DNA of 64,000 nucleotides from IMG/VR virus record IMGVR_UViG_3300010354_000064, positions 11,551 to 75,550 of that record. The stretch is one strand, 5' to 3'. A program made the position numbers and the translations under genes. The notes beneath the pieces are model-generated. The model made no database searches. It was not told the origin of the DNA and was given only the letters and a program-made list of their open reading frames with translations. The DNA comes from a virus. This document shows positions 1 through 64,000 of this stretch, piece after piece. Position 1 is the stretch's first letter. Each line of letters starts with the position of its first letter.

Positions 1-1
1 C

Positions 2-220
2 ATGAGCCACATCGTCGTCACCCCCGCCTACGGCCGCGACTATACCTCCAGCGAGGCGGCTTCGGCCGCCTGGGCCGCTGGCAAGGACTTCATCCTCCGC
101 GACCCCACGTCTCGTTGGGATGGCAAGCCCATCAACAACGAGGATGCGGAAAGCGCCGGTATCACCTTGGTCAACATCCGCTATGCGGGTGGGACCAAGG
201 TGACGGTGGTCCGGCTCTAG
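2..220 (+). CDS. small hypothetical phage protein
   Basis: 72-aa ORF with GC-rich third positions; converges on the lysozyme gene; start lies at the window edge. Confidence 0.65.
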   Translation: MSHIVVTPAYGRDYTSSEAASAAWAAGKDFILRDPTSRWDGKPINNEDAESAGITLVNIRYAGGTKVTVVRL

Positions 221-906
221 GCCGCCGTCAGGGCATCGAGGTAGCCCTGGGGAACCCCCACCTGGGGGGTAGGCCCCGCCGAAACACCGGACTGAGCCGC
301 GAAGTCGTCCACGGCCTTCGCGGTTGAAGGCCCCCAGAGGCCATCGACCTTGATGGTGTAGAGGCCGAGCGCCTGGAGCTTGCGCTGGGCGACAATCAGG
401 CGGTCCTTCGTCCAAGTGACGAACGCTTGAGCGGGGTCCGATTCCACGACGGGCTGCACGAAGAGTTCTCCCTCGCTCTTGCGGCGGTTGTAGAGGCCGG
501 GAAGCGTCTGGAGGACGCCCTTCACGCGAGCCTTCGACCAGGCGAGCAAGGCCCCCGGTACTTGGTCGAACTGACCGGCGTTCACGGCGTTGCCGACGTT
601 CGTGTTCACGAGCCCACCTTCGCCGACGTTGAACGTGAAGCTGACGAGCGCCGCAAACTGGTTCTCGTTCAGCGGCACAGTCACGTTCCGGTAGACACCC
701 TTCTCGAACCGCTCCACGTCCTTGCGGAGCAGGTCCATCGCCTGCTCCTGGGTGATGGTAGCCGGAAAGCTCTCGCCAGGGAGGACGACGTGGCCGTACC
801 CGATGGTCGGCTTCCCAGCCGGGCAGATGTACTGCTTCAGGACGCAACCCTCCCACTTGGCGATGAGGTCGAGGCCCGCTTGGTTGGTCTTGAGGTTCTC
901 GTTCAT
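217..906 (-). CDS. GH24 phage lysozyme (endolysin) with C-terminal peptidoglycan-binding domain
   Basis: WEGC..Y.CPAGKPTIGYGH catalytic segment, LVSFTFNVG, GLYNRRKSE; C-terminal QRKLQALG..VDGLWGPST PG-binding motif; SD AGGAG before ATG 906. Confidence 0.9.
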   Translation of the reverse strand: MNENLKTNQAGLDLIAKWEGCVLKQYICPAGKPTIGYGHVVLPGESFPATITQEQAMDLLRKDVERFEKGVYRNVTVPLNENQFAALVSFTFNVGEGGLVNTNVGNAVNAGQFDQVPGALLAWSKARVKGVLQTLPGLYNRRKSEGELFVQPVVESDPAQAFVTWTKDRLIVAQRKLQALGLYTIKVDGLWGPSTAKAVDDFAAQSGVSAGPTPQVGVPQGYLDALTAA

Positions 907-960
907 GGGGGTGCTCCTGAAGGTAGGGTTGTACTCTGGCAGAAGGATTGAAAGAAAGGC

Positions 961-994
961 GAAAGCCCGGCCCCCTTGCGGGAACCGGGCTTTC
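961..994 (-). terminator. intrinsic terminator downstream of major capsid gene
   Basis: GAAAGCCCGG...CCGGGCTTTC 10-bp inverted repeat followed on the minus strand by a pyrimidine run (CCTTTCTTTC). Confidence 0.75.
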
Positions 995-1020
995 TGACCG
1001 ACCCTCACGGGTCACCAGCG

Positions 1021-1902
1021 TCAGACGCGGGTGACGACCATGCGGGTGAGGCCCTTCGGGTTGAACGCGCCGATGCCGACGTTCTCGAAGCACGAGAAGC
1101 CGATGGTGCGCGCCTTCGGGTCGTCCGCCGAGAGCACGGTGAGTTCCGTGCGGACGGGGAAGCGACCGAAGTTCTCCGGCTCGCAGCAGACGTACACGAA
1201 GCCGACCGGGACGAGACGGCTCGTGATGATTTGCGCGCCCCAGAGGACCGCCTGGAGGCCGGTCTTGAGCAGCGTCGCCTGCGACTCGATGTCGAGGATG
1301 TCACGGCCGAACTTGCGGATGTCCGCGTAGTCCGTCGCGTTCATGTAGATGCGAGCCACGCGGAGGTCGTGGCGCTCAATCTCCGCGAACGCATCCGCGA
1401 GGACGCTCGGCGAGATGGGGGCGACCACGGCCACGTCGGGGTTCGTACCGCCGGGCAGGGTGTCGAAACCGCTGACCGCGATGCTGTCGAGCACCGCGAA
1501 GACGCGCTCGTCCTCGGCAGCCTGAATCTGCGCCTTCGCGAGGTCCTGGCTGCGCTCGATGAGGTCGAAGCGACGCTCCTTGATTTGCGTCAGCGGAATC
1601 TCCGGGTTCGAGGCAATCTCGAACAGCGGGAAGATGACGCGACGCGGCTTCTGGATGGCGAGGATGTTCTCGCCCTCCTCGCCGACCACGAACGCCGTAA
1701 CGTCCGGGTCCTTGTCGTAGATGGGCAGCGCGCCGTCGGGAAGCTGCTCGACCAGGAAGGTCTTGCGGCCGACCGCCGTGTAGTCGCGGCGGAGACGGAG
1801 CGGCTGAATCATCGAGGCAGCGAGCTTCGCGCGGCCAGCGGCCGTCTTGATGTACTCGCTGATGATTTGCTGCTTGACTTCGTTGGAAACCGTGGTGCTC
1901 AT
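1021..1902 (-). CDS. major capsid protein (HK97 fold, probable)
   Basis: 293 aa, very strong codon bias and SD; last gene of the protease-scaffold-decoration run; HK97/encapsulin-like pattern (IYMNATDYADI, LWGAQIITS, ENVGIGAFNP). Confidence 0.8.
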   Translation of the reverse strand: MSTTVSNEVKQQIISEYIKTAAGRAKLAASMIQPLRLRRDYTAVGRKTFLVEQLPDGALPIYDKDPDVTAFVVGEEGENILAIQKPRRVIFPLFEIASNPEIPLTQIKERRFDLIERSQDLAKAQIQAAEDERVFAVLDSIAVSGFDTLPGGTNPDVAVVAPISPSVLADAFAEIERHDLRVARIYMNATDYADIRKFGRDILDIESQATLLKTGLQAVLWGAQIITSRLVPVGFVYVCCEPENFGRFPVRTELTVLSADDPKARTIGFSCFENVGIGAFNPKGLTRMVVTRV

Positions 1903-1934
1903 GGGCTCTTTCTCCTCTTCCTTCGGTTGACTCG

Positions 1935-2552
1935 TCAGACGCGGAGGTCGAGGACGAGGAGGCTGGAGTTGGCGTCGGGAGCAACCTTCACGACGCCCAT
2001 GAGAGTGGCAGAGCCACCCGCAGCGACTTCGTAAGCGTCACCCGAGACGTTGGTGAGGAGCCCGTTGACCGAAGCGAAGAGCTTGTCGCCGGGGGCGTAG
2101 GTGATGGGCGTACCCGCGCCACCGCCAAGCTGCACCTTCGTCTCGTAGAGCGAGACGCCGACACAGCTACCGCTGCCGCACACGTAGGGTCCACGGCCCG
2201 AGGCCACGCCGGGCGTGTTCTCGAAGGCGTTGCCGATGGCATCGTTCAGGAAGATGCCGAGGGGCAGGAACTTCGCGTTGTAGACGCCACCGGGGGCAAC
2301 CGGACCACCGTGGTAGCCGTTGCCGTAGTCGGGGCGCGTGAAGGCGACGGTGCTTCCGAGCACGCCGACCTTGGTCACGTTGGTGAGGGTGGTGGACTTC
2401 TGCGTGGTGACGACAGGGGGGTTCGCCTGCGTGAAAGCGTCCGGCGTCAGAAGACCCAGCGAGTTGCGGGTCACGACGTGGAGAAGCTGAACACGGCTCG
2501 ACGTTTCCTTGAAGTCACCCGAAGACTGTCCGCCGATTGCGTAGGTCGTCAT
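1935..2552 (-). CDS. capsid decoration/cement protein (probable)
   Basis: 205-aa Gly-rich beta-type protein directly upstream of the capsid gene; YAPGDKLFASVNGLLT and GVVKVAP pattern; SD GAGGAG. Confidence 0.6.
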   Translation of the reverse strand: MTTYAIGGQSSGDFKETSSRVQLLHVVTRNSLGLLTPDAFTQANPPVVTTQKSTTLTNVTKVGVLGSTVAFTRPDYGNGYHGGPVAPGGVYNAKFLPLGIFLNDAIGNAFENTPGVASGRGPYVCGSGSCVGVSLYETKVQLGGGAGTPITYAPGDKLFASVNGLLTNVSGDAYEVAAGGSATLMGVVKVAPDANSSLLVLDLRV

Positions 2553-2679
2553 TGTGAACTCTCCTCAATGGGCGTTAGCTTTGGGACTTCTGGTCTGATT
2601 CGATGTAGGCACCGACGGACTCGGTGAAGTCTGCGGCGCGAGGCTCCGAGTTAGGGAGCCTCGCTGCCGGAAGGGGTAG

Positions 2680-4104
2680 TCACCGGAAGGCGTCCGAGAC
2701 ATCCGGGGCCGACGGCCAGAGAGCCGCCAGCTTGTTCACGTCGCCGCCAGCGTTGCCGCCGAGGCCACCGCCAACGCGGCTGACGCCCTGCGTCGGGCGG
2801 GTGCCGACCGTACGGGTCGAGGCCGTGCGGGCCATCGCCGTCTTGCCCTGCTGACCCTGCTCCTTCGCAGGCTCCTGCTCCTTCTTCTCGCCCTGCTCGG
2901 CCGCGAAGAGGGTCATGAGCACGTCGTCCTCGGGTCCGAGGCCCATCTCGCCAGCGTCCATCGGCGAGGGCTCCATCTCGATGCCCATCTCCGCGAGCCC
3001 GGCGTCGCCCGGCTCCATCATGAGCATGTCGGCGAGAGCCGCGTCATCGGCCTCGGCCTCGAAAGCCACCGGCTCCTGCTGGGCCATCGGCATCTGACCC
3101 GCCATCGGGGCCTGCTGGGCCATCGGCATCTGACCGGCCTGGATGGCCGCCATCGCCTGAGCCACAGCCTGACCGACAGCCTGGGCAACCTGCGTCTGAC
3201 CGCCACCCGCCTGGATGGAAGCCATCGCCTGCGCCACAGCTTGCTGCACGGCGGTCTGGATTTGGTCGGCCTTCTTCTTCTGGCCCTGACCCTGCTCCTT
3301 CGCGCCCTGCTCGTCCTGCTGGGCCTGCTTCTTCTGCTGACCCTGAGCCTTCGCAGACTCCTGCTCCTTGGCAGGCTCCTGCTCCTTCTTCTCGCCCTGC
3401 TCCTTCTGCTGGGCGAGCTTACCGGCCCACATGCCACCGGCAACCGGGGCCTGACCCTGCTGGGCGGCCTCGATGGCAGCCTTCACCTGCTGCACCTGAG
3501 CGAGGCACTCCTGCGCCGCCTGAACGTCGCCCTGCGCCATGCACTCCTGCGCCTGCTGCATCATCGTCGCCATGCAGCCCTGAGCGGCCTGCACGTCACC
3601 GTTCGCGAGGCACTCCTGCGCCTGCATCGCCTGAGCCTGCACCTGCTGGGCGACCGTCTGCTGACCGGCGACCTGAGCCTGCGGGCCGTTGGCGAGACGG
3701 TTGAACGTGTTGATGAGGTCGGCGTCCGGCATGTGCATGAGAGCGACAGCCTGGTCCTCGACCGCAGCGTCGCCCGCCGCGCCGACCATCATGCTGGCCG
3801 TCTTGATGCAGAGGTCGGCCTTCTTGAGGAGGAGGCCGTGGTCCGCCGCCGTCTTCTCGGGGTGGTTGAACGTGTCCTTACGCATGTCTGCCATCCCGAT
3901 CTCGTTGCGCTTGACCTGACCACCCGCGTACTCGGCCTCCCAGGTGTCCTTGGAAGGATGGATGTCCTCCGCGAAGGTGCTGGGGTCGCCGATCACGTAG
4001 TCGTCGGCGGACGGCTGCTGCGAAACGTGGTCCTGGTTCATCAGGTAGGGGTCGGCCTTCTTCATCTGGGCGGCCGAACGGTTCCAAGTGGTGCGCTCAC
4101 GCAT
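2680..4104 (-). CDS. capsid scaffolding protein (probable), Gln/Ala-rich
   Basis: Low-complexity helical protein between protease and capsid genes; internal repeat EQGEKKEQEPAKEQ x2; ATG 4104 follows SD GAGGA..GGAG. Confidence 0.6.
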   Translation of the reverse strand: MRERTTWNRSAAQMKKADPYLMNQDHVSQQPSADDYVIGDPSTFAEDIHPSKDTWEAEYAGGQVKRNEIGMADMRKDTFNHPEKTAADHGLLLKKADLCIKTASMMVGAAGDAAVEDQAVALMHMPDADLINTFNRLANGPQAQVAGQQTVAQQVQAQAMQAQECLANGDVQAAQGCMATMMQQAQECMAQGDVQAAQECLAQVQQVKAAIEAAQQGQAPVAGGMWAGKLAQQKEQGEKKEQEPAKEQESAKAQGQQKKQAQQDEQGAKEQGQGQKKKADQIQTAVQQAVAQAMASIQAGGGQTQVAQAVGQAVAQAMAAIQAGQMPMAQQAPMAGQMPMAQQEPVAFEAEADDAALADMLMMEPGDAGLAEMGIEMEPSPMDAGEMGLGPEDDVLMTLFAAEQGEKKEQEPAKEQGQQGKTAMARTASTRTVGTRPTQGVSRVGGGLGGNAGGDVNKLAALWPSAPDVSDAFR

Positions 4105-4147
4105 GGTTGGGCTCCATTCCTCGTCGTCTGAGGGTTTATAGAAAGAT

Positions 4148-5623
4148 TCACGACCCAAGCGAGTAGAGATAGCCCTTCCACAGAAGGTCTACGCGCTCGG
4201 AGTCGGTCACCTCTCGTCCTAGTACCCGACGACAAGCCGCCAGGTAGGTTGCTTCATCTGGGTATTGCTTGACGCCACCGACAGCCAGAACCGTTCGATA
4301 GATTCTGCCATCGCCTGCTCGCGATGCCTTTCGAGTAGACATCTCGAAGAGGCGAGCGAGAGCAAGTACTTCATGCCCACGGAGGGCTTTCGACGCCTGC
4401 ACGGCCTTCCAGCCGCCGCGCTTGTATAGCACCATCCCGAGAAGGAGGTGGCGGGCGATTTTCGGGTCACGTACTTGAGCGAGCACGACCCGCGCGATGT
4501 TCCGCCACGCCGGGTGCCGCATGGCTTCCTTCACGAGGTTGCCATTCTGGTTCTCGCTCGGAAGCCCCTTCACGTCCTGCTTGCCGATTTCCCCGCGCAC
4601 CTTCTCCAGCGCGCGTTCGCGGATGAGGTCGGCCATCTCCCCGACCGCCTTGTCGAGGGGGTCAGGGGGAGGTGCAGCGGGAGCAGCGGCTCCGCCTTGA
4701 CCTCCTCCAGGGAACTGCTCCTCTTCGCCGAACGCCACACGCTGACGGGCGGCCTTCTGAAGGAGCGTGGGGTCAGCGACTCGCGTGCCTTGCGAGAACG
4801 CCACCTGAATCTTCTTGCCGATGCCAGGGGCATCGTCGGCGGGGTTGAGGATGTTCCGCATCACCGCACCGGGGAACGCAGGGTTCGCAACCCACGACGC
4901 CTCGATGAACTTGACCGAGCCGGGCTCCTCAGTGATGTGCCCGCAAAGCTCGGCAATCTTGCGCTCGACACCCGCCTCATCGACGAATTTGTTGCCCTTG
5001 TAGTACCGGATGTGGGGGCACAGTTGCGTCTCGTCGTAGGCGACGTTGCCACACTTCGTGCAGGTCGTGAACTCGACCTGGCATCCCATGCTTAGGGTCT
5101 GAAGCTGACCCCCAGTAATCGCGCTGATGAGAGGCGCGTGCTTGCGGTTCGTCGCGACGAGGATGTCCACGTAGATGGAGTCCCCGATGTCACGGGCCGC
5201 AGCGTCGATGATTTTCCCCTTGGAAAGCTCGGGGATTTGGATGTGCTCGACGTAGTTCTCACCACCTACGAAGGTGCGGAAACACGCGAGGAGGAGCTTC
5301 TTCTCCCAAGCGTCGAAGTTGTTGTTGACGTACTTGGTGGTTGAGGGCGTGATGAGGTAGTCCGCGTACTTGCGGTTGACCTCGAACCCATCGACCATGT
5401 GCTTGCCGATGGGCTGCCCACCCGGCTCCACGTCCACGGACGCGATGATGGTACAATGAGTGAGCAGGAAGTCCTTGGGGGTGAACTCCTGAAGGACGAC
5501 CTTGGTGGCTTCCCGCTGCGCGAAGTTCGGCCCCTTCACAGCATGGTTGCGGACTTCCGCCCATCCGGTCAAATGGATGTCCGGCTTGATGATGGCGGCG
5601 TTGGCGAACTTGCGAAAGGCCAT
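4148..5623 (-). CDS. prohead maturation protease (HK97-like serine protease) with Zn-finger insert
   Basis: NYVEH...GKIIDA...LSMGC...FIEASWVANPAF motifs; CTKC..CPH insert; start overlaps the upstream stop (TAATG). Confidence 0.7.
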   Translation of the reverse strand: MAFRKFANAAIIKPDIHLTGWAEVRNHAVKGPNFAQREATKVVLQEFTPKDFLLTHCTIIASVDVEPGGQPIGKHMVDGFEVNRKYADYLITPSTTKYVNNNFDAWEKKLLLACFRTFVGGENYVEHIQIPELSKGKIIDAAARDIGDSIYVDILVATNRKHAPLISAITGGQLQTLSMGCQVEFTTCTKCGNVAYDETQLCPHIRYYKGNKFVDEAGVERKIAELCGHITEEPGSVKFIEASWVANPAFPGAVMRNILNPADDAPGIGKKIQVAFSQGTRVADPTLLQKAARQRVAFGEEEQFPGGGQGGAAAPAAPPPDPLDKAVGEMADLIRERALEKVRGEIGKQDVKGLPSENQNGNLVKEAMRHPAWRNIARVVLAQVRDPKIARHLLLGMVLYKRGGWKAVQASKALRGHEVLALARLFEMSTRKASRAGDGRIYRTVLAVGGVKQYPDEATYLAACRRVLGREVTDSERVDLLWKGYLYSLGS

Positions 5624-5943
5624 TACTTCAACCCCATGCGGAGGAACGCCGCGTTCATGTCGTCGTAGAGGGAACCAACTTCGGTGGCCGCCGATTGAAG
5701 GGCTTGAAGAGCCTCGCGCAAACGAACCGTGTGCTGCTCGGGGGCATACTGGTCGAGGCCATGTAGAGCACTCACCAGCCCCCCCGCGTCCTTCTTGACG
5801 AGCTTCTCGACCGCTGCCAGAGCCCGCAGGGCGCTCTGGGCCGAATCCTTCGCCTTCGCGCACTCGTCCACTTCCTGAACGAGCTTCGACATCGGGGTCT
5901 GGTAGACCCCTGCGAGCTTCGTGCGGCGGTCGTAGCTGTACAT
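5623..5943 (-). CDS. hypothetical helical protein with MYSYDRR N-terminus
   Basis: Coupled to both neighbours (TGATG and TAATG overlaps); in head module. Confidence 0.7.
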   Translation of the reverse strand: MYSYDRRTKLAGVYQTPMSKLVQEVDECAKAKDSAQSALRALAAVEKLVKKDAGGLVSALHGLDQYAPEQHTVRLREALQALQSAATEVGSLYDDMNAAFLRMGLK

Positions 5944-6665
5944 CACCACTCCACGGGCTCGCCACCGGGGCCGAGCATGTGGTCCTGCTTGATGAGGAAG
6001 AGGTCTTTCGGGCAAGCCCAGAGCCGGTGCTTGGCCCCCTCGCTCATCTTGTAGGTTGTACGCTTCATCTTCGTGCCGCACTTGGGGCAGAACGGCTTGC
6101 GCGAGTTCAACTCCTCCTGCGTGGCTCGGTACTGGCGGTTCTGAGCAACCCAGTAAGCGGCGGTCTTACGCGCGTGCTGCTGACACCGAAGCTCGACGAG
6201 GTTGCGAGCCACGAGGTAGAACTTACCCACCTCGTCCTTCATGGTGTCGTCGTGCGCCCCGAGGGCGGAGTACTTCCGCCACAACTGGTCGTACGCCTCG
6301 ACTTCCCCCGCGCGCTTGGCCCAGAGGAAGGCGAGGTCACGGTGGAACCCCGCCGGAAGCTCCACCGTTCGCCACGCACCCGTCGCCTCAGACGCCTGCT
6401 TCCCCGCCCGATTGTCGTACGAGTCGTACGACTGGTCGAGCGTCGGCGGCAGGTACCGCTTGATTTCAGGGTTGATTCGCACCACCTCGTCCGGCTGCAC
6501 GCGCTCGACACCGAAGGGCCATTGAACGTCGAGGCATCCGAGGCCACGGTGAACAGACGTAACACGCCCGATGAACGGGGAGAGCATCCCCGGATCACCA
6601 GGCATGAACTTCTGCACGGTGTCGCCGGGCTTGAAGTCTTTGGCTAGCTCCCAGTAGTCAATCAC
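5943..6665 (-). CDS. hypothetical protein with C-terminal Zn ribbon
   Basis: CPKC...WACPKD motif; in head operon. Confidence 0.7.
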   Translation of the reverse strand: MIDYWELAKDFKPGDTVQKFMPGDPGMLSPFIGRVTSVHRGLGCLDVQWPFGVERVQPDEVVRINPEIKRYLPPTLDQSYDSYDNRAGKQASEATGAWRTVELPAGFHRDLAFLWAKRAGEVEAYDQLWRKYSALGAHDDTMKDEVGKFYLVARNLVELRCQQHARKTAAYWVAQNRQYRATQEELNSRKPFCPKCGTKMKRTTYKMSEGAKHRLWACPKDLFLIKQDHMLGPGGEPVEW

Positions 6666-6693
6666 GGTGGGGGTACCTCGACGAAGGAGTGAC

Positions 6694-7089
6694 TCAGTAC
6701 TGCGGCGCGAGCTTGCGGCCCGTCGTGGACTGGCCCGAGCCGACGGCGCTCGACTGGTCGTCCTTGTAGAGGCTCATGTACTTCTCGTCGGCATCGACCT
6801 GATGCGGCTGCATCGGGTTCTTGAACGTGTCCATGTAGGGCTCGTCCGCGTTGCGCTCGATGACGGCGGCGGTCTTGCCGAGCACCTCGGCCTGACGGCG
6901 CGCGAGCGAATCGGTGCCGAACGACGCGGCCTCGATTTCGTCAGCGGTCTTGTCGAGCGCGTTGACGATTTGCTTGGCTTGCTCGAAGGGCATCCCCCAC
7001 GAGGCGTACTTGTCCTGCACGGTGGCAGCGATGCGGTCGAGCCGAGCGAGGATGCGGTCGGCGTCCTGGGAAGCGAACTTGGGGGTCAT
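6694..7089 (-). CDS. hypothetical probable virion protein
   Basis: 131 aa, strong codon bias, SD GGAGA. Confidence 0.7.
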   Translation of the reverse strand: MTPKFASQDADRILARLDRIAATVQDKYASWGMPFEQAKQIVNALDKTADEIEAASFGTDSLARRQAEVLGKTAAVIERNADEPYMDTFKNPMQPHQVDADEKYMSLYKDDQSSAVGSGQSTTGRKLAPQY

Positions 7090-7117
7090 TGTCGTGTTCT
7101 CCGGCGGTTGGAGGGTT

Positions 7118-10100
7118 TCAGCCGATTTGCTTGATGAGACGAAGCACCGGCTGGAGGGCCATCCGGGCCTGGGGGTTCTCGCTGGCGACGCGGATGACCT
7201 CGTGGCGGAGAGCGGCGTACGCCTGCTTCTTCTGCCCCTGCTCCTTGTCGTCGTCCGACTTCTCTTCCTTCTTCTTCATGTGCTCCTTGAGAGCCGGAGG
7301 AAGCTGCCCGCCCTGCTTCTTCTGACCCTGAGCCTGCTGGCCCTGGTCCTGCTGGCCCTGGTCCTGCTGGCCCTGCTCGGCCTCATCCTGCTCGGCAGCG
7401 AGCTTCATGAGGTCGAAGGCGATGTGCGGCTGGGTGCTGGCGAGCTTGGCGGCGTAGGAACGGATACGAGCAGAAGCGTGCATGGTGGTCGTCCTCTCTG
7501 GGGTCGGGTGATAAGGAGATTCGCTTGACCCCCTCGCCGCCTTGCGGACGGTGAGAAGAGTCTCGTCCTCGGGCTGGCCCGTGAGACGAGCCAGGAGCTT
7601 GTTGTAGAGGGCCGGGTGGAGCCCGACCGAGTACTTGCCGTTGTCGAGGGTGTAGACCGCGTAGTCAAGCGCAGCACGGAAGCGTGCGTCCGGCACACCG
7701 TCCCCCATCACCGAGGGGTCGAGGACGAACTGACCCAGCCAGTCTCGGGCCGCCTTGAGCAGAGCCGTCTCATCTGCCGCGTCAAGGTCGCGAGCGTGCG
7801 CTTGCTCCCACTCGTTGTAGGGGGCGAAGCCCTCATGCCCCGGCGGATAGGGCTCGACGCCCCAGTAAACCGCCTGGCGCGAACGCAAATCGTGCTCGGA
7901 AGCCATCACATCGCCTGCCGTACAAGTAAGATAGCGGTCGAGAACGCGAGCCGTGACCACGGGAGGAGTCGGTTTCCCGCCGAGGGAGCGGAAGAAGTCC
8001 ATGAGCCTGTTGCCCCGAGACGGCTTTGGTCTTCGCACCTCGTCATAGCCCAAGGGCTTGAGGGGCTCGCGCGGCGGGTCGGGTAGCGGCCCATCACGGT
8101 AGGGGCCTCTGCCCCGCTCGGCCTTCTTGCGGTCGGACTCGTACTGCTTGGTTTCCTTCTGCCACCGCTTGTACTCGGCGTCGTAGTCGTCGGCGTCCTG
8201 CTCCTGCATCCACCGCTCGACAGCCGCCCTTTTGTCGGCGGATACCGGGGCGTCCTTGAAACTCTGACGTAGCCGCTCACGCAAGAGCTTTGCGCTATTG
8301 ACCCTGCCCTCTTCGGGGTAGAGGGCGTCTCGGGAACGGAGGTCTTTCGAGGCCCGTTCGAGGTTCTTGAGGAGCTTGCCGGTGGGCACATGCTCGTTGA
8401 TGGCGGTATCGGAGTCAGTCGGCGCTTCGAGATACCGGCGACGCATGTCTTGGTAGTCTCGGGCTTGCAGGTAAGCCACCGCCTGAGCCTTTGCGTCGTC
8501 GGTCTTGAGCCCGTCAAGGAGCTTCTTCGTGGCCGCAGAATCCATCGGAGACTCGACCTTACCGTCGCCCAGAACCTCCTCGTAGGTCTGCCGTGGGGGC
8601 GGAGCAGGCTTGCCCCACATCGCTACGAGTCGGTCGGAGAGCCCGGCCGGAACACCGTTCTTGGACATGTCTTTCGCGACCATCCCCTGCCCGGCGAGGC
8701 TGATGGCGAGGATACGATTCCGATGGTCGTTGAGCGCCTGCGCCTTGTCCTTCGGTTCGAGGTCGGCGAAAGACACCTGTTTGCCCTTCCACTCGACTGT
8801 CTCGGGGGGCGGAATCTTCGCCGGGTCCGTCTGATAGACCGCTTGGAGCCGGTCGCGGAACGCATCCATATCTTCCGGCTTGGTGCTACGGAACGTCTTG
8901 ATGTCGTTGAGAATCGCCGCCTGGTCGTCGGGGTGGAGCTTGGAGATTTGCCCGTAATGCACAGCGGGAATCGTAGCGAGCAAGTCGAAGTCGATTTGCT
9001 GCCTCTCGTCCGAAGGTACCTTGCGCCGCTTGAGAGGGGGTAGAGCCACTTCCTTTGAGGCTTCGGCGAGGTCGGCGAGAGACTCGACACCCTCGGGTAG
9101 CTTCACACCCTTCAACTCGGGCAAGTGCTTCGAGATAGGTAGCTCGTCGAGCGGAGCCCCGCTTTTCTTCAACTCTTGGAACCGTTGTGCAACGTCGCCG
9201 GTAGCGCCTTCACCGCCCGCCATAACGGCCGCGATTTGGTCGAAGATGGACTGCACGTTGGGATGTTGTCGAACGAGCACTTGCATCTGCTCGCGACGAA
9301 CTTTCTTCTGCTCTTTCCCCTCGAACTCTTCGATGACCTTAGCCTTAGCGTCATCGGGTAGCTCGTCGAACGGGACACGCTTCTTCGGCTTCTTGCTGCG
9401 GTCGAGGAAGAGGGGTTCACCAGCGGCATCTTCCGTGGTGGTGGGAAGTCCCTTCGCATAGGCGCGGAACTCGTCGCTTTTTGCCCTACCCTCCTGCAAG
9501 AACCGCTCGACAACCCGCTGTGCCTGCGCCTTTGACTCAGAGTCACCCGGTTTGCTCTCCGGCTTCGCACCCGGTTTGCTCTCCGGCTTCGCACCCGGTT
9601 TGTTCTCCGGCTTCGGATGGAGCTTCTTGGTGGCCTTGATGAGGTCATCAACCGACTGGATGTCCTCGGGTAGCTTCACACCCTTCAACTCGGGAATGTG
9701 CTTCGAGAGGGGGAGGCTTTCGAGCGGGTGCCCTTCCTTCTGGAGAGCGCGAAGCCGAGTAGCGAGAGGCCCTTCCTCGTCACCAGGCCCCTTGGTGGCA
9801 CCCCCGAGAAACGCGAGGTCTTTCAGGGCGGCCTGAATCTCAGCGTTCTCCGAGTGCTCTCGGAACGCCGCTACCGTGTCGTCGCCAAGTTTCTCGACAC
9901 GGCGACGCTCAACGAGGTCTTCGAGAGCGGCCGAAGAAAGCTCGCCCACCGGCACGGACTTCTTCTGGCTCTTGTCGTAGACCCTGAGTTGCCCGTCCGC
10001 GCCGCGCTCGGCAAAGGGCAACTTCTCGATGAAGGCATCCCGCGCCTGCTCGTTCTCGAACGACTGGTTGAGCTTCGCCCGTGCTGCTTCGCGCTTCGGG

Positions 10101-10657
10101 TCGGGTTTTGCTGGTTCACCGCCTGGCTTCGGAGCCGCTCCTTCGGGTTTGGGCGCACCCGGTTGCGGAACCCCCGGTTGAGGGGCTTCAGGCTTGGGGG
10201 CTTCAGGCTTGGGGGCTTGAGGGGGTGCGGGGGCCTCTGGGGCAGCCGAAGGCGCGGACGGTTTGCCTTCGTCGTCCTTCCCTGCGGGGGCCTCTCCGGG
10301 TTGCACCCGCTTGTAGCGGCTCGGGTTGCTCTTGATGCGAGACTCGGGGACAGAGGTGCGCTTCTGCTCCTGCTCATCCCAGACCGGAATGAGCGGCGGA
10401 GGCTTGCCAGCGAGCGCCTGAAGATAGCGGTCGGCAACCCGTCGCTGAAGCGAGCCCCCGACGTTCTTGTAGTTGAGCGACAAGTCGCGGTCGCCCTTCA
10501 GGTCAGGGTCACCCGCCGTGTCGGGGTCACGCTCGGCCTGGGTTGTCTCGCGCCGCTTATCCTTTCGAGGCGGCTTCACCTTGGGCGCAGGGCGGACAAG
10601 ACGTTCGGCCTCGTCCTCCTCGCGCTCGTAGGTGTCCTTCGTGGCCCAGCGGTGCAT
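7118..10657 (-). CDS. large repetitive probable virion/internal head protein, with possible nested in-frame starts at 7906 and 7483
   Basis: Open for 1180 codons; Pro/Lys repeats, duplicated internal domain, three RVxxR[YF]L motifs; directly downstream of portal. Confidence 0.75.
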   Translation of the reverse strand: MHRWATKDTYEREEDEAERLVRPAPKVKPPRKDKRRETTQAERDPDTAGDPDLKGDRDLSLNYKNVGGSLQRRVADRYLQALAGKPPPLIPVWDEQEQKRTSVPESRIKSNPSRYKRVQPGEAPAGKDDEGKPSAPSAAPEAPAPPQAPKPEAPKPEAPQPGVPQPGAPKPEGAAPKPGGEPAKPDPKREAARAKLNQSFENEQARDAFIEKLPFAERGADGQLRVYDKSQKKSVPVGELSSAALEDLVERRRVEKLGDDTVAAFREHSENAEIQAALKDLAFLGGATKGPGDEEGPLATRLRALQKEGHPLESLPLSKHIPELKGVKLPEDIQSVDDLIKATKKLHPKPENKPGAKPESKPGAKPESKPGDSESKAQAQRVVERFLQEGRAKSDEFRAYAKGLPTTTEDAAGEPLFLDRSKKPKKRVPFDELPDDAKAKVIEEFEGKEQKKVRREQMQVLVRQHPNVQSIFDQIAAVMAGGEGATGDVAQRFQELKKSGAPLDELPISKHLPELKGVKLPEGVESLADLAEASKEVALPPLKRRKVPSDERQQIDFDLLATIPAVHYGQISKLHPDDQAAILNDIKTFRSTKPEDMDAFRDRLQAVYQTDPAKIPPPETVEWKGKQVSFADLEPKDKAQALNDHRNRILAISLAGQGMVAKDMSKNGVPAGLSDRLVAMWGKPAPPPRQTYEEVLGDGKVESPMDSAATKKLLDGLKTDDAKAQAVAYLQARDYQDMRRRYLEAPTDSDTAINEHVPTGKLLKNLERASKDLRSRDALYPEEGRVNSAKLLRERLRQSFKDAPVSADKRAAVERWMQEQDADDYDAEYKRWQKETKQYESDRKKAERGRGPYRDGPLPDPPREPLKPLGYDEVRRPKPSRGNRLMDFFRSLGGKPTPPVVTARVLDRYLTCTAGDVMASEHDLRSRQAVYWGVEPYPPGHEGFAPYNEWEQAHARDLDAADETALLKAARDWLGQFVLDPSVMGDGVPDARFRAALDYAVYTLDNGKYSVGLHPALYNKLLARLTGQPEDETLLTVRKAARGSSESPYHPTPERTTTMHASARIRSYAAKLASTQPHIAFDLMKLAAEQDEAEQGQQDQGQQDQGQQAQGQKKQGGQLPPALKEHMKKKEEKSDDDKEQGQKKQAYAALRHEVIRVASENPQARMALQPVLRLIKQIG
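9547..9615. repeat. 24-bp tandem repeat x~3 (KPGAKPES)
   Basis: CCGGTTTG(C/T)TCTCCGGCTTCG unit repeated in frame. Confidence 0.85.
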
Positions 10658-10688
10658 CACTCATGGCCCTTGATAGAAAGGCTAGGGG

Positions 10689-12482
10689 CTAGAAGCGACT
10701 CTCGGCCTCGGCAGGTTGCTCCTTCTTCTTGAGCCCGAGGTACTTCGTCACCCGGTCGGCAACGTCCGACTGTTCCGCGATGGTGCCGCCGATAGCCCCG
10801 TAGATGCCACGGAGCACCTCGTTGAAGGTGGCGTCGTTCACCGTGAACATGTCGCGTTCGATTTTGATGCGCGTGTCGTGCGGGTCCACGTTGAACATCT
10901 CCAGGATGAGGTCGATGGAAATCGAGCCCTTCTGGTAGAGGTTGAACAAGGCGTCGTACGTGTCCTGCGAGTCGCGGAGCGGCAAGCGCGTGAAGCTCAG
11001 GCGGGGGTAGAGCACTACCTCCTCGCCCCACTTGTCCTTCTCGATGAAGCCCTTGCGGCGCGCGACCGGCTTGAACAGGTACTCTTCGACGTACTCCTGG
11101 AGAAGTTCGCGCAGGAACAGGTACCGCTGGTTGATGACTTCGAGCTTCAAGCGGTCGCCCGAATAGAGCGTCTCGCCCGACATGAGGCTCTCGGTCACAC
11201 CGAGGCCCGTGCGCAACCGACGCTCCGTCTGCTCGTACTCGGTCGAGAGGTCGAGGAGGCGGTCGCGGCTCCCCATCTCTTCCCAATGCACCTCGTAGTT
11301 CGTGATGATGGAGTAGTCGGGGTCCACGAGCGCCAAGTCCACCTGCTCCCGCAGAGATTCGGCGTCGGCCTGCGAGATGTCCTCGGCCCACACGATGCGC
11401 TTCGGCGTCATCGCACGGCTGGCAATCTGAGTCTGGGCCTGCCGGAGCTTCTCCCGGTAGTAGAGGGTGCGGAGACAGCGGTCGAGAAGGCTCTGCCCCA
11501 TGTCGTCACCCGCGCCACGACGACCTGCCAGAAGGAACGCGAAGCTCCCCTCGTCGGGGTCAGTTCCGAGCGGGATGAGTTGGCTGCTCGCGATGTACTC
11601 CCGCACCTCGGCCGGAATCTCGTTGACCATCTCCTCGGCCATCGGGTCGCCTTGGCTCGCCTGCTCGATGAGCGCGCGGTCCCGGTCAGACGGGATGAGG
11701 TCCAACCGCACCTTGTCGGTGTAGTTGAACGTCGTGATTTTCACTTGGTCGATGGGGAAGATGAGGAGGCGGTCCCACCCCTGATAGTGCTTCTGGTAGT
11801 ACCGAAGCTCCTCGTCCTCGCGGTTCGACTTCTCGACCCACGCCTCTTCGTCCTCTTCCTTGGTATCCCCTTCGTCGGTCAGGACCGACTTGCGGTTGAC
11901 TTGGCGCTCGAAGCCCACGTCGTCCGGCATACTGACCTCGGAGTCCTCGGCGAACGCGATGACAGTTCCGTCAAGCCAGTAGTGGTGGACGAGCGTGATG
12001 AGCCGGTGGAAGAGCTTGATGCGCTTCGTCATCCGCTCGAAGAACGTCAGGATGTACTTACCGTAGTCGTCCGGCGAGTCGAAGCCCGCAGGGCACGTCG
12101 AGGGCTTCGGCGCGGCGAGCCGCACCTTCGAGAGCGGAAGCTCCGTGTGCAGGTCGATGGCCTGTGCGACCATCTCGTCGGTGTTGTAGAAGTGCCGGTA
12201 AATCTCGCGCTTTTCGCGGAGAGACTGCGGCAGTTCGAGAAAGTCAGTCGAAAGCTGGGGGCTGAAGAACGACTGGTTGCCAGAGAGGACGGTGTTACCC
12301 CCGATGTCCCCGGCGTACATGGCCGTCTTGTTCCGGTACTGCTGCCGGGCCGCACGCTCCTTGTCGGTGAGCGGCATGGACGAGCCCGCGCCCGTCTTGG
12401 TGACGAAAGGCGACCGACGAGCCTTCGGGGGCACGTCAACACCGACAGCGGTGCGGACGTTGGTGAAGTTACCTCGCGGCAT
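10689..12482 (-). CDS. portal protein (probable)
   Basis: 597 aa between terminase and head genes; VAQAIDLHTELPLS, SLLDRCLRTL and LGVTESLMSG segments follow the portal pattern. Confidence 0.75.
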   Translation of the reverse strand: MPRGNFTNVRTAVGVDVPPKARRSPFVTKTGAGSSMPLTDKERAARQQYRNKTAMYAGDIGGNTVLSGNQSFFSPQLSTDFLELPQSLREKREIYRHFYNTDEMVAQAIDLHTELPLSKVRLAAPKPSTCPAGFDSPDDYGKYILTFFERMTKRIKLFHRLITLVHHYWLDGTVIAFAEDSEVSMPDDVGFERQVNRKSVLTDEGDTKEEDEEAWVEKSNREDEELRYYQKHYQGWDRLLIFPIDQVKITTFNYTDKVRLDLIPSDRDRALIEQASQGDPMAEEMVNEIPAEVREYIASSQLIPLGTDPDEGSFAFLLAGRRGAGDDMGQSLLDRCLRTLYYREKLRQAQTQIASRAMTPKRIVWAEDISQADAESLREQVDLALVDPDYSIITNYEVHWEEMGSRDRLLDLSTEYEQTERRLRTGLGVTESLMSGETLYSGDRLKLEVINQRYLFLRELLQEYVEEYLFKPVARRKGFIEKDKWGEEVVLYPRLSFTRLPLRDSQDTYDALFNLYQKGSISIDLILEMFNVDPHDTRIKIERDMFTVNDATFNEVLRGIYGAIGGTIAEQSDVADRVTKYLGLKKKEQPAEAESRF

Positions 12483-12870
12483 GGCTCACCATCTCCTGCC
12501 CGTAAAGCTCAACGAGGTCGGGCGTAGCTTGGGGCTCCGCCTGCTGGGCAGCGCGCTTTTCAGCCTGACGGGCCTCTCGTTCAGCATGTTCTTCGGCTTC
12601 GACCTGCTCACGTCGGATGGTTTCGACAAGGCGACTAACGCTCGCCGTGCGACGAATCCCCCCATCAACCATGCTGCCGAAACGAGTCCAGGCGTTCGCG
12701 AACGTCACGTACCGGCTCGTGAAGGTGTCAGCCGGAGCCCGCCGGACCTTGCTGTAGAGGGCCTGGGAAAGCTCGACCATGCGCGCCGCAAGGCGGTCCA
12801 TCTCGTCCCGGACGGAGTGAATCTCCCGGACGATTTCGGCGCTTTCGAGATTTCGAGGGTCACGGCTCAT
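12469..12870 (-). CDS. hypothetical coiled-coil protein
   Basis: Tightly packed ORF in operon. Confidence 0.65.
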   Translation of the reverse strand: MSRDPRNLESAEIVREIHSVRDEMDRLAARMVELSQALYSKVRRAPADTFTSRYVTFANAWTRFGSMVDGGIRRTASVSRLVETIRREQVEAEEHAEREARQAEKRAAQQAEPQATPDLVELYGQEMVSHAAR

Positions 12871-13389
12871 CTACATGCTCGTCTGGATGCCCAGGTAGTA
12901 GCGGTTGGCTTTCTTCGGCACTTGCGCGCAGAAGCCCGTGAAGAAGCACGGAGCCAGGAGGCTACCCGAGAGCGTAAGCTCGTCCTCCTTCGTCCAGAGG
13001 CCGCGCAGCGACAAGTAGAGCACGTCGTTCGGCCCGTAGACAAGCGGCACAAGGGGGCCACCCCCGATGCGGCTCGCGTACGTGTACCGCTCGTAGCTTG
13101 TCGTCATCATCAGGCAACCGCCCGAGAACATCGTCGCCTCGGCGTAGACCACTTGGTTCCGGGTCATGCTGACGTACCCATCACCGGGCTCGTCAGAACC
13201 CCAGACGAGGAACCCGCCGTAGAGCCCGTTCGAGTACGTGACCGTCCGAACATCGGGAACGACGTTCGCCCACATGACGCCCTGACCACCAGGCCAGCCA
13301 CCCGCGAGCATCGACGTATCGACGGCGACGGTCTGCCGGTCCCCGTAGTAGAGGACGACGCACTCTCGGCCGCGCAGAATCTCGCTCAT
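12871..13389 (-). CDS. hypothetical structural protein, paralog A
   Basis: Aligns end to end with 13392..13913 (shared RIGGGPLVP, SLRG.WTKEDE.TLSG, GFCAQ). Confidence 0.8.
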   Translation of the reverse strand: MSEILRGRECVVLYYGDRQTVAVDTSMLAGGWPGGQGVMWANVVPDVRTVTYSNGLYGGFLVWGSDEPGDGYVSMTRNQVVYAEATMFSGGCLMMTTSYERYTYASRIGGGPLVPLVYGPNDVLYLSLRGLWTKEDELTLSGSLLAPCFFTGFCAQVPKKANRYYLGIQTSM

Positions 13390-13391
13390 GG

Positions 13392-13913
13392 CTAGATGCT
13401 CACCTGGATGGTCATGTAGCCATCGGTCGAGGGGCTCGGAGCCTGCGCGCAGAAGCCGATGTAGTAGCTGTTCGGAGCGCGAGGGTCACCACTCAGCGTC
13501 CACTCGTCTTCCTTCGTCCAATACCCCCGGAGACTGAAGACGAGCCGGTCGCTCGCGCTGTAGACGATGGGCACGAGAGGCCCGCCGCCGATGCGGCTCA
13601 GATACGTGTACTTCTCGTACGTCGAGGTCGAAATGAGCCAGCCGCCCGCGCCGAACACGAGGTACTGGTAGGTCGGGAACTGCCTCGTCATCGACGTGAA
13701 CTGGTCGGCAGACTCATCCGAGCCCCAGAGCGCGAAGCCCGCGTAGTACCCGTCCGACATCTTCACGGTCGGCAGGTCCTTCGTGGAAGGCGTCCATTGA
13801 ACGCCCTGCCCCCCACGCCAGCCAGAAGCGGCGAGCGAGGGGTCTACCGCGACCGCGTAAGCATCCCCTTTCACGAGGATGATGGAGTCGCGGGTGCGCG
13901 GGAAATCAGCCAT
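13392..13913 (-). CDS. hypothetical structural protein, paralog B
   Basis: Tandem paralog of 12871..13389. Confidence 0.8.
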   Translation of the reverse strand: MADFPRTRDSIILVKGDAYAVAVDPSLAASGWRGGQGVQWTPSTKDLPTVKMSDGYYAGFALWGSDESADQFTSMTRQFPTYQYLVFGAGGWLISTSTYEKYTYLSRIGGGPLVPIVYSASDRLVFSLRGYWTKEDEWTLSGDPRAPNSYYIGFCAQAPSPSTDGYMTIQVSI

Positions 13914-14167
13914 CAGACAACCTCTTGGGTCGTGTTCTTGCGGCCGGGCGTCTGCCCCCAGGTCGTCACGACCTGCTTGAGCATTTCCAGGTGCGGCAAG
14001 CTCCCGAGGCTAATCTGGTCCCACGCGCCGCCGAGCGACCGGAACGCCGTGCGGATGACCATGTAGTCGGTCTTCTCGGTGACGAGAGTCTCGCCGAACA
14101 TGTGGTCCACCATCTGGCGAATCACATGGTTCGCGAACACCTTGGGGGGCGACTTGTTCTCGTCCAT
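13913..14167 (-). CDS. hypothetical protein
   Basis: 84 aa, coupled to next gene (TGATG). Confidence 0.6.
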   Translation of the reverse strand: MDENKSPPKVFANHVIRQMVDHMFGETLVTEKTDYMVIRTAFRSLGGAWDQISLGSLPHLEMLKQVVTTWGQTPGRKNTTQEVV

Positions 14168-14190
14168 GCTTGGGGCTTCCTAGAAGGGCT

Positions 14191-16212
14191 TTACCGCCCC
14201 CTACCTCGGAGAACACCACCGCGCTGGGGACTACCTCGACCAGGAGCCACTCGGTCACCGGCCCCACCGTGTGCCTTCGCGCGCGTCATCTGGTAGCGCG
14301 CCAAGGTCATACCGCCCCCAACCTGCCCCGCGTGAGGGTTCGTGGAAGCGACGTACTTCATGGTCGTAAGTCTCTGCGCGGCAAGCCAGACGGAACGGAC
14401 GAAGGCATCCGCCTGGTCGTCGTGGTAACCCGAGTTCGGAGGAGCCTGCACGGTGACGACGTTCTTGCTCGACTGTTCGGCCTGGAGCGTGAGTAGCTCC
14501 TGGATAAACGGCGAGTGCTTGCCCTTGATGCCCGCCTGCTCACCAATCGGCCAGTCGTAGAGCCGGAGCTTGCGGTCGAACATCATCAGCTTCGCGTTTT
14601 GGTAGATTTTGCTCGCGAAGTCGCGGGTGAAGAACTCGGATTTGAACTGGCCCAGGCCCTTCTTGCGGAGCGCCTGCTCCAGCGGGATGCCGTTCCAGCG
14701 GTCGAAGATGCCCTCGACGATGAAGAACCGCTTGGTGAGCCCGGTAATCCAGTTGGCGATTTCCTCGAAGTCGAGGCGCTCGACCTCGGAGATACGCCGC
14801 GCATAGTCGCACGAGTAGTTCGGCAGGTGCGGGTTTGCCTGCCGCCAGTCCACCCCTGCGTACCATGTCTCGTGGTAGTCGAGCACCACCTTGTCGCCCT
14901 CGACGTGCGTGATGAAGACGGTTGTGCCGTCGTTCATGAGGCCGAGGTCGATGCCCATGAAGTAGGGGTAGCGCGGGATGCCCTGCTCGACTGGCCGGAG
15001 AGCAGAGTCGATGCAGTCGGTGAGGTCTACCTCACGCTCAATCCAGCCACGCACACGGTCGCTGAACTGCGCGCCGTACTCCGTCATGAAGGTCGCCGGG
15101 TCGGCGTGGTACTTCTGCCGGAGGAACTCGGGTTCGACGGTCGGGTTCACCTCCCAGGTCGGGGCCTGGATGGCGAGCATGTTGGCCGAGCCCGGCCCGT
15201 TGCTCATCGCAAGGTGGTAAAGCTCGTAGAACTTGCCTGCCTTGTTCAGCGGGCTGGAGATGCAGATGATGCGCGACTCGACCGGGCCGATGGGAACCGT
15301 GGTGTCGGCAGGGTCTTTGGGGCTGAAGGCGAGCGCGCTCGGCGTGACGGCGTTGTAGATTTGCTCGGCCGACGAGTTGCCCTTGTCCTGGAAGTGGGCC
15401 ATCTCGTCAAGGATGATGACGATGTTGCCGGAGCCGCGAAGGCCCTTGGCGACGCATGACTTGAAGGTCACGCGCATCGTCGCCTTGCCGTTGAACGAGA
15501 CGAACTTGCCGTTCTCGTGCCGCGCCGTCTCGCCGTACTTCTTGATGTCGTAGGGCGTGCGGAACTGAATGTGCGAGAGCGTGTTGTTCGCGATGTACGG
15601 CTTGAAGTACTCGCACCGGCTGAGGTGGGTCGTCACCTCGTTGAAGAGGAGGCTCGCCTGGTCCTTGTCGGTGGCGACCGAGATAATCTGGATGCGGTTG
15701 CCGCTCGGGAGCCCGTAGTAGCCCTGCGGGTGCTCCAGGTTCAGGAGCCGGTAGACCTCGTAGCTGGCGAAGATGCCAGACATAGTGGTCTTCCCGGCGC
15801 GGCGGCCGATGGATAGCAGAAGCTCCCGTCGCTCGTGGTCCTGCTCCCCGACGTTGCACCTCCCCTCCTCGTAGAGGAAGCGGACGTACTCTTTCTCGGT
15901 CATGTGGTACAAGACCTTGGTGCGAAACATGTCTCGCACCTCGATGGTCTTGACCTTATCCTCCAGCGGGATGTGGTAGTAGAGCTTGACGATGGCGCGC
16001 TGCACCGGGTACAGCCGCATCCCAAGGCCCCACGACTGCTCGATGTAGTCGAGGACGTTGAAGATGCGCGGGCGCTTCGGTCCCGTCTGAACGGCTGCCG
16101 CATCGGCAGGAGCGTTCGCTAGCTCGACAGTCGCCTTAGCCTGCTGGCCCGCTTGGCGGATGAGCGAGGATAGGGCGGGGCCTTTGCTCTGTTGAGCCTT
16201 GGGGGCAGCCAT
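14191..16212 (-). CDS. terL: terminase large subunit
   Basis: Walker A GRRAGKTT, Walker B IILDE, coupling motif ISSP, nuclease motifs MGIDLG and HDDQADA. Confidence 0.9.
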   Translation of the reverse strand: MAAPKAQQSKGPALSSLIRQAGQQAKATVELANAPADAAAVQTGPKRPRIFNVLDYIEQSWGLGMRLYPVQRAIVKLYYHIPLEDKVKTIEVRDMFRTKVLYHMTEKEYVRFLYEEGRCNVGEQDHERRELLLSIGRRAGKTTMSGIFASYEVYRLLNLEHPQGYYGLPSGNRIQIISVATDKDQASLLFNEVTTHLSRCEYFKPYIANNTLSHIQFRTPYDIKKYGETARHENGKFVSFNGKATMRVTFKSCVAKGLRGSGNIVIILDEMAHFQDKGNSSAEQIYNAVTPSALAFSPKDPADTTVPIGPVESRIICISSPLNKAGKFYELYHLAMSNGPGSANMLAIQAPTWEVNPTVEPEFLRQKYHADPATFMTEYGAQFSDRVRGWIEREVDLTDCIDSALRPVEQGIPRYPYFMGIDLGLMNDGTTVFITHVEGDKVVLDYHETWYAGVDWRQANPHLPNYSCDYARRISEVERLDFEEIANWITGLTKRFFIVEGIFDRWNGIPLEQALRKKGLGQFKSEFFTRDFASKIYQNAKLMMFDRKLRLYDWPIGEQAGIKGKHSPFIQELLTLQAEQSSKNVVTVQAPPNSGYHDDQADAFVRSVWLAAQRLTTMKYVASTNPHAGQVGGGMTLARYQMTRAKAHGGAGDRVAPGRGSPQRGGVLRGRGR

Positions 16213-16215
16213 GCG

Positions 16216-16908
16216 TCAGCGAACCGCGTCGGCCGCTCGGTCTTCCCAGCCCTCGATTTTCGTCGAGAAACGGTTGAAGAAGAGGTCGATTTGCTCGGGC
16301 GTGAGAGTGTCGGCAGCGACCTCGCGCATCATCTCAATCCAGAGGGCAAAGACCTTCTGGAACTTCTCAGCACGCAGGTCGATGGCGTCGCTGCCGAGCT
16401 TCTTGATTTCAAGCTCGATGTTCGCGATTTTCGTCAGGGCGTCGATGCGACGAGTGCTCGTCTGGGCCGTATCCTTGCCGTACTTCTCGTTCTCGATGCG
16501 CTGGAAGTGCAAGGCAGCAGCCTCTTTGGCGACCTCGGCTCGGATGAGCTTGAGCACCTGGGCCGCATCGGCTGCTCCGCGCGTCGCCTGAACGACGGCA
16601 TCGGAGTCGATGAACTTCGCCTTCTCCTCGCTGATGAGCGCGTGGTACTGAAGGTCGGAGGTCGTCGGCATCCGCTCGACCTTCCGGGGACGCCCCGGCC
16701 CGCGCTGAACCTTCAGGGCGTTCCCCTGCTTGCCCTTGCCACCAAGCGTCGGCGCAGCGTGAACGGGGAGAAGCTGAAGGACGTTCGTGGCCTTGCCGGA
16801 CTCGCTGACCTCGGCCGTCTCGCCGATGGGGTCCGCGTCATCCTGTTCGTCGTCGGCATCGACCTCGGTGTCGGTCGTCTCATCCACGGGGGACTTGTCG
16901 GTCATCAT
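16216..16908 (-). CDS. terminase small subunit candidate
   Basis: Directly upstream of terL; AT-hook-like GPGRPRK then helical region; called mainly from position. Confidence 0.45.
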   Translation of the reverse strand: MMTDKSPVDETTDTEVDADDEQDDADPIGETAEVSESGKATNVLQLLPVHAAPTLGGKGKQGNALKVQRGPGRPRKVERMPTTSDLQYHALISEEKAKFIDSDAVVQATRGAADAAQVLKLIRAEVAKEAAALHFQRIENEKYGKDTAQTSTRRIDALTKIANIELEIKKLGSDAIDLRAEKFQKVFALWIEMMREVAADTLTPEQIDLFFNRFSTKIEGWEDRAADAVR

Positions 16909-16920
16909 GCGAGCCTCGCG

Positions 16921-17493
16921 CTACTTCTTGCCCACGGGCGGGGTGCCCCCGCCGCCCTCGGTGCGAATGAGGTACTGGGACAGGTTGGACACGGTATCAT
17001 AACCTTTGTCCTTGGGCACCTGCTTGTCGAGCGCCTTCTGGAGGTCTTTCCCCGTCTCCGCAAAGTTGCGTACCCCCATCTGGTTCGGCGTTCCAGCGAA
17101 CACGTCCTCGGGCCGAATATCTCGACGATGGTCTTTTACGATGTCCTCGCGATGGTTCACGCCGCGTGCGTGCTCCTTCACGATGTCCTTGTCGATGCCC
17201 TTCGGCTTGTTGATGGGGTGCGTGTGCTTGACCGCCTCCTGCCGCGCCTTCGGAGGCTGGTCGGCTTGAAGAAAGCGAGCCACGACGCGGTGCGGTGAAG
17301 CGGTCGCCTTCTTTAGTTTGGTCGCGTGCCCGCCCTTGTCGCGCAGCAGTTGCCTAACCTTGGCGAGAGGCAATTTCACGCGAATCGTGCCGTATTGCTC
17401 CTCGACTTCCCCGAAGATGTCCTCGGCGTCGGCGAGTCCGATACCCTCAAGCTCGATGAACTTGCCACGGTCGATAATAGTGACTTGGCTCAC
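16921..17493 (-). CDS. hypothetical probable virion protein (RVVARFL motif)
   Basis: In operon, GTGA overlap with upstream gene. Confidence 0.65.
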   Translation of the reverse strand: MSQVTIIDRGKFIELEGIGLADAEDIFGEVEEQYGTIRVKLPLAKVRQLLRDKGGHATKLKKATASPHRVVARFLQADQPPKARQEAVKHTHPINKPKGIDKDIVKEHARGVNHREDIVKDHRRDIRPEDVFAGTPNQMGVRNFAETGKDLQKALDKQVPKDKGYDTVSNLSQYLIRTEGGGGTPPVGKK

Positions 17494-19751
17494 AGCTTGA
17501 CCCCCTGCCCCGCGCCCCCGAACTCGACGCCGATGGTGTCGGCGACCTTCACGGGGTCGAGTTCCACGTCGAGCCCGCCGTTCTGAAGCTGGTACTCAGC
17601 CATCATGGTGAGCCCGTTGTTCATGAGGCTCTCGTAGCTGACCTCGGTGGACTTACCCGAAGCCAGCACCTCGCGCTGCTGCGCGGCCTTGTTGACGTAA
17701 GGCGGCTCCTCGACAAGCGGCTTGTTGACGACCGAGCAGAAGCCCGGCCGCGACTGGTGAACGCACGAGCCGCACTTCGAGCCCTGCTTGAGGTAGGGGA
17801 CGAGTCGCGTCCGGTGGAGGCTCGCGGCTTCCTTGCAGCCCTTGCCGTAGTCGTCGTAGGCCGTCGGGTCAACGTAGTGGATGCCCTGGAGCCCCTGCTC
17901 GGCGATGACCGGACGAAGCTCCTCGGCGGAAGCCGTCAGGTCGCGCACCTCGAAGCGCCCCTTGAGGGAGGCCAGGAGGTCAGCCCCGTAAAGCCCCTCG
18001 TTCAGGAACCGCCGAGCGGTCTTGACGATTTCCCGCTTCGTGAGGCTCGACGTGCTCGCCGCCTCCCCGCTTCGGTTCATCGTGTGAGCCTGAGCGAGCG
18101 CCTGGGCCATGCGGGTTGCCGGAGTCTGCTGGCCCTGAATGACCTGCCTGCGGGCCGAAGCGTGCATCGAGGCGAGAACGCTCCGAACGTCCTCGCCCGT
18201 CGGAACGACCGAGAGGCCCGCCGTCCGGTACTCCAAGGCGGCGCGCTCGACCGTCTCCTGCGTGTAGAGTTCGGCCGCCTCCTTCACGAGAGGCTTGCCG
18301 TACATGAGGCAGCGGGACATCTTGCTGTAGATACAGCCCGAGCACTTCGAGCCCGCGACAATGCCTCGAACAGCGGGGTTGTAGGTCGCGAAGAAGTCCG
18401 CGCCCGTCCGGCAGTCATCGAACGACTCCTGGGTCGAGTAGATGACGCCGTAGAGGCCCGCCTCGCGGAGCATCGGCTCCAGGTGCGGGCGAGCAAGCTC
18501 GATGTCCGTGGTCTGAAAGGCGTGCTTCAGAACCGAGAGCACCTCGTCCTGGCCGCGACCCTTCAACATCTCGCGTCGGAGAAGGGCGACCATCGGGCGA
18601 GCCTTCTCGGCAGCGATGACGTTCCGAGCGTCCTCGTCCCGCTTGCGGGTGAGGTTGCTGGCCGCGATGAGTTGCTGGTCGGCCTCCTCGGCGGCGACCG
18701 GAGCCGCCACTCGCTGCTGCCCCGCGCCGACGTAAGTCGAACGCTCGGGGGCCTCCAGCCCTGACGCCTTCGCGCGAATGGTGGCGATGGTGTGTTCGTC
18801 GGTGGCCGACGCGACGATGCGGTAGGCCGACTGGGCCTGCTGGACCGTGATGCGGCCAGTCGCGAGCGCCGTCTTGACGGCCATCTTCGCCTGCTCACGG
18901 GCAGCCGTCAAATCGACGGGCCGAACATAGTCCTCGTGGGCCTCGACCGGGCGCATGAGCCGCGCCACGTTGTCGATGGGCTTCGGCATCGGAGCCGGGC
19001 CGGGGGCCTCGAAGTCCTCGGCCAGCATGGCGAGCCGGATGCGTTGCTTCGAGGTCACGGTGGCAAGGGGGCCGGATGCCACCACGTCTTTGCCCTTCGA
19101 CCGTTGAAGCTGCTCGACCTCGGCCGCGAGCGCGTCCGAGTAGGGCACCTGAATCTTGATTTCCTTGTGGAAGACCGCGCAGTTGTCGCCGCCGGTCGGG
19201 GTCTTCATGGCGTGGACACACCCCGCGCACGTCGGCTTGGCGACGACGAAACGGGCCTCCTTCGCGTACCGCTTCACGAACTCGGCAGGCTGACTAGCAC
19301 CCTTGTGGCAGCCCGCGAAGTCCGAGGCGTCGATGTAGAGCTTGCCGAGGAGGCCGCGCTCCGCAACGGCTTCCTCTAGCTCGACACGAGCGGCACGAAG
19401 GCTCTCACGGTCGAACCGTTTGGCGAGCGCGTCCCGAAGCCTGTTGAGGTCAGGCGACTGCATGAGAGCAAACCGCGCAACCTTGCGGATGTCCTCGGGC
19501 TTGGCTCGAAGGGGACCGTGCTCCGCCGAGAGGTCGCCCATCGTGTGCAGCAGGCTGCCCTTGTTCTCGACGTACGACGAAGCGGGCTTGTCCTCGTGGC
19601 TCCAGAGAGCTTCGAGGTCGGGCACCACGTCGAGGTTCTGCTTGGGCAGCGTGTCCTGCGCGCGATACTCGGCCGGGTCCACCTCCAACCAGTCGAGGTT
19701 GGGGACGGAGCCCTCCTTCAGAAACGCGCCCAAATCACCAAGGTCAGCCAT
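17490..19751 (-). CDS. hypothetical protein with three Cys4 repeat domains
   Basis: Three copies of E.GL.G..Y...C...C.[GS]C..C...K.[LI]; SD GAGGA. Confidence 0.75.
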   Translation of the reverse strand: MADLGDLGAFLKEGSVPNLDWLEVDPAEYRAQDTLPKQNLDVVPDLEALWSHEDKPASSYVENKGSLLHTMGDLSAEHGPLRAKPEDIRKVARFALMQSPDLNRLRDALAKRFDRESLRAARVELEEAVAERGLLGKLYIDASDFAGCHKGASQPAEFVKRYAKEARFVVAKPTCAGCVHAMKTPTGGDNCAVFHKEIKIQVPYSDALAAEVEQLQRSKGKDVVASGPLATVTSKQRIRLAMLAEDFEAPGPAPMPKPIDNVARLMRPVEAHEDYVRPVDLTAAREQAKMAVKTALATGRITVQQAQSAYRIVASATDEHTIATIRAKASGLEAPERSTYVGAGQQRVAAPVAAEEADQQLIAASNLTRKRDEDARNVIAAEKARPMVALLRREMLKGRGQDEVLSVLKHAFQTTDIELARPHLEPMLREAGLYGVIYSTQESFDDCRTGADFFATYNPAVRGIVAGSKCSGCIYSKMSRCLMYGKPLVKEAAELYTQETVERAALEYRTAGLSVVPTGEDVRSVLASMHASARRQVIQGQQTPATRMAQALAQAHTMNRSGEAASTSSLTKREIVKTARRFLNEGLYGADLLASLKGRFEVRDLTASAEELRPVIAEQGLQGIHYVDPTAYDDYGKGCKEAASLHRTRLVPYLKQGSKCGSCVHQSRPGFCSVVNKPLVEEPPYVNKAAQQREVLASGKSTEVSYESLMNNGLTMMAEYQLQNGGLDVELDPVKVADTIGVEFGGAGQGVKL

Positions 19752-19760
19752 CGCAGTTCC

Positions 19761-21284
19761 TCACTTCTTGTATGGCCCCTGGAGAGGGGGGCGCTGGTTC
19801 ATCCAGTCGGGCCGCATCTGCGGAGTGTTGTAGTCGTACTTGACGTAAGGCACGTCAGGGCGCTCGTACTTGTAGCCGAGGTTCGGCCCCGGTGCCTTCT
19901 GCGAGTTGTACGAGGCCCCACCCCCATCTCCGGGGAGGTTCGACTCACCAACGACCCCGTTGAAGTCGTTGCCCTTTGGCCCCGCGTAGTAGTCTGAGCG
20001 TGCCACCGGAGATACCACGTCGAGGGGCAGAAGTGCGCTCGACATCACGGGCATCCCCATCCCAGACGTGGCGCGCTCCGTGATAGCGGTCGAATCACTC
20101 GTATCGTCCCGTGTCTTGCCACCGGGGTCGTTCGGGAGCCCGGAACGGGGACCGTAAACACCACGCCCACCAGAAGAGGGGTTGGCCTCCCCGTAGCCTC
20201 CCGCGCCCTGACCGTGGGCGTCATCGCCGTTGCCGCGACCGATGCCGAAGTCCCACGCCTCGGTCGGCGTGCGGTCGGTATTCGCATCGGGGACGTTCGA
20301 CTTGGCGGACTTACCCGAGAAGTCGTTTTCCCAAGCGGAGGGGTAGTTGTACTCGTCTCCCGCGCCTTCGTCACGGCTCCATTGGTCGCCGGTCGGAAGG
20401 CTCTCCTCGCGGTTGTAAGAGCCGAACGGCCCCGTCTGCTCACCACGGTCGAGATGGTTCACACGCGGACCAGGAAGGCTGTCCACGTTGACCGACGAGT
20501 TCGCGCGGCGGTCGTAGCCGTACCCGACACTCGACTGCTTCGTGAGAGACGGGCGGTTCTGACGCGCAGGCTGCGGCCCTTGCTCTTTGGCGGGGCCTCC
20601 ACCTCGGGGCATCTTCGAGCCCTTCGAGGGGTCTTCCTCGTTCTTGTAGCGGTCGGGTGCCCACGCGGCGGGCTCGTGCTCCGGTGCAGGGCCGTCCTCG
20701 ACCTCGCTCATGTCTTCCTCGGCCTCCCCCTCGGGGTCTTCGAGGTAGTCGGTGGCGTCGGAGAGGAGCTTCTTGACCTCGCTCATGTCGCGCTTTTCGA
20801 GGTCGGCGAGCTTCGGCTTCCAGTGCTCTCCGTTGATTTCATCGTAGATGGCGTCGCAGATGGTCGAGAGATGCTCGGACGCCTCGTAGAGCTTGGCCCG
20901 CACGTCCTTCACGCCCATGACGTAGCCCCGCCCACCGACCATGCCGTCGGGCGAGAACGCCACGGACTTCAACCGGCTGAACTGCCGGTGCGCGGTGAGC
21001 GTGTGGCCGAGCGCCACGCTCGTAGCCCACAGCATCTTCACGAGAGGCTTGATAGCCTTGGGGTCAAAGGCATGGTTCGCCGGAATCTTCCGTTGGGCCG
21101 GAGCCGCGACCTCCCGCTTGTGCGGGGGCACGAAACCACCACCCTCCTGGGCCGCCGTCCGAACAATCGGGCCGGGAATCAGGTCCGTGACCCGACCATC
21201 ACGCCCGTAAACAGGTGTGATTTCGCGGGTTTCTACGACTTCCCCGAACGCCTTGGCTACCTTCTCCCGCGCGCTCATGGTCAC
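19761..21284 (-). CDS. hypothetical protein, helical N-terminus and disordered Gly/Pro/Asp C-terminus
   Basis: 507-aa ORF in operon; internal YGYDRR motif. Confidence 0.7.
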   Translation of the reverse strand: MTMSAREKVAKAFGEVVETREITPVYGRDGRVTDLIPGPIVRTAAQEGGGFVPPHKREVAAPAQRKIPANHAFDPKAIKPLVKMLWATSVALGHTLTAHRQFSRLKSVAFSPDGMVGGRGYVMGVKDVRAKLYEASEHLSTICDAIYDEINGEHWKPKLADLEKRDMSEVKKLLSDATDYLEDPEGEAEEDMSEVEDGPAPEHEPAAWAPDRYKNEEDPSKGSKMPRGGGPAKEQGPQPARQNRPSLTKQSSVGYGYDRRANSSVNVDSLPGPRVNHLDRGEQTGPFGSYNREESLPTGDQWSRDEGAGDEYNYPSAWENDFSGKSAKSNVPDANTDRTPTEAWDFGIGRGNGDDAHGQGAGGYGEANPSSGGRGVYGPRSGLPNDPGGKTRDDTSDSTAITERATSGMGMPVMSSALLPLDVVSPVARSDYYAGPKGNDFNGVVGESNLPGDGGGASYNSQKAPGPNLGYKYERPDVPYVKYDYNTPQMRPDWMNQRPPLQGPYKK

Positions 21285-21553
21285 CCCTTGAGCGGCTGGC
21301 CGTTGTCGTCGAACAGGCGCTCGATGTAGAACTGGCCGTCGGCTTCTTTCTGAATACTCCAGAGGTCGCGGTTCGACTTGTGAATGAGCGTCTCGGTCGA
21401 GAGGCGCGTGAAGGGCTGAAGCTGCCCAACGGAGGCCACCCGAACACGGGCTGACTTCTGGAGCGGCTTGAGCATGGCGGGCTCTCGCTCGAAGAGCGCG
21501 TCGAGCCCCGTCGCCCCGGATACTTCCAACTGACCCAAATCGAAGAACGACAT
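21281..21553 (-). CDS. small hypothetical probable virion protein
   Basis: In operon; SD GAGG before ATG 21553. Confidence 0.65.
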   Translation of the reverse strand: MSFFDLGQLEVSGATGLDALFEREPAMLKPLQKSARVRVASVGQLQPFTRLSTETLIHKSNRDLWSIQKEADGQFYIERLFDDNGQPLKG

Positions 21554-21561
21554 GCCTGACC

Positions 21562-22464
21562 TCACGTAATCACGAGGGAAATCTGAACGTCGATGTACTC
21601 GTTCGTGCTGTAGCCGCTGACCCGCAGAATCTCCGAGTACGTGCCGGGCAGGCAGTTCGCGTTAGGCGTCACCTGCACGACCACAGACTGCGAAGCCGCT
21701 CCGGCCAACGACCCCTGGAACGGAGTCACGCCCGAAAGCCAGGCCCCCGAAGTGTTGGTGAGTCGCCGGACTTCGTATTCGAGCAGAGACGTGGGGGCAC
21801 CCGTGTTCGTGAGAATGAACGACTGCGAGGGCACCGGAGGGAACGGACCCGTCAACGGCTTCGAGACGAAGAACGTGATGCTCGCCGTGCTGACCGTGAT
21901 GGTCGCCTTGGGTCGAATGTTGATGGTAATGGGGACCGAAACCGGGTTGTTGGTCGCGGTGGGGTCTTGGAGGAGCACGACCTGCGCGTACGGGCTGTTC
22001 GACGCGAGCAGCGTCGAGGAATCGACCGCAACGTCGAACACACCGCTTTCCCCAGCAGCCAAGTTGCCGATGGAAGTGGGTCGAACACGAACGTAGGGCG
22101 CGTCCGAGGTAGAACTCGCGTCGAGGAGGCTGCCGAAGACGCCACCGTTCGACACCTGGAACGTCTGCACCGGCCCGTACCCTCGGCCTTCGTCGAGGTT
22201 GAACACAAGACCGCCGACGCTGACGACGAAGAGAGGCGCGAACTGTGCCTGCAACTGCGAGATGGAGTCGGCCATCGCCTGCACGACCATCCCTGGTAGG
22301 GGCACGCTATCCCGTAGCACGCCGTACGGGCTCAGGATGTCCCGCACCGAGTACGTGGGTGCAGGCCCCGACACGTCCATGCGCGTCGTCCACTTCCAGA
22401 TTCCACGGGGGGTGGATTGCTGGAACTGGTAGTCTTGAAACTGAAGGGCGGCGGCAGAAGGCAC
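21562..22464 (-). CDS. Ig-like (BACON-type) domain structural protein
   Basis: Two beta-sandwich-like repeats (QTFQVSNGG and QSFILTNTG..WLS.VTP..GSL). Confidence 0.6.
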   Translation of the reverse strand: MPSAAALQFQDYQFQQSTPRGIWKWTTRMDVSGPAPTYSVRDILSPYGVLRDSVPLPGMVVQAMADSISQLQAQFAPLFVVSVGGLVFNLDEGRGYGPVQTFQVSNGGVFGSLLDASSTSDAPYVRVRPTSIGNLAAGESGVFDVAVDSSTLLASNSPYAQVVLLQDPTATNNPVSVPITINIRPKATITVSTASITFFVSKPLTGPFPPVPSQSFILTNTGAPTSLLEYEVRRLTNTSGAWLSGVTPFQGSLAGAASQSVVVQVTPNANCLPGTYSEILRVSGYSTNEYIDVQISLVIT

Positions 22465-22506
22465 GAGCTACCTCACGATAGCCCGCCCATAAGAAGAACC
22501 GCAGGC

Positions 22507-22809
22507 TCAAAAGGCCGCCATGAGCGTCGCCTTCGCGGCCTCGACGAGGGCCTTCTTCTGCACCCCCTTGCGGGCGATGTACTCAGCGGCCTCCTCGTCC
22601 CCGGCCGCCTTCGCGGCCTTCCACTCGCGGCGGAGCACCGCGAGGTGGCGCTCGCCACGGTCGATGTTGACCGAGAGGCTACCCTTGCCGAAGCAGAGGT
22701 AGCAGACCCCGTTGTCGGGATGCCAGTGGTCGGAGCCGCCATGCCCGCCGCAGCGCGGGCACTCGACCACAACCACCGTCTCGTTCGTCTGGGCGTTCTG
22801 GGGGACCAT
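22507..22809 (-). CDS. small CxxCGG Zn-finger protein
   Basis: CPRCGG.G...CYLCFG.G; ATG 8 nt after class I promoter motif. Confidence 0.7.
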   Translation of the reverse strand: MVPQNAQTNETVVVVECPRCGGHGGSDHWHPDNGVCYLCFGKGSLSVNIDRGERHLAVLRREWKAAKAAGDEEAAEYIARKGVQKKALVEAAKATLMAAF

Positions 22810-22817
22810 GCCTCCTC

Positions 22818-22844
22818 TACGAGGTGGCCCCATCGAGAATCAAC
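22818..22844 (-). promoter_or_regulatory. class I promoter-like motif
   Basis: GTTGAT-N17-CGTA copy of the nine-member motif. Confidence 0.75.
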
Positions 22845-23943
22845 GTACCCAAACCTGACCTCGGTGGATTTTGCCGATGAGCGACACCCCCACCCCAAAC
22901 GCAGCGGCCACCGACGATTGCGTGGCCCCTCCGGCTAGCCGCGCACGAATCTCCGTGACCTTCTCGACCGTGAGCTTACCCGAACGTGCCGAGAGGCGGC
23001 GCGTCTGGTTCTGCTCGGCTTTCGTGGCCCAACGGCAGTTGGCAGGCCACCCACGCGCAAGGCAGTCCGCGCACTTGCCGCACGAGTAGTGCCCTCCGCG
23101 ATTTGCACGGGTGAGCGTGTACGTGGGGGCGGGCTTCACCCCCACGTCGGTCAAGAAATCCTCGAAAGACCCCCGCCAACGCTCGCACATCGTGATGCCC
23201 GAGCCCCCGTAATCCTCGTAGCGGCCGTGCTTCGGGTTGAAGCACCGAGTCTTGATGCTGACCCACGTCTTGTACTCAGGGCTACCCGTGCGTCCGTGGA
23301 CGTGGTTGCCGTGGTCGGACCCCCTCGGCATCGGGCGGCGGTTCGCACTCTGCTCGCTCTTCGTCGCCCACCGGACGTTCCCCGGCTCGTACCCACGCGA
23401 ACCGTCAATGCGGTCGAGGCTATGCTGCGGGGTCGGCTTCGGCCCAAGGTGATCAAAGAACGCCATGAAGTCGTCTACCCACCCCGCGTGGACGCCGATG
23501 CCGCGCCCACCCCAACCGGAGTAGTTGCTGCTCTTCGGGTTGAGGCAGCGGTCCTTCATAGAAATCCACGCGCGGTACTCCGGCGTATGGATGAGGCCAT
23601 GCTTGAAGTTGGTGGGCCATCCGGGGCGGGGCTCCTTCGAGGAAGGTGCCCCCGCACCTTGCGGCCGACGGTTCCGGTTCTGCTCGGTAGGAAGCGACCA
23701 CCGGACGTTGCCGGGTTCGTACCCCGCATCGTTGTCGATGCGGTCGAGGCTATGCTTCGGAGAGGGACGGGGGCCGACGTGGGCGAAGAACGCCTCGAAG
23801 TCCGCAGCCCACTCGGGGGCCAACGTAATCCCTCGGCCCCCGTAGTTCGGGTAGGCGAGGTGACGAGGGTTCAAGCATCGCTGCTTGATCTGCTGCCAAC
23901 ACTTGTACTCGGGAAGCTGGGATCGACCATGCTTGAGGTACAT
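22840..23943 (-). mobile_element. free-standing HNH homing endonuclease with three tandem HNH-type domains and C-terminal HTH
   Basis: Three repeats of PEY..W...K.RC.NP...[YW]GG.GI...[HSLDRID]...N[VC]RW; C-terminal TQSSVAAAFGV HTH. Confidence 0.8.
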
Positions 23944-23949
23944 GGCCGG

Positions 23950-23978
23950 AATCTAAGCACTCTGCACCACTAAGTCAA
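23950..23978 (-). promoter_or_regulatory. sigma70-type promoter of the HNH gene
   Basis: TTGACT-N17-TAGATT, 6 nt before the ATG at 23943. Confidence 0.7.
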
Positions 23979-24008
23979 CGTGTTAGTTGACCTCGCGATG
24001 GAGAATGT

Positions 24009-24644
24009 TTAGAAACATTTATCCATACCTCTCCCTTGCCATTGTGGTAGACGCACCTCGCGAAGAATGTTGAAACGCTTGCTCGCGATGGCCGAAAACA
24101 CCTTCTGGTACGGGGAGTACTTGGCGTCTGCGCGGGCGAGGTCTTCGAGGCTCTTCACGGCGCGGAAGAAGCGATGCCGCACCCGCCCTTGCGTGAGGTT
24201 CAGCCGTGTGGCGACCTCGGACTGGCAGGTCGTCTCCCACATGCCGACGAGGATGTCCACGTCGATGGGGGCGAACACGTCGGCGAGGTCTTCGCGGATT
24301 TCATCCACGGTGATTTGCGGAATAGACAGCAGGAACTTGATGCGCTTGAGCCCCCGGTCGAGCCGATAGCTGATGGCTGCCTGGGTGACCTCGAAGATGG
24401 CTGCGATGTCCGCCTGCCTCTTGCGCTTGATGAAGTACAGGTAGATGAGGTCGGCTTCCCGACGCGGGATGCGGTCGAGCAAAGGCGCGATACGACTCTC
24501 GTAGTCGGCCTCCGCGAACAGCGTCTCGACGCCTTCCTCTTCGGCCTCGGAATCCAAGCTCGGCGTGACCAAGCGGTTCGCCAAAGCCATTGGGTCCATC
24601 GGAATCACGTACCCGGATGCCACCATCTTGTCCTCCCAACTCAC
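24009..24644 (-). CDS. protein with two tandem sigma70 region-4-like HTH domains
   Basis: IPRREADLIYLYF..RQADIAAIFEVTQAAISYRL and CQSEVATRLNLTQGRVRHRF. Confidence 0.7.
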   Translation of the reverse strand: MSWEDKMVASGYVIPMDPMALANRLVTPSLDSEAEEEGVETLFAEADYESRIAPLLDRIPRREADLIYLYFIKRKRQADIAAIFEVTQAAISYRLDRGLKRIKFLLSIPQITVDEIREDLADVFAPIDVDILVGMWETTCQSEVATRLNLTQGRVRHRFFRAVKSLEDLARADAKYSPYQKVFSAIASKRFNILREVRLPQWQGRGMDKCF

Positions 24645-26536
24645 GAGGCAGCCTCCGAGAAGAAGGCCGAGAGCACGCGCGACTTGTTCATTCCGATGTC
24701 ATCCAACGCGAGGCTGGACGCGCCCTGGTCGGCGTTCGGGGAGTGTAGCCGGAGGTCGAGGTTCGTCACGAGCGTCATGAGACGCACATTCAGGCGCACT
24801 TGCTTCTCAGCCGCCCGGATTTTCTCGCGGAGCGACTGCGAGAGCCCAGCAAGGTTCGAGACGAAGATACCATCGACGGTCCCGTAAAGGTTCAGCAGCT
24901 TGCTGGCAGTCTTGTTTCCGCAGCCCGGCGCACCGGGGATGTTGTCAGAGGTGTCCCCACCGAGCGCGCGGAGATGCACCATCCGCTCGGGGGCTACCCC
25001 GTACTCGGCCTGCACGACCTCGGGGGTGCAGAGCCTCTCCTTGCCAACACCGACCGCCGGGACGAGTACGTGCGTCGTGTCCGTCACGAGTTGCATGAAG
25101 TCTCGGTCGTTCGAGACGATGACGTTGTGCTGGTCGGCGAGCCGACCGCGCACCAACGAAGCCACCACGTCGTCCGCTTCTTCGCCTTCAGCGTGTGCTT
25201 GCCAAACGCCAAGAGAGGGGAGGTTCGCCTTGAGCCACTCGACCTCGAAGGTCACGCGCAGAGGGTTTCGATTCGCCTTGTAGTCGGCGAACAACTCCTT
25301 ACGGCGCGTCGAGAGGCTATCCCAGCAGACCCACACCTCGGCCTCGGGGTATCGCTTGCGGAGCGCCGAGAGACTGTTGAGGAACCCGACGATGGCCCCC
25401 GTGGGTCGTCCCTTGGCGTCGCGAAGGTCAGAAAGGCCCGGTGCCATCGAGCACCGAACCGCCATGTTCATGCCGTCGATGACGACGTTCTCGGTCACGG
25501 TGCTCCCTTTCATGCGGCGCTCAATAGACAGAACCGACCGTTCGATGTCAAGGAAGCGCAGCACCGCCGAGTGTAGCAGACTGAAAGATTGCGCCACCCC
25601 TTCGAGTGAACCCCAAGGTAGGTTGCGGTCAGTCTGCTCCACGACCCGATTCAACTGCCCCAGACGTTGCCCCCAATCGCGAAGCCTCTCCAAGTTAGAG
25701 TGCGTGTCGAGCACCGACCCCAAGCTGAGAGGGTGCTCGAAAGCGCGAAGGAAAGCATGTAGTTGCGCGCCTTGCCTCAACCACCGGGTGAGGTGATGGT
25801 ACCGGGTGTAGAGACGCTTCATCTCCACGAGAAGTTGAGGAGCCGACTGGAGCCGCATCTCGGCCTGGATGGTGCGACCGTTCGAGAGCCAGCGGTCGAT
25901 GCGTTGCACCTCGAAAAGGCGCTCCCGAAGCGGCTCGATGGAACGAGGCTCCCAACGAAGCAAAGGAAGAGCGGCATTGAACCAGCCACGCGCCTCACGA
26001 GCTTGCAGCACGAACGACGGGAGGGACACCTTGTTCAGCAGGTGAAGGAACGAGCGCGGCAACGTGATGAGGCTATCCTTGCTGCGAAGCTCGACGCTGA
26101 CCTGCACGGAATCCTGCTCGGGGATGTCCTCGATGACTACCGCCGTGAGATTCTTGTAGGGGCCGGAGTTGATGACCACGGTGTCGCCGACGCCGATACC
26201 CTGGTCTGAGTGCGCGCGAATCTGCCGCCGAAATTTGTCGATGTCACGGTCGGTCACGCACGCGAGACGACGCCCTCGGGAACCGGGGTCGCGAACGACC
26301 GCCTGGACGTAGCGAGTGTCTTCAAGCCGAAAGTACTTCTCATCAGGGTGGGCGCGCTTGATGAAGGCGTAACCATCAACGAGATAGTTGATGACCCTAT
26401 CCTCGCCGACTTGGGTCACCGAAGCAGGGACGAACACCTCGGCATCGCGGATGGTCGCCCGAATCGCCGACCGAATCAGCGCCGGGTCTTCTCCCTCGGC
26501 CATAGGCCCTAGCTCTAGGATGACCCACTCAGACAT
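24641..26536 (-). CDS. NusG-like (NGN+KOW) domain fused to 5'-3' exonuclease (PolI/FEN type)
   Basis: N-term EVFVP..LVDGYAFI and KOW GDTVVINSGPY; C-term VIDG.N, YKANR, EADD, SNDRD, GDTSDNIPG. Confidence 0.8.
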   Translation of the reverse strand: MSEWVILELGPMAEGEDPALIRSAIRATIRDAEVFVPASVTQVGEDRVINYLVDGYAFIKRAHPDEKYFRLEDTRYVQAVVRDPGSRGRRLACVTDRDIDKFRRQIRAHSDQGIGVGDTVVINSGPYKNLTAVVIEDIPEQDSVQVSVELRSKDSLITLPRSFLHLLNKVSLPSFVLQAREARGWFNAALPLLRWEPRSIEPLRERLFEVQRIDRWLSNGRTIQAEMRLQSAPQLLVEMKRLYTRYHHLTRWLRQGAQLHAFLRAFEHPLSLGSVLDTHSNLERLRDWGQRLGQLNRVVEQTDRNLPWGSLEGVAQSFSLLHSAVLRFLDIERSVLSIERRMKGSTVTENVVIDGMNMAVRCSMAPGLSDLRDAKGRPTGAIVGFLNSLSALRKRYPEAEVWVCWDSLSTRRKELFADYKANRNPLRVTFEVEWLKANLPSLGVWQAHAEGEEADDVVASLVRGRLADQHNVIVSNDRDFMQLVTDTTHVLVPAVGVGKERLCTPEVVQAEYGVAPERMVHLRALGGDTSDNIPGAPGCGNKTASKLLNLYGTVDGIFVSNLAGLSQSLREKIRAAEKQVRLNVRLMTLVTNLDLRLHSPNADQGASSLALDDIGMNKSRVLSAFFSEAAS

Positions 26537-26538
26537 CC

Positions 26539-27963
26539 CTACCCTCTCCCCGGCCAAGTAAGCTCGAACTCGCGTCGCCATTGTTCGGGGGTGAGGATTT
26601 GGTGCCCATCTGCTTCTTCGACCCCGGCAAAGTTGAGCGCCAGCGGCGCGTGGTCACGGCCCCTCGGCTTCTGACGAGCGACTGCCTGATGGTCGAAGTC
26701 CGTGAGCGCGGCGATGTCGCCAGAGCCGAGACTCCCGATGCCGTCGGTGCGTACCACACCTTTCCCATTCGGTGAAGGTTTCGATGCAGGAATAGGAGCC
26801 GGAACTGGGGCAGGAGCAGGAGCAGGCGGAGGTGCAGCCACCGCCGCCGGGGCAGGCGGAGGGGTCACTGGGGCGGCCGGAAGCGGAGCAGCCACGACCA
26901 GAACGGGCGCGGCGACAGGACCAGAAGTCGTCGGGATGCCCCCAGAGAGGCGGAGCACGTCGCAGAGGAGCGACACCTTCGAGGCGTACCGCTGACGAAG
27001 GAAGTGCTCGGCGAGCCGCACCACGTTGTCGCCGTAGGCGTCGTAAACCCGCTGCCCGAGGCTCTTGTCTACGTACACGAAGTCCGCGAACATCCCGTGC
27101 CTCAGCCGAAACGTGTTCATGGCCGCCTCGGCAAGGCCAGCCGACACGTCCTCGGGGCTCACCCGTTCGCAGAGGCCCTCGACAAGTTCGATGGCGCGCT
27201 TCGGGGTACCGAGCGCCAGAAGCACCTCGTAGTAGGTCGAGACGACAGAGAGGTGCAGGTACTCGCGCACGTTGTCGAGGTTGACCCGCCCCATCTGGGC
27301 AATCATCTCCAGCCGGTTCACGACATCGCGAACGTGGCCGCCCGAGTAGTCGATGACGGTGAGCACGCCATCGTCCTCGTGTTCAACCCCCTCGGCATCG
27401 AGGATGCGGTTCATCCGTTCGAGCACGTCCTCGCGCGTGATTTTGCGGATGGCGTACTCCTCACAGCGGGAGCGGATGGGGCCTCGGATTTTCTCGGGCT
27501 CGGTCGTGCAGAACACGCCGACCATCTTCTTCTCTTCGAGCGGCTTCAGGAGAACGTCCTGAGCATCCCGGCTCATCCGGTGCGCCTCGTCGAACACGTA
27601 GACGCGCTTCGCGGCATTGAAGACCGCGAACGGAAGGTCATCGACAATGGCCCGGATGTTCTCGATGGTGCCGCCCGATGCCGCATCCTGCTCGACGTAG
27701 GCCCCCGGCTGACCGTTGAGCACGTCGCGGCAGTTGTCGCACTCGTTGCAGGGCTCGGGGTCAGCCTTGTCGAGATTCTGGCAAAGCATGGCCCGCGCGT
27801 GGATACGGGCAAGGGTGGTCTTCCCCTGCCCGTGCCCACCCGCGAAGATGTAGGACACGTCGAGCGCGGTGCCTTTGGCGAGCCGCGCCTTGAGTAGCTG
27901 AACGGTACCCGATTGACCGAGCACGTCACCGAACTTGAGGGGGCGATAGCGGGTGTCCCACAC
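26539..27963 (-). CDS. dnaX: DNA polymerase III gamma/tau clamp-loader subunit
   Basis: YRP..F.DV.GQ, Walker A GQGKTT, PCNECDNC, DAAS, DEAH, IRSRC; Pro-rich tail. Confidence 0.92.
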   Translation of the reverse strand: MWDTRYRPLKFGDVLGQSGTVQLLKARLAKGTALDVSYIFAGGHGQGKTTLARIHARAMLCQNLDKADPEPCNECDNCRDVLNGQPGAYVEQDAASGGTIENIRAIVDDLPFAVFNAAKRVYVFDEAHRMSRDAQDVLLKPLEEKKMVGVFCTTEPEKIRGPIRSRCEEYAIRKITREDVLERMNRILDAEGVEHEDDGVLTVIDYSGGHVRDVVNRLEMIAQMGRVNLDNVREYLHLSVVSTYYEVLLALGTPKRAIELVEGLCERVSPEDVSAGLAEAAMNTFRLRHGMFADFVYVDKSLGQRVYDAYGDNVVRLAEHFLRQRYASKVSLLCDVLRLSGGIPTTSGPVAAPVLVVAAPLPAAPVTPPPAPAAVAAPPPAPAPAPVPAPIPASKPSPNGKGVVRTDGIGSLGSGDIAALTDFDHQAVARQKPRGRDHAPLALNFAGVEEADGHQILTPEQWRREFELTWPGRG

Positions 27964-27974
27964 GGTGTGCGCCC

Positions 27975-28466
27975 TTAGACCGAGGCCATCACGCCATCGA
28001 CAGACGCCGAAGCCACCACGTCCTCGACCATGCCGTCGATGTCCACGGTCTTGGCGACGCTCGCGAAACCAGCGAGGTCGTCGTTCCAGGCACCATGACG
28101 ACGAAGGATGGCCGTGAACTCGGACACGTCGGGTTCGCGAGTCGTCCAGTTCATGTCGCCGGTCTTCTCGTCTTCCTCACCCGTGCAGCGTTCGAGCAGG
28201 TGGTCCACGAGTGCCTGCCGCTGCTCCTCGGACTTCTCGTTCCATTGGTCGAGAGCGACCTCGACGATGAAGTCGCACTCCAGCAGGTACTCCAGCGAAC
28301 CGCTGACCTTGCGCACCTTGCCGTTGACGGGGCGGCCACCCTTGCTGCTCGCCTTGTCCACGAACAGGTACTTGATGCGCGCGGTGGCGATTTCCGGGTG
28401 GTACATCGGAATGAGGTTCGAGGCGACGGCCTCGACAGACTCAGCGTCGGAATACAGCTTCGGCAT
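27975..28466 (-). CDS. phage metallopeptidase-like protein with degenerate metal motif
   Basis: DFIVEV...W...QRQALVDHLLERC...PDV.EF..ILRRHGAW pattern; canonical HExxH absent. Confidence 0.55.
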   Translation of the reverse strand: MPKLYSDAESVEAVASNLIPMYHPEIATARIKYLFVDKASSKGGRPVNGKVRKVSGSLEYLLECDFIVEVALDQWNEKSEEQRQALVDHLLERCTGEEDEKTGDMNWTTREPDVSEFTAILRRHGAWNDDLAGFASVAKTVDIDGMVEDVVASASVDGVMASV

Positions 28467-29187
28467 CGGGGAACTCCATAGGGTCAGTAGACCGCAGCAC
28501 GGTCTGGATGAATCGGCCAACTTGCTCGTCACCCCAAGCCTCCCAGAGTTCGCCTGGGTCTTTCGTCGGGTTGGGGCTTCCTAGCACACGAGCTTGGGGA
28601 TAATACACCGTCTCCACACGAAAATCGCGGCCATGTGTGCGGGTAAAGTCCGCCGCCGCCGCACGACCAGCAGCGTCAACGTCGTAGCCCACCCATACCT
28701 GCCGCACCATTCGACGCATGACGCGGATGAGGCTTTCGGGGACGCGAGCCGTAAGCGTGGCAACTACCCCAGGAAAGTGTCGCTGGATGGGGAACAGGTC
28801 GAAGGCCCCCTCGACGAGCCAGATACCCCCAGTACGCCAGACGTGAGGCATCGCCTGCGCGAGCCCGAAGAGCACGCACTCCTCCTTGTAGGGGATGAAG
28901 TCGAGGTAGCCCTTCCGCGCGCGGTCAACGTGCCGGAACTGAAACCCGTGAACGACCCCCAAGGTACTGGTGAGCGGGAACACGAGCACGTCGTCGAGCC
29001 GCGCTCCTTGGTGCGCCCACTTGAGGAAGTCCTCCATCCCATCGAGGTCGGGAAGGCTTCGGTCGAGATACCCTATGCGATACTCAGCGATTTGGTCGTC
29101 CGACACGCCGCGCGCGTAAAGCGCCTCACGAACCCCGTCGGTGAGGTTCGTCTGAGCGTGCGCGGTCAAGTCGTCGAGCCACGTCAC
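28441..29187 (-). CDS. DnaG-type primase catalytic/TOPRIM domain
   Basis: LYARG, IGY, LVFP, LVEGAFD, YDVDAAG, KDPGE; GTG start overlaps upstream stop. Confidence 0.8.
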   Translation of the reverse strand: MTWLDDLTAHAQTNLTDGVREALYARGVSDDQIAEYRIGYLDRSLPDLDGMEDFLKWAHQGARLDDVLVFPLTSTLGVVHGFQFRHVDRARKGYLDFIPYKEECVLFGLAQAMPHVWRTGGIWLVEGAFDLFPIQRHFPGVVATLTARVPESLIRVMRRMVRQVWVGYDVDAAGRAAAADFTRTHGRDFRVETVYYPQARVLGSPNPTKDPGELWEAWGDEQVGRFIQTVLRSTDPMEFPDAEAVFRR

Positions 29188-29780
29188 GTCACCACCATGA
29201 GGGCCTGGTCGGCGCGTTGAAGCACAACCCCAAGGTGCTCTCCGGTGCGGACGTAACTGCCCACCAACGCGGGCATCGCAGCGACGAACCCGGCTCGTCC
29301 AGGCAGGTCCGCCAGAAGTACAGTGACCCCAGAGACGACCGCCACCTCGCTTCGCGTCCGCATGGCCGCCCATGCCTCATCGAGGTTCACGTCCAAGCCG
29401 GGCGTGATTTCGGCGAGCAGCTTCGGGGATGCGACGATGGTGTGCGGCTCCATGCTGTTGAGTTGAAGCCGGTGAATGGCCTCCTGTACATTGGTACACC
29501 GGCCAGGCCAGTTCGGTCGCGAAGAAAGCACACGATGAAGCTCGACCAGGAGGGCGTCGTCCTGCCCGACGGGAATGGGCGAGAAGCCGTACCGAACGAT
29601 GCCTTCCCGCGAAGGTCGGGTCTGAAGGAACATGCCGCGCATGTTCGTGACGAAGAACGGCCCGTCGGTCGGGTCGGCGACGCGCTCCCCGAGGGCAGGA
29701 ATGGAGAAGCCCCCTTGCCGGGCAGCCCGCTGTCGGACGCGCTCGGTTGCGAGCAGCCGCTCAAGAGCCGTGAACGCCAT
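29184..29780 (-). CDS. hypothetical protein
   Basis: ORF packed in replication operon. Confidence 0.6.
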   Translation of the reverse strand: MAFTALERLLATERVRQRAARQGGFSIPALGERVADPTDGPFFVTNMRGMFLQTRPSREGIVRYGFSPIPVGQDDALLVELHRVLSSRPNWPGRCTNVQEAIHRLQLNSMEPHTIVASPKLLAEITPGLDVNLDEAWAAMRTRSEVAVVSGVTVLLADLPGRAGFVAAMPALVGSYVRTGEHLGVVLQRADQALMVVT

Positions 29781-30309
29781 CGTCGCCCTCAGCCGGGAGA
29801 AGCCCAGCCACGGTACGGACGGGCTCGGTGCGAAGGCGCAGGAACCGGAACCAGAGCCGCTTCCACCAGGGCAAGTGGTAGTTCGGAGTGCTCTCGTCCA
29901 GAGCCCAGAGAAGGGCGGCCACGGCAGGCAAGTTCGCGGAGAGCCACACCTCGTCCTCGACCTCTCGACGGAAGTCAGCGAGGATGTCCTCCTTCGTCCT
30001 AGTCGGCGTAAAGCTCGGGCACCGCTGGGCGTCGAGGGGCTCGTCGCAGATGTCCCCCTGCCACTCGGCGGGGTCGTCCGCACCAAGCATACAGAGCCCG
30101 ATGGTCTGCACGACCGGCAAATGCCGACGGTCCACCCGGTTGAAGCCGTCGTTCGGTTCCCCAGCGACTTCCTTGCGGGAGTCGAGCGGCTGACGATGGT
30201 TGTGCTGGCAGCGTCCCGGTAGCCGCTGGTTAGCCTCCGCTACGCGCCGGTCTAGTTCCGCTAGCAGCAGGGTGTGGATGCGGTTCTGGATTTCATCTCG
30301 GTTCTTCAT
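29761..30309 (-). CDS. hypothetical Cys/His-containing protein
   Basis: ATGA overlap with upstream gene; four Cys. Confidence 0.65.
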   Translation of the reverse strand: MKNRDEIQNRIHTLLLAELDRRVAEANQRLPGRCQHNHRQPLDSRKEVAGEPNDGFNRVDRRHLPVVQTIGLCMLGADDPAEWQGDICDEPLDAQRCPSFTPTRTKEDILADFRREVEDEVWLSANLPAVAALLWALDESTPNYHLPWWKRLWFRFLRLRTEPVRTVAGLLPAEGDDGVHGS

Positions 30310-30989
30310 CGGTGCCCTCGGATGCGCTTGAGCCCCAGGCTCCACGTCCCGTCGTCCTGCGTGTCCTCAGTCCCCTGGTAGGCCGTGTGCGCGTGGTCGA
30401 GGTAGGACTGCTTGTGGGTAATCATCAGCAGGTCGATGCCCGTCGAGTCCGCCAGCTTGCACAGGAACTTGCCCGCCTGGTCGGTGTACTCGTCGCTGAC
30501 CGCTGCCAACGTCTCGTCGAGAAGAAGCAGGGGGCGCTTCTTCAGCCGGAGAAGCGCGAGCAGCCGGAGCACGAGCGACGCAACGCTTGATGGCCCACCC
30601 CCGAAGGATTCCAGAGGGTGCCCTCGGATGACCGTTTCGTCCGCGCCTTGGCGCAGAAAGAAGTCGATGGCGACCTTGTTGTACTTGGTCCCGACTTCGG
30701 CCTCGAAGGCGAGCGACTGGTCGTGGAAGATGGTGTGAAGGCCCTCGGTGACGATGCCTTCGATGCCCTTCACTTGGTCGAGCACGAGCCTGTCCATCAG
30801 CACACGAAGAAGCTCGCCGACCTTGGTGAGCTTCTCGATGCTCTCCGACAGACTCGCCACCTCGGCCTCCTTCTCAGCCACTTCGGCCACAAGGGCGTCT
30901 CGCGCCACTTGCAGCCGAAGGGCTCTCCGGGATAGCTCGCGGGTACGCGCCGTCAGTCCTTCGAGGGCATGAACCGGGTCACTCGGCAT
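30306..30989 (-). CDS. SbcC/Rad50-like ATPase, C-terminal half
   Basis: Coiled coil, then signature-like FGGG, Walker B LLLLDE, H-loop ITH; no Walker A. Confidence 0.8.
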   Translation of the reverse strand: MPSDPVHALEGLTARTRELSRRALRLQVARDALVAEVAEKEAEVASLSESIEKLTKVGELLRVLMDRLVLDQVKGIEGIVTEGLHTIFHDQSLAFEAEVGTKYNKVAIDFFLRQGADETVIRGHPLESFGGGPSSVASLVLRLLALLRLKKRPLLLLDETLAAVSDEYTDQAGKFLCKLADSTGIDLLMITHKQSYLDHAHTAYQGTEDTQDDGTWSLGLKRIRGHR

Positions 30990-32197
30990 CGGTACGTGTT
31001 CTCCGGCTGCGTTTCTACACCGCTTCCGCCGATGACCTTGCCATCACCGTCGATGAGAAACTCGTCGATGGTGCGAAGCATCGCCTGGTCCTTCGGGCGG
31101 CGCTCGTCAGCCGGGAGAATCATGACCCGCATCTCCAGACGGTCGCCCTTCGCGCCTTCGAGGAGGTCGATGAGGTGGTAGAGGTTGACCCCGAAGGTGA
31201 AGTCGCGGCTCTCGGAACCATCCTTGGGGAGCACGGGCACCGGGAAGCTCTTTGCCTTCGAGTTGCCCTCGACGACCGAGAAACTCAGTTCGTTCGATGC
31301 CGCCGTGTAGGTCAGGCGGATTTTGTCCCGCTTCGCGTCGAGTTCGGTCTTCGTGTACTTCAGCGCGTTCACGAGAGCGCGCACAGGCACGTCGAAGACG
31401 AACTTGTCGTTCTTCAGCGCGTAGTAGGCGTACTTCGAGTGGGTCTTCGTGTGGTGAGCCCAGCCGAGCACCCGCCCCTTGCCGTCGATGGCGAAGGTCA
31501 TGTTCTGGCCGGTCTTGATGGTGACCGTGCTCTCGCACTTGCCGAGGAAGCTCGACACGAAGGGAAGGTGCTGCCCGTGAAGCCCGAGGCCCTTGCCCTT
31601 GAAGGCGTCGCAGTAGAAGTAGAACGCCTGCGTGCCGTTCGCGCCGAAGAGCGTGCCGTCACCCTTCGCCCACGCCTCGTTCGATTCGTCGAAAACCTGG
31701 ATGGCCTTGTACTGGTCTTCGGCCTTGTTGTCTTGGGGCTTGGCGAGGAAGGGCTTGGCGAGGCTGATGGACTCGCGGAGGATAGCGACCGAGAAGTCGC
31801 GCTCGTTCGAGGCTGCCTCCACGTCCTTATCGCAAGACGCCATGAGCTTGGGGTCGTAGCTCGTGCGCTCCGAGCCCGCGCCGCTGCCCGACGTGTATTT
31901 GACGGTGTGAACGTCGCCGCTGCTGGTGGCCTCGAAGGTCAGCACCTCGTCCTGAAGGAACCGAAAGCCCTCGATGTAGTCGGCAGGGTAGATGAACGAC
32001 CCCTCGCCTTCAACATCGGACACGGGGAAGTCCGCCCGCGCGACGTGCAGCGAGTCGCGGCTGTAGACGAAGCACGTCTCCCCTCGGATGACGAAGAGGT
32101 AGCCCTTACCACCCTGCGGGGTGATGGGGCGGGGCGGGACGATGGACACGATGTCGAGGGCCGCGTTGAGGTCGGCAGCCTTGGCCTGAAATTTCAT
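30953..32197 (-). CDS. dnaN: DNA polymerase III beta sliding clamp-like protein
   Basis: MKFQAKAADLNAALDIV start, three-domain spacing, FGVNLYHLIDLL and terminal FMP match the DnaN pattern; divergent. Confidence 0.65.
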   Translation of the reverse strand: MKFQAKAADLNAALDIVSIVPPRPITPQGGKGYLFVIRGETCFVYSRDSLHVARADFPVSDVEGEGSFIYPADYIEGFRFLQDEVLTFEATSSGDVHTVKYTSGSGAGSERTSYDPKLMASCDKDVEAASNERDFSVAILRESISLAKPFLAKPQDNKAEDQYKAIQVFDESNEAWAKGDGTLFGANGTQAFYFYCDAFKGKGLGLHGQHLPFVSSFLGKCESTVTIKTGQNMTFAIDGKGRVLGWAHHTKTHSKYAYYALKNDKFVFDVPVRALVNALKYTKTELDAKRDKIRLTYTAASNELSFSVVEGNSKAKSFPVPVLPKDGSESRDFTFGVNLYHLIDLLEGAKGDRLEMRVMILPADERRPKDQAMLRTIDEFLIDGDGKVIGGSGVETQPENTYRCRVTRFMPSKD

Positions 32198-32210
32198 CTG
32201 GGTGTTCCTC

Positions 32211-32486
32211 TCACTTCTTGGTGTCGTAGCTCGCCAGCGCGGCCTCGACGGCTACGAGGTCCGTCTCGTAAGTCGCAATCATCTCGGTCAACTGCCCCTG
32301 CACCTTGTCGCGCTCCTCGCGCAACGTCTTGGGGTCGTAGCCAGCCGCCCTGATTTCGACGATGAGTTGCGCAAGCTCCTCCTTCTTCGCCTGGAGCTTG
32401 CCACTCAGGTTCGACTTCTTCGTGTTGACGACCTCGGTTCGCTTCGCCAAGTCGTCGATTTTCTTACGTAGTTCTTCCGGGGTCAT
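32211..32486 (-). CDS. small coiled-coil protein
   Basis: 91 aa heptad-rich, SD GGAG. Confidence 0.7.
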   Translation of the reverse strand: MTPEELRKKIDDLAKRTEVVNTKKSNLSGKLQAKKEELAQLIVEIRAAGYDPKTLREERDKVQGQLTEMIATYETDLVAVEAALASYDTKK

Positions 32487-32501
32487 CGCATCTCCGTGAG
32501 G

Positions 32502-33392
32502 CTAGAAGCCGACATCTTCTACACCTACGCCATCACCGACGGTATCGATTTGGCGAGACAGGAATGTCTCGCCGTCGATGCAGACCGGCCGGTATGCGCA
32601 GAGGTTACACTTACCACTAGGCTGGGCAGGGAACGTCGTGGGGAGCAGGGGCAGGGGGTTCTCCGACTGAGCAAGGAGCCTCTTGCCTTGCTCGATGTGT
32701 TGCACGCTGTCTAGTACACCGGCCAGCAGGTCATCGAGCGACTTCTCGTCGAAGGCTACCCAATCGAGGCTGTTTTCGGGCTCCTGCCGCCAGTAGACGA
32801 AGCCGAGGCGGTCGGGCGCGTGCCCGAACTTGCGACGGTGAAGCATCGCGTACCACCATAGCTGCTGGGGATCGACGTACTTGTCCCGGTGCCGCGAACC
32901 CTTGCCGTCGAGGATGACCAAATCCCCGTGAGGCTTCACGCGCCGGATGATGAAGTCCGCGCGCCCCCCAATCATGTGCCCGTCGATGAGCGAGTCGAGC
33001 TTGACCTCGGCGTCGGCGGGCTGGCCGAGTAGCCGGTGGTGCCGAACGATGCCGATGCCTCTTGGGATGGCCTTCATGACCTCACGCCGCAGCGTGTCGC
33101 GGGACTTGTAGTTGGCCCTCTTGTCCTCCCAGTCGAAGACCCCCGTCTCGCTCTCGCGCCGGATGATGCTGTCGAGGGTGGGGTCCACCATCGCTTCGAG
33201 AAGCTCTTGGACCCCCTTCTGCATCCAGATGCGCTCGTTATAGAACGCCTCGAAGATGGTCCCGACAGTCGAGCCGTAAAGCGCGTTCACCCGGTTATCG
33301 GGGGTGTCGAGCTTCGTCTTGCCGATGTAGCGATGCCAGTACTGCCGGGGGCAGTCCTTGTACGTCTTATGGCCGGAGTAGGAGAGGTACAC
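32502..33392 (-). CDS. PD-(D/E)XK RecB/Cas4-like exonuclease
   Basis: LSYS..Y..CP, GRADF, ILDGK, QL.WY, C-terminal CNLCAYRPVC. Confidence 0.85.
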   Translation of the reverse strand: MYLSYSGHKTYKDCPRQYWHRYIGKTKLDTPDNRVNALYGSTVGTIFEAFYNERIWMQKGVQELLEAMVDPTLDSIIRRESETGVFDWEDKRANYKSRDTLRREVMKAIPRGIGIVRHHRLLGQPADAEVKLDSLIDGHMIGGRADFIIRRVKPHGDLVILDGKGSRHRDKYVDPQQLWWYAMLHRRKFGHAPDRLGFVYWRQEPENSLDWVAFDEKSLDDLLAGVLDSVQHIEQGKRLLAQSENPLPLLPTTFPAQPSGKCNLCAYRPVCIDGETFLSRQIDTVGDGVGVEDVGF

Positions 33393-33393
33393 G

Positions 33394-34374
33394 TCAACCC
33401 ACTTCTGCGCGAGCGCGTTCGAGATACCCAAGAGCCAAGTCCCGCACTTCCCTGGCGAAGTCCAGAGCTTGCAAGTTGGCCTCAATGCTCAGAGATGGGT
33501 CATACTCGGCGCTCGCACGGAGGGTGGCGACGAAGTTGTCGATTTCGACACCCTCGGCCTCCGCGCGCTCCTTGCGCTCGAAGTCGAACACGTCGGCGGC
33601 AGGGGCAACAATCATGGGCATCGTGACCGTCACGATGCCGCTCGGCTGCACCTCCAGCAGGGTGGCGCTCGGGGTTCGCTCGATGTTCTCGCGGATGAGG
33701 GCTCCTCGGGAGAGCGCCCCTTGGTTGACGAACTGCTTGCCTCCGACCTCGATAATGCCCTGGTCTTTGTGCCAATGCCCGAAGCACCACACGTCGGGAC
33801 CGTCGGGGGTCACGAGGTCGGGGTAACGGAAGACGGGCTCGCCGAAGAAATCCTCGACGCTCGGAGGCGGGTCGGCCCCCGCGAGCGCGTGGACGATAGC
33901 GATGAGGAAGTCGTCCCCCGGCTGCTTCTGGATGGCGAGTAGCTCGTCGAGCTTGCGGAACGGGCTGTAGGGCACACCGACCACCCGGACACGCATCCCC
34001 CCGTCCTCGAATACGGCCTCTCGGAGGTGCTCGAAGACCTTGGCGGCGTAGAGCACACCGAGAGGCTGCTTCGGCACGGAGTCGAGGTTGTTGTAGGCGA
34101 TGTCGTGGTTGCCCTCGACGCAGTAGACGGGGCAAGGGTAGGCCCGGTGAACCTCGGCCGTCCGCGCCACGACCGCGTGAGGGTTCCGGGTGGCCGCCTT
34201 GACGTGGAAGTAGTCGCCCCCGTCGAGCACGGCCTTCACGCCGTGCTTCCGCGCAAGCTGACCGACCTGCTCCAGGTTCGACCAGACCTCGGAGGGGTAA
34301 TCCCCCTTCCACGAGGACGGGCTGCGGTCGCTGACGTGCGTATCGGTGCGGAACAGGAAGGCGAGCCGGGGCAT
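33394..34374 (-). CDS. sbcD: SbcD/Mre11-like metallophosphoesterase nuclease
   Basis: TDTH, GGDYFH, GNHD, GHWH motifs. Confidence 0.88.
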   Translation of the reverse strand: MPRLAFLFRTDTHVSDRSPSSWKGDYPSEVWSNLEQVGQLARKHGVKAVLDGGDYFHVKAATRNPHAVVARTAEVHRAYPCPVYCVEGNHDIAYNNLDSVPKQPLGVLYAAKVFEHLREAVFEDGGMRVRVVGVPYSPFRKLDELLAIQKQPGDDFLIAIVHALAGADPPPSVEDFFGEPVFRYPDLVTPDGPDVWCFGHWHKDQGIIEVGGKQFVNQGALSRGALIRENIERTPSATLLEVQPSGIVTVTMPMIVAPAADVFDFERKERAEAEGVEIDNFVATLRASAEYDPSLSIEANLQALDFAREVRDLALGYLERARAEVG

Positions 34375-34378
34375 GAGG

Positions 34379-35593
34379 CTACTCTACACCTCCGCACTCC
34401 GCAACGGAGCGCGCACACGTCGGGCAGACGCCAAGTTCGTCTTGCTCTGCCTTGATGGCCGTTTCCTCTGTCAGAACGACCGCGAGTTCATCGTCCAGGC
34501 TCTTGACCAGAGCCATCAGGTTCGTGTGCTTGGTGAGCAGGGCGTCGAGGGCCGTGAGCCGGTCGCGCGCTTCCGTGAGCGCCTTGGCCTCGGGCACCGG
34601 AGCCGACTCAACCGCCTTCCAGGGGCCAAGCCAGCCCTTCATCTCGACGAGCTTGGCGACCCATCCGTCGAGACGAGTCAGAGCCTTGGATGCGTCACCG
34701 AGCGCGGCGGCGGACGGCACCTGCACGTCCTCGACACCCGAGAGGCGGGCAATCTCCTGCTCTCGGGCTAGCTTCCGGGCCAGGAACTCATCGAGGGCAT
34801 CAAGCCGCTCCTCCTCGGCGCGCAACGTCGAGGGGTCGGGGATGACGATGGCCGTGACCTTCCCAAGCTCACGGACTACCCCTGCGAGCGACGACAGTTG
34901 CCCGAGGAACTCGTCTACCCGCTGGAGAGCGCGCTCCTGCTTCTCGATGGCAACGTGACGGTCAGCGATGGCTTGGGCATCGGCCAAAGCAGTATCGAGC
35001 CCGTCGTAGGCGACGAGCTTGGTGCGAAGGTCGGTCACGTCCTTCTCGCGGACCTTGCGGGTCGAGACGGCTTCCTTGCGGTCACGCTCCGCGAGCCGCA
35101 TGGCCGCGTTGATGCGGTCGAGCCGCGCCACGTCCGAGAGGGTATCGGCAACGGCCCCACCCGTCTGGTCGAGCAGGAAGATGGGGCTGAACTGGTCGGC
35201 GACCTGGAGCATCTCCTGCCGGTCGCCGACCTTCACGGGAGCGAAGTCGGGCTGAAGGAAGTCCGGCGTTCCGCGCTCGGCCTTGTCGTAGACCGCCCCG
35301 TTGAACGTGTAGCGGTTGATGGCGTCGCCCTTCTCCCAGAGGAGGTCGAAGCCCTCGGCGACCATGTGGACGGAGGCGAAGCACTTGCAGGTTTTCGCCT
35401 TCTTGGTGCGCCGGAGGCAGGCTGCCCCGTGACGGACGAACGAAGACGCAGGTGCCCCCGTGAGGGCCGCCTTCACGGCTCTCACGAGGGCACTCTTACC
35501 GATGTTGCTGCGCCCGACGATGACGGTGAACCCGTCAATGCGGAAGGCTGCCTTCTCGATAGACTGGAAGTTACGGACTTCGACCTCGACCAC
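34379..35593 (-). CDS. SbcC/Rad50-like ATPase, N-terminal half ending at zinc hook
   Basis: VRNFQS, Walker A GRSNIGKS, Q-loop, long coiled coil, terminal CPTC. Confidence 0.85.
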   Translation of the reverse strand: MVEVEVRNFQSIEKAAFRIDGFTVIVGRSNIGKSALVRAVKAALTGAPASSFVRHGAACLRRTKKAKTCKCFASVHMVAEGFDLLWEKGDAINRYTFNGAVYDKAERGTPDFLQPDFAPVKVGDRQEMLQVADQFSPIFLLDQTGGAVADTLSDVARLDRINAAMRLAERDRKEAVSTRKVREKDVTDLRTKLVAYDGLDTALADAQAIADRHVAIEKQERALQRVDEFLGQLSSLAGVVRELGKVTAIVIPDPSTLRAEEERLDALDEFLARKLAREQEIARLSGVEDVQVPSAAALGDASKALTRLDGWVAKLVEMKGWLGPWKAVESAPVPEAKALTEARDRLTALDALLTKHTNLMALVKSLDDELAVVLTEETAIKAEQDELGVCPTCARSVAECGGVE

Positions 35594-35595
35594 GG

Positions 35596-36840
35596 TTACT
35601 CCGCGCCCGCGTCGGCATCCTCCACGACCTCTTCGGTGGGCGAGTCGGGGGAGTCGTCGAACTCCTGCCCCATGTCCGACAGGAGGCTATCCTCCTCGCC
35701 GATGTCCTCGTCCTTGACGACCGTGCTAGCAGCGCCGAGGGCAGCCGTCACCTTACCACAGACCTCGGTGTAGAGCTTGGTGTTCTCCATGAGGAGCGCA
35801 CGGAACTTGTCGCGGCCCTGGGTCCGGTGCTCGCCGTAGGCGTAGTAGGCACCCTCCTTCTTGACGATGCCCTGCGCGATACCCGTCTCGATGATGCTGA
35901 AGTAGTTGTCGAGCCCGTACCCGTACCGGATGAAGAAGTCGCCGCTCGACCCCTGGGTGCCGTCGAGCTTGTTCTTCACGACCTTCACCTGGGTCTTGTT
36001 GCCATACGGGAACTTCTTGGTCTTGCCCGACATCGGGTCTTTCTTCTCGATGATTTCCGAGCCCGTTCGGATGAACCGCAGACGGAGGCTCGCGTAGAAC
36101 TTGACGGCCTTGCCGCCCGCCGTGTTGGTATCGGGTCCATGCCCACCCGTCGCGATGACGGCGCGCTCCTGGTTCAGGAGGATGAGCGCCGTACCGAGCT
36201 TCGTGGGGTCCATCTTCTTCGTCTCCCCAGAGCCGGTCTTCGGGCAGGTGGCAAGCCACCCGCAAATCTTGGGGAGCGTCTCGGCCATCTTCTTCGCCAC
36301 CGCGCCGACCTTGGCGGTGTCGTCGAGCTTCTTCTCCAGTTCGTCCTTCGGCACCATCGCGGCCACCGAGTCCACGATGATGAGGTCAACCCCGGTGTTG
36401 ATGCCGACCCAAATCATCTTCAGGCCCTCCTCCATCGTGTCGGGTGCGAACACCATGAAGGAGTCGTCGTACTTGACGCCGATGCTCTGGGCATAGCCGT
36501 GGTGAATGGCGTGCTCGAAGTCCAGGAACATGACGGTGCCCCCAGCCTTCTGGACCTGCACAGCAGCCGAGAGCGCCACCGTCGTCTTACCGGAGGACTC
36601 CGGCCCGAAGATTTCGGTGACCTTGCGGCGCGGATAGCCGGGGCACGTCAGGCCCTTGCCATCCTTCGCGAGGCTGCCACCGATGAGCCCGTTGATGATG
36701 ATGCTGCCTGAATCGACGTGAGGGAGCGTCGAGAACGACGCCTCGACGGGCTTCTGCCCGGTCGCCTTGAGGATGAGAGCCCTCGCGGCGGTAAGAGCGT
36801 TCGGTGCGTTGTCAGATTTCTTGGCTTTGGCTGCACTCAT
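35596..36840 (-). CDS. recA: recombinase A
   Basis: EIFGPESSGKTT, DFEHA, IIVDSVAA, GGKAVKFYASLRL, KVVKNK. Confidence 0.95.
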   Translation of the reverse strand: MSAAKAKKSDNAPNALTAARALILKATGQKPVEASFSTLPHVDSGSIIINGLIGGSLAKDGKGLTCPGYPRRKVTEIFGPESSGKTTVALSAAVQVQKAGGTVMFLDFEHAIHHGYAQSIGVKYDDSFMVFAPDTMEEGLKMIWVGINTGVDLIIVDSVAAMVPKDELEKKLDDTAKVGAVAKKMAETLPKICGWLATCPKTGSGETKKMDPTKLGTALILLNQERAVIATGGHGPDTNTAGGKAVKFYASLRLRFIRTGSEIIEKKDPMSGKTKKFPYGNKTQVKVVKNKLDGTQGSSGDFFIRYGYGLDNYFSIIETGIAQGIVKKEGAYYAYGEHRTQGRDKFRALLMENTKLYTEVCGKVTAALGAASTVVKDEDIGEEDSLLSDMGQEFDDSPDSPTEEVVEDADAGAE

Positions 36841-37484
36841 TTGGGAATCTCCGAGAAGCGAAAGAACCGTTGACCTTCCTTGAAGGCCGCGCCCATCTGG
36901 ACCGTCTCGCCCTTCTTCTTACCCCGCGTGAACGTGTGGACGCGGGCGAAAGAGCGGTGCTCGGCAGGGGTGAGGTCGGCTTCGAGGATGTCGCCTCGCA
37001 CGAACCCAAAGAAACGAGCGGCGAAGCGGGCGAGGTGATAGGCGTCGGCCTCGTTGTGGTTGAACTTGCCCTTGATGCCGGTGTCGGCCTTGGCAGCTTC
37101 AACCATGTCGGCCTTGAACATCTTGCCGGTGCGAACGGACGGGTCTTCCTTCGCGAGCATCTTGAGGGTGCCGGGGTCGAAGTACACCACGTCCCTGCGG
37201 CGGACGTAGATGGCCTCGTTCACCATCATGAAGAGGGCGTAGAGCCCTTCGCTGTACTGCTCGCCGAAAGGCGGTGACTCGACGCCCACCGCTGCGATGG
37301 CAGGGTGTTCGTCGAGCACGCGACCCACAGACTCGCGAAGCTCGATGTACCGCTGAACGAAAATCGCCTTGGAGGAGGTCGAGAACCTACCCCTCGCGAC
37401 GACGCGCGCGGCACCAGAAGCGTCGGAGTCGTGGACGCACCATCCGAAGCCCGTCAGAGACGGGTCGAGGCCAAGTGTGAGCAT
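36837..37484 (-). CDS. ruvC: RuvC-like Holliday junction resolvase
   Basis: LGLDPSLTGFG, VGVES, NEADAY. Confidence 0.85.
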   Translation of the reverse strand: MLTLGLDPSLTGFGWCVHDSDASGAARVVARGRFSTSSKAIFVQRYIELRESVGRVLDEHPAIAAVGVESPPFGEQYSEGLYALFMMVNEAIYVRRRDVVYFDPGTLKMLAKEDPSVRTGKMFKADMVEAAKADTGIKGKFNHNEADAYHLARFAARFFGFVRGDILEADLTPAEHRSFARVHTFTRGKKKGETVQMGAAFKEGQRFFRFSEIPK

Positions 37485-37503
37485 GGCGATAGATACACCG
37501 AAG

Positions 37504-37531
37504 GCCGAGCCGGGCTTTCACCCAACTCGGC
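37504..37531 (-). terminator. hairpin downstream of SSB candidate
   Basis: GCCGAG...CTCGGC stem with inner GGG/CCC; no strong U-tract. Confidence 0.4.
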
Positions 37532-37544
37532 CCCCAGTCGCCGG

Positions 37545-38417
37545 TCACACGCCGTCGAGAACGTCCGCGAAGTCACCCGCCGAAGCGGCCGACACGTCGC
37601 TGACCGCCGAACCACCGAGGCCGAGCTTCGCACGAAGCTGGTCGGTCGTCATCTCGCGGAAGGGAACGAGCTTCTCGAACATCGGAATCGCCCTGGCGAG
37701 CACGACGTTGCGGAACTTCTCGGACTTCTGCCAGAGAGCAGGACCGACGAAGCTGACCGCGATGTTCTGGTACTGGGCGTCCTTGCACTCCAGCTTGATG
37801 TCCTGCGAGTGCAGACCCATGCCGTTGTCCTTCAGCCCCGCATTGAGCTTCCAGAGGTCTTCGTAGACCCGCTTGCCGAAGCGCCAGGGGATGAGGTTCC
37901 AGTCGGTGAGGAGACGGTCCTTGTCGATGTTCCCGGCGCGGTCGGTCGGGTACGTCAGGAGCAGCGTCGTGTGGTACTGCTTCGGCTCCGCGATTTTGTT
38001 CCAGACCGCATCGGCGTCGGGGCCGTCCTTGCCCTTGCGGTTGATGACGAAGCCGAGCCCCTGCTGGTAGCTCGCCATCATGCGCTTGAACTTCGCCTCG
38101 GAGAGGTCGAGTCGGTCCACCTGCGTCAGAGCGTCCACGCTCTTGCCGAGCGATTGAGCGCGCTCCTCCAGGGCCTTCTGGGCCACCGCACGGAGGTCCG
38201 CAGCAGAGGGCGTCTCACCCCGACGACGAGCCTCAGCACGGAGGCGGGCCACGGCGTTGAGGTCGATGGGGTGGAAGTAGACGAGGGCGGCGCGGATGTT
38301 CTGCCCCTTGGTCATCTTCAACCAGTTCTCGCGGTCGTTGTAGACCTTCGAGTCCTCGTCGAGGCCCACGTCCTCGTCGAGGTTGTAGTCGGGGTCGAAC
38401 GGATTGTGGCTTGCCAT
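37545..38417 (-). CDS. single-stranded DNA-binding protein candidate (gp32-like)
   Basis: WLK...GQ..R N-terminal pattern, acidic tail (DFADVLDGV), strong codon bias, next to recA/ruvC. Confidence 0.5.
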   Translation of the reverse strand: MASHNPFDPDYNLDEDVGLDEDSKVYNDRENWLKMTKGQNIRAALVYFHPIDLNAVARLRAEARRRGETPSAADLRAVAQKALEERAQSLGKSVDALTQVDRLDLSEAKFKRMMASYQQGLGFVINRKGKDGPDADAVWNKIAEPKQYHTTLLLTYPTDRAGNIDKDRLLTDWNLIPWRFGKRVYEDLWKLNAGLKDNGMGLHSQDIKLECKDAQYQNIAVSFVGPALWQKSEKFRNVVLARAIPMFEKLVPFREMTTDQLRAKLGLGGSAVSDVSAASAGDFADVLDGV

Positions 38418-38596
38418 GTTCTTGCTCTCTTTCTTTGGGGCTGCCCCACGCACAGTTGCCGGTCAGGCGGGTGGTGAGGACAAGCCAGTTGGTTGAAACG
38501 AGCGGCCCCCTTGGCCGGTTCCGGCGGGCGCTGGGGGAGAAGGCCCATCAGATTTGCCTTCGGGGCCGCTCAACTCCTATCATACACCGGCCGAGG

Positions 38597-39376
38597 TCAG
38601 ATATTCGCGAAGACTTCTGCGAAATCGTCATCGAGCGAGGTCGATTTTTCGGCGTCATCATCCGTGTCGCCCAGGAACGCTGCGATGGCCTGGGCGGCCG
38701 GGTCCGCCGGGGCAGACGGCTGAGGTACGGGGGCTTCTTCGACGGAAGCCGCCACGGGGGGCGGAGCCGCAGGCGTGGCGGGAGGCAGGCTGACCGGGGG
38801 CGTCGGAGTGCCTGCCATGAGCCGCTCCAGTTCCTCCTCGGTCATGTCATCCCCGAACGCCGGAGCCACGGGACGACGCTCGTGCGGGGAAGCACGCTCG
38901 TCGCCGTACATGGCCCCGGTGTCGATTTCGTCGCGAATCAGACTCCGCTGGAGCTTGATTTCCGACATCGTTGCGGTCAGTTCCTTGTGCCGGTGCCTGA
39001 CAGCCTTATCGACGAACTCCAAGTCTTGCAGGGCGGCCTTCAGCGACTCGATAACTTGCCGCTCGTCCCGCAGAAACACACCGACCGTGGCCTTGCGGTC
39101 CTCGATGCTGGGTAGCCGCCGAACACGGTCGTCGTTCGCGAGCAGGTCGTCGAAGCTCAACTGGTAGGCCGCTTCTCGTGCGCGGAGGTCGCGGGAGAGC
39201 ACCTGCTTCTCCCGATGCACCTCTAGCTGGACGCGGCTGACGGCGTTCAGGTAGTTGCGCGTCTTCGCGATGAGGTCGTTCAGGTAGAGCGGCCCGAGCG
39301 AGCGCGGGTCGGGGTGAAGCTGTACGAGGTACTGCTCCAGTTCGGCGTAGACTTCCTTGATGCGGTCGAGCTTCAC
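38597..39376 (-). CDS. hypothetical coiled-coil protein with acidic tail (possible recombination mediator)
   Basis: Helical N-terminus, Pro linker, DDDFAEVF tail. Confidence 0.6.
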   Translation of the reverse strand: MKLDRIKEVYAELEQYLVQLHPDPRSLGPLYLNDLIAKTRNYLNAVSRVQLEVHREKQVLSRDLRAREAAYQLSFDDLLANDDRVRRLPSIEDRKATVGVFLRDERQVIESLKAALQDLEFVDKAVRHRHKELTATMSEIKLQRSLIRDEIDTGAMYGDERASPHERRPVAPAFGDDMTEEELERLMAGTPTPPVSLPPATPAAPPPVAASVEEAPVPQPSAPADPAAQAIAAFLGDTDDDAEKSTSLDDDFAEVFANI

Positions 39377-39798
39377 TTGTCGTCCTCGATGACGTTGAGG
39401 AGCTTCGCGATGCCGTTGTCGTAGCGCGTCAGCACAGCCCGAAGCTCCTCCTGCGCCGACGAGGCTGCCATCATACCCCGCTTCACGGCGTCGTCGTAGG
39501 TCGCCGTGACGACGTGCTTGCCGAGCAGGAGCCGAGCGAGCTTCGCGTCGTCCGGGCTGAACCCGGAGGGCTCGTGGTGGTCGTTCGAGAGTTGGTTCAC
39601 CTCGGCCCCCGTACCACGGGATGCGGTGACGCTGTAGAACGCGCTCGTCTTGCGGCCGTCTCGGTTGCGCTCCTCGATGGAGTGCGAGACGGTGATTTTG
39701 TCGATGAGGAGCGCGCCGCTGACCGACTTCAGTCGGGCCTTCTGCTTCTCAGTCAGGTTCGACAGCGGGCCTTCGGGCTTCTTCTCGGGGGTGGTCAT
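39373..39798 (-). CDS. hypothetical protein
   Basis: ATG 10 nt after class II motif. Confidence 0.7.
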   Translation of the reverse strand: MTTPEKKPEGPLSNLTEKQKARLKSVSGALLIDKITVSHSIEERNRDGRKTSAFYSVTASRGTGAEVNQLSNDHHEPSGFSPDDAKLARLLLGKHVVTATYDDAVKRGMMAASSAQEELRAVLTRYDNGIAKLLNVIEDDK

Positions 39799-42013
39799 GC
39801 CCCTCTCTTACACCGGAGAGCGAGACAACCGCCTCGGAAACAGCGCGGCCGAACGCCGTGTTCCTCAGCACCACCTTGTCGTTGCCGATGGCCTTGTAGA
39901 CCGAGAAGGGGTCGCCGAGAACCCAGCACTTCTTCTTCGCGCGCGTGACCGCCGTGTAGAAGAGGTTGCGCTGAAGCATCCTCCCATGCCCCTTGACGAT
40001 GGGGAGGAGCACGTTGTCGAACTCGCTCCCCTGCGACTTGTGGACGGTGATGGCGTAGGCGAGCCGAAGAAGCTCAGGGGCGTCGGCCTTCGGGATGGCG
40101 ACCAGGGTATCGACCGCGCCCGGCCCGATGCCGTGGATGCGGACCATGAGGTTCTCGCGCTGAATCTCGACGAGCTTACCCATGTCGCCGTTGTAGATGC
40201 CGAGCTTGTAGTTGTTCTTGATGACCATGAGCCGGTCACCCACTCGGCTGTGGAAGTACCCGGCCTTCCACTCGGGTTGCCCCGTGCTGGGGTTCAGCGC
40301 CTCGCGCAGCCGGTCGTTCAGGTTGTTGACCCCGACGTAGCCGTCGTACTTGGGGGTAAGCACCTGGAAGTTCGCGTCGCGCGCCTTGAGCTTCAGGGCC
40401 ATCTTGACGATGAGTTCGGAGATTTGCTCCTCGTCCGTCAGGTGAACGAACTGGAACTCGCTCTCGGGCGGGCGCTTCTCCAGCGAGAGCGTCTCCCCTC
40501 GGTTGATGGTGTGGCTTGCGACGACGATTTCGCTCGTATGCTGCTGCCGGAAGATTTGGGTGAGCCGCACGTTGGGGACGTGCTCGGAGGCGAGAAGCTC
40601 ACGGAGGACGTTGCCCGGCCCGACGCTTGGAAGCTGGGCGTCGTCGCCGACGAGCACGAGGATGGTATCCGGGTGGAGGGCGTCGAGGACGCGGAAGAAT
40701 AGCTCTTGGTCCACCATCGACATCTCATCGACGATGACCGCATCCGTCTGGAACTTGTTAGCCCCGTGGTACTGCCAGCCGTCCCCGTCGTAACCGAACG
40801 CACGATGGATGGTGTACGCCTCGGTGCCCGTGACGCCAGCGAGTCGCTTGGCCGCGATGCCCGTGGGAGCCATGAGCGTGTGGGTCAGCTTCTTCTCACG
40901 GAAGAGGCGGACGAACGCGCGGACGAGGGTCGTCTTGCCGGTGCCGGGAAGGCCGGTGAGGACGAGCACTCGGTTCTCGATGAGCTTCTGGATGCCGTCC
41001 TTCTGGGCCGGAGAGAGAACGATGGGGTTGACCCGCTCGTACTCGGCCACGAAGGCGGCGAGGTCTACGTCGAGCTTCGAGGCGGTGATGAACTTCGCCA
41101 GCATGGCGGCGCTCTCACGCTCATGCTTCCAATGGACGGGGAGGTAGACCCCCGCCGACTTGTCGAGGTAAGCGTCCTTGCGTTCGACGAGCCGGTCCAC
41201 GGCGGCGAGAAGCGCGCGTGAGAGGTCGGGCACGTCGAACGCCTCCATGAACTCTCTCTGCATGAGGTCGTCCACGAGGGCGGGGAGGTCGCCGCGCCGG
41301 ATGTAGAGGTGCCCGTTCTGGGCCTCCTGCCGGAGCAGGTAGAGGACGGCCCCCTCGATGCGCTCGGGCGCGTCTCGACCGAAGCCCTGCTTGAAGGCGA
41401 GCTTGTCGGCGAGCGCGAACCCGAAACCATTGACCGAAACGAGCCGGTAGGGGTTCTCGGTGATGACCCGGATGGCGTTCGAGTCGAACGTCGCGTAGAC
41501 CGCCCGGATGGTGTTGGCATCGACCTGGAACTCGGTCAGAAAGACCGAGAGGTCGGCGAGGCTACGCGCGCGAGCCCACGCCATGATGGCCCGGTCGAGC
41601 CTATCTCTCGCCGGGTCGTCCGGGGAGAAGAGAGCCTGCACCTCGGCGGGCCGCTCCGAGAGAACCGCGAAGACTTCCGTCCCGTAGGTCTGAACGAGCT
41701 TGTCCACGACCACAGGGTCGGTGAAGTCCGAGACGCACTCGGAAAGGAACCGCTCGATGTCGCGCGGCGTGCGAGCGTACGGGTGCCAGGTATGGGGGAT
41801 GAACTGCTTGCCGAACTTCGGGTGTGCGCCCCATTGACCGCTGAACGCAACCGTCACCCCCACGGTGACCTGAAGCAAACCGAACAGCGGCCCGGCGACC
41901 GTGACGACCTTCTCTTCGACGGAGGGTTGGGCCTCGTCAAGCGCAACCGTGAAGACGCAGAAGTCGTCTCCCTTGTGCCTGACGGCGATGACTCGGCCTC
42001 GGATGATTGCCAC
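39749..42013 (-). CDS. recD2: RecD2-like SF1B helicase
   Basis: GLPGTGKTT, APTGIAA, DEMSM, GDDAQL, FRQ, YAITVHKSQGSEF, YTAVTRA; N-terminal HhH region. Confidence 0.93.
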   Translation of the reverse strand: MAIIRGRVIAVRHKGDDFCVFTVALDEAQPSVEEKVVTVAGPLFGLLQVTVGVTVAFSGQWGAHPKFGKQFIPHTWHPYARTPRDIERFLSECVSDFTDPVVVDKLVQTYGTEVFAVLSERPAEVQALFSPDDPARDRLDRAIMAWARARSLADLSVFLTEFQVDANTIRAVYATFDSNAIRVITENPYRLVSVNGFGFALADKLAFKQGFGRDAPERIEGAVLYLLRQEAQNGHLYIRRGDLPALVDDLMQREFMEAFDVPDLSRALLAAVDRLVERKDAYLDKSAGVYLPVHWKHERESAAMLAKFITASKLDVDLAAFVAEYERVNPIVLSPAQKDGIQKLIENRVLVLTGLPGTGKTTLVRAFVRLFREKKLTHTLMAPTGIAAKRLAGVTGTEAYTIHRAFGYDGDGWQYHGANKFQTDAVIVDEMSMVDQELFFRVLDALHPDTILVLVGDDAQLPSVGPGNVLRELLASEHVPNVRLTQIFRQQHTSEIVVASHTINRGETLSLEKRPPESEFQFVHLTDEEQISELIVKMALKLKARDANFQVLTPKYDGYVGVNNLNDRLREALNPSTGQPEWKAGYFHSRVGDRLMVIKNNYKLGIYNGDMGKLVEIQRENLMVRIHGIGPGAVDTLVAIPKADAPELLRLAYAITVHKSQGSEFDNVLLPIVKGHGRMLQRNLFYTAVTRAKKKCWVLGDPFSVYKAIGNDKVVLRNTAFGRAVSEAVVSLSGVREGHDHPREEARRPAVEPD

Positions 42014-42014
42014 G

Positions 42015-43931
42015 CTATGCCTTTGCGAGTTCGATGAACTGCTCCTCGGAGAGGAGCTTGGTGCCGTGCTTACGCGCTGCCTGCGCTTTCGTCGAGGACG
42101 AGTTGGGGTCAGCGATGACGAGATAGGTGAGCCCCTTCGCGACGCTCGCCTTCACGACTCCTCCCTGCTGCACGACGAGCCCTTCGAGGTCGGCACGCTT
42201 GCGTTGCATCGAGCCCGTGAAGCAGAACGACTGCCCGGTGAGCCTCCCTTGTACCCGAGCCTTGATGTGAACTCCAGCAGCGAGAAGGTCCGCGACGACG
42301 TTCTCACCAGCCCCATGCAGCCAGGTGTGGAGAGCCTCGGCCTTTACGGGGCCGAGCCCTGCGATGGAACGGAGGGTGATGAGGTCCACAGCGCGGAGCT
42401 TCTCCCAGGTGTCGTGCCCGGCGTCCGTGACCATCTGGATGGTCTGGGTCGCACAGAGGGGAATCGACAGCGCGCCGAGCAGGACTTCAAGGGGCTGCTC
42501 ACTCTTCTCTCGGAGGAGTACCAGGAGCTTGTCGGCCCCGTGCTCCGTGATGCGCTCGACCTCGGCGAGCGAGGGGATGGTGAGCCGGAAGAGGTCGGCG
42601 GGGCTCTTGACCTTGCCTGACTCGACAAGGCGCTCGATGAGCGTCTCGCCCCACTCCTTCACGTCGAGGGCGGCGATGAACCGCTTGATGCGACCGACAA
42701 GTTGCGCGGGACACTCCGCCGTGTTGGGGCACACGAGGTACTCCCCGTCCTGGGCGACCTTGTGCTGACAGGAGGGGCAGAAGAGGGGGCATTTCACAGG
42801 CTGGTTGGACCTCGCGACGAGCGCGGTGACGCGAGGGATGACATCGTTGGCCCGAGCCACGAGGATGCGTGCGCCCGGTGAGAGCCCGAGGTCGGTGACG
42901 TACTTGAAGTTGTAGAGGCTTGCCTGCATGACCTTCGCGCCCACGAGTTCCACGGGGTCGAAGGTGCCGACAGGCGTGAGGCGGCCCGTGCCGCCCACCT
43001 GCCAGTCAATCTGCCGAAGGGTCGTCTCCTGCGCCTGCGACGGAAACTTGAAAGCCACGGCAGCGCGAGGGCGACCGTCCTTGTCGCCGAACGACCGCTG
43101 CCGAGCGATACCGTTGACCCGAACGACGAGCCCGTCGATGTCGTAGTCGAGCGCGTCCCGGTGGCCCTGCTGGTAGTGGAGCCAAACCTCGATGGGGTTG
43201 ACCACGACGCACCAATCGGGGAGCATGAACCCCTGCTGGCCGAGCCATTGAAGCTGCTCGTCCTCGGCCTGGAAGTCCCGCCCCTCGACGACTTGATAGG
43301 GGATGACTGTCAGGTGCTCGCACCCCTTGCCGTCGAGCCTTTTGCTGATGCCCGAGGCTGCGTTGCGGGGGTTCGCGTAGTCGGGGAAGTGTGCCCGGTG
43401 GGCTGACTTGAGCAGGACGATTTCGCCGCGAATCGACCCCGTGAAGCCCTCGACCTCGGGCTGGACGTTGTTCATGCGGAGGACGTTCCGGGTGATGTCC
43501 TCGCCCGTGATGCCGTCGCCGCGCGTGATAGCCTGGACGAGCTTGCCCGCCTCGTACCGCAGATGGATGCTGATGCCGTCGAGCTTCTCGGTCACGAAGA
43601 GGGGCGGGATGCCGCGCGTCGGGGGCAGCGTGTTGTAGGTGCGCGCCCACTCGCGAAGCTCCTCGGGGGTGTTCACCTTGTCGAGGCTGCCCATGACGAA
43701 TCCGTGCCGAGCTTTCTTCCACTCGGAAGTGTCGGGCACGGGTGCGCCGATAGCCGTGACGGCAGGCGACGCTGGGCGGAGAGCGCGTAGCTCATCTACC
43801 CAGGCGTCGTACTGCTCATCGCTAACGGTCGGGGTACCGTTGTAGTAGGCGTCCCGAGCAGCCTGGACTTTCGCTTCCAGAGAGGCAACGGGAGCCGCGT
43901 CGGCTTCTTCGAGGAGGGCCATGAGGTCCAT
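42015..43931 (-). CDS. ligA: NAD-dependent DNA ligase
   Basis: EKLDG, TRGDG, RGE, DGLVV, AFKF, Zn finger, HhH and BRCT (KARKHG) domains. Confidence 0.95.
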   Translation of the reverse strand: MDLMALLEEADAAPVASLEAKVQAARDAYYNGTPTVSDEQYDAWVDELRALRPASPAVTAIGAPVPDTSEWKKARHGFVMGSLDKVNTPEELREWARTYNTLPPTRGIPPLFVTEKLDGISIHLRYEAGKLVQAITRGDGITGEDITRNVLRMNNVQPEVEGFTGSIRGEIVLLKSAHRAHFPDYANPRNAASGISKRLDGKGCEHLTVIPYQVVEGRDFQAEDEQLQWLGQQGFMLPDWCVVVNPIEVWLHYQQGHRDALDYDIDGLVVRVNGIARQRSFGDKDGRPRAAVAFKFPSQAQETTLRQIDWQVGGTGRLTPVGTFDPVELVGAKVMQASLYNFKYVTDLGLSPGARILVARANDVIPRVTALVARSNQPVKCPLFCPSCQHKVAQDGEYLVCPNTAECPAQLVGRIKRFIAALDVKEWGETLIERLVESGKVKSPADLFRLTIPSLAEVERITEHGADKLLVLLREKSEQPLEVLLGALSIPLCATQTIQMVTDAGHDTWEKLRAVDLITLRSIAGLGPVKAEALHTWLHGAGENVVADLLAAGVHIKARVQGRLTGQSFCFTGSMQRKRADLEGLVVQQGGVVKASVAKGLTYLVIADPNSSSTKAQAARKHGTKLLSEEQFIELAKA

Positions 43932-43957
43932 GACCCTCCTCTACACCGAACGTCCCG

Positions 43958-44206
43958 CTAGTTGCGGGACTTTGCGTCGGGTACGTCTTCCATCTTCAAC
44001 TCCCCCGCCTCGACCATCTCGGCGAGCCGATTGATGGTCGAGAACGGGGCGACGACGAACCGGACCTCTTCACCCTTGTAGCGTTCGAGCACCGCCTGAA
44101 CGTCCACGTAGTTGAAGCCCCCCTCGGGCCGCTCGCACCGAAGCACGAGGCGGCCCGTCATGGGGTCAAGTTCGACGATGCCTTCCGCGACGAGTCCGAG
44201 GTCCAT
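43958..44206 (-). CDS. hypothetical protein
   Basis: 82-aa ORF starting 1 nt after the RNR stop. Confidence 0.6.
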   Translation of the reverse strand: MDLGLVAEGIVELDPMTGRLVLRCERPEGGFNYVDVQAVLERYKGEEVRFVVAPFSTINRLAEMVEAGELKMEDVPDAKSRN

Positions 44207-44207
44207 G

Positions 44208-46511
44208 CTAGAACTTGACCTCACAGTAGCCGCCAGCGCAAGCCACTTCGCCCGCGAGGTTCGTCTCATCCCCCTCCTCGACGATGGCCGTGTAGTCCAC
44301 CGGCTTGTAGCTCTCCAGGATGGCGTTCCAGCGCGCCTCGTCGGCGGGCGTGGTGACCTCCTCATTCGGGGCGAAAGCGTAGTCCTTGTCGCCGGAAGCA
44401 GCCAGCAGGCTGACACCCGTGAAGTACTCGCGGTTCTCCCAGAGGTAGTCCGCCACCTTGTCCCACTCCTCGGGCCGCACCGTGACGGTGTTGCTGACGT
44501 TGTGGTTGAGCCCCGGCGAGTGCTTGGGGTCCGACGTGCCGGGAAGCACCCAGTTCTGCTGAGTGGACTTCACCATGTCGAGGAACTGGATAGCCCCCAG
44601 GTCGGCTCGCACCGTTGCGTTCGCAGGGGCCTCGACCGGAAACTCGATGACGTACTTGCCGTCCGGCTTCCTGACGCACATGTGCGGGTTGACCGCCCGG
44701 AACGCCTGGAAGACCGTTTCGAGTTCGTCGGCCGTGACGCGACGGATGTACCGCTTCGCGTGGTGAGCGTGGTGCCCGGAACCGACACAACCAAGTTCGA
44801 GGCTCGTGGTGCCAGAGGGCTTCACGCAGGTCGTACGAGCGGCGGGCTTGACCCCAATCTTCGCAGCGTACTCGGCGTTCCACGCCTTGATTTTGCCCGC
44901 CACTTCCCGCTGGTACTCGGGGTTGCAGGCGATGTGGGGCGCATCGAGCATCCCGGTCATACCGATGCCGAGCAGGGCCTCGCGCTCGGCGAGCGTCTCG
45001 CTAATCCACCCGAGGTAGGGCATCCGGGTGTACCCTGCCTGGAGCGTGCCGATGAGCGTGGCGGCCTTGGCGGCCTCCTCGAAATCCGCGAGGCTCGTGA
45101 GCTTGGCCGCGTTGATTTCGCAGAGGTTGCAGAAAGCCCAGCCGGTGTAGGTCTGCCCGACGGTCACCTTGACTCCACGCGCAGCGAGCTTCGTCTGCTC
45201 CTCCTCCGTGATGGTGAGCAGAGGGTTGAGCCCGATTTCGCAGCAGGGATTGGTGCCGTAGTCGTAGTTCGCGGTGAAGTAGAAGCCGGGCTCTCCCCAT
45301 TGGCGCGTCATCTGGAAGATGCGCTTGAACTGCTTTTTCTTCACCTCGTCACGCTTCAGAACGACCGAGTTGTTCGCGTTCGCGAAGTAGGGGTCCGTCT
45401 CCCACCAGTTGCCGGTCTTCGCAAAGAGCATCTCGGAGTCGTCGAGGCTGAAGAGGCAAATCATCGCCGAGCGACGGATACCGCCCGAGAGAACGGCGTC
45501 AGCCGCGTGGCACATGATGCGGTGGCACTCGATGGGCCGGAGCTTGCGACCCTGAGCCTTCGAGAGCACACCTCGGATGCGCTCCAGGGAATCCTTCAGC
45601 TTGAGGTGTCCGGGAGCCTTGCCGCCCGACGTGTGAAGCGGAGCACCCGCGTCGCGAATCAGGTGGTAGGACAACTCCAGGTTCACGCCATCGAGGTAGC
45701 TCTGGATGAGCGCCTTCAGCGCATCGGCCCATCCCTCGATGGTGTCCTCGACGACGTGGTGGCGGACCTTCTTGGGGTCCACGTAGCCGAGGCCGGGTAG
45801 CTTCTCAACGTGGTCAAACTGCACCGAGTAGCCGACCCCGCAACCGGAGAGCAGGAGGAACAGCGCCTCCGAGAAGACCTCGGGGCGGTCTACCAAGGAA
45901 AACGAGCAGTTGTAGATGCGGTTGTTGTTCGAGAGGATGGCGTCACCTCCGAACTGCATCGACCGCATCGAGGGCAGGACGCGCTTGGCGCGCACGAGGT
46001 CGAAGGCCCACTTGATTTCCTCGGCGAGGGCCTCGTACTGGTTGAGGTGCATCACCTCAACGCGCTCGACCGTCTCCTCGTAGACCTCTCGGCGGCGCAG
46101 ACGAGAGACGTACCGGGCATACTTGCCCGCGTGGATGTAGTCGCTGATGGCCTTGGGGTCGGGAGCCTTCGAGGTGCGCCCACCACGAGCCTCAGCGCGC
46201 TTGTGCCGGAAGAGGATGAACGCCTTGGCGACCTCGAACTGCCCGTGCTTCATGAGGGCCGTCTCGACCGCATCCTGCACACGCTCCACGTCGATAACGT
46301 CCTCGGTGAGCGTGTCGATGACGGTGCCGATGACCCTTGTGATGGCGCGTTCGTCGAGAGTCTTGCACTCCTGCCAGGCGCGGCCGATAGCCCGCCTCAG
46401 CTTTTCGACATCGAACGGCTGAAAGGTGTTGCCATCGCGCTTGAGGATTTTCTTACCCTTGGCTTTGGTCGGTGTGTCTGCGCGGTTGTCGGTTGCGTTC
46501 GATGAGAGCAT
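44208..46511 (-). CDS. nrdJ: class II (B12-dependent) ribonucleotide reductase with ATP cone
   Basis: N-terminal ATP cone (KRDG..FD..K), YNCS, TNPCCEI, VKPSGT, C-terminal CAGGYC. Confidence 0.9.
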   Translation of the reverse strand: MLSSNATDNRADTPTKAKGKKILKRDGNTFQPFDVEKLRRAIGRAWQECKTLDERAITRVIGTVIDTLTEDVIDVERVQDAVETALMKHGQFEVAKAFILFRHKRAEARGGRTSKAPDPKAISDYIHAGKYARYVSRLRRREVYEETVERVEVMHLNQYEALAEEIKWAFDLVRAKRVLPSMRSMQFGGDAILSNNNRIYNCSFSLVDRPEVFSEALFLLLSGCGVGYSVQFDHVEKLPGLGYVDPKKVRHHVVEDTIEGWADALKALIQSYLDGVNLELSYHLIRDAGAPLHTSGGKAPGHLKLKDSLERIRGVLSKAQGRKLRPIECHRIMCHAADAVLSGGIRRSAMICLFSLDDSEMLFAKTGNWWETDPYFANANNSVVLKRDEVKKKQFKRIFQMTRQWGEPGFYFTANYDYGTNPCCEIGLNPLLTITEEEQTKLAARGVKVTVGQTYTGWAFCNLCEINAAKLTSLADFEEAAKAATLIGTLQAGYTRMPYLGWISETLAEREALLGIGMTGMLDAPHIACNPEYQREVAGKIKAWNAEYAAKIGVKPAARTTCVKPSGTTSLELGCVGSGHHAHHAKRYIRRVTADELETVFQAFRAVNPHMCVRKPDGKYVIEFPVEAPANATVRADLGAIQFLDMVKSTQQNWVLPGTSDPKHSPGLNHNVSNTVTVRPEEWDKVADYLWENREYFTGVSLLAASGDKDYAFAPNEEVTTPADEARWNAILESYKPVDYTAIVEEGDETNLAGEVACAGGYCEVKF

Positions 46512-46525
46512 GAGTGAGCGTCCTC

Positions 46526-47494
46526 CTAGCCTGAAATCCGCAGCACGGCCAACTCCACGAGGGTACGTTTGGAGCGAGCCGGTCCCTTTACATCTTCATC
46601 TAGTGTGCAGAGGCGACGCATGTGGCCGATGAGGTCGGTCATGCGGTGCTTCTGCACGATGGGCAAGAACTGCGTCTTGCAACGCCAGGGGTGCATCCCC
46701 AGGGCAACGGCAACCTCTTCTTCGGAAGCGCCGCGTTCCACGAGCGACCGCGCCAGTACCACCTTCTCGGCCTGACGAATCAGCGAGAACGTGATGGGTA
46801 CGTGCGCTTCGTCCCCCATGACCCTGTAGACGGTCGATAGGACGTTCATCGCCTTCTTAGTGTCCTTCGAGAAGGCAGCGTCCGCGACTTGGTAAGGCTC
46901 CGCCGTCGGCGACGGAGCGATGACGAGCTTGACCTGCTCGGGGCCAACCTTTGCCTGCTTACCGAGAAGCACCGAGAGCTTGCGAAGCTCGTTCGAGAGC
47001 CGGTAAAGGTTGGGGCCGACGAGTTGGAAGAGCAGGCTGCCGATGTTGTCGTCGAGCAGGAGCCCGAGACGCCGCGCCTCGTTCTCGACCCACTTGACGA
47101 CCTCATTGTTCGAGTCCCAGGTCTTGAGCTTCTTGTGCTCGATGAGGCGGCCCTTCTTCGCCGCTTCGCTCCAGATGGCCGGGCACTTCTCGGAGCGCAC
47201 GATGGCAACGATGACCGTCTGGTCGTCCTTGGGGTCTTTCGCCGAGACGTACGCCTTCAGAGCCTTGTCGCCCTTGACCTTGTTCGCCTCGTCGAGGACG
47301 ATGACGCGCTTGCCGCCGTCCAGACTGCCCGTCTCAGCGAGCCCGACAAGTTCTCGGTCGTCGATGTCTTCGCCCGACACTTGAATGACGTGACGGTCTT
47401 TCCAGGCGAGCGCGCGCTCGATGTCGCGGTCGAGGAAGAAGTCCTCGGCTCCGAAAGAGACAATAAAGGCTTGGGATGCGTCCTTTGCGGCCAT
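46526..47494 (-). CDS. holA: DNA polymerase III delta subunit
   Basis: FGAEDFF, SLDGGKRVIV, L.NEL.KL, LGMHPW, D..VKG pattern. Confidence 0.8.
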   Translation of the reverse strand: MAAKDASQAFIVSFGAEDFFLDRDIERALAWKDRHVIQVSGEDIDDRELVGLAETGSLDGGKRVIVLDEANKVKGDKALKAYVSAKDPKDDQTVIVAIVRSEKCPAIWSEAAKKGRLIEHKKLKTWDSNNEVVKWVENEARRLGLLLDDNIGSLLFQLVGPNLYRLSNELRKLSVLLGKQAKVGPEQVKLVIAPSPTAEPYQVADAAFSKDTKKAMNVLSTVYRVMGDEAHVPITFSLIRQAEKVVLARSLVERGASEEEVAVALGMHPWRCKTQFLPIVQKHRMTDLIGHMRRLCTLDEDVKGPARSKRTLVELAVLRISG

Positions 47495-47497
47495 CCT

Positions 47498-48454
47498 TCA
47501 AGCTCCGACGAAGGTTTCGAGCAGCAGGGTCTTCGCGTGAAACGCAAGCTGAGTCTTCGTCGCGCGCGCCTTCGCGAGCATCGAGTCGAGCCCCTGATGA
47601 AGGGTCTGCCAGGTAGTTGGGCTAGGCGAACGCATCTTCCGCAGGGTGTCTTTCACGTCGAGGTTCAGAACGCGGGTATCGTCCACGTCGAGCACGAGCA
47701 AGTCGTGAACGATGGTGTCGAGGAACCGCAAGGTCAAAGGCAAGTCCTTCTCTAGCTGGTCGAGAAGCAAGAAGACCCCCGCCACGTCTCTCGCGACCGC
47801 AGACGTGAGTAGCGATAGGGCCTTGTCGCGAAGAGCCAGACGACCAGACCCCCAGTATTGGATGGCCTTGCCTACCGAACCTTCGCCTAGTCGCGCGTAG
47901 ACAAGAGCTTTCGTCACGTCCTTCTCGAACTGCTGCACCTTCTCGTGAACGAAGGCTTCGGGCAGCGGACGGAAGTTCAGTACACCGCAACGCGACCGAA
48001 TCGTCGGAAGAACACGAGCGGCTGACTCGGCAAGCAAGAAAATCCGGGCAGTTGCGGGAGGTTCTTCAAGCGTCTTGAGAAGAGCGTTCGCAGCAGGAGC
48101 CGTCATCCGGTCGGCTCCGTCGATGATGAATACGCGAAGCGCCGACTGCGTGGGATACGTGTCGATGGCTTCGATAAGCGAGCGTGCCGCGTCAACCCCG
48201 ATGTCCTTGCCGTCCTGGGGGGCAAGAACGAGGAGGTCAGGGTGCATCCCCTGCGTAACCTGCAAGCAGTCCACGCACGAGCAGGCTGAAGACCTGTCGC
48301 CCGTGCAGAACAGTTCACGGGTCGTCTGAAGCGCAGCGTATCGGCGACCGACCCCCTCGCCCCCAAGGAGTAGGAGGGGGTTCGTCAGGCGTCCTTCGAC
48401 AACGCGCCGCAAGAACAGAACAGCATCATCTTGGTGTAGTACGTCATTCAACAC
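47498..48454 (-). CDS. holB: DNA polymerase III delta-prime subunit
   Basis: Degenerate P-loop, CSCVDC, HPD, AANALLKTLEEP, LPTIRSRC. Confidence 0.9.
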   Translation of the reverse strand: MLNDVLHQDDAVLFLRRVVEGRLTNPLLLLGGEGVGRRYAALQTTRELFCTGDRSSACSCVDCLQVTQGMHPDLLVLAPQDGKDIGVDAARSLIEAIDTYPTQSALRVFIIDGADRMTAPAANALLKTLEEPPATARIFLLAESAARVLPTIRSRCGVLNFRPLPEAFVHEKVQQFEKDVTKALVYARLGEGSVGKAIQYWGSGRLALRDKALSLLTSAVARDVAGVFLLLDQLEKDLPLTLRFLDTIVHDLLVLDVDDTRVLNLDVKDTLRKMRSPSPTTWQTLHQGLDSMLAKARATKTQLAFHAKTLLLETFVGA

Positions 48455-48635
48455 GCGAGGGCTCCGGCAGCAAGGGGACCGCTGGCGAAGCTAGAGGCTC
48501 GACCGGGACGATTTGCAGCACGAGGTGGTAGTTCTGACCGCACTTGCCGCAAATGTGCCGATGGGGCTCTACGCCACTCGCCATGAGCAGACCCTTACAC
48601 CGGAGGCACCGGAGGACGGAGCCACTTTCCGACAT
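48444..48635 (-). CDS. small Zn-ribbon protein
   Basis: CLRC...CGKC. Confidence 0.55.
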   Translation of the reverse strand: MSESGSVLRCLRCKGLLMASGVEPHRHICGKCGQNYHLVLQIVPVEPLASPAVPLLPEPSRVE

Positions 48636-48646
48636 GATTTGTCGCC

Positions 48647-48862
48647 TTAGATGTCTACCGCGCCGCCCGTGTTGACGCCCCACGAGGTCTTGCACTTGGC
48701 GCATTGGTAGAGCCGTCGGCCGCCGACCGTGCCTGGGTGCTTGACCTCGATGGCGAGAATGGAGTCGCACTCGGGTCGCTTGCACTTCATGTGAACGGTA
48801 GGAGCCGAGGGGTTGGCAGGTCCAGCCAGTCCGGGCGTCGTGCCCGCAGGGTCGATAGGCAT
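48647..48862 (-). CDS. small Zn-ribbon protein
   Basis: CKRPEC...YQCAKC; SD GAGGA. Confidence 0.7.
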   Translation of the reverse strand: MPIDPAGTTPGLAGPANPSAPTVHMKCKRPECDSILAIEVKHPGTVGGRRLYQCAKCKTSWGVNTGGAVDI

Positions 48863-48872
48863 GTGCTTTCCT

Positions 48873-49262
48873 CTAGTACTTGGACTTCGGGTACGAAACT
48901 GGGAAAAGCAGGGTAAGCACGTAGAGCACGCGCTTGTAAAGCGGGTCCGACTGAACCATCGAGGGATTGAGAGTCACCCGAGGCTCTGAAAGCTGATACC
49001 CTGCCGATACAGGGAACAGCGTTGGCGAGAACACCCCGTCCCGAACGTAGGGGTCGATTTTCATCCAGTCGTCCCAGAGAACGGCAACCTCGAAGAAGTC
49101 GGACTTGAACGTCATCACACGCACCGTGTCCGTCGTCAGAGGACCCGCAGCGACGGGGTAGCCGCGCACGTACGTGGTGATAGCCATCGCCACGGCAGGC
49201 AAGTCCTGCTGACGAAGGTGGCTCGGCCGTTGGCCGAAGACGAGCCCGAGGCGGTTGTCCAT
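48873..49262 (-). CDS. hypothetical protein
   Basis: 129-aa ORF after class III motif. Confidence 0.65.
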   Translation of the reverse strand: MDNRLGLVFGQRPSHLRQQDLPAVAMAITTYVRGYPVAAGPLTTDTVRVMTFKSDFFEVAVLWDDWMKIDPYVRDGVFSPTLFPVSAGYQLSEPRVTLNPSMVQSDPLYKRVLYVLTLLFPVSYPKSKY

Positions 49263-49285
49263 GCCCGAGCGTTCCGATAGGAAGG

Positions 49286-49702
49286 CTAGCCCTCGGTCTT
49301 GTACTGCTTGCGCCCAGGGAACTTCGGGTACTTGCGGGGCCTCGGCGGCTCCGGGACGGGCACCGGCTTCACGGGGCCGCGCAGATGCGGCGGCTTTGGG
49401 AGCTTCACCGGCTGCGGGGGCTTCGGGTATTTCGGCGGGATGGGGATGGGATTACGCGGAACGTGCGGCTTGTCGGGCTTCGGCGGCTGCTTCGGCGGCG
49501 TCGGCCGATGCTGGTAGCCTTCGGGCTTGAGGTCTTCAGGACTCGTCCGCTCGAACCGAGAGCCCTCTTCCTTCATCGTCTCAGGCAGCACGTACACGAG
49601 CCGCCCCGTGTCCTTGTTGCGGACGGGAACTTTGCCCTTTCCCTTCGCGGCTTCGAGCGCCGCGAGGTAGCGGGCCACGACTCGGTGGGCCAGCACGTTC
49701 AT
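49286..49702 (-). CDS. Pro/Lys-rich protein with N-terminal RVVARYL motif
   Basis: N-terminus resembles a segment of the 7118..10657 protein. Confidence 0.7.
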   Translation of the reverse strand: MNVLAHRVVARYLAALEAAKGKGKVPVRNKDTGRLVYVLPETMKEEGSRFERTSPEDLKPEGYQHRPTPPKQPPKPDKPHVPRNPIPIPPKYPKPPQPVKLPKPPHLRGPVKPVPVPEPPRPRKYPKFPGRKQYKTEG

Positions 49703-49746
49703 GCACAGAGGCTAGCGCACAAGACCCTTATGCAGTTACTTGGGGT

Positions 49747-50157
49747 GTGAAGGCGTTACCAGTACTCCCCTGTCACCCGTGCCCACACGGTAACCGCTGC
49801 TGCTCGAAAGGAACCAACCTCCGAGACGATGAAGCGGCAGACATCGCAGAGAAGTACGGGGCCACGACTGTCGTGCTTCTGGTGGGGCACGAGGTCCACG
49901 AGAGATTTTCGGTCAACGGAGAAGCCGTCTCCGCAAGTACCCTCTGGAATCGAGGTGCGCCCGAATGGGCAACAGCCGTAAGCCAGCGAGGGTGCGTATT
50001 CCTCGAACCCGACGGGTCTTGTCGGCTGTACGCGGAGTCCTTCTACCCGCAGGTCTGCCGGATGTTTCCGTGGAAGGATCTCGCATCGGCTGACCGCGCA
50101 GAAGACGCGGAGCTATGCCCCGCGCACGGTCAACCGATGGCGACGCAGACCATGTAG
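49747..50157 (+). CDS. YkgJ-like Cys-cluster (Zn/Fe-chelating) protein
   Basis: C..C....CC, CVFL...G.C.LY...P..CR.FP. Confidence 0.75.
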   Translation: MKALPVLPCHPCPHGNRCCSKGTNLRDDEAADIAEKYGATTVVLLVGHEVHERFSVNGEAVSASTLWNRGAPEWATAVSQRGCVFLEPDGSCRLYAESFYPQVCRMFPWKDLASADRAEDAELCPAHGQPMATQTM

Positions 50158-50339
50158 GCCGCGAACCGCTCGGGGCACGGAGTACCCTCGCGCCGGACGG
50201 CCTCTTCGGCGATTTTGAGCCACAAGGGCTTGTTGTGGGCCGTCGTGGCCCACTCGCGGATGGACTTGCTCTCGACCTTCGCGAGGGCGCGAGAGAAGAA
50301 CGCGCGGGCCTCGGACTTCATGGCGGAGTTGGTGCTCAT
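50130..50339 (-). CDS. small hypothetical protein
   Basis: ATG 8 nt after class I motif at 50348-50374. Confidence 0.65.
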   Translation of the reverse strand: MSTNSAMKSEARAFFSRALAKVESKSIREWATTAHNKPLWLKIAEEAVRREGTPCPERFAAYMVCVAIG

Positions 50340-50385
50340 GCTGCCTCTACGAGGTGAGGAGGTCGTGTACCAACGCCCCGACCCC

Positions 50386-50902
50386 AGAAACTACGAGAGC
50401 CGGTACCTCGGCCAAGGTATCCGGCTCTCAGCGACCAGTATGGCTCGTCGTCGCCCCGACCCTTTGGTGGTCGGCACCCCCGCGCTCTGGGTTCGCGGTC
50501 CCCCGGCTGCGTCCGCCGGACGACCTCTCTGACAGTTGCCCGTCTTGCCCCTTGGCCGGAGGCTCCCGTGAGAGACGGGAAGTTGGTGGGCTCGTTGCCA
50601 CCAGGGAACGGCATCGAGAGCGTGGCCCTCGGCAGACCCGTTAGGTCGAGCCCGGAAAGGTTGGAGTGCGCCCCCGATCTCTCCTCGGGGGCTTGGAGCC
50701 GAGCAACCCTCTGCTCGGGGGAGTCCGGCCCTAGAAACCGGAGGTATCGAAAACTTGCCGGGCTCGTCACCCCGGCGGGAGCCTCGGTCTTTCCTACCAT
50801 CCCCCCACTCTTGCGAGGGGGAGCCCGACCTCTTTCGAGGCCCCGGAACCAGCACCCTTGGTTAGCTGGCCTCCGGCCCGACCGTTTCGGCGTCGTCCCT
50901 AC
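50386..50902 (-). ncRNA. large structured non-coding RNA candidate (~510 nt), family not recognised
   Basis: Own class I promoter with no ATG at the usual position; ~15 local hairpins, GNRA loops on the minus strand, long-range helices, 3' terminal hairpin. Confidence 0.7.
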
Positions 50903-50910
50903 ACTCCCTC

Positions 50911-50937
50911 TACGAGGTGAGCCCGCTGACTATCAAC
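50911..50937 (-). promoter_or_regulatory. class I promoter-like motif upstream of ncRNA candidate
   Basis: GTTGAT-N10-CTCACCTCGTA. Confidence 0.8.
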
Positions 50938-51148
50938 GGGTTTCTTCGTAGAGGGCGACCCTTCCTGCTGCCGCCTTCGCTTCCCACCGCTGCACCGCCT
51001 GAATGACACGGTGACGGTAGGAGCCGTCCGCTTCTGACGGCCGACGCGCAACCTCGACGCCCATCGAACGGACGAGCCGCTCCAGGGCCGAGGTCGGCAC
51101 CTGACGCAGTTCGTCGAACTTCAGGGTGATGGTCAGCGAGCGGCGCAT
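50933..51148 (-). CDS. small hypothetical protein
   Basis: ATG 8 nt after class I motif at 51157-51183. Confidence 0.65.
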   Translation of the reverse strand: MRRSLTITLKFDELRQVPTSALERLVRSMGVEVARRPSEADGSYRHRVIQAVQRWEAKAAAGRVALYEETR

Positions 51149-51220
51149 ACCTCCTCTACGAGGTGAGCGTGCCGAGCACCAACGGAGGGTCGGCACTTTT
51201 CTAGAACTACCGACGTTTCG

Positions 51221-53265
<2,045 letters not shown>

Positions 53266-53365
53266 GGGCTAGTTCTGCTAAGTCCCGAGACGAAGGGTGG
53301 CAACTTCACGCCACGTTGCTCTCCTACACCGGCCGCCGACATTTCTCTTGTGAAACGCGAAGCGC

Positions 53366-53767
53366 ATGACGGAGAGCAGCGACAAGGTGAAGCAGGCAGT
53401 AGCGTTAGTCACGGCCGTCACGGCGCTCGTAACAGCAGGCACGTCGCTCGTGAAGGCGCTCGACAAGAGCGTCGAGCGTGTGAGCTACGAGACTCTGAGC
53501 GAGAAGGTCGTCGAGCTTCAGAAAGAAGTCTGGGCGCTGAAGCAGGGGGCAACGGACTACATGCCATCGGAACCCGTCGATGCCGGGCTCTGCACGGCCG
53601 ACTACGACCAGGACGGGCTTCTGGACACGACCAAGGTCTTGCCCGCGTTGCCCGTGTGGCCCTCTTCGAGCGCGTCGGCCCCGCCGCAACCAGAACCCTC
53701 GGTCAGCGTAACGCCGCCGACGCCGCCACCCTCGTGGGAAGCCATCGAGTTGAAGGCGCAGCGGTAG
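53366..53767 (+). CDS. hypothetical protein with hydrophobic N-terminal helix and coiled coil
   Basis: AVALVTAVTALVTAGTSLV segment, Pro-rich tail. Confidence 0.6.
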   Translation: MTESSDKVKQAVALVTAVTALVTAGTSLVKALDKSVERVSYETLSEKVVELQKEVWALKQGATDYMPSEPVDAGLCTADYDQDGLLDTTKVLPALPVWPSSSASAPPQPEPSVSVTPPTPPPSWEAIELKAQR

Positions 53768-53769
53768 GG

Positions 53770-53840
53770 CTGGGGGACAAGGACTCGAACCTTGATTGAC
53801 GGGGCCAGAACCCGCCGTCCTGCCGTTAGACGATCCCCCA
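53770..53840 (-). tRNA. tRNA-Gln(CUG), CCA not encoded
   Basis: Acceptor TGGGGGA/TCCCCCA, anticodon arm GCGGG-TTCTGGC-CCCGT, T arm CAAGG-TTCGAGT-CCTTG, discriminator G. Confidence 0.93.
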
Positions 53841-53857
53841 AAGGGACGAGGACGACC

Positions 53858-54385
53858 CTACTCCAGCGACATCGCCAGGTCAAAGGCTTGTGCTTCCGAG
53901 GTCTTCGCGCCCCACACAGGGTCGTCATCCTCGGGGTCGGAGTCGATGCCCGCGAGAGCCGCCCGCCACTTGCCAGGGGCTTCCAGAACGACGACGGGGA
54001 TGTTTCGGTACGCCGCCGTCCATAGCAGGAGCTTCGGAAAGGGGACCGGCCCGAGGAGAGTCGAGAGCCGAGCCCGGTCGAAGACGAGCCCTCGGATGAC
54101 CCCGCCCTGAAGCAAGGGCTCGGATGGACCACACCAGTCGCGCAGGTCAGCGGTCAGAACCTCCTCGGGTTGCTCGGGCGGCAAGGTCAAGACCTCGACC
54201 ACCTCCGGGCTGTCGGCGAGCGCGTAAGAGGACTTACCTCGGACGGCCATGAGCGTCGGCCCCGTCACGGCCACCGCCCACAAGCTCTCGCCGACCTTCA
54301 CCGAGAAGGGCTGTCGGTAGAGGGGGTTCTCGTGCGCAGAAGAAGCGAAACGTGCGAGAGCTTGCGCGAGAAGGCTGTCGGCCAT
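53858..54385 (-). CDS. hypothetical protein
   Basis: ATG 10 nt after class II motif. Confidence 0.7.
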   Translation of the reverse strand: MADSLLAQALARFASSAHENPLYRQPFSVKVGESLWAVAVTGPTLMAVRGKSSYALADSPEVVEVLTLPPEQPEEVLTADLRDWCGPSEPLLQGGVIRGLVFDRARLSTLLGPVPFPKLLLWTAAYRNIPVVVLEAPGKWRAALAGIDSDPEDDDPVWGAKTSEAQAFDLAMSLE

Positions 54386-54434
54386 GCCCCTCTAGTACAC
54401 CGAGCCGCTACTCTTCTGATAGCTTCGGAAGGGC

Positions 54435-55004
54435 ATGGCCGAGATTACTTCCGTCACGGCGACGTGGCTTCCGAACAACACCGCCACCATCAGCGGCAGC
54501 GGCTTCGGTGGGGACGAGGGTTACGTCAACCTCGTATTCGAGAACCTGGGCAGCATCCTGACGTGCGCGGTGACGGACTGGACGGACACCAGCATCACGG
54601 CAACCCTGCCCGAAGGCGGTTTCGCGGCGAACGAAGCCGTCTACCTCGAAGTAATCGGGCCGAACACCAACTACTTCGCAGTACGGTCGGAACAGGCCGT
54701 CACCGACACGCCGGTCATCGACCCTCCTGTGTACCTTCTGGGACTCACTTGGGTCACCGTGAACCCAGAAGTGTTGCCCCTGCTTGACCCCGCCCCTCCG
54801 GTAACCCTGCTCACGGCGCTAGGGCAGGTCATGTCCTGGGACGAAGAAGCGGAAAAGTACGAGGTTCGTTGGTACCCGCTCATCGAGCTAGACAGGCCAG
54901 GCTCCTCCCTGGTCGATGCGGCCGACCTCGGGGTTGTCGGTGGACTCACACTCAGCCGGGCTCTTGCGACGGGGCTCCTGGGGGGGACCCGTCTGATTGG
55001 TTAG
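54435..55004 (+). CDS. IPT/TIG Ig-like domain protein
   Basis: ATISGSGFG...V.F....VTDWTDTSITATLP pattern. Confidence 0.65.
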   Translation: MAEITSVTATWLPNNTATISGSGFGGDEGYVNLVFENLGSILTCAVTDWTDTSITATLPEGGFAANEAVYLEVIGPNTNYFAVRSEQAVTDTPVIDPPVYLLGLTWVTVNPEVLPLLDPAPPVTLLTALGQVMSWDEEAEKYEVRWYPLIELDRPGSSLVDAADLGVVGGLTLSRALATGLLGGTRLIG

Positions 55005-55452
55005 AACCCACGGCGGAAAACCGAAGGAAGGCTTCCGAGGCCCCAAACAAATTCGGGCTATCGGCTGCTAGGCACCGCTGCACGTAAACCGAAAAGGCGC
55101 TCTGCTCATCACGAAGCTGAACCAACGCGGCGTTCAATGACGTGAACGTCAGCAGCTTGGCAAACTCATCGGGGAGCGCCTTCTTGGGCCACCAGGCAAG
55201 AGGGAGCTTCCAAGTCTTCATCGTCGTCGGCCCCGACGGAACAACAGCGGGCGCGAACGGAGACTCCGGTTGTGCGGGCTCCGGTTGGGTTCCTTCCGGC
55301 TGCTTCAGCGCCTCGACGAGCACGTCATCGAACCAGGGTCGAGCACGAATCGTCTGGTCAGCGTTCTCGGCAGCGTACTTGCTGATGTCGAGGAGCGCGT
55401 TGCACAGACTCTTCGACAGAAGCGGCTCAAAGGTCGGGTCGTTGTCCGGCAT
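54952..55452 (-). CDS. hypothetical protein
   Basis: ORF fills the gap; 3' end overlaps the convergent gene. Confidence 0.45.
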   Translation of the reverse strand: MPDNDPTFEPLLSKSLCNALLDISKYAAENADQTIRARPWFDDVLVEALKQPEGTQPEPAQPESPFAPAVVPSGPTTMKTWKLPLAWWPKKALPDEFAKLLTFTSLNAALVQLRDEQSAFSVYVQRCLAADSPNLFGASEAFLRFSAVGSNQSDGSPPGAPSQEPG

Positions 55453-55527
55453 GGAGTTCCTCGACAAGGTGACGGAAACAGTAGATTCTCAGCCGAATCG
55501 CTAACCTACTTTCGCGCCAAGGTAAGT

Positions 55528-56148
55528 ATGTCGAGCTTCCCGAACGAAGTCCACCACTCGCTGCGGACAGCCTCCGCCCGCGCTCGCCAGGCATCGAGGC
55601 CCTTCCGGTGCGTGGCTTTCCAGAGCGCCGAGTGGAACGCCTTTACCGAAGCGTGGGCACCCCGCATCTACGGCTTCCTGCTCGAAGCCCTCGGCCCGAT
55701 GGGCAAAGAGCCCGCGACGACCATCCTGCCGATGTCGGCCGGGCACCACATCGCATGGGCGACGGCGAGCTTCGAGCCAGGCTCCGGGCAGATTCGGCTC
55801 TCCGACTCCATCGAGGGCAAGCCCGGTCAGACGCTTGAGAAGCTCACCCACGAGATGACGCACGCCTCGCTCGCCGAGTTCCCCGAGGGCGACCCCTTCT
55901 ACGAGGAGGGCTTCGTGGATTACTCGGTCTGGGTGATGTCTCACGCGCCCGTCTGGGGCGAGCACCGAGAGGCGATGATTCACGCCGCCGAGTACAACAT
56001 CGCCCAGCGGCGAGAACGCGCGCTCCGGCAGGTGTCGGACTGGGACGTAAAGCGATGGGCCGGGGGGCTCTACGCCAACCTCATGCACGGGCCGTTCGTG
56101 GTGTCTCGCCTGAAAGCACGGAAGCTCGAAGGCAACTTTGCGTGGTGA
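55528..56148 (+). CDS. zincin-like metallopeptidase
   Basis: HEMTH (HExxH) with downstream YEEG. Confidence 0.7.
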   Translation: MSSFPNEVHHSLRTASARARQASRPFRCVAFQSAEWNAFTEAWAPRIYGFLLEALGPMGKEPATTILPMSAGHHIAWATASFEPGSGQIRLSDSIEGKPGQTLEKLTHEMTHASLAEFPEGDPFYEEGFVDYSVWVMSHAPVWGEHREAMIHAAEYNIAQRRERALRQVSDWDVKRWAGGLYANLMHGPFVVSRLKARKLEGNFAW

Positions 56149-56402
56149 AGGAGACGTGGTTCGTCTACATCCTCTACAGCATCAGGACGGGTAAGCTCTA
56201 CACGGGGACATCGAAAGACCCCCAAGCAAGGCTCGCCCGACACAACGCTGGGAAGGGTGCCAAGTACACGCGGTCGGGCCGACCGTGGCGCATCGTGTAC
56301 GTCGAAGCCCGTGAGGACCGGGGCGATGCCCTGCGCCGTGAGTACGAAATCAAGGGCCTGACGAGAGCCGAGAAGCTCCTGCTCGCCGGGCTCGCCGCCT
56401 AG
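56145..56402 (+). CDS. GIY-YIG nuclease (YhbQ-like)
   Basis: VYIL...LYTG...RL..HN.GKGAKYTR..RPW...E..IK. Confidence 0.88.
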   Translation: MKETWFVYILYSIRTGKLYTGTSKDPQARLARHNAGKGAKYTRSGRPWRIVYVEAREDRGDALRREYEIKGLTRAEKLLLAGLAA

Positions 56403-57223
56403 CGGGCGTAGACTTCCTTCATCTTCTCGACGACCTTCTTCTTGTACCTGTTCGACCACATGGGGTAGCTCATCGGCGTACCATCGCTGGTCGTCAAGTA
56501 CGGGGTGTCGAGGCCCATCTCCTTGGCAAGCGCGGACGGCCTGCCCGTCTTGGGGTCACCGATGATGTCGGTTTCCTGCTCGCCCTCCATGAGCATGTCG
56601 AGCCAACCGGGAGCCCACGGGACGATTCTGGCAATCTCCCGCTTGATTTCCCGGACCTTGGACTCGGTGACGTAATCGTCGAACTGCTTGAAGGCCGAGG
56701 GGTCGTCGAAGTCCATGACGGTGGCCTTGCCCTCGTCATCGTCCCTCTCGACGCTCTCGAACCGAGCAAGCTCGTCACGGCGCTTGCCCTTGCGGAGCTT
56801 GTCGATGATGAAGTTGGAGACGGCCTTGCGGGCAAGCCCCTGCGCGTCCTCGACGTGCGAGCCCTCGCGGATGGGGAGGGGCTTGTGGTAGGCGATGTAC
56901 TCGCCGATGGCGTCGGCGATGGAATCCACGTCGCGCGAGAAGCGAAGCATCCCTCGGAAGAGGCTCTCACCGAACTCGTGGTAGTAGCCTCGCGGCAACG
57001 TGTCGGCCGCGCGCGGCGAGTCGGGGTTCCACCGAGGACCGGGGTCGGGCATCCCCTTCACACCGGCTTTCAGGAACATCGCCCCGAAGTACTTGCCAAG
57101 AGCTTCCCCGAACGGAGAGGCCACCACGATGGCGTGCGCCAGACGGAAGCCGAGGGGCAAGGAACGGAAGATGCTGGCCCGAAGCTGCCGGGCGGCAAGG
57201 CGGAGGGAGGCGATGCGTTCCAT
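56399..57223 (-). CDS. divergent sigma-factor-like protein (candidate)
   Basis: ARKAVSNFIIDKLRKGKRR resembles ECF sigma region 2.3-2.4; SD GGAGGTG; next to another sigma-like gene. Confidence 0.45.
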   Translation of the reverse strand: MERIASLRLAARQLRASIFRSLPLGFRLAHAIVVASPFGEALGKYFGAMFLKAGVKGMPDPGPRWNPDSPRAADTLPRGYYHEFGESLFRGMLRFSRDVDSIADAIGEYIAYHKPLPIREGSHVEDAQGLARKAVSNFIIDKLRKGKRRDELARFESVERDDDEGKATVMDFDDPSAFKQFDDYVTESKVREIKREIARIVPWAPGWLDMLMEGEQETDIIGDPKTGRPSALAKEMGLDTPYLTTSDGTPMSYPMWSNRYKKKVVEKMKEVYAR

Positions 57224-57246
57224 CACCTCCACGCCTTATCAAAGGA

Positions 57247-58059
57247 CTAACCGGCCGAAACGCCAAGCACTCGGTTGATGCGGTTGACCGTAACACGCGA
57301 GAGGCGGAGCTTCCGGGCAGCCTCGACCGCCGTGTAGCCCTCCGAGAGGAGGTCGAAGAACTCCTGGGCAGAGTCGCCGAGCTTCAGGCTCGCGAGCGTG
57401 TGGCGGGCCTCGACGGCAGCCGTCATGCGTCGGGTCGAAGCGGCAGGGTCGGTCACGAGGTCGAACGGCTCCACCTCATCACGCCCGTCCGCGATGAGCC
57501 GCTGGGCCTTGCGCCCCTCGACGAAGCAGTCGAGAACGCGCTCCTTGTTCCGACGGTGGTTCGTCCGGCACCAGTTCGCGAAAGCGTTGTGGATGGCGTG
57601 CTGAAGGTACGTGCGGAAGTTGCTGACCGTCACGCGCGGGATGAGGTCTTCGCTCTCGGCGACCTTCGTGTGATACTCGTAGGCAGTCGCCTCGTACCGC
57701 TCGATGTCGTCGGTGGCCCAGAGGGCGTCCATCGAGGTCGGGTCACCCGCGACCGGAGTCGGCATCCAGCGGATGGGGCTGTCGCCCATCCGGTAGCTCT
57801 CCTGCGCCCCACACCAAGAGGCGACCGAGATGCCGAGGTGCAGGCAGACCTCTTCGGTCGTGAGCGCCTCGGGGCGCGTCCGCTGCGCTCGCTCGTGGAA
57901 CTTCTCGACCACCCGGCTCTGCACGAGCTTCAGCCAGACCGACTGGAGGATGTCCTCCAGGTTCTCGGGCCGCTTGTTCAGGTGCTTGACTTGCAGCGCG
58001 ATGTACTGCCCGTACAGCCGAGCAAGCTCGTCGTTGTTGCGGGGGATGCTGAGGGTCAT
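57247..58059 (-). CDS. ECF-like RNA polymerase sigma factor with insertion in region 2
   Basis: LEDILQSVWLKL, FRTYLQHAIHNAFANWCR (region 2); EGYTAVEAARKLRLSRVTV (region 4). Confidence 0.75.
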   Translation of the reverse strand: MTLSIPRNNDELARLYGQYIALQVKHLNKRPENLEDILQSVWLKLVQSRVVEKFHERAQRTRPEALTTEEVCLHLGISVASWCGAQESYRMGDSPIRWMPTPVAGDPTSMDALWATDDIERYEATAYEYHTKVAESEDLIPRVTVSNFRTYLQHAIHNAFANWCRTNHRRNKERVLDCFVEGRKAQRLIADGRDEVEPFDLVTDPAASTRRMTAAVEARHTLASLKLGDSAQEFFDLLSEGYTAVEAARKLRLSRVTVNRINRVLGVSAG

Positions 58060-58084
58060 GTTCGCTCCGTTCCTTCTCCCCCGT

Positions 58085-58111
58085 TACGAGGTGAGCCGAG
58101 CCGCTACCAAC
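58085..58111 (-). promoter_or_regulatory. class I promoter-like motif upstream of sigma gene
   Basis: GTTGGT-N10-CTCACCTCGTA. Confidence 0.75.
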
Positions 58112-58342
58112 GCGCCCGTCGCACTTCGTGAGGTTGCCGCCTCCGAGGGAAACCAAGGCGTACCCTCGTACCCTTCCGAGGTCAAGAAAATAAGACCACG
58201 CCGGGGTATCGGGGCGAGACGAAGTTGAAGCTCTGGTTGAAGACTGAGGGCATCCGGTGTAAGAAGGACTCGGGAAGCGGTTGCCGCCGCTGTTCGCTCC
58301 AGCGACGCCTCCGCGCAAGCGGGGGCGTTGCCCTTTCTAGCC

Positions 58343-58879
58343 ATGCCGCTCGACCTACCTCCCGAACTCCTGCACGCGCTCGAAGACCACCAGGCCCTCC
58401 TGGCCGCCGTGGACGCCGCCAACGGTCGGCACCCGGTAGCCGAAGCCAGAGAGGCCGTGCGGCGCGTCCTCGTGCCCGCTGAGGCCACCGAGACGGTCAC
58501 CGAGCACGTCAGCCAAGCGGCGATGCGCCGGTTCGTCGGCGAGCCCGTCACGGGGCCGGTCATCTCGGCCCCCATCCCGCTCCAAGAGCACTTGGAGGAG
58601 GCCGTAGGGCTCGCGTGGGTCGCATGGGCGCGCGGGGACGCCGAAGAGGCCCGCAAGACCCTCGCACGGGTCGAGCCCCTCATCGAGGCCCGCCGACACG
58701 GGAGCGGCATGACCCTGCTGGGCCTCCTGCTCTGGGGCCGTGCGCTCGTCGCGCTCCTCGACGGCGACCACGGGGAAGCCCGCAAGCTCTGGGGCCGAGC
58801 CTTGGAGGTCGGCACGACCTTCGGGCTCGACGCCACCACGATGCTCCGCTGGACGTACGCGGCGACGTTCGCGGGCTAG
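58343..58879 (+). CDS. hypothetical TPR-like helical protein
   Basis: Two ..GD..EARK repeats. Confidence 0.6.
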   Translation: MPLDLPPELLHALEDHQALLAAVDAANGRHPVAEAREAVRRVLVPAEATETVTEHVSQAAMRRFVGEPVTGPVISAPIPLQEHLEEAVGLAWVAWARGDAEEARKTLARVEPLIEARRHGSGMTLLGLLLWGRALVALLDGDHGEARKLWGRALEVGTTFGLDATTMLRWTYAATFAG

Positions 58880-58887
58880 AATGGGCG

Positions 58888-58917
58888 AAGCCCCCGACCC
58901 GTGAGGGCCAGGGGCTT
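58888..58917. terminator. hairpin between convergent genes
   Basis: AAGCCCC...GGGGCTT inverted repeat. Confidence 0.5.
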
Positions 58918-58943
58918 GCCGGTTGCCCCCGGAGGGCCTCCCC

Positions 58944-59378
58944 TCACTTCGGGAGGTTCACGCGGGGGGTGCTCGCCACCATCTCGACGAGGTTCTCGAC
59001 GATTGCCCGCTGCGCCTTCGGGAGGGCGACGAGCTTCTCCTCGAAGTCCGGCGCGAACTCGACGACCGTCTTCTTGACGAAGAGCGACCCGTAGACCTCG
59101 GCCGGGAGGCTCGCCTCGGAGGCGAGGAGGTCCGCACCCTTGCGGGCCTTCGGGGCCGCCTTCACCATCGCGACCTGGGCCGAGCCCAGGGTGCCCTCGA
59201 CGGCCGCGTTGTTCTCGCCCGAGAGGGCCGCCGCAGCGATGCCCTTCTCGCGGATGAACGCCTTGAGGGCGTCCAGTTCCTTCGTGAGGCGGTTCACCTC
59301 ACGGTTCGCCTCGATGGCCGCGTCCACGATCTCGACCACGTTACCCGCCGCAACCATGTCCTTCGCGCTCTTGTTCAT
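58944..59378 (-). CDS. hypothetical protein
   Basis: Strong codon bias, SD GGGAG, class I motif at 59450-59476. Confidence 0.75.
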   Translation of the reverse strand: MNKSAKDMVAAGNVVEIVDAAIEANREVNRLTKELDALKAFIREKGIAAAALSGENNAAVEGTLGSAQVAMVKAAPKARKGADLLASEASLPAEVYGSLFVKKTVVEFAPDFEEKLVALPKAQRAIVENLVEMVASTPRVNLPK

Positions 59379-59669
59379 CGGAGTCTCCCGCCGGGAACGC
59401 GACCCGTCCGACCGTCGGACTTGGGTGGCTTCGCGGCTTGTGACTCCTCTACGAGGTGAGCCCGGCAGGTACCAACGCGACCCCGAAAGAAAATCGACCC
59501 GGCAGGTTCAACCCCACCCCGATAGCTCAAATCCGGCCACAAGGTGTACGGAACCCTTACCCGCCATCCTCCCTCTCGGAGAACGGGGCTCCCGACAACC
59601 AACCCTGCAACCCGCTTCCGAGCTACCTCGGAAGCTCGTTCTCGTGAATCCAGCAGGCTTCCCCTGCTA

Positions 59670-59875
59670 GCTCACTCGAACCCGCTGCTCTTGCCGTACA
59701 CGCTCTACAGCTTGCTGCTGCTCTCACACCACACGTTGCCGATGCTGCACTCGTCGTACTCTCACGACTCGTACTTGCTGAACTCGAACCTGATGCTGTT
59801 GCACTCGAACTACTTGCTGTTGTCGTACTTGCTGTCGCTGAACCTGAACTCGAAGCTGCTGAAGACGTTGAAATC
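59670..59875. repeat. degenerate 3-periodic tract
   Basis: ~65 consecutive triplets almost all of type NAC/NTG/NCG. Confidence 0.75.
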
Positions 59876-60252
59876 AGAGGGGAGACAGAGGTGATGGTGC
59901 TCAAGTTTCCCTAGACTGTCAGTTCAGAGAGATACTCTGAACTGTGGTGAGAACCTATCGGTCTGGTCTTCACCTGCTAGGTACTTCGGAAGGAAGGCTA
60001 GGGGTTCCGTCCTAGTTCTTCCTGCTCACCTACCGAGAGAGTACCTCTCGGACGCCGTTGGAAGCTCCCTTGCGGGCATCCAGCTTCCACCTGAGCAACG
60101 AGCTTTTGTCGGACCTCCGTGTTACGGGAGCGTCGTCTGAGGAGCCTGACAACCTCAGCCTGGATGAGGGCTGGGAGGGTCTAGCAGAGGGCTTCGAGGG
60201 CGTGCAACAGAAATCTGTTGCGCCTCCTGAAAGCCTGCGGGAGAAGGGTCGG

Positions 60253-60561
60253 ATGACGCCCACGACGATTCTGACGCTGGCTGACCTGTCGGAAGCACCG
60301 AAGGTGAAGCTCGCGCTTCCCGTGCTTCGTTCGGGTGACCGGGTGAAGCTCGCCTTCCGGCTGCGCCGTCAGAACGCTGGCCGCTCGGAAGTCCTCGACG
60401 TGAACGGCGAGTTCCGAGTGGCTTCGGTGAGCCTGTCGGTGGAACACCAGTTCGTCTCGGTTGAGTCTGTCGGGAAAGCGCCCGCTTGGCGGGCCGTCAG
60501 GAAAGACACAAGCTGGAAGCGCCCGCTGCCTCCGGCGCGCTTTCCTCCGACCCTCCTGTGA
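60253..60561 (+). CDS. hypothetical protein
   Basis: ORF with purine-rich SD region. Confidence 0.55.
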   Translation: MTPTTILTLADLSEAPKVKLALPVLRSGDRVKLAFRLRRQNAGRSEVLDVNGEFRVASVSLSVEHQFVSVESVGKAPAWRAVRKDTSWKRPLPPARFPPTLL

Positions 60562-60568
60562 GCCCCGC

Positions 60569-60850
60569 ATGAACCTCGACTCCCTCCCGACGGCTATCTG
60601 CGTCCCTGCTGGCCCCGAGAAGCACTTTCACCTCTACCGGGGTTCCCCGACCGAGATGGTGGCCGTGATGGCCGAGGAGATGGGCTCGAAGTCCATCGAG
60701 AAGACCGTCCGCGACATCCTGCTCGCCATCGCGCTGCACCGACGCATCGTCATCCGGCTCCCCGATGGGCTCGACGAGGAGACGCTCTCGGCTGTCTTCG
60801 TCTGCGCGCTCCTCGACACGAAGATTGCCCGCCCCGTACCCCTGGCTTGA
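60569..60850 (+). CDS. hypothetical protein
   Basis: Follows the previous gene by 7 nt; phage-like codon bias. Confidence 0.65.
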   Translation: MNLDSLPTAICVPAGPEKHFHLYRGSPTEMVAVMAEEMGSKSIEKTVRDILLAIALHRRIVIRLPDGLDEETLSAVFVCALLDTKIARPVPLA

Positions 60851-60932
60851 CCGTGGCGGGCCTTCGAGGCTCTCGGGCGGGCATCGGGAGCCCCCGGCGC
60901 GCTCGGCGCGTCCAGGGGCCGCCCTGGAGCCC

Positions 60933-61157
60933 TCAGAAGGGGATGTCTTCCTCGCCCACGTCCACGCGGACGGGTTCCGGCTCGGGGCTACGCTTGAGGG
61001 CGCACGCCCCGCAGAGGAAGCCGACGACCTCGCTCTCCCAGGGCTCCCACGGGGCAGTCTGGTAGCCCTCGATGATGGGCTCGCCGCCGCCCTCGGGGAT
61101 GAGGGCTCCGCACTTGTCGCAGGTTTCGCAGTCGTCGTGGCAGAAGGTGGGCTCCAT
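60933..61157 (-). CDS. small Cys-rich acidic protein
   Basis: ATG 8 nt after class I motif at 61166-61192; CDKC..CGAC; ends EEDIPF. Confidence 0.65.
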   Translation of the reverse strand: MEPTFCHDDCETCDKCGALIPEGGGEPIIEGYQTAPWEPWESEVVGFLCGACALKRSPEPEPVRVDVGEEDIPF

Positions 61158-61217
61158 GCTCACGCTACGTGGCGAGCCGACCCCGTACCAACGCGAACGG
61201 ACGATTTTCTACCGGCC

Positions 61218-61406
61218 CTAGAAGGTCAGACCACGACGCGCGCGGCTCTTGACCTGCTGCACCTCGCCTTGGAGGTCGCGGAGGAGCCGGAGCATATCCT
61301 GCTGCGCGTCCAAGGGGAGCTTCGCAAGCTCCCGTTCGAGGGCCGGGTAGGCGCGGCCCGTGGTCTGACGAAGGGTGGGGACGATGTGGCGGGTGAGGTC
61401 GCTCAT
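61218..61406 (-). CDS. small hypothetical protein
   Basis: ATG 8 nt after class I motif at 61415-61441. Confidence 0.65.
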   Translation of the reverse strand: MSDLTRHIVPTLRQTTGRAYPALERELAKLPLDAQQDMLRLLRDLQGEVQQVKSRARRGLTF

Positions 61407-61482
61407 GCTCGCTCTACGAGTTGAGCGGGGTCGGAACCAACGCGCCTTACGTTCCAAGGGGGTGCCGGTGTATAGGGGCTGC

Positions 61483-62100
61483 ATGACCGGCATCCTCACC
61501 GACTACCGCATCCGAACGGCCGTCAACGCGGGGGACATCGTGATTGACCCCTTCCGGCCCGAGCACGTCAACCCGACGAGCTACGACCTCACCCTCGGCG
61601 ACGGCGTGACCGTCTACACGAACTGGGTCGGCTACAACACCGAAGGGCCGCCCTCCGGTGGTCGGCCGCGCGACGGCTCGGACTTCTTCCCGCTCGACAC
61701 CGTGCTCGACGTGCGGCGCGAGCCCGAGACGGTGAGCTTCCAAATCGACCCGAAGGCCGGATGGCTACTGAAGCCCGGCATCGGCTACCTCATGCACACG
61801 GTCGAGCGCGTCTCGACGAAGGTCTACGTTCCCATCCTCGACGGCAAGTCGAGCATCGGGCGGCTCTTCCTCCAGGTCCACGCGACGGCAGGCTACGGCG
61901 ACCCTGGCTTCGACGGGCAGTTCACCCTGGAGGTCATCGTCCAGCACCCCATCCGGGTCTACCCCGGCATGAGGATTTGCCAGATTCGCTTCCAGGACAT
62001 GAACGGCTGGGTCGAGCGCACCTATGACAAGACCGGCCACTACACCGGGGAAGCGGCCCAAGGGGCCGTTCCCTCGCAGGCGTGGCGGCAGTTTCTTTGA
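61483..62100 (+). CDS. dcd: dCTP deaminase
   Basis: NP.SYDLTLG, DGKSSIGRL, TAGYGDPGFDGQFTLE, GMRICQI. Confidence 0.92.
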   Translation: MTGILTDYRIRTAVNAGDIVIDPFRPEHVNPTSYDLTLGDGVTVYTNWVGYNTEGPPSGGRPRDGSDFFPLDTVLDVRREPETVSFQIDPKAGWLLKPGIGYLMHTVERVSTKVYVPILDGKSSIGRLFLQVHATAGYGDPGFDGQFTLEVIVQHPIRVYPGMRICQIRFQDMNGWVERTYDKTGHYTGEAAQGAVPSQAWRQFL

Positions 62101-62115
62101 TAGCCTCGGTGCAGT

Positions 62116-62358
62116 ATGGACCCGCGATGGAAAACGGCAGCCTCGACCACCAAGACCGTTGAGATCGAGGCTACTATCCGCGTGCTCTACCCCGTGCAGG
62201 TGACCCTCGATGAAGAGGGTCGCGTCGTGGGCTACCTCTCGCCGACGGTGGACGAGATTCGCGCGAAGGTGGGTCGGCGGGAGGCTCGCATCCTAAGCGG
62301 GCTGCAAGACCCCGCGACGGGGCATCAGTTCAACGTCAAGAACCTGCCCTCGAAGTAG
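62116..62358 (+). CDS. hypothetical protein
   Basis: 80-aa ORF. Confidence 0.55.
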   Translation: MDPRWKTAASTTKTVEIEATIRVLYPVQVTLDEEGRVVGYLSPTVDEIRAKVGRREARILSGLQDPATGHQFNVKNLPSK

Positions 62359-62361
62359 GCG

Positions 62362-62718
62362 TCAGCCAAGGTAGGCGACGACCTCTACGCGGTCGCCGTC
62401 GAGCTTCGTGAACTGAAACGCCATCGCGGTGTTGGCGACCTCGACGGGCGAGAAGGCGTCGGTCGGGTTGCTCTGGCTGACCCAGAGCATCAGGTGGCCG
62501 GACTTGACGGCCGCGTCACGGCCGTCGAGCATCTCGGTGAACTCGTAACCGTGCTTCTCCAGCACGTTCCCGGCTGCCGAGTGCGCGTGGCCCACGCTGC
62601 GGAAGCGTCCGTTGCCGTCGAGCCCGACCTTCCGAAGGTCGGCGTTGATGGCCCGGATGGTCTTCGTGTCCATCTTGGCGGACGCGGCGGTGCGGGTGCG
62701 GCGGTCGTAGCTGTACAT
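62362..62718 (-). CDS. hypothetical protein with MYSYDRR N-terminus
   Basis: SD AAGGA; N-terminus identical to the 5623..5943 product. Confidence 0.75.
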   Translation of the reverse strand: MYSYDRRTRTAASAKMDTKTIRAINADLRKVGLDGNGRFRSVGHAHSAAGNVLEKHGYEFTEMLDGRDAAVKSGHLMLWVSQSNPTDAFSPVEVANTAMAFQFTKLDGDRVEVVAYLG

Positions 62719-62734
62719 GGGGGTCGTCCTTGGG

Positions 62735-63595
62735 TCAGCCGTCGAAGCCCATCTCGAATGGCACCTGGAGGATCATCACCGCGAAGTGTTCTCCGGGGAA
62801 CTTCGCCCAACGCCATGTCGAGCGTTTCGGCAAGGTCATGAGAAAGCCATTGTTCGAGACGGCCTTCGCGGCGTCGGTGAGGATTTTGCGTGCCTTGGCC
62901 GAAGCAATATTGCTCTCTGGGAGATCCTTCACCCCAATGCTACCGTAGATGAGGGGCTTACCACCGCGTGTAGAGTGAGAGTCAACGCTAATTTTGCCGT
63001 ACGTCAAGGCCCAACCATGCTTCGCGAGCTTAGGCTCGACCATCGAGGTCACTCGGTCGAGGACGGACTCAAGCTCCTTGAACATGGTGTCCTGCGCGAG
63101 CTTCGAGCTTGTCGCGGCCTCGAACGCCAAGAGGGCAACTTTGGAGGCCCCCTTCAAGGCCGTGATGACCTTGTTCGCGTCACCCTTCACGTCGAGCCTA
63201 TCGAAAACGTCCGAGGCCATCTTGGCCGGAACCGACGACGTGTTGATGTAGACCCACGGGTCGATGTCGGCGACGCCTTTCGCATCGACCTCGACGCGGA
63301 GCTTGAAGTAGGAGGTGTCTTCGGCCCAGACCTCGCCGACGTACCCTTGCGAGCCGCCGTCCTGGTAGAAGTCGCTGCTCTTGACACGCCAACCCGAGCC
63401 GAGTTCGCTCGCGATGTCATGGATGGCCTCCTCGGCGGCCTCCAACACGGGCGGTTGGTCGCCACCCGCGACGCGGGTGCTCAGGGCGGCGAGCTTCGCA
63501 GCAAGCTCGTGACGGGAGGGGTTCGGGCCAGAAGCCTCGGCAAGAAGCCCCTTGAGAGCCGCCGTAAGCTCGTGCGTGTTCGCGATGCGCTTCAT
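62735..63595 (-). CDS. hypothetical probable virion protein
   Basis: 286 aa after class III motif. Confidence 0.7.
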   Translation of the reverse strand: MKRIANTHELTAALKGLLAEASGPNPSRHELAAKLAALSTRVAGGDQPPVLEAAEEAIHDIASELGSGWRVKSSDFYQDGGSQGYVGEVWAEDTSYFKLRVEVDAKGVADIDPWVYINTSSVPAKMASDVFDRLDVKGDANKVITALKGASKVALLAFEAATSSKLAQDTMFKELESVLDRVTSMVEPKLAKHGWALTYGKISVDSHSTRGGKPLIYGSIGVKDLPESNIASAKARKILTDAAKAVSNNGFLMTLPKRSTWRWAKFPGEHFAVMILQVPFEMGFDG

Positions 63596-63620
63596 GCTCG
63601 TGGTAGCCTTACAAGTAGAT

Positions 63621-63821
63621 TCAGCCGTTGAGGTAGTGGAGCCCGAGAAGAATGGCGTCCACGAGGAGGCCCCCGAAGAAGAGCCCGACCCCGAAGCCGT
63701 CCTGCCAGACTTCCATCTCGGTCGGCGCGGCGGGCTTCTCTGCGACCTCGCCGATGCGGCGGTTCTTCGGAAGACGGTCGATACGAGCGAGGGTGGCCGG
63801 AGCGATGTAGGCGTTCGTCAT
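63621..63821 (-). CDS. small protein with C-terminal hydrophobic segment
   Basis: ATG 8 nt after class I motif at 63830-63856. Confidence 0.65.
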   Translation of the reverse strand: MTNAYIAPATLARIDRLPKNRRIGEVAEKPAAPTEMEVWQDGFGVGLFFGGLLVDAILLGLHYLNG

Positions 63822-63851
63822 ACCTCCTCTACGAGGTGAGCCGCCCAGCTA

Positions 63852-64000
63852 TCAACGGCCGAAATCGATTTGCCAACGGCCGACCCGGATGGTCGCCATG
63901 TAGAGGCGGAGGGCCTCCTCGGCGAGTTCGGGCGACCAGGGCACGTCGGCCTCGGCGAGCGTGCTCTCGCGCGCCGAGAGGCGGTTGTAGTGCCCGGTGG
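63852..64000 (-). CDS. partial hypothetical protein (3' end only)
   Basis: Open frame ...TGHYNRLSARESTLAEADVPWSPELAEEALRLYMATIRVGRWQIDFGR* entering from the window edge. Confidence 0.55.
   Translation of the reverse strand, partial: TGHYNRLSARESTLAEADVPWSPELAEEALRLYMATIRVGRWQIDFGR

What the first reader, a model, noticed from the sequence alone, without database searches (positions are those of the whole stretch)
24641..26536. NusG-like transcription factor fused to a 5'-3' (flap/RNase H-like) exonuclease
Seen: NGN and KOW domains, a ~200-aa helical linker and an intact PolI-type 5' nuclease in one frame. A possible internal start (SD AAAGGGAG, GTG ~25498) precedes the nuclease. I know of no described NusG-FEN fusion. 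Inference: tethering a 5' nuclease to elongating RNAP could remove R-loops, process primers or couple transcription to replication.
Basis: partly seen in the sequence, partly recalled or inferred. Interest (0 to 1): 0.7.

Follow-up and report, generated by a model that had tools for sequence, protein, structure and literature searches.

The report
Huge-phage NusG-like factor fused to flap nuclease
An uncultured freshwater huge phage joins a copy of NusG, the factor that rides on RNA polymerase, to its only DNA flap nuclease in one protein; well over a hundred relatives do the same, pointing to an undescribed and testable link between phage transcription and DNA replication.

Summary
The gene lies on the minus strand, 26536 to 24641, and encodes 631 aa. 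It has four parts:
- an NGN domain;
- a KOW domain;
- a complete Pol I-type 5' nuclease with every catalytic carboxylate.

The NusG assignment is weak for the single sequence but firm by family profile (E 6e-10 to NusG structures) and by fold (Z 10-11).

The fusion is no artefact. More than 120 full-length homologues (41-95% identity) occur in phage contigs of 73-529 kb, and two independent freshwater assemblies cross the junction without indels.

The gene always sits between the clamp loader and a sigma-region-4 protein. It is the only 5' nuclease in five related genomes, which also lack RNase H and a recognisable RNA polymerase.

About one lineage in ten splits the gene exactly at the repeat/nuclease border, and the halves stay adjacent. 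One relative fuses the same NusG-like module to a sigma factor.

Best reading: a flap nuclease tethered to host RNA polymerase. Binding and activity are untested.

I found no paper on it. This scan has already reported the same fusion on at least six related genomes. It is a new variant of known kinds, of moderately high interest.

The parts
24641..26536 (-). Whole NusG-like/flap-nuclease gene (631 aa plus TGA stop)
   Evidence: The frame is open. The start is supported by an SD and by the homologue alignment. More than 120 full-length homologues exist. Independent contigs cross the gene without indels.
26207..26533 (-). NGN domain (residues 17-125 of the 646-aa reading P0001)
   Evidence: VIA Z 10.2, rmsd 3.1 A over 97 of 101 residues of RfaH NGN. 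Foldseek matches full-length NusG at 5e-10. The profile scores 5.8e-10 to T. maritima NusG. Invariant residues lie in strand 1 (EWVVLEL), strand 3 (YLVDGYAF) and helix 3.
26033..26191 (-). KOW domain (residues 131-183)
   Evidence: Pfam KOW 1.7e-4. VIA Z 9.3 to the M. tuberculosis NusG C-terminal domain. The KOW-type motif VGDTVxIxSGPY is conserved.
25508..26026 (-). Helical repeat region (residues 186-358): one short helix plus four tandem helices of about 37 aa, each with a conserved Trp
   Evidence: AF2 helices 189-357. Pairwise hhalign between repeats gives 78-98% probability. Sequence is variable but length is mostly 174-192 aa. No match in Pfam, PDB or the Atlas.
25496..25510 (-). Candidate internal start: AAAGGGAG, then 4 nt, then in-frame GTG (residue 362)
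   Evidence: Sequence. Met, Val or Leu occupies this column in 32 of 59 homologues. An SD-like core precedes a junction start codon in 11 of 17 genes, against 9.6% for other in-frame start codons. The nuclease ORF of the L014 split form starts at this column, and in L099 within a few residues of it.
24998..25486 (-). 5' nuclease catalytic domain (PF02739, residues 366-528)
   Evidence: Pfam 1.3e-31. Invariant D369, D421, E468, D470, D471, D492, D494 and the YKxxR arch motif. These sit in the conserved VDG, FD, EADD and DxD motifs shared with the Taq and M. smegmatis Pol I 5' nucleases.
24743..24997 (-). H3TH / SAM-fold DNA-binding domain of the nuclease (PF01367, residues 529-613)
   Evidence: Pfam 5.2e-21. 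The GDxSDNIPG motif with invariant D543 and D546 is present.
24656..24676 (-). Conserved C-terminal hydrophobic motif [ILV]-L-x-A-F-F-G; candidate sliding-clamp-binding (PIP-like) motif, untested
   Evidence: Column counts: L 46/59, A 40/59, F 45/59, F 45/59. The clamp-binding role is inference only.
24009..24626 (-). Downstream partner gene: 205-aa protein with a sigma-70 region-4 HTH and a second HTH; starts 14 nt after the nuclease stop, behind GGGAGGA
   Evidence: Pfam Sigma70_r4 6e-13. Its best PDB sequence matches are the sigma-4 domains of SigF and FliA. It lies directly downstream in 31 of 31 loci. It is fused in frame to the nuclease in P0035 and P0130.
26539..27963 (-). Upstream gene: clamp-loader subunit (DNA pol III delta'/tau-like); its stop lies 2 nt before the NusG-nuclease ATG
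   Evidence: Pfam DNA_pol3_delta2 7.5e-24 and the PHROG clamp-loader family 3.9e-53. The synteny is conserved.

Best explanation
This is one bifunctional protein of a huge freshwater phage (estimated genome about 470 kb).

Proposed mechanism:
- The N-terminal NGN-KOW module is a true NusG-family domain. As in all NusG/Spt5 proteins, it most likely docks on the beta' clamp helices of the host RNA polymerase. These phages show no recognisable polymerase of their own.
- Four helical repeats follow. They form a rigid spacer or docking platform.
- The C-terminal Pol I-type 5' nuclease is catalytically intact and is the phage's only flap nuclease.

The protein would therefore place the enzyme that removes RNA primers and 5' flaps next to transcribing polymerase. 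There it could cut RNA 5' flaps and RNA:DNA hybrids (R-loops, or transcripts used as primers) on a genome that is transcribed and replicated at the same time. It probably works with the sigma-4 protein encoded immediately downstream. Some nuclease may also be made alone from an internal start for ordinary Okazaki-fragment maturation.

What is shown and what is inferred:
- Shown: the domain identities, intact catalytic motifs, conservation of the fusion, the synteny, and its being the sole 5' nuclease.
- Inferred: RNA polymerase binding, the substrate, and cooperation with the sigma-4 protein.
For: Domains:
- The nuclease domains score above Pfam cut-offs and all carboxylates are invariant.
- The NusG fold and profile matches are firm.
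- The N-domain is under the same constraint as the nuclease.
- Its invariant residues fall in strands 1 and 3 and helix 3. These are the elements that form the beta' clamp-helix patch of E. coli NusG (PMC4642336).

The fusion is real and kept:
- More than 120 full-length homologues exist.
- 28 of 31 loci are fused.
- Contigs from two other studies cross the junction with 0 gaps.

Link to transcription:
- The sigma-region-4 gene is directly downstream in 31 of 31 loci.
- It is fused in frame in P0035 and P0130.
- Relative P0185 carries Sigma70_r2, Sigma70_r4 and the same NusG-like module at 45% identity.
- More distant relatives are free-standing NusG-like proteins of 160-200 aa, some above Pfam's NusG cut-off.

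Link to replication:
- The gene sits in a block with a putative clamp (weak PHROG match), primase and clamp loader.
- In five related genomes of 231-529 kb, one of them 100% complete, it is the only PF02739 match.
- Those genomes have no RNase H and one PolA elsewhere that carries no PF02739 5'-nuclease match.
- No Rpb1-type RNA polymerase match was found.

When the gene splits, the halves stay adjacent and overlapping.
Against: - No direct evidence exists for RNA polymerase binding or for any substrate. The host is unknown.
- The single-sequence Pfam NusG and KOW scores are below cut-off.
- By the HMM alignment to T. maritima NusG, the loop Phe that NusG uses to contact S10 and Rho (its role recalled from memory) is an invariant Arg here. 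The KOW partner therefore differs from that of housekeeping NusG.
- Recurrent natural splits, needing at least about 4 events on a quick tree, show that covalent tethering is dispensable.
- A likely internal start would give free nuclease.
- Divergent phage RNA polymerases, such as the phiKZ type, could escape the Pfam search. The T7-type search had a silent control.
Confidence: 0.5

Rival explanations
1. Fusion without mechanistic coupling. The N-terminal half is a phage NusG-type antiterminator or elongation factor. The C-terminal half is the ordinary Okazaki-fragment flap nuclease. They are joined only because neighbouring, co-expressed genes merged, and free nuclease from the internal start does the replication work.
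For: - Natural split forms are cut exactly at the repeat/nuclease border in at least 3 loci and about 10 representative clusters.
- A start codon lies at the border in 32 of 59 homologues, with an SD-like core enriched there.
- The protein is the sole 5' nuclease, so it must serve replication anyway.
Against: - The fused state is kept in about 85-90% of lineages across 41-95% identity.
- The halves never separate in the genome, even when split.
- The border start codon is missing in about 45% of homologues, so those must use the full-length protein for replication.
Confidence: 0.2
2. Replication-coupled transcription, working like the T4 late system. The nuclease domain, through flap or nick binding and perhaps a C-terminal clamp-binding motif, anchors on replicating DNA or the sliding clamp. 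The NGN domain holds the beta' clamp helices of RNA polymerase and the neighbouring sigma-4 protein holds the beta flap. This would parallel T4 gp55 and gp33 acting with the gp45 clamp.
For: - The gene lies directly between the clamp loader and the sigma-4 gene, with structure-like genes following.
- The related genomes have sigma region 4 but no sigma region 2 over the cut-off.
- The C-terminal [ILV]LxAFFG motif is conserved.
- The T4 parallel itself is from established knowledge, recalled and not tested here.
Against: - NGN domains are not known to open promoters.
- The C-terminal motif lies in a confidently folded helix of the model, so it may be structural.
- Clamp binding was not tested.
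Confidence: 0.13
3. Torpedo-like termination or RNA processing. The polymerase-bound 5'-to-3' nuclease degrades the nascent transcript, or the RNA of an R-loop, from its 5' end and dislodges the polymerase. This would be a covalent analogue of Spt5 with Rat1/Xrn2 in eukaryotes and Spt5 with FttA in archaea.
For: - Solved complexes pair the NusG homologue Spt5 with a 5'-3' nuclease on the polymerase: FttA (PMC11616081; 9bct) and Rat1/Rai1 (8qsz).
- The architecture here would give the same geometry.
Against: - Pol I-type 5' nucleases act on flaps and duplex ends rather than processively on single-stranded RNA (from memory of the family).
- No RNA-specific feature was seen.
- The gene sits in the replication module.
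Confidence: 0.1
4. The NusG-like module has been re-used for something other than RNA polymerase, for example binding the replisome, single-stranded nucleic acid or the ribosome. It would then simply be a targeting domain of a replication nuclease.
For: - The KOW loop residue used by NusG for S10 and Rho is replaced by Arg.
- KOW/Tudor-like barrels bind many ligands (the spread of hits).
- No binding data exist.
Against: - Both NGN and KOW are retained in NusG order.
- The conserved NGN elements match the polymerase-binding patch.
- The same module is fused to a sigma factor in P0185.
- It is always next to a sigma-4 gene.
Confidence: 0.07

Closest known systems
Bacterial NusG and its specialised paralogues (RfaH, LoaP, UpxY); archaeal/eukaryotic Spt5
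   Same: It has an NGN domain followed by a KOW barrel. It shares the hallmark strand-1 Trp and a strand-3 motif (YLVDGYAF here; the NusG counterpart as I recall it is PGY-hydrophobic). Fold matches reach Z 10-11 and the profile E-value is 6e-10.
   Different: - It carries about 460 extra residues: four helical repeats and a nuclease.
- It scores below the Pfam and NCBIfam cut-offs for NusG, RfaH, LoaP and UpxY.
- The KOW loop Phe is replaced by an invariant Arg.
- It is phage-encoded.
- The 2021 NusG review has no hit for 'nuclease' or 'fused' (PMC7819879).
Pol I-type 5'-3' exonucleases / flap endonucleases (Pol I N-terminal domain, M. smegmatis FenA, E. coli ExoIX/Xni, T5 D15, T4 RNase H)
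   Same: It has both Pfam domains, all catalytic carboxylates, the arch YKxxR and the H3TH GDxSDNIPG motif. The best fold match is M. smegmatis FenA at 1.8e-18, TM 0.78. As in T5 and T7 (from memory), the nuclease is separate from the phage PolA.
   Different: The nuclease lies at the C-terminus of a transcription-factor-like protein. It is neither free-standing nor at the N-terminus of a polymerase.
Spt5-Rat1/Xrn2 (eukaryotic torpedo) and Spt5-FttA (archaeal termination) complexes
   Same: A NusG-family factor on the polymerase is paired with a 5'-3' nuclease (PMC11616081; PDB 9bct and 8qsz).
   Different: Those pairs are non-covalent, use unrelated or only distantly related nucleases and act on RNA. 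Here the link is covalent and the nuclease is a DNA-replication type. The resemblance is functional analogy only.
T4 late transcription machinery (gp55, gp33, gp45 clamp)
   Same: Small phage factors occupy the beta' clamp helices and the beta flap and couple transcription to the replication clamp (established knowledge, from memory). Here an NGN domain and a sigma-4 protein are encoded beside the clamp loader.
   Different: No sequence relationship was tested or found. It is an analogy only.

Membership tests
NusG/Spt5 family | NGN alpha/beta domain | tested here: met
   VIA Z 10.2, rmsd 3.1 A, 97 of 101 residues of RfaH NGN; Z 11.0 to T. maritima NusG. In the Foldseek list nearly every row, and all of the best-scoring ones, is NusG, RfaH or Spt5.
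NusG/Spt5 family | KOW beta-barrel directly after the NGN domain | tested here: met
   Pfam KOW 1.7e-4, 21.7 vs 22.3 bits. VIA Z 9.3 to the M. tuberculosis NusG C-terminal domain. The profile alignment spans NGN plus KOW of T. maritima NusG at E 5.8e-10.
NusG/Spt5 family | Score above the curated family cut-offs (Pfam PF02357; TIGR00922) | tested here: not met
   The single sequence gives PF02357 14.9 vs 22.2 bits and TIGR00922 27.2 vs 135.7 bits. More distant free-standing relatives (P0213, P0245, P0203) do pass PF02357. It is therefore a divergent branch of the superfamily, not an orthologue of housekeeping NusG.
NusG/Spt5 family | Binding to the RNA polymerase beta' clamp helices and beta gate loop | not testable with these tools
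   Support is indirect only. The invariant residues lie in strands 1 and 3 and helix 3, the patch mapped in E. coli NusG (PMC4642336). The host polymerase is unknown.
Housekeeping NusG (Rho/S10 coupling) | KOW loop Phe (E. coli F165, in the IFGR loop) that contacts S10 and Rho | tested here: not met
   The HMM alignment puts an invariant Arg (R166 of P0001) opposite the Phe of T. maritima NusG. The role of the Phe is recalled from the literature.
RfaH / LoaP / UpxY specialised paralogues | Match to the NCBIfam models | tested here: not met
   RfaH 14.2 vs 144.5 bits, LoaP 16.6 vs 125, UpxY 20.9 vs 100.
Pol I-type 5'-3' exonuclease / FEN | PF02739 plus PF01367 above the gathering scores | tested here: met
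   109.9 bits (cut-off 34.3) and 75.4 bits (cut-off 40).
Pol I-type 5'-3' exonuclease / FEN | Metal-binding carboxylates, arch Lys/Arg and the H3TH motif | tested here: met
   D369, D421, E468, D470, D471, D492, D494, D543, D546, Y434, K435 and R438 are invariant in 59 homologues. They sit in the conserved VDG, FD, EADD, DxD, GDxSD and YKxxR motifs shared with Taq polymerase in the printed alignment.
Pol I-type 5'-3' exonuclease / FEN | Structure-specific 5' nuclease activity | not testable with these tools
   This needs an enzyme assay.

The most novel reading that the evidence does not exclude
The NusG-nuclease protein and the neighbouring double sigma-4 protein together form a nuclease complex that rides on RNA polymerase. 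It would hold both the beta' clamp helices and the beta flap of host polymerase. It would then do one of two things:
- couple late transcription to replication forks through the nuclease's grip on flaps and the clamp, as a new solution to the problem T4 solves with gp55, gp33 and gp45; or
- end transcription and clear R-loops by chewing RNA 5' to 3', as a bacterial-virus counterpart of the Spt5-Rat1 and Spt5-FttA torpedo.
Probability: 0.2. Interest if true: 0.85.

Novelty: new variant of a known kind. Interest (0 to 1): 0.62.

Why it matters
NusG/Spt5 is the only transcription factor conserved in all life. It works by recruiting partners to RNA polymerase through its KOW domain. A natural, widely conserved covalent fusion to a nuclease would be a new way of using it.

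It would also give a simple handle on how very large phages manage replication and transcription on the same heavily transcribed template: R-loops, transcript priming and collisions.

The protein is small enough to express and has clear domain borders, with natural split versions as guides. The predictions are direct: polymerase binding, competition with NusG, and flap or RNA:DNA hybrid cleavage.

Tried and rejected
- Complex prediction of the full protein with the sigma-4 protein gave no verdict (score 0.11, mark 0.32). This is no evidence either way.
The contexts of most 'NGN-KOW-repeat only' proteins therefore could not be read. Three split loci were reached through IMG/VR instead.
- The search for related loci found no locus of their own for P0167, P0185 or P0135.
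- The protein Atlas gave nothing for the repeat region, and neither fold search listed a match for it. That does not show a new fold.
- The sigma-70 promoter and terminator scan of 21-33 kb was at background level.
- The INPHARED phage collection holds no record covering 80% or more of the protein. Only nuclease-domain matches of about 30-37% identity appeared.
- GTDB genomes hold the fusion only on MAG scraps of about 2.8-3.3 kb, probably mis-binned phage, so no host could be named. The nearest cellular nuclease domains are Myxococcota/'Deltaproteobacteria' PolA at 39-40%, too weak to name a host.
- The metatranscriptome run X13 holds two small contigs over the NGN region. Presence in an RNA library does not show transcription.
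- Seven literature searches found no description.
- A sequencing frameshift as the cause of the split forms is unlikely. They occur in several samples, always at the same border, and one cluster has five members from different assemblies.
Full report
WHAT IS THERE

The window is part of a 75.5-kb IMG/VR virus record that CheckV rates 16% complete, implying a genome of roughly 470 kb. G+C content is about 64%. Almost all genes from 1 to about 59 kb lie on the minus strand.

The reported interval is a minus-strand gene.
- The open frame runs 26581..24641.
- The real start is ATG 26536, behind GGAGAGGG and 2 nt after the stop of the upstream clamp-loader gene.
- All homologues begin at that residue with MxEWV.
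- The product is 631 aa. Residue numbers below follow the 646-aa reading P0001.

DOMAINS

The 5' nuclease (residues 366-613):
- Pfam places 5_3_exonuc_N at 366-528 (1.3e-31) and 5_3_exonuc at 529-613 (5.2e-21), both far above their cut-offs.
- NCBIfam aligns residues 366-617 to the first 256 residues of DNA polymerase I.
- In the alignment to Taq and M. smegmatis Pol I, the protein shares the conserved VDG, FD, EADD, DxD and GDxSDN motifs and the arch motif YKxxR.
- D369, D421, E468, D470, D471, D492, D494, D543 and D546 are invariant in 59 homologues.
- The best fold match is M. smegmatis FenA (Foldseek 1.8e-18, TM 0.78 on the target).

The N-terminal NusG-like part (residues 17-183):
- It is weak for the single sequence: KOW 1.7e-4, Pfam NusG 0.04, TIGR00922 2.9e-6, and a PHROG 'transcription antiterminator' family at 2e-6.
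- A profile of 15 homologues hits T. maritima NusG at 5.8e-10 across NGN plus KOW, and also hits other NusG, Spt5 and uL24 KOW domains.
- An AF2 model of residues 16-362 (pLDDT 88.6) gives Foldseek rows that are almost all NusG, RfaH or Spt5, the best at 5e-10.
- The Foldseek-independent search gives Z 11.0 (T. maritima NusG), 10.9 (M. jannaschii Spt5), 10.2 (RfaH NGN, rmsd 3.1 A over 97 of 101 residues) and 9.3 (M. tuberculosis NusG KOW).
- This N-domain is as conserved as the nuclease, with mean column identity about 0.7-0.78, against about 0.33 in the middle region.
- Its invariant residues lie in strand 1 (EWVVLEL), strand 3 (YLVDGYAF) and helix 3. A published NMR study maps these elements as the beta' clamp-helix patch of E. 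coli NusG (PMC4642336).
- One difference stands out. By the HMM alignment, the KOW loop Phe that NusG uses for S10 and Rho (its role recalled from memory) is an invariant Arg here.

The middle region (residues 186-358):
- It is not a featureless linker. It forms five long helices.
- Four of them are tandem repeats of about 37 aa, each with a conserved Trp. Pairwise hhalign probabilities are 78-98%.
- Its length is mostly 174-192 aa, with a few shorter or longer versions.
- Nothing in Pfam, PDB or the Atlas matched it.

IS THE FUSION REAL AND CONSERVED?

The word-indexed search returned 269 relatives. The best 120 were nearly all 560-690 aa, covered 93-100% of the query and shared 41-95% identity. 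JGI names many of them '5'-3' exonuclease/transcription antitermination factor NusG'.

IMG/VR holds full-length copies on contigs of 73-529 kb.

Contigs from two other studies cross the domain borders without any indel:
- freshwater 2022: 24055-25876 with 4 substitutions;
- lake water 2025: 24171-26101 with 57 substitutions.

In GTDB species genomes the fusion occurs only on MAG scraps of about 2.8-3.3 kb. The INPHARED phage collection has no full-length match. It therefore looks restricted to an uncultured clade of huge freshwater phages.

CONTEXT

In 31 loci the order is fixed: a putative clamp (weak PHROG match), ATPase, unknown gene, primase, metallopeptidase, clamp loader, NusG-nuclease, sigma-4 protein, an optional HNH endonuclease, then two unknown genes.

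The sigma-4 protein:
- It is 205 aa and starts 14 nt after the nuclease stop, behind GGGAGGA.
- It has a clear sigma-70 region 4 (Pfam 6e-13). Its best PDB sequence matches are the sigma-4 domains of SigF and FliA.
- It also has a second HTH.
- It is more conserved than the fusion protein, at 62-70% identity.

Five related genomes of 231-529 kb, one rated 100% complete, were searched:

| Search | Result |
|---|---|
| 5' nuclease (PF02739) | the fusion gene is the only match |
| RNase H | none |
| Pol III alpha | none |
| PolA | one, elsewhere, with no 5'-nuclease match |
| Rpb1-type RNA polymerase | none |
| Sigma region 2 | none over the cut-off |
| T7-type RNA polymerase | uninformative; the control was silent |

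VARIANTS THAT BEAR ON FUNCTION

(a) Split genes. In L014, L084 and L099 the gene is two overlapping ORFs in different frames, with unchanged synteny. The first ORF holds NGN, KOW and the repeats (298-380 aa). The second holds the nuclease (294-349 aa as listed).
- The representative library holds about 10 such 'NGN-KOW-repeat only' proteins. They end exactly at the end of the repeats.
- Most are on contigs of 15-143 kb. One cluster has five members from several assemblies.
- A quick tree of the N-domains needs at least 4 changes for this state, nested among fused forms (quick method, midpoint root).
- So the repeats belong with the NusG half, and covalent linkage is frequent but not obligatory.

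(b) Further fusion. P0035 and P0130 (840 aa, from JGI and ENA) read through into a complete sigma-4 protein.

(c) Sigma fusion. P0185 (541 aa) has Sigma70_r2, Sigma70_r4 and the same NusG-like module at 45% identity, E 1.7e-28. It nests inside the family.

(d) Free-standing relatives. More distant relatives are NusG-like proteins of 160-200 aa, some of which pass Pfam's NusG cut-off.

INTERNAL START

- At that alignment column 17 homologues have Met, 9 Val and 6 Leu, out of 59.
- In 11 of 17 genes analysed, a junction start codon has an SD-like core 4-12 nt upstream. The rate for other in-frame start codons is 9.6%.
- One subclade keeps ATG at this position without a scored SD.
- In the L014 split form the nuclease ORF starts at this column. 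In L099 it starts within a few residues of it.

A free nuclease isoform is therefore plausible in many members but cannot be universal. It is unproven here.

INTERPRETATION

The nuclease half is almost certainly the phage's primer- and flap-removal enzyme. The N-terminal half is a genuine, strongly constrained NusG-family module. Its relatives are fused to, or encoded beside, sigma-factor parts. These phages appear to depend on host RNA polymerase.

The simplest mechanism is a flap nuclease carried on elongating host polymerase, probably together with the sigma-4 protein. It would act on RNA 5' flaps, R-loops or transcript primers where transcription and replication share a template.

Four rivals remain:
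- a fusion of convenience with no coupling;
- a T4-like coupling of late transcription to the clamp and replication forks;
- a torpedo-like terminator analogous to Spt5-Rat1 and Spt5-FttA (PMC11616081; PDB 9bct and 8qsz);
- re-use of the NusG fold for a non-polymerase partner.

None could be excluded with the tools at hand.

NOVELTY

Seven full-text searches found no description. A 2021 review of NusG diversity has no hit for 'nuclease' or 'fused'. Automatic JGI annotation does name both domains.

This scan has reported the same fusion on at least six other genomes, with the same conclusions. My results were obtained independently up to that point and agree with them.

The finding is a new variant of two known kinds, not a new kind of system.

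Noticed in passing
window 24009-24626 (-): A 205-aa protein with a sigma-70 region-4 HTH, a second HTH and a strongly conserved C-terminal tail (FNILREVxLPQWxxRGGD). There is no region 2. It is more conserved than the NusG-nuclease gene. The related genomes show no sigma region 2 over the cut-off, so it may be a beta-flap-binding co-factor rather than a complete sigma.
   Followed up: partly
window 22840-23943 (-): An HNH homing-type endonuclease (367 aa, PHROG E 2e-97) sits between the sigma-4 gene and the next conserved gene. It is present only here and in L007 among the loci compared, so it is probably a mobile insertion.
   Followed up: partly
L006:5335-8034: The clamp-loader homologue matches in two pieces (residues 1-48 and 41-472) about 1.3 kb apart, next to the Walker A region. 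This could be an intein or another insertion.
   Followed up: no
protein P0185 (JGI, 18.3-kb contig; no locus fetched): A 541-aa protein combines Sigma70_r2, Sigma70_r4 and a C-terminal NusG-like module related to this family. I have not seen a sigma-NusG fusion described.
   Followed up: partly
related genomes G001-G005 (e.g. G002:C1:318760-319977): Each huge-phage genome has one family-A DNA polymerase in an open frame of 950-1030 aa, far from the replication block. It has no 5' nuclease domain match.
   Followed up: partly
window 39749-46511 and 35596-36840 (-): A RecD2-like helicase, an NAD-dependent DNA ligase with BRCT, an ATP-cone protein (probably ribonucleotide reductase) and a RecA homologue lie on the same strand. 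The phage carries a near-complete replication and repair kit.
   Followed up: no
window 51221-52870 (-) and 53767-53841 (-): A GroEL-type chaperonin gene (Cpn60_TCP1, 1e-62) and a tRNA-Gln (CTG).
   Followed up: no
L011:524-1937: The clamp-loader homologue matches in two overlapping pieces in different frames, suggesting a frameshift or an assembly error.
   Followed up: no

What the first reader, a model, noticed from the sequence alone, without database searches (positions are those of the whole stretch)
50386..50937. Candidate new ~510-nt highly structured phage ncRNA with its own promoter
Seen: a full class I motif (50911-50937) points into a gap with no credible ORF. Six other copies of this motif have ATG exactly 8 nt downstream; here that position (50902) reads GTAGGGACGAC. 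The predicted transcript is tiled by hairpins (plus-strand coordinates): 50882-50890, 50849-50869, 50829-50840 (CCUC-GAAA-GAGG), 50801-50821 (CUC-GCAA-GAG), 50757-50776, 50724-50742, 50699-50718, 50670-50692, 50584-50603, 50564-50580, 50531-50544 (GACGG-GCAA-CUGUC), 50503-50519, 50480-50498, 50456-50474, 50431-50454, and a long 3' hairpin 50395-50429 followed by GUAGUUUCU. The GNRA loops read correctly only on the promoter strand. Long-range helices close the fold: GGACGAC (50892-50898) with GUCGUCC (50518-50524), and GGCCGGAGGC (50869-50878) with GCCUCCGGCC (50554-50563). Known: phages carry large ornate RNAs such as GOLLD and ROOL. I do not recognise this as one of them, nor as tmRNA, RNase P or an intron. 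Inference: an early-expressed RNA scaffold, sponge or ribozyme.
Basis: partly seen in the sequence, partly recalled or inferred. Interest (0 to 1): 0.92.

Follow-up and report, generated by a model that had tools for sequence, protein, structure and literature searches.

The report
New structured RNA gene, jumbo phage
The gene-free gap after the chaperonin gene of this uncultured giant phage is a real gene for a folded non-coding RNA: its first ~150 bases are conserved, with compensating base-pair changes, in three distant relatives, it matches no known RNA family, and its job is unknown.

Summary
A promoter motif at 50907-50937 points into a 593-nt gap that shows no coding signal.

The new evidence is comparative. 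The first ~150 nt (50752-50902, minus strand) recur downstream of GroEL in three metagenomic jumbo-phage contigs whose GroEL is only 61-66% identical (nhmmer E 2e-18 to 1e-8). Each copy sits behind the same kind of promoter and ends at a strong intrinsic terminator. The RNAs are about 235, 290, 420 and 517 nt long.

The shared core has four hairpins and near-invariant loops and junctions. 95.7% of its cells are paired, 8 of 24 pairs show double changes, and no shuffle out of 500 reached any of the five measures. Reading frames differ between the homologs.

Rfam, ARAGORN and the ORF searches found nothing.

The 3' two-thirds is specific to this lineage.

Function is unknown. My best guess is a trans-acting protein-binding RNA.

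The scan has noted other large jumbo-phage RNAs before. None of them shares sequence with this one.

The parts
50907..50937 (-). Class I promoter motif (GTTGATA-N11-CTCACCTCGTAGAGG). The predicted transcription start is about G50902.
   Evidence: The motif recurs before leaderless ATG starts. Homologs and a natural strain variant keep a TTGATC...TAGTAG/TGTAGT element at the same distance from GACGAC.
50752..50902 (-). Conserved 5' core of the RNA, about 150 nt.
   Evidence: nhmmer hits in L020, L022 and L023 (E 2e-18, 2e-10, 1e-8). CM R1 scores 135-148 bits. Covariation. Strain variants show 0-2 differences here against 4-12% in flanking genes.
50879..50895 (-). P1 hairpin (CGAC...GUCG, variable distal part).
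   Evidence: The 4 outer pairs are invariant. The distal CCG/CGG becomes CCU/AGG in L022.
50843..50876 (-). P2 hairpin, 11 bp with a bulged A and a near-invariant 11-nt loop UAACCRAGGRU.
   Evidence: 5 of 11 pairs change on both sides and 95% of cells are paired.
50829..50840 (-). P3 hairpin CCUC-GAAA-GAGG (GNRA loop).
   Evidence: Covaries (CG to UA). A strain variant changes the loop from GAAA to GCAA, which is still GNRA (50835 T>G on the plus strand).
50801..50821 (-). Window-specific inserted hairpin (CCCCCUC-GCAA-GAGUGGGGGG).
   Evidence: Absent from L020, L022 and L023. Folds at -13.6 kcal/mol on its own.
50777..50798 (-). J3/4, a near-invariant purine-rich strand GGNAGGAAARNCCGAGGCUCC.
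   Evidence: CCGAGGCUCC is invariant in all four sequences.
50757..50776 (-). P4 hairpin, 6 bp with an 8-nt loop GUGACRAG.
   Evidence: 2 of 6 pairs change on both sides (GC to UA, CG to UA) and all cells are paired. L022 has a second copy at L022:7715-7753.
50430..50756 (-). Lineage-specific 3' extension, tiled by hairpins. It contains diverged repeats of core modules: P4-like at 50580-50605 and P1-like at 50443-50473.
   Evidence: No match in homologs. Direct repeats D1 and D4. A weak CM match at 50387-50483, E 0.055. 1-2 nt indels between strains.
50386..50429 (-). Terminal 15-bp hairpin followed by GUAGUUUCU (terminator-like).
   Evidence: -24.7 kcal/mol with pair probability 0.99. Part of it is flagged by the terminator scan. 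Homologs end in strong stem plus U-run terminators.

Best explanation
The unit 50386-50937 (minus strand) is a self-contained gene for a non-coding RNA of about 517 nt. It is the founding member of a small, uncatalogued RNA family found in a sub-clade of high-GC, GroEL-, tRNA- and tmRNA-encoding jumbo phages.

A phage promoter of the type that otherwise drives leaderless mRNAs starts transcription 2-6 nt before an invariant GACGAC. A stem-loop terminator ends the transcript.

The functional module is the conserved 5' core. It has four hairpins, P1 to P4. Their stems covary, while the apical loops (UAACCRAGGRU, GUGACRAG) and the junction strand (GGAAARNCCGAGGCUCC) are nearly invariant.

The 3' part varies freely in length (about 90 to 370 nt). 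In this phage it is partly built from duplicated, diverged core modules.

Inferred, not shown: the RNA acts in trans as a protein-binding RNA (an RNP component or decoy). The invariant loops would be the recognition surface, and the repeated (G)ACGAGCC/GUGACRAG hairpins would add binding sites. The confidence given (0.8) is for the claim that this is a genuine structured non-coding RNA gene with a conserved core; within that, I give the protein-binding mechanism roughly 30-35%.
For: Shown:
1. The gap has no coding signal. The 154-aa ORF has no relative among 5.8 billion proteins. No Pfam or PHROG family matches any overlapping ORF.
2. The core is conserved at 76-88% nucleotide identity in L020, L022 and L023, whose GroEL is only 61-66% identical at the protein level.
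3. On alignment A2, 95.7% of 94 cells are paired. 8 of 24 pairs show double changes, 0 of 500 shuffles reach any of the five measures, and slid controls reach only 31-52% paired.
4. Indels that are not multiples of 3 separate the conserved blocks, so each homolog would read the conserved P2 block in a different frame.
5. The architecture is the same in all four: a GTTGAT promoter, the core, a variable region, and a terminator-type stem-loop, which carries a strong U-run in the three homologs and only a weak U-tail in the window.
6. Sense-strand markers are present: six G-U cells in the covarying stems, GNRA loops, and U-tails. The sense z-scores are -3.4, -3.4, -2.3 and -4.9, and the sense strand is stronger than the antisense strand in 3 of 4.
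7. In natural strain variants the upstream gene is swapped for 327 unrelated nt, with the breakpoint at 50900. The core itself is almost unchanged (0-2 differences), and a new TTGATC-N16-TAGTAG element precedes it.
8. Synteny holds. The downstream 130-aa gene of the relatives corresponds to window 49262->48873.

For the protein-binding inference only: ACGAGCC occurs 3 times in the 517 nt, about 0.06 expected by my own estimate from base composition. L022 duplicates P4.
Against: - The family has only four members, so the covariation statistics are weak and phylogeny is not controlled.
- There is no direct evidence of a transcript.
- The folding z-scores are modest for 65-68% GC.
- In the P4 region 5 of 7 substitutions fall at third positions of one frame (EAPAGVTSPA), so a short peptide cannot be excluded there.
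- No protein partner was identified, and no conserved neighbour is specific to the phages that carry the RNA.
- The window's terminator has only a weak U-tract.
- Thermodynamic folding of the full length gives the covariation-supported P4 only 0.08 probability.
Confidence: 0.8

Rival explanations
1. Cis-regulatory leader (a riboswitch or attenuator). The conserved 5' core would be a ligand- or factor-sensing aptamer, the variable 3' part with its terminator would be the expression platform, and read-through would control the genes downstream.
For: A conserved 5' core followed by a variable region and an intrinsic terminator is the classical riboswitch layout. In L020, L022 and L023 the next gene (130 aa) starts only about 20 nt after the terminator.
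Against: In the window the terminator is followed by a complete class I promoter for the next gene, and that gene differs from the one in the relatives. In relatives the 130-aa gene carries its own conserved CTTGTGCC-N11-13-GTG motif, also in phages that lack the RNA altogether. The window's 350-nt 'platform' is far too long. No Rfam riboswitch matches, including c-di-AMP.
Confidence: 0.08
2. A large self-assembling 'ornate' RNA in the manner of GOLLD or ROOL. The RNA would form homo-oligomers through the competing 10-nt complementarities, and would act as a cage or scaffold rather than as a protein ligand.
For: It is phage-borne, lies in a tRNA/tmRNA neighbourhood in the relatives, is several hundred nt long and is tiled by hairpins. 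One 15-nt segment (50554-50568) can pair exactly with two different conserved core strands (I3 and I4), which could also happen between molecules.
Against: The 3' partner segment is absent from the three homologs. The family ranges down to about 235 nt. There is no match to the GOLLD or ROOL models. Nothing here tests oligomerisation.
Confidence: 0.07
3. A protein-coding or dual-function unit. One or more short ORFs, for example one containing EAPAGVTSPA, would be the selected feature.
For: One frame across P4 gives (G/R)K(T/S)EAP(A/S)GVTSP in all four sequences plus the L022 duplicate, and most substitutions there are at third positions.
Against: The homologs share no start codon, and the peptides run from 24 to 154 aa with unrelated tails. 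1- and 4-nt indels lie between the putative starts and the conserved block. The two non-synonymous changes in L022 are exactly a compensatory G-C to U-A pair. The most conserved block, P2, would be read in different frames. Codon scores are negative. No protein homologs were found.
Confidence: 0.05
4. Not an RNA gene. It would be a DNA-level element (a replication or recombination site near the replication genes), or simply GC-rich spacer whose hairpins arise by chance.
For: The GC content is 66-68%, so many hairpins are expected and the z-scores are only -2 to -3.4. Mosaic breakpoints lie at both ends of the unit in strain variants. Clamp-loader and RNR genes lie downstream.
Against: Compensatory changes with G-U pairs, GNRA loops and U-tailed terminators are all strand-specific. 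The core is more conserved than the flanking protein genes. A promoter is retained exactly upstream in every homolog.
Confidence: 0.05

Closest known systems
GOLLD (Rfam RF01998) and ROOL (RF03087), large ornate RNAs of phages and prophages
   Same: A stand-alone, several-hundred-nt structured RNA with many hairpins. It is phage-encoded, lies in a tRNA-rich neighbourhood, and has no known function.
   Different: There is no sequence or structure match to either model, even at E of 10 or less. Only about 150 nt are conserved. The size varies from 235 to 517 nt. No pseudoknots or multimer contacts are shown.
tmRNA (SsrA, RF00023)
   Same: A phage-encoded structured RNA of similar length in the same genomic module. 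The relative L020 has a true tmRNA 4.5 kb upstream.
   Different: It has no tRNA-like domain and no tag ORF. ARAGORN and Rfam are both negative. The relatives carry a separate bona fide tmRNA (103.7 bits), so this RNA is something else.
Bacterial RNase P RNA (conserved region CR-I, GAGGAAAGUCCGGGCUCC, quoted from memory)
   Same: J3/4 reads GGUAGGAAAGACCGAGGCUCC, a superficial word resemblance to CR-I. A tRNA-rich phage might have use for an RNase P RNA.
   Different: No Rfam RNase P model matches. No partner strand for a P4 helix is conserved. The shortest member is about 235 nt.
Riboswitch aptamers with terminator expression platforms (for example c-di-AMP, RF00379)
   Same: A conserved multi-hairpin 5' domain with invariant junction nucleotides, then a variable region ending in an intrinsic terminator.
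   Different: RF00379 finds nothing at E of 10 or less. In the window, a separate promoter precedes the next gene. The downstream gene is not conserved between members.
Candidate structured RNAs mined from IMG/VR (Fremin and Bhatt 2023, PMC10690425)
   Same: The same kind of object: intergenic, conserved and covarying, in uncultivated phage contigs.
   Different: That catalogue is built from homologous intergenic regions clustered within IMG/VR. My five pattern scans found no second copy of this RNA in IMG/VR, so it is unlikely to be listed there. I could not check the catalogue by sequence.

Membership tests
GOLLD (RF01998) / ROOL (RF03087) | A match to the family covariance model at or above the gathering score. 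| tested here: not met
   No hit at the gathering threshold in the window. No hit at E of 10 or less on 50200-51100, nor at E of 5 or less in the three homologous loci.
tmRNA | A tRNA-like acceptor/T-arm domain plus a tag-peptide reading frame. | tested here: not met
   ARAGORN finds only tRNA-Gln at 53767-53841. Rfam tmRNA and permuted tmRNA do not match the region. L020 has a separate true tmRNA.
RNase P RNA | Conserved regions CR-I to CR-V, with a P4 helix formed between CR-I and CR-V. | tested here: not met
   No RNase P model hit. No conserved complement to J3/4 in the homologs.
c-di-AMP riboswitch (RF00379) | A match to the covariance model. | tested here: not met
   No match in the whole 75.5-kb record at E of 10 or less, while the control genomes responded.
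Riboswitch / transcription attenuator (general kind) | It lies in the 5' leader of the regulated gene with no promoter in between, and the same gene class follows it in different genomes. | tested here: not met
   In the window a full class I promoter lies between the terminator and the next ATG. The next gene differs between the window and the relatives. The 130-aa gene has its own conserved upstream motif.
Group I / group II introns | It interrupts a gene, and the catalytic core matches an intron model. | tested here: not met
   The flanking genes are complete and each has its own promoter and start. No intron model hit.
Structured non-coding RNA gene (generic criteria) | Homologs conserved with compensatory base changes, and no conserved reading frame. 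| tested here: met
   with the caveat that there are only 4 sequences.
Structured non-coding RNA gene (generic criteria) | A discrete transcript is detected. | not testable with these tools
   Only assembled contigs of public runs were available. See Tried and rejected.

The most novel reading that the evidence does not exclude
The ~130-nt conserved core (P1-P4, with invariant loops and junction) is a new autonomous RNA fold with a biochemical activity of its own. It could be a small-molecule- or tRNA-binding domain, or a ribozyme acting in trans. A clade of giant phages would carry it next to their tRNA, tmRNA and chaperonin genes as part of a module that takes over translation and protein homeostasis.
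Probability: 0.12. Interest if true: 0.85.

Novelty: new variant of a known kind. Interest (0 to 1): 0.62.

Why it matters
Giant phages carry tRNAs, tmRNAs and chaperonins, but very few of their non-coding RNAs have been described.

This one is a clean promoter-to-terminator RNA gene. It has a compact core of about 130-150 nt that is better conserved than the surrounding protein genes, and it belongs to no Rfam family. It therefore adds a new family to the short list of phage structured RNAs.

The core is also small enough for direct experiments: in-vitro transcription, SHAPE, pull-down and structure determination.

Near-identical copies occur in freshwater and estuary metagenomes from several studies, so the phage lineage is environmentally widespread.

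The value is limited by two things: the family has only four known members, and the function is unknown.

Tried and rejected
- **Known RNA families.** Rfam at the gathering threshold and at permissive E-values, on the window and on the homologs, gave only chance-level hits (CC3664 at 19.6 bits against a cut-off of 60, and others).
- **More family members.** Five IMG/VR pattern scans found no true member. One GTDB genome scan gave 5 hits that matched the pattern only. CM and BLAST searches of five related jumbo-phage records gave nothing below E 0.2. GenBank phages gave no match.
- **ORF test.** The search for homologous proteins with the 154-aa ORF returned none.
- **Expression.** The one metatranscriptome run (X19) gave a single 167-nt contig on the upstream 71-aa gene (50960-51126) and nothing on the RNA. 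X20 is probably DNA. Contigs cannot show absence, so this says nothing either way.
- **Antisense targets.** Complements of J3/4 and of the P2 loop are not enriched in the window.
They are real as complementarity, but not conserved and not favoured in the ensemble.
- **Attenuator idea for the 130-aa gene.** Dropped after finding that gene's own upstream motif in relatives that lack the RNA.
- **RNase P CR-I, c-di-AMP and 16S helix-18 word resemblances.** These were recalled from memory. The first two failed the model tests. The third was not testable.

Full report
**Setting.**
The window is bases 11551-75550 of a 75.5-kb IMG/VR contig. CheckV estimates 16% completeness, so this is a fragment of a very large phage. 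GC content is about 64%. GC3 of the long ORFs places the long genes on the minus strand.

Around the finding lie these genes:
- a tRNA-Gln at 53767-53841;
- a GroEL gene, 52870->51221;
- a 71-aa gene, 51148->50933;
- the gap;
- a 69-aa gene, 50339->50130;
- further downstream, clamp-loader subunits and a ribonucleotide reductase.

**The observation.**
The motif GTTGRT-N11-CTCACCTCGTAGAGG is a real, over-represented element. With up to 2 mismatches the 13-mer has 26 matches against 2.2 expected, and 6 exact copies on the minus strand.

In five in-window copies ATG follows at a fixed distance. This fits a promoter whose transcripts start at the A of ATG, that is, leaderless mRNAs. Two copies have leaders of 21 and 65 nt. 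The copy at 50907-50937 is followed by GTAGGGACGAC and no start codon.

No frame in the 593-nt gap has a positive codon score. The longest ORF (50800->50339, 154 aa) has no relative among 5.8 billion predicted proteins. Neither it nor any other overlapping ORF matches a Pfam or PHROG family.

The last is a 15-bp stem (-24.7 kcal/mol) followed by GUAGUUUCU. The next class I promoter follows directly after it.

The minus-strand folding z-score is -2.2 to -3.4, against -1.4 to -2.1 for the plus strand.

**Homologs.**
GroEL was used to collect relatives: 6 IMG/VR contigs and 42 metagenome contigs, with GroEL 38-75% identical.

nhmmer with the gap sequence hit three of them, always on the GroEL strand and downstream of GroEL:
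- L020:7956-8081, E 2e-18;
- L022:7575-7692, E 2e-10, plus a second partial copy at 7715-7879;
- L023:10084-10248, E 1e-8.

The matched part of the query is 50905->50749. It begins at the predicted transcription start. GroEL of these contigs is only 61-66% identical at the protein level. The RNA core keeps 76-88% nucleotide identity and includes a 33-nt block that is almost invariant.

Each homolog is preceded by GTTGATC-N16-TGTAGT or a similar element. In L022 the same element also precedes a leaderless ATG gene directly after GroEL.

Each homolog ends at a strong stem plus U-run terminator. The resulting lengths are about 420, 290 and 235 nt. The conserved part is therefore the 5' ~130-150 nt, and the rest is variable.

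Synteny supports orthology. The 130-aa gene that follows the RNA in the relatives corresponds to window 49262->48873. In more distant relatives that gene follows GroEL directly. This suggests the RNA unit is an insertion specific to one sub-clade.

**Structure.**
The alignment supports four local hairpins (A1 and A2):
- P1: CGAC...GUCG, with a distal part that changes from CCG/CGG to CCU/AGG.
- P2: 11 bp, with the loop UAACCRAGGRU.
- P3: GNRA-capped in three members.
- P4: 6 bp, with the loop GUGACRAG.

Over 24 pairs and 94 cells, 95.7% of cells are paired and 8 pairs change on both sides. None of 500 shuffles reaches any of the five measures, and sliding the partners drops pairing to 31-52%.

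Six cells are G-U pairs, which would be A-C mismatches on the other strand.

Between the stems, the loops and the junction GGAAARNCCGAGGCUCC are nearly invariant.

With four sequences this is suggestive rather than statistically decisive.

**Coding alternative.**
One frame across P4 reads ...EAPAGVTSPA... in all copies, and most substitutions there fall at third positions. Several points argue against a conserved ORF:
- The homologs share no start codon.
- The reading frames end after 5 to 130 further codons, with unrelated tails.
- 1-, 4- and 20-nt indels separate the conserved blocks.
- The best-conserved block, P2, would be read in different frames in the window and in L020.
- The two non-synonymous changes in L022 form exactly a compensatory G-C to U-A pair.

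A conserved ORF is therefore unlikely, although a dual role for P4 cannot be fully excluded.

**Population data.**
Parts of the stretch occur in 20 public runs from 11 studies of freshwater, lake and estuary samples. Contigs of two of these runs were laid on the window. They showed the following:
- There are 0-2 differences across 50755-50900, against 4-12% in the flanking genes.
- One substitution turns the P3 loop from GAAA to GCAA, which is still GNRA.
- Many 1-2-nt indels occur in 50377-50505 and at 50619 and 50663.
- In one variant the upstream 71-aa gene and its surroundings (50901-51207) are replaced by 327 unrelated nt. The breakpoint is at 50900, and a new TTGATC-N16-TAGTAG element sits directly in front of GUGUAGGGACGAC.

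So the RNA's 5' boundary behaves as a module boundary, and a promoter is retained there.

**What does not hold.**
However, GGCCGGAGGC is the 5' strand of the covarying P2. Neither 3' partner exists in the homologs. Both helices have about 0 probability in the ensemble.

The segment 50554-50568 can pair exactly with two conserved core strands (I3 and I4). This may be a lineage-specific alternative pairing, or it may be chance.

The 3' extension contains diverged repeats of core modules (D1 and D4; a weak CM match). The heptamer ACGAGCC occurs three times. L022 has independently duplicated P4.

**Identity.**
No Rfam family matches the window copy or any homolog. ARAGORN finds no tmRNA, and the relatives carry a separate true tmRNA and many tRNAs upstream of GroEL.

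No further member was found in IMG/VR, in the GTDB genomes, in five related jumbo-phage records or in GenBank phages.

**Function.**
Nothing tested here fixes the function.
- The attenuator reading is weakened because the window has a complete promoter after the terminator. The 130-aa gene of the relatives also has its own conserved CTTGTGCC-N11-13-GTG motif, even in phages that lack the RNA.
- No antisense targets stand out.
- The pattern of covarying stems, invariant apical loops and module duplication fits a trans-acting protein-binding RNA best. I give that mechanism roughly 30-35% within an 80% belief that this is a genuine structured RNA gene.

**Earlier scan notes.**
Notes from this scan on the same stretch proposed a conformational switch or a multimer based on the competing helices. 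The complementarity is confirmed, but its conservation is not.

The scan has also reported other large RNAs in unrelated jumbo phages. A look-up by sequence found no look-alike of this core outside its own genome.

Noticed in passing
window 49703-50129: A second gap with no minus-strand coding signal. It holds a plus-strand ORF (49747-50157, 136 aa) with a CxxCx5CC ... GxCxLY ... CRMFP pattern, reminiscent (from memory) of YkgJ-type Zn/Fe-S proteins. Pfam gives only a sub-threshold DUF7531 hit. It would be a rare opposite-strand gene in this region.
   Followed up: partly
window 49703-49735; L008, L024, L026-L028, L030, L032 upstream of the 130-aa gene: A second promoter-like motif, CTTGTGC(C/G), lies 11-13 nt before a GTG or ATG start. 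It is conserved across distant relatives in front of the 130-aa gene, and it precedes the 138-aa gene (49702->) in the window. It probably marks a different promoter class with near-leaderless starts.
   Followed up: partly
L020:3105-3480; L020, L022 and L023 upstream of GroEL: The relatives carry a bona fide tmRNA (103.7 bits) and arrays of tRNAs and tRNA-like genes just upstream of GroEL. The window has only one tRNA-Gln (53767-53841).
   Followed up: no
L022:1525-1631: A weak sub-threshold match to the Y RNA-like family YrlA (26.8 bits against a cut-off of 69, E 0.086) inside the tRNA region of a relative.
   Followed up: no
window 50901-51207: In natural strain variants (runs X3 and X5) this stretch, which holds most of the 71-aa gene and its promoter, is replaced by 327 unrelated nt. 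The breakpoints are at 50900 and 51208. This suggests mosaic exchange at promoter motifs.
   Followed up: partly
window 59378-59476 and 58060-58111: Two class I promoter copies drive genes with real 5' leaders (about 65 and 21 nt, with GGGAGA/GGAGAAGGA Shine-Dalgarno-like sequences) instead of leaderless ATGs.
   Followed up: no
L006:8917-9180: The closest IMG/VR relative (GroEL 62% identical) has a 64-aa protein gene at the position where the RNA sits in L023, followed by a similar terminator. The RNA unit and small ORFs seem to be interchangeable cassettes at this site.
   Followed up: partly
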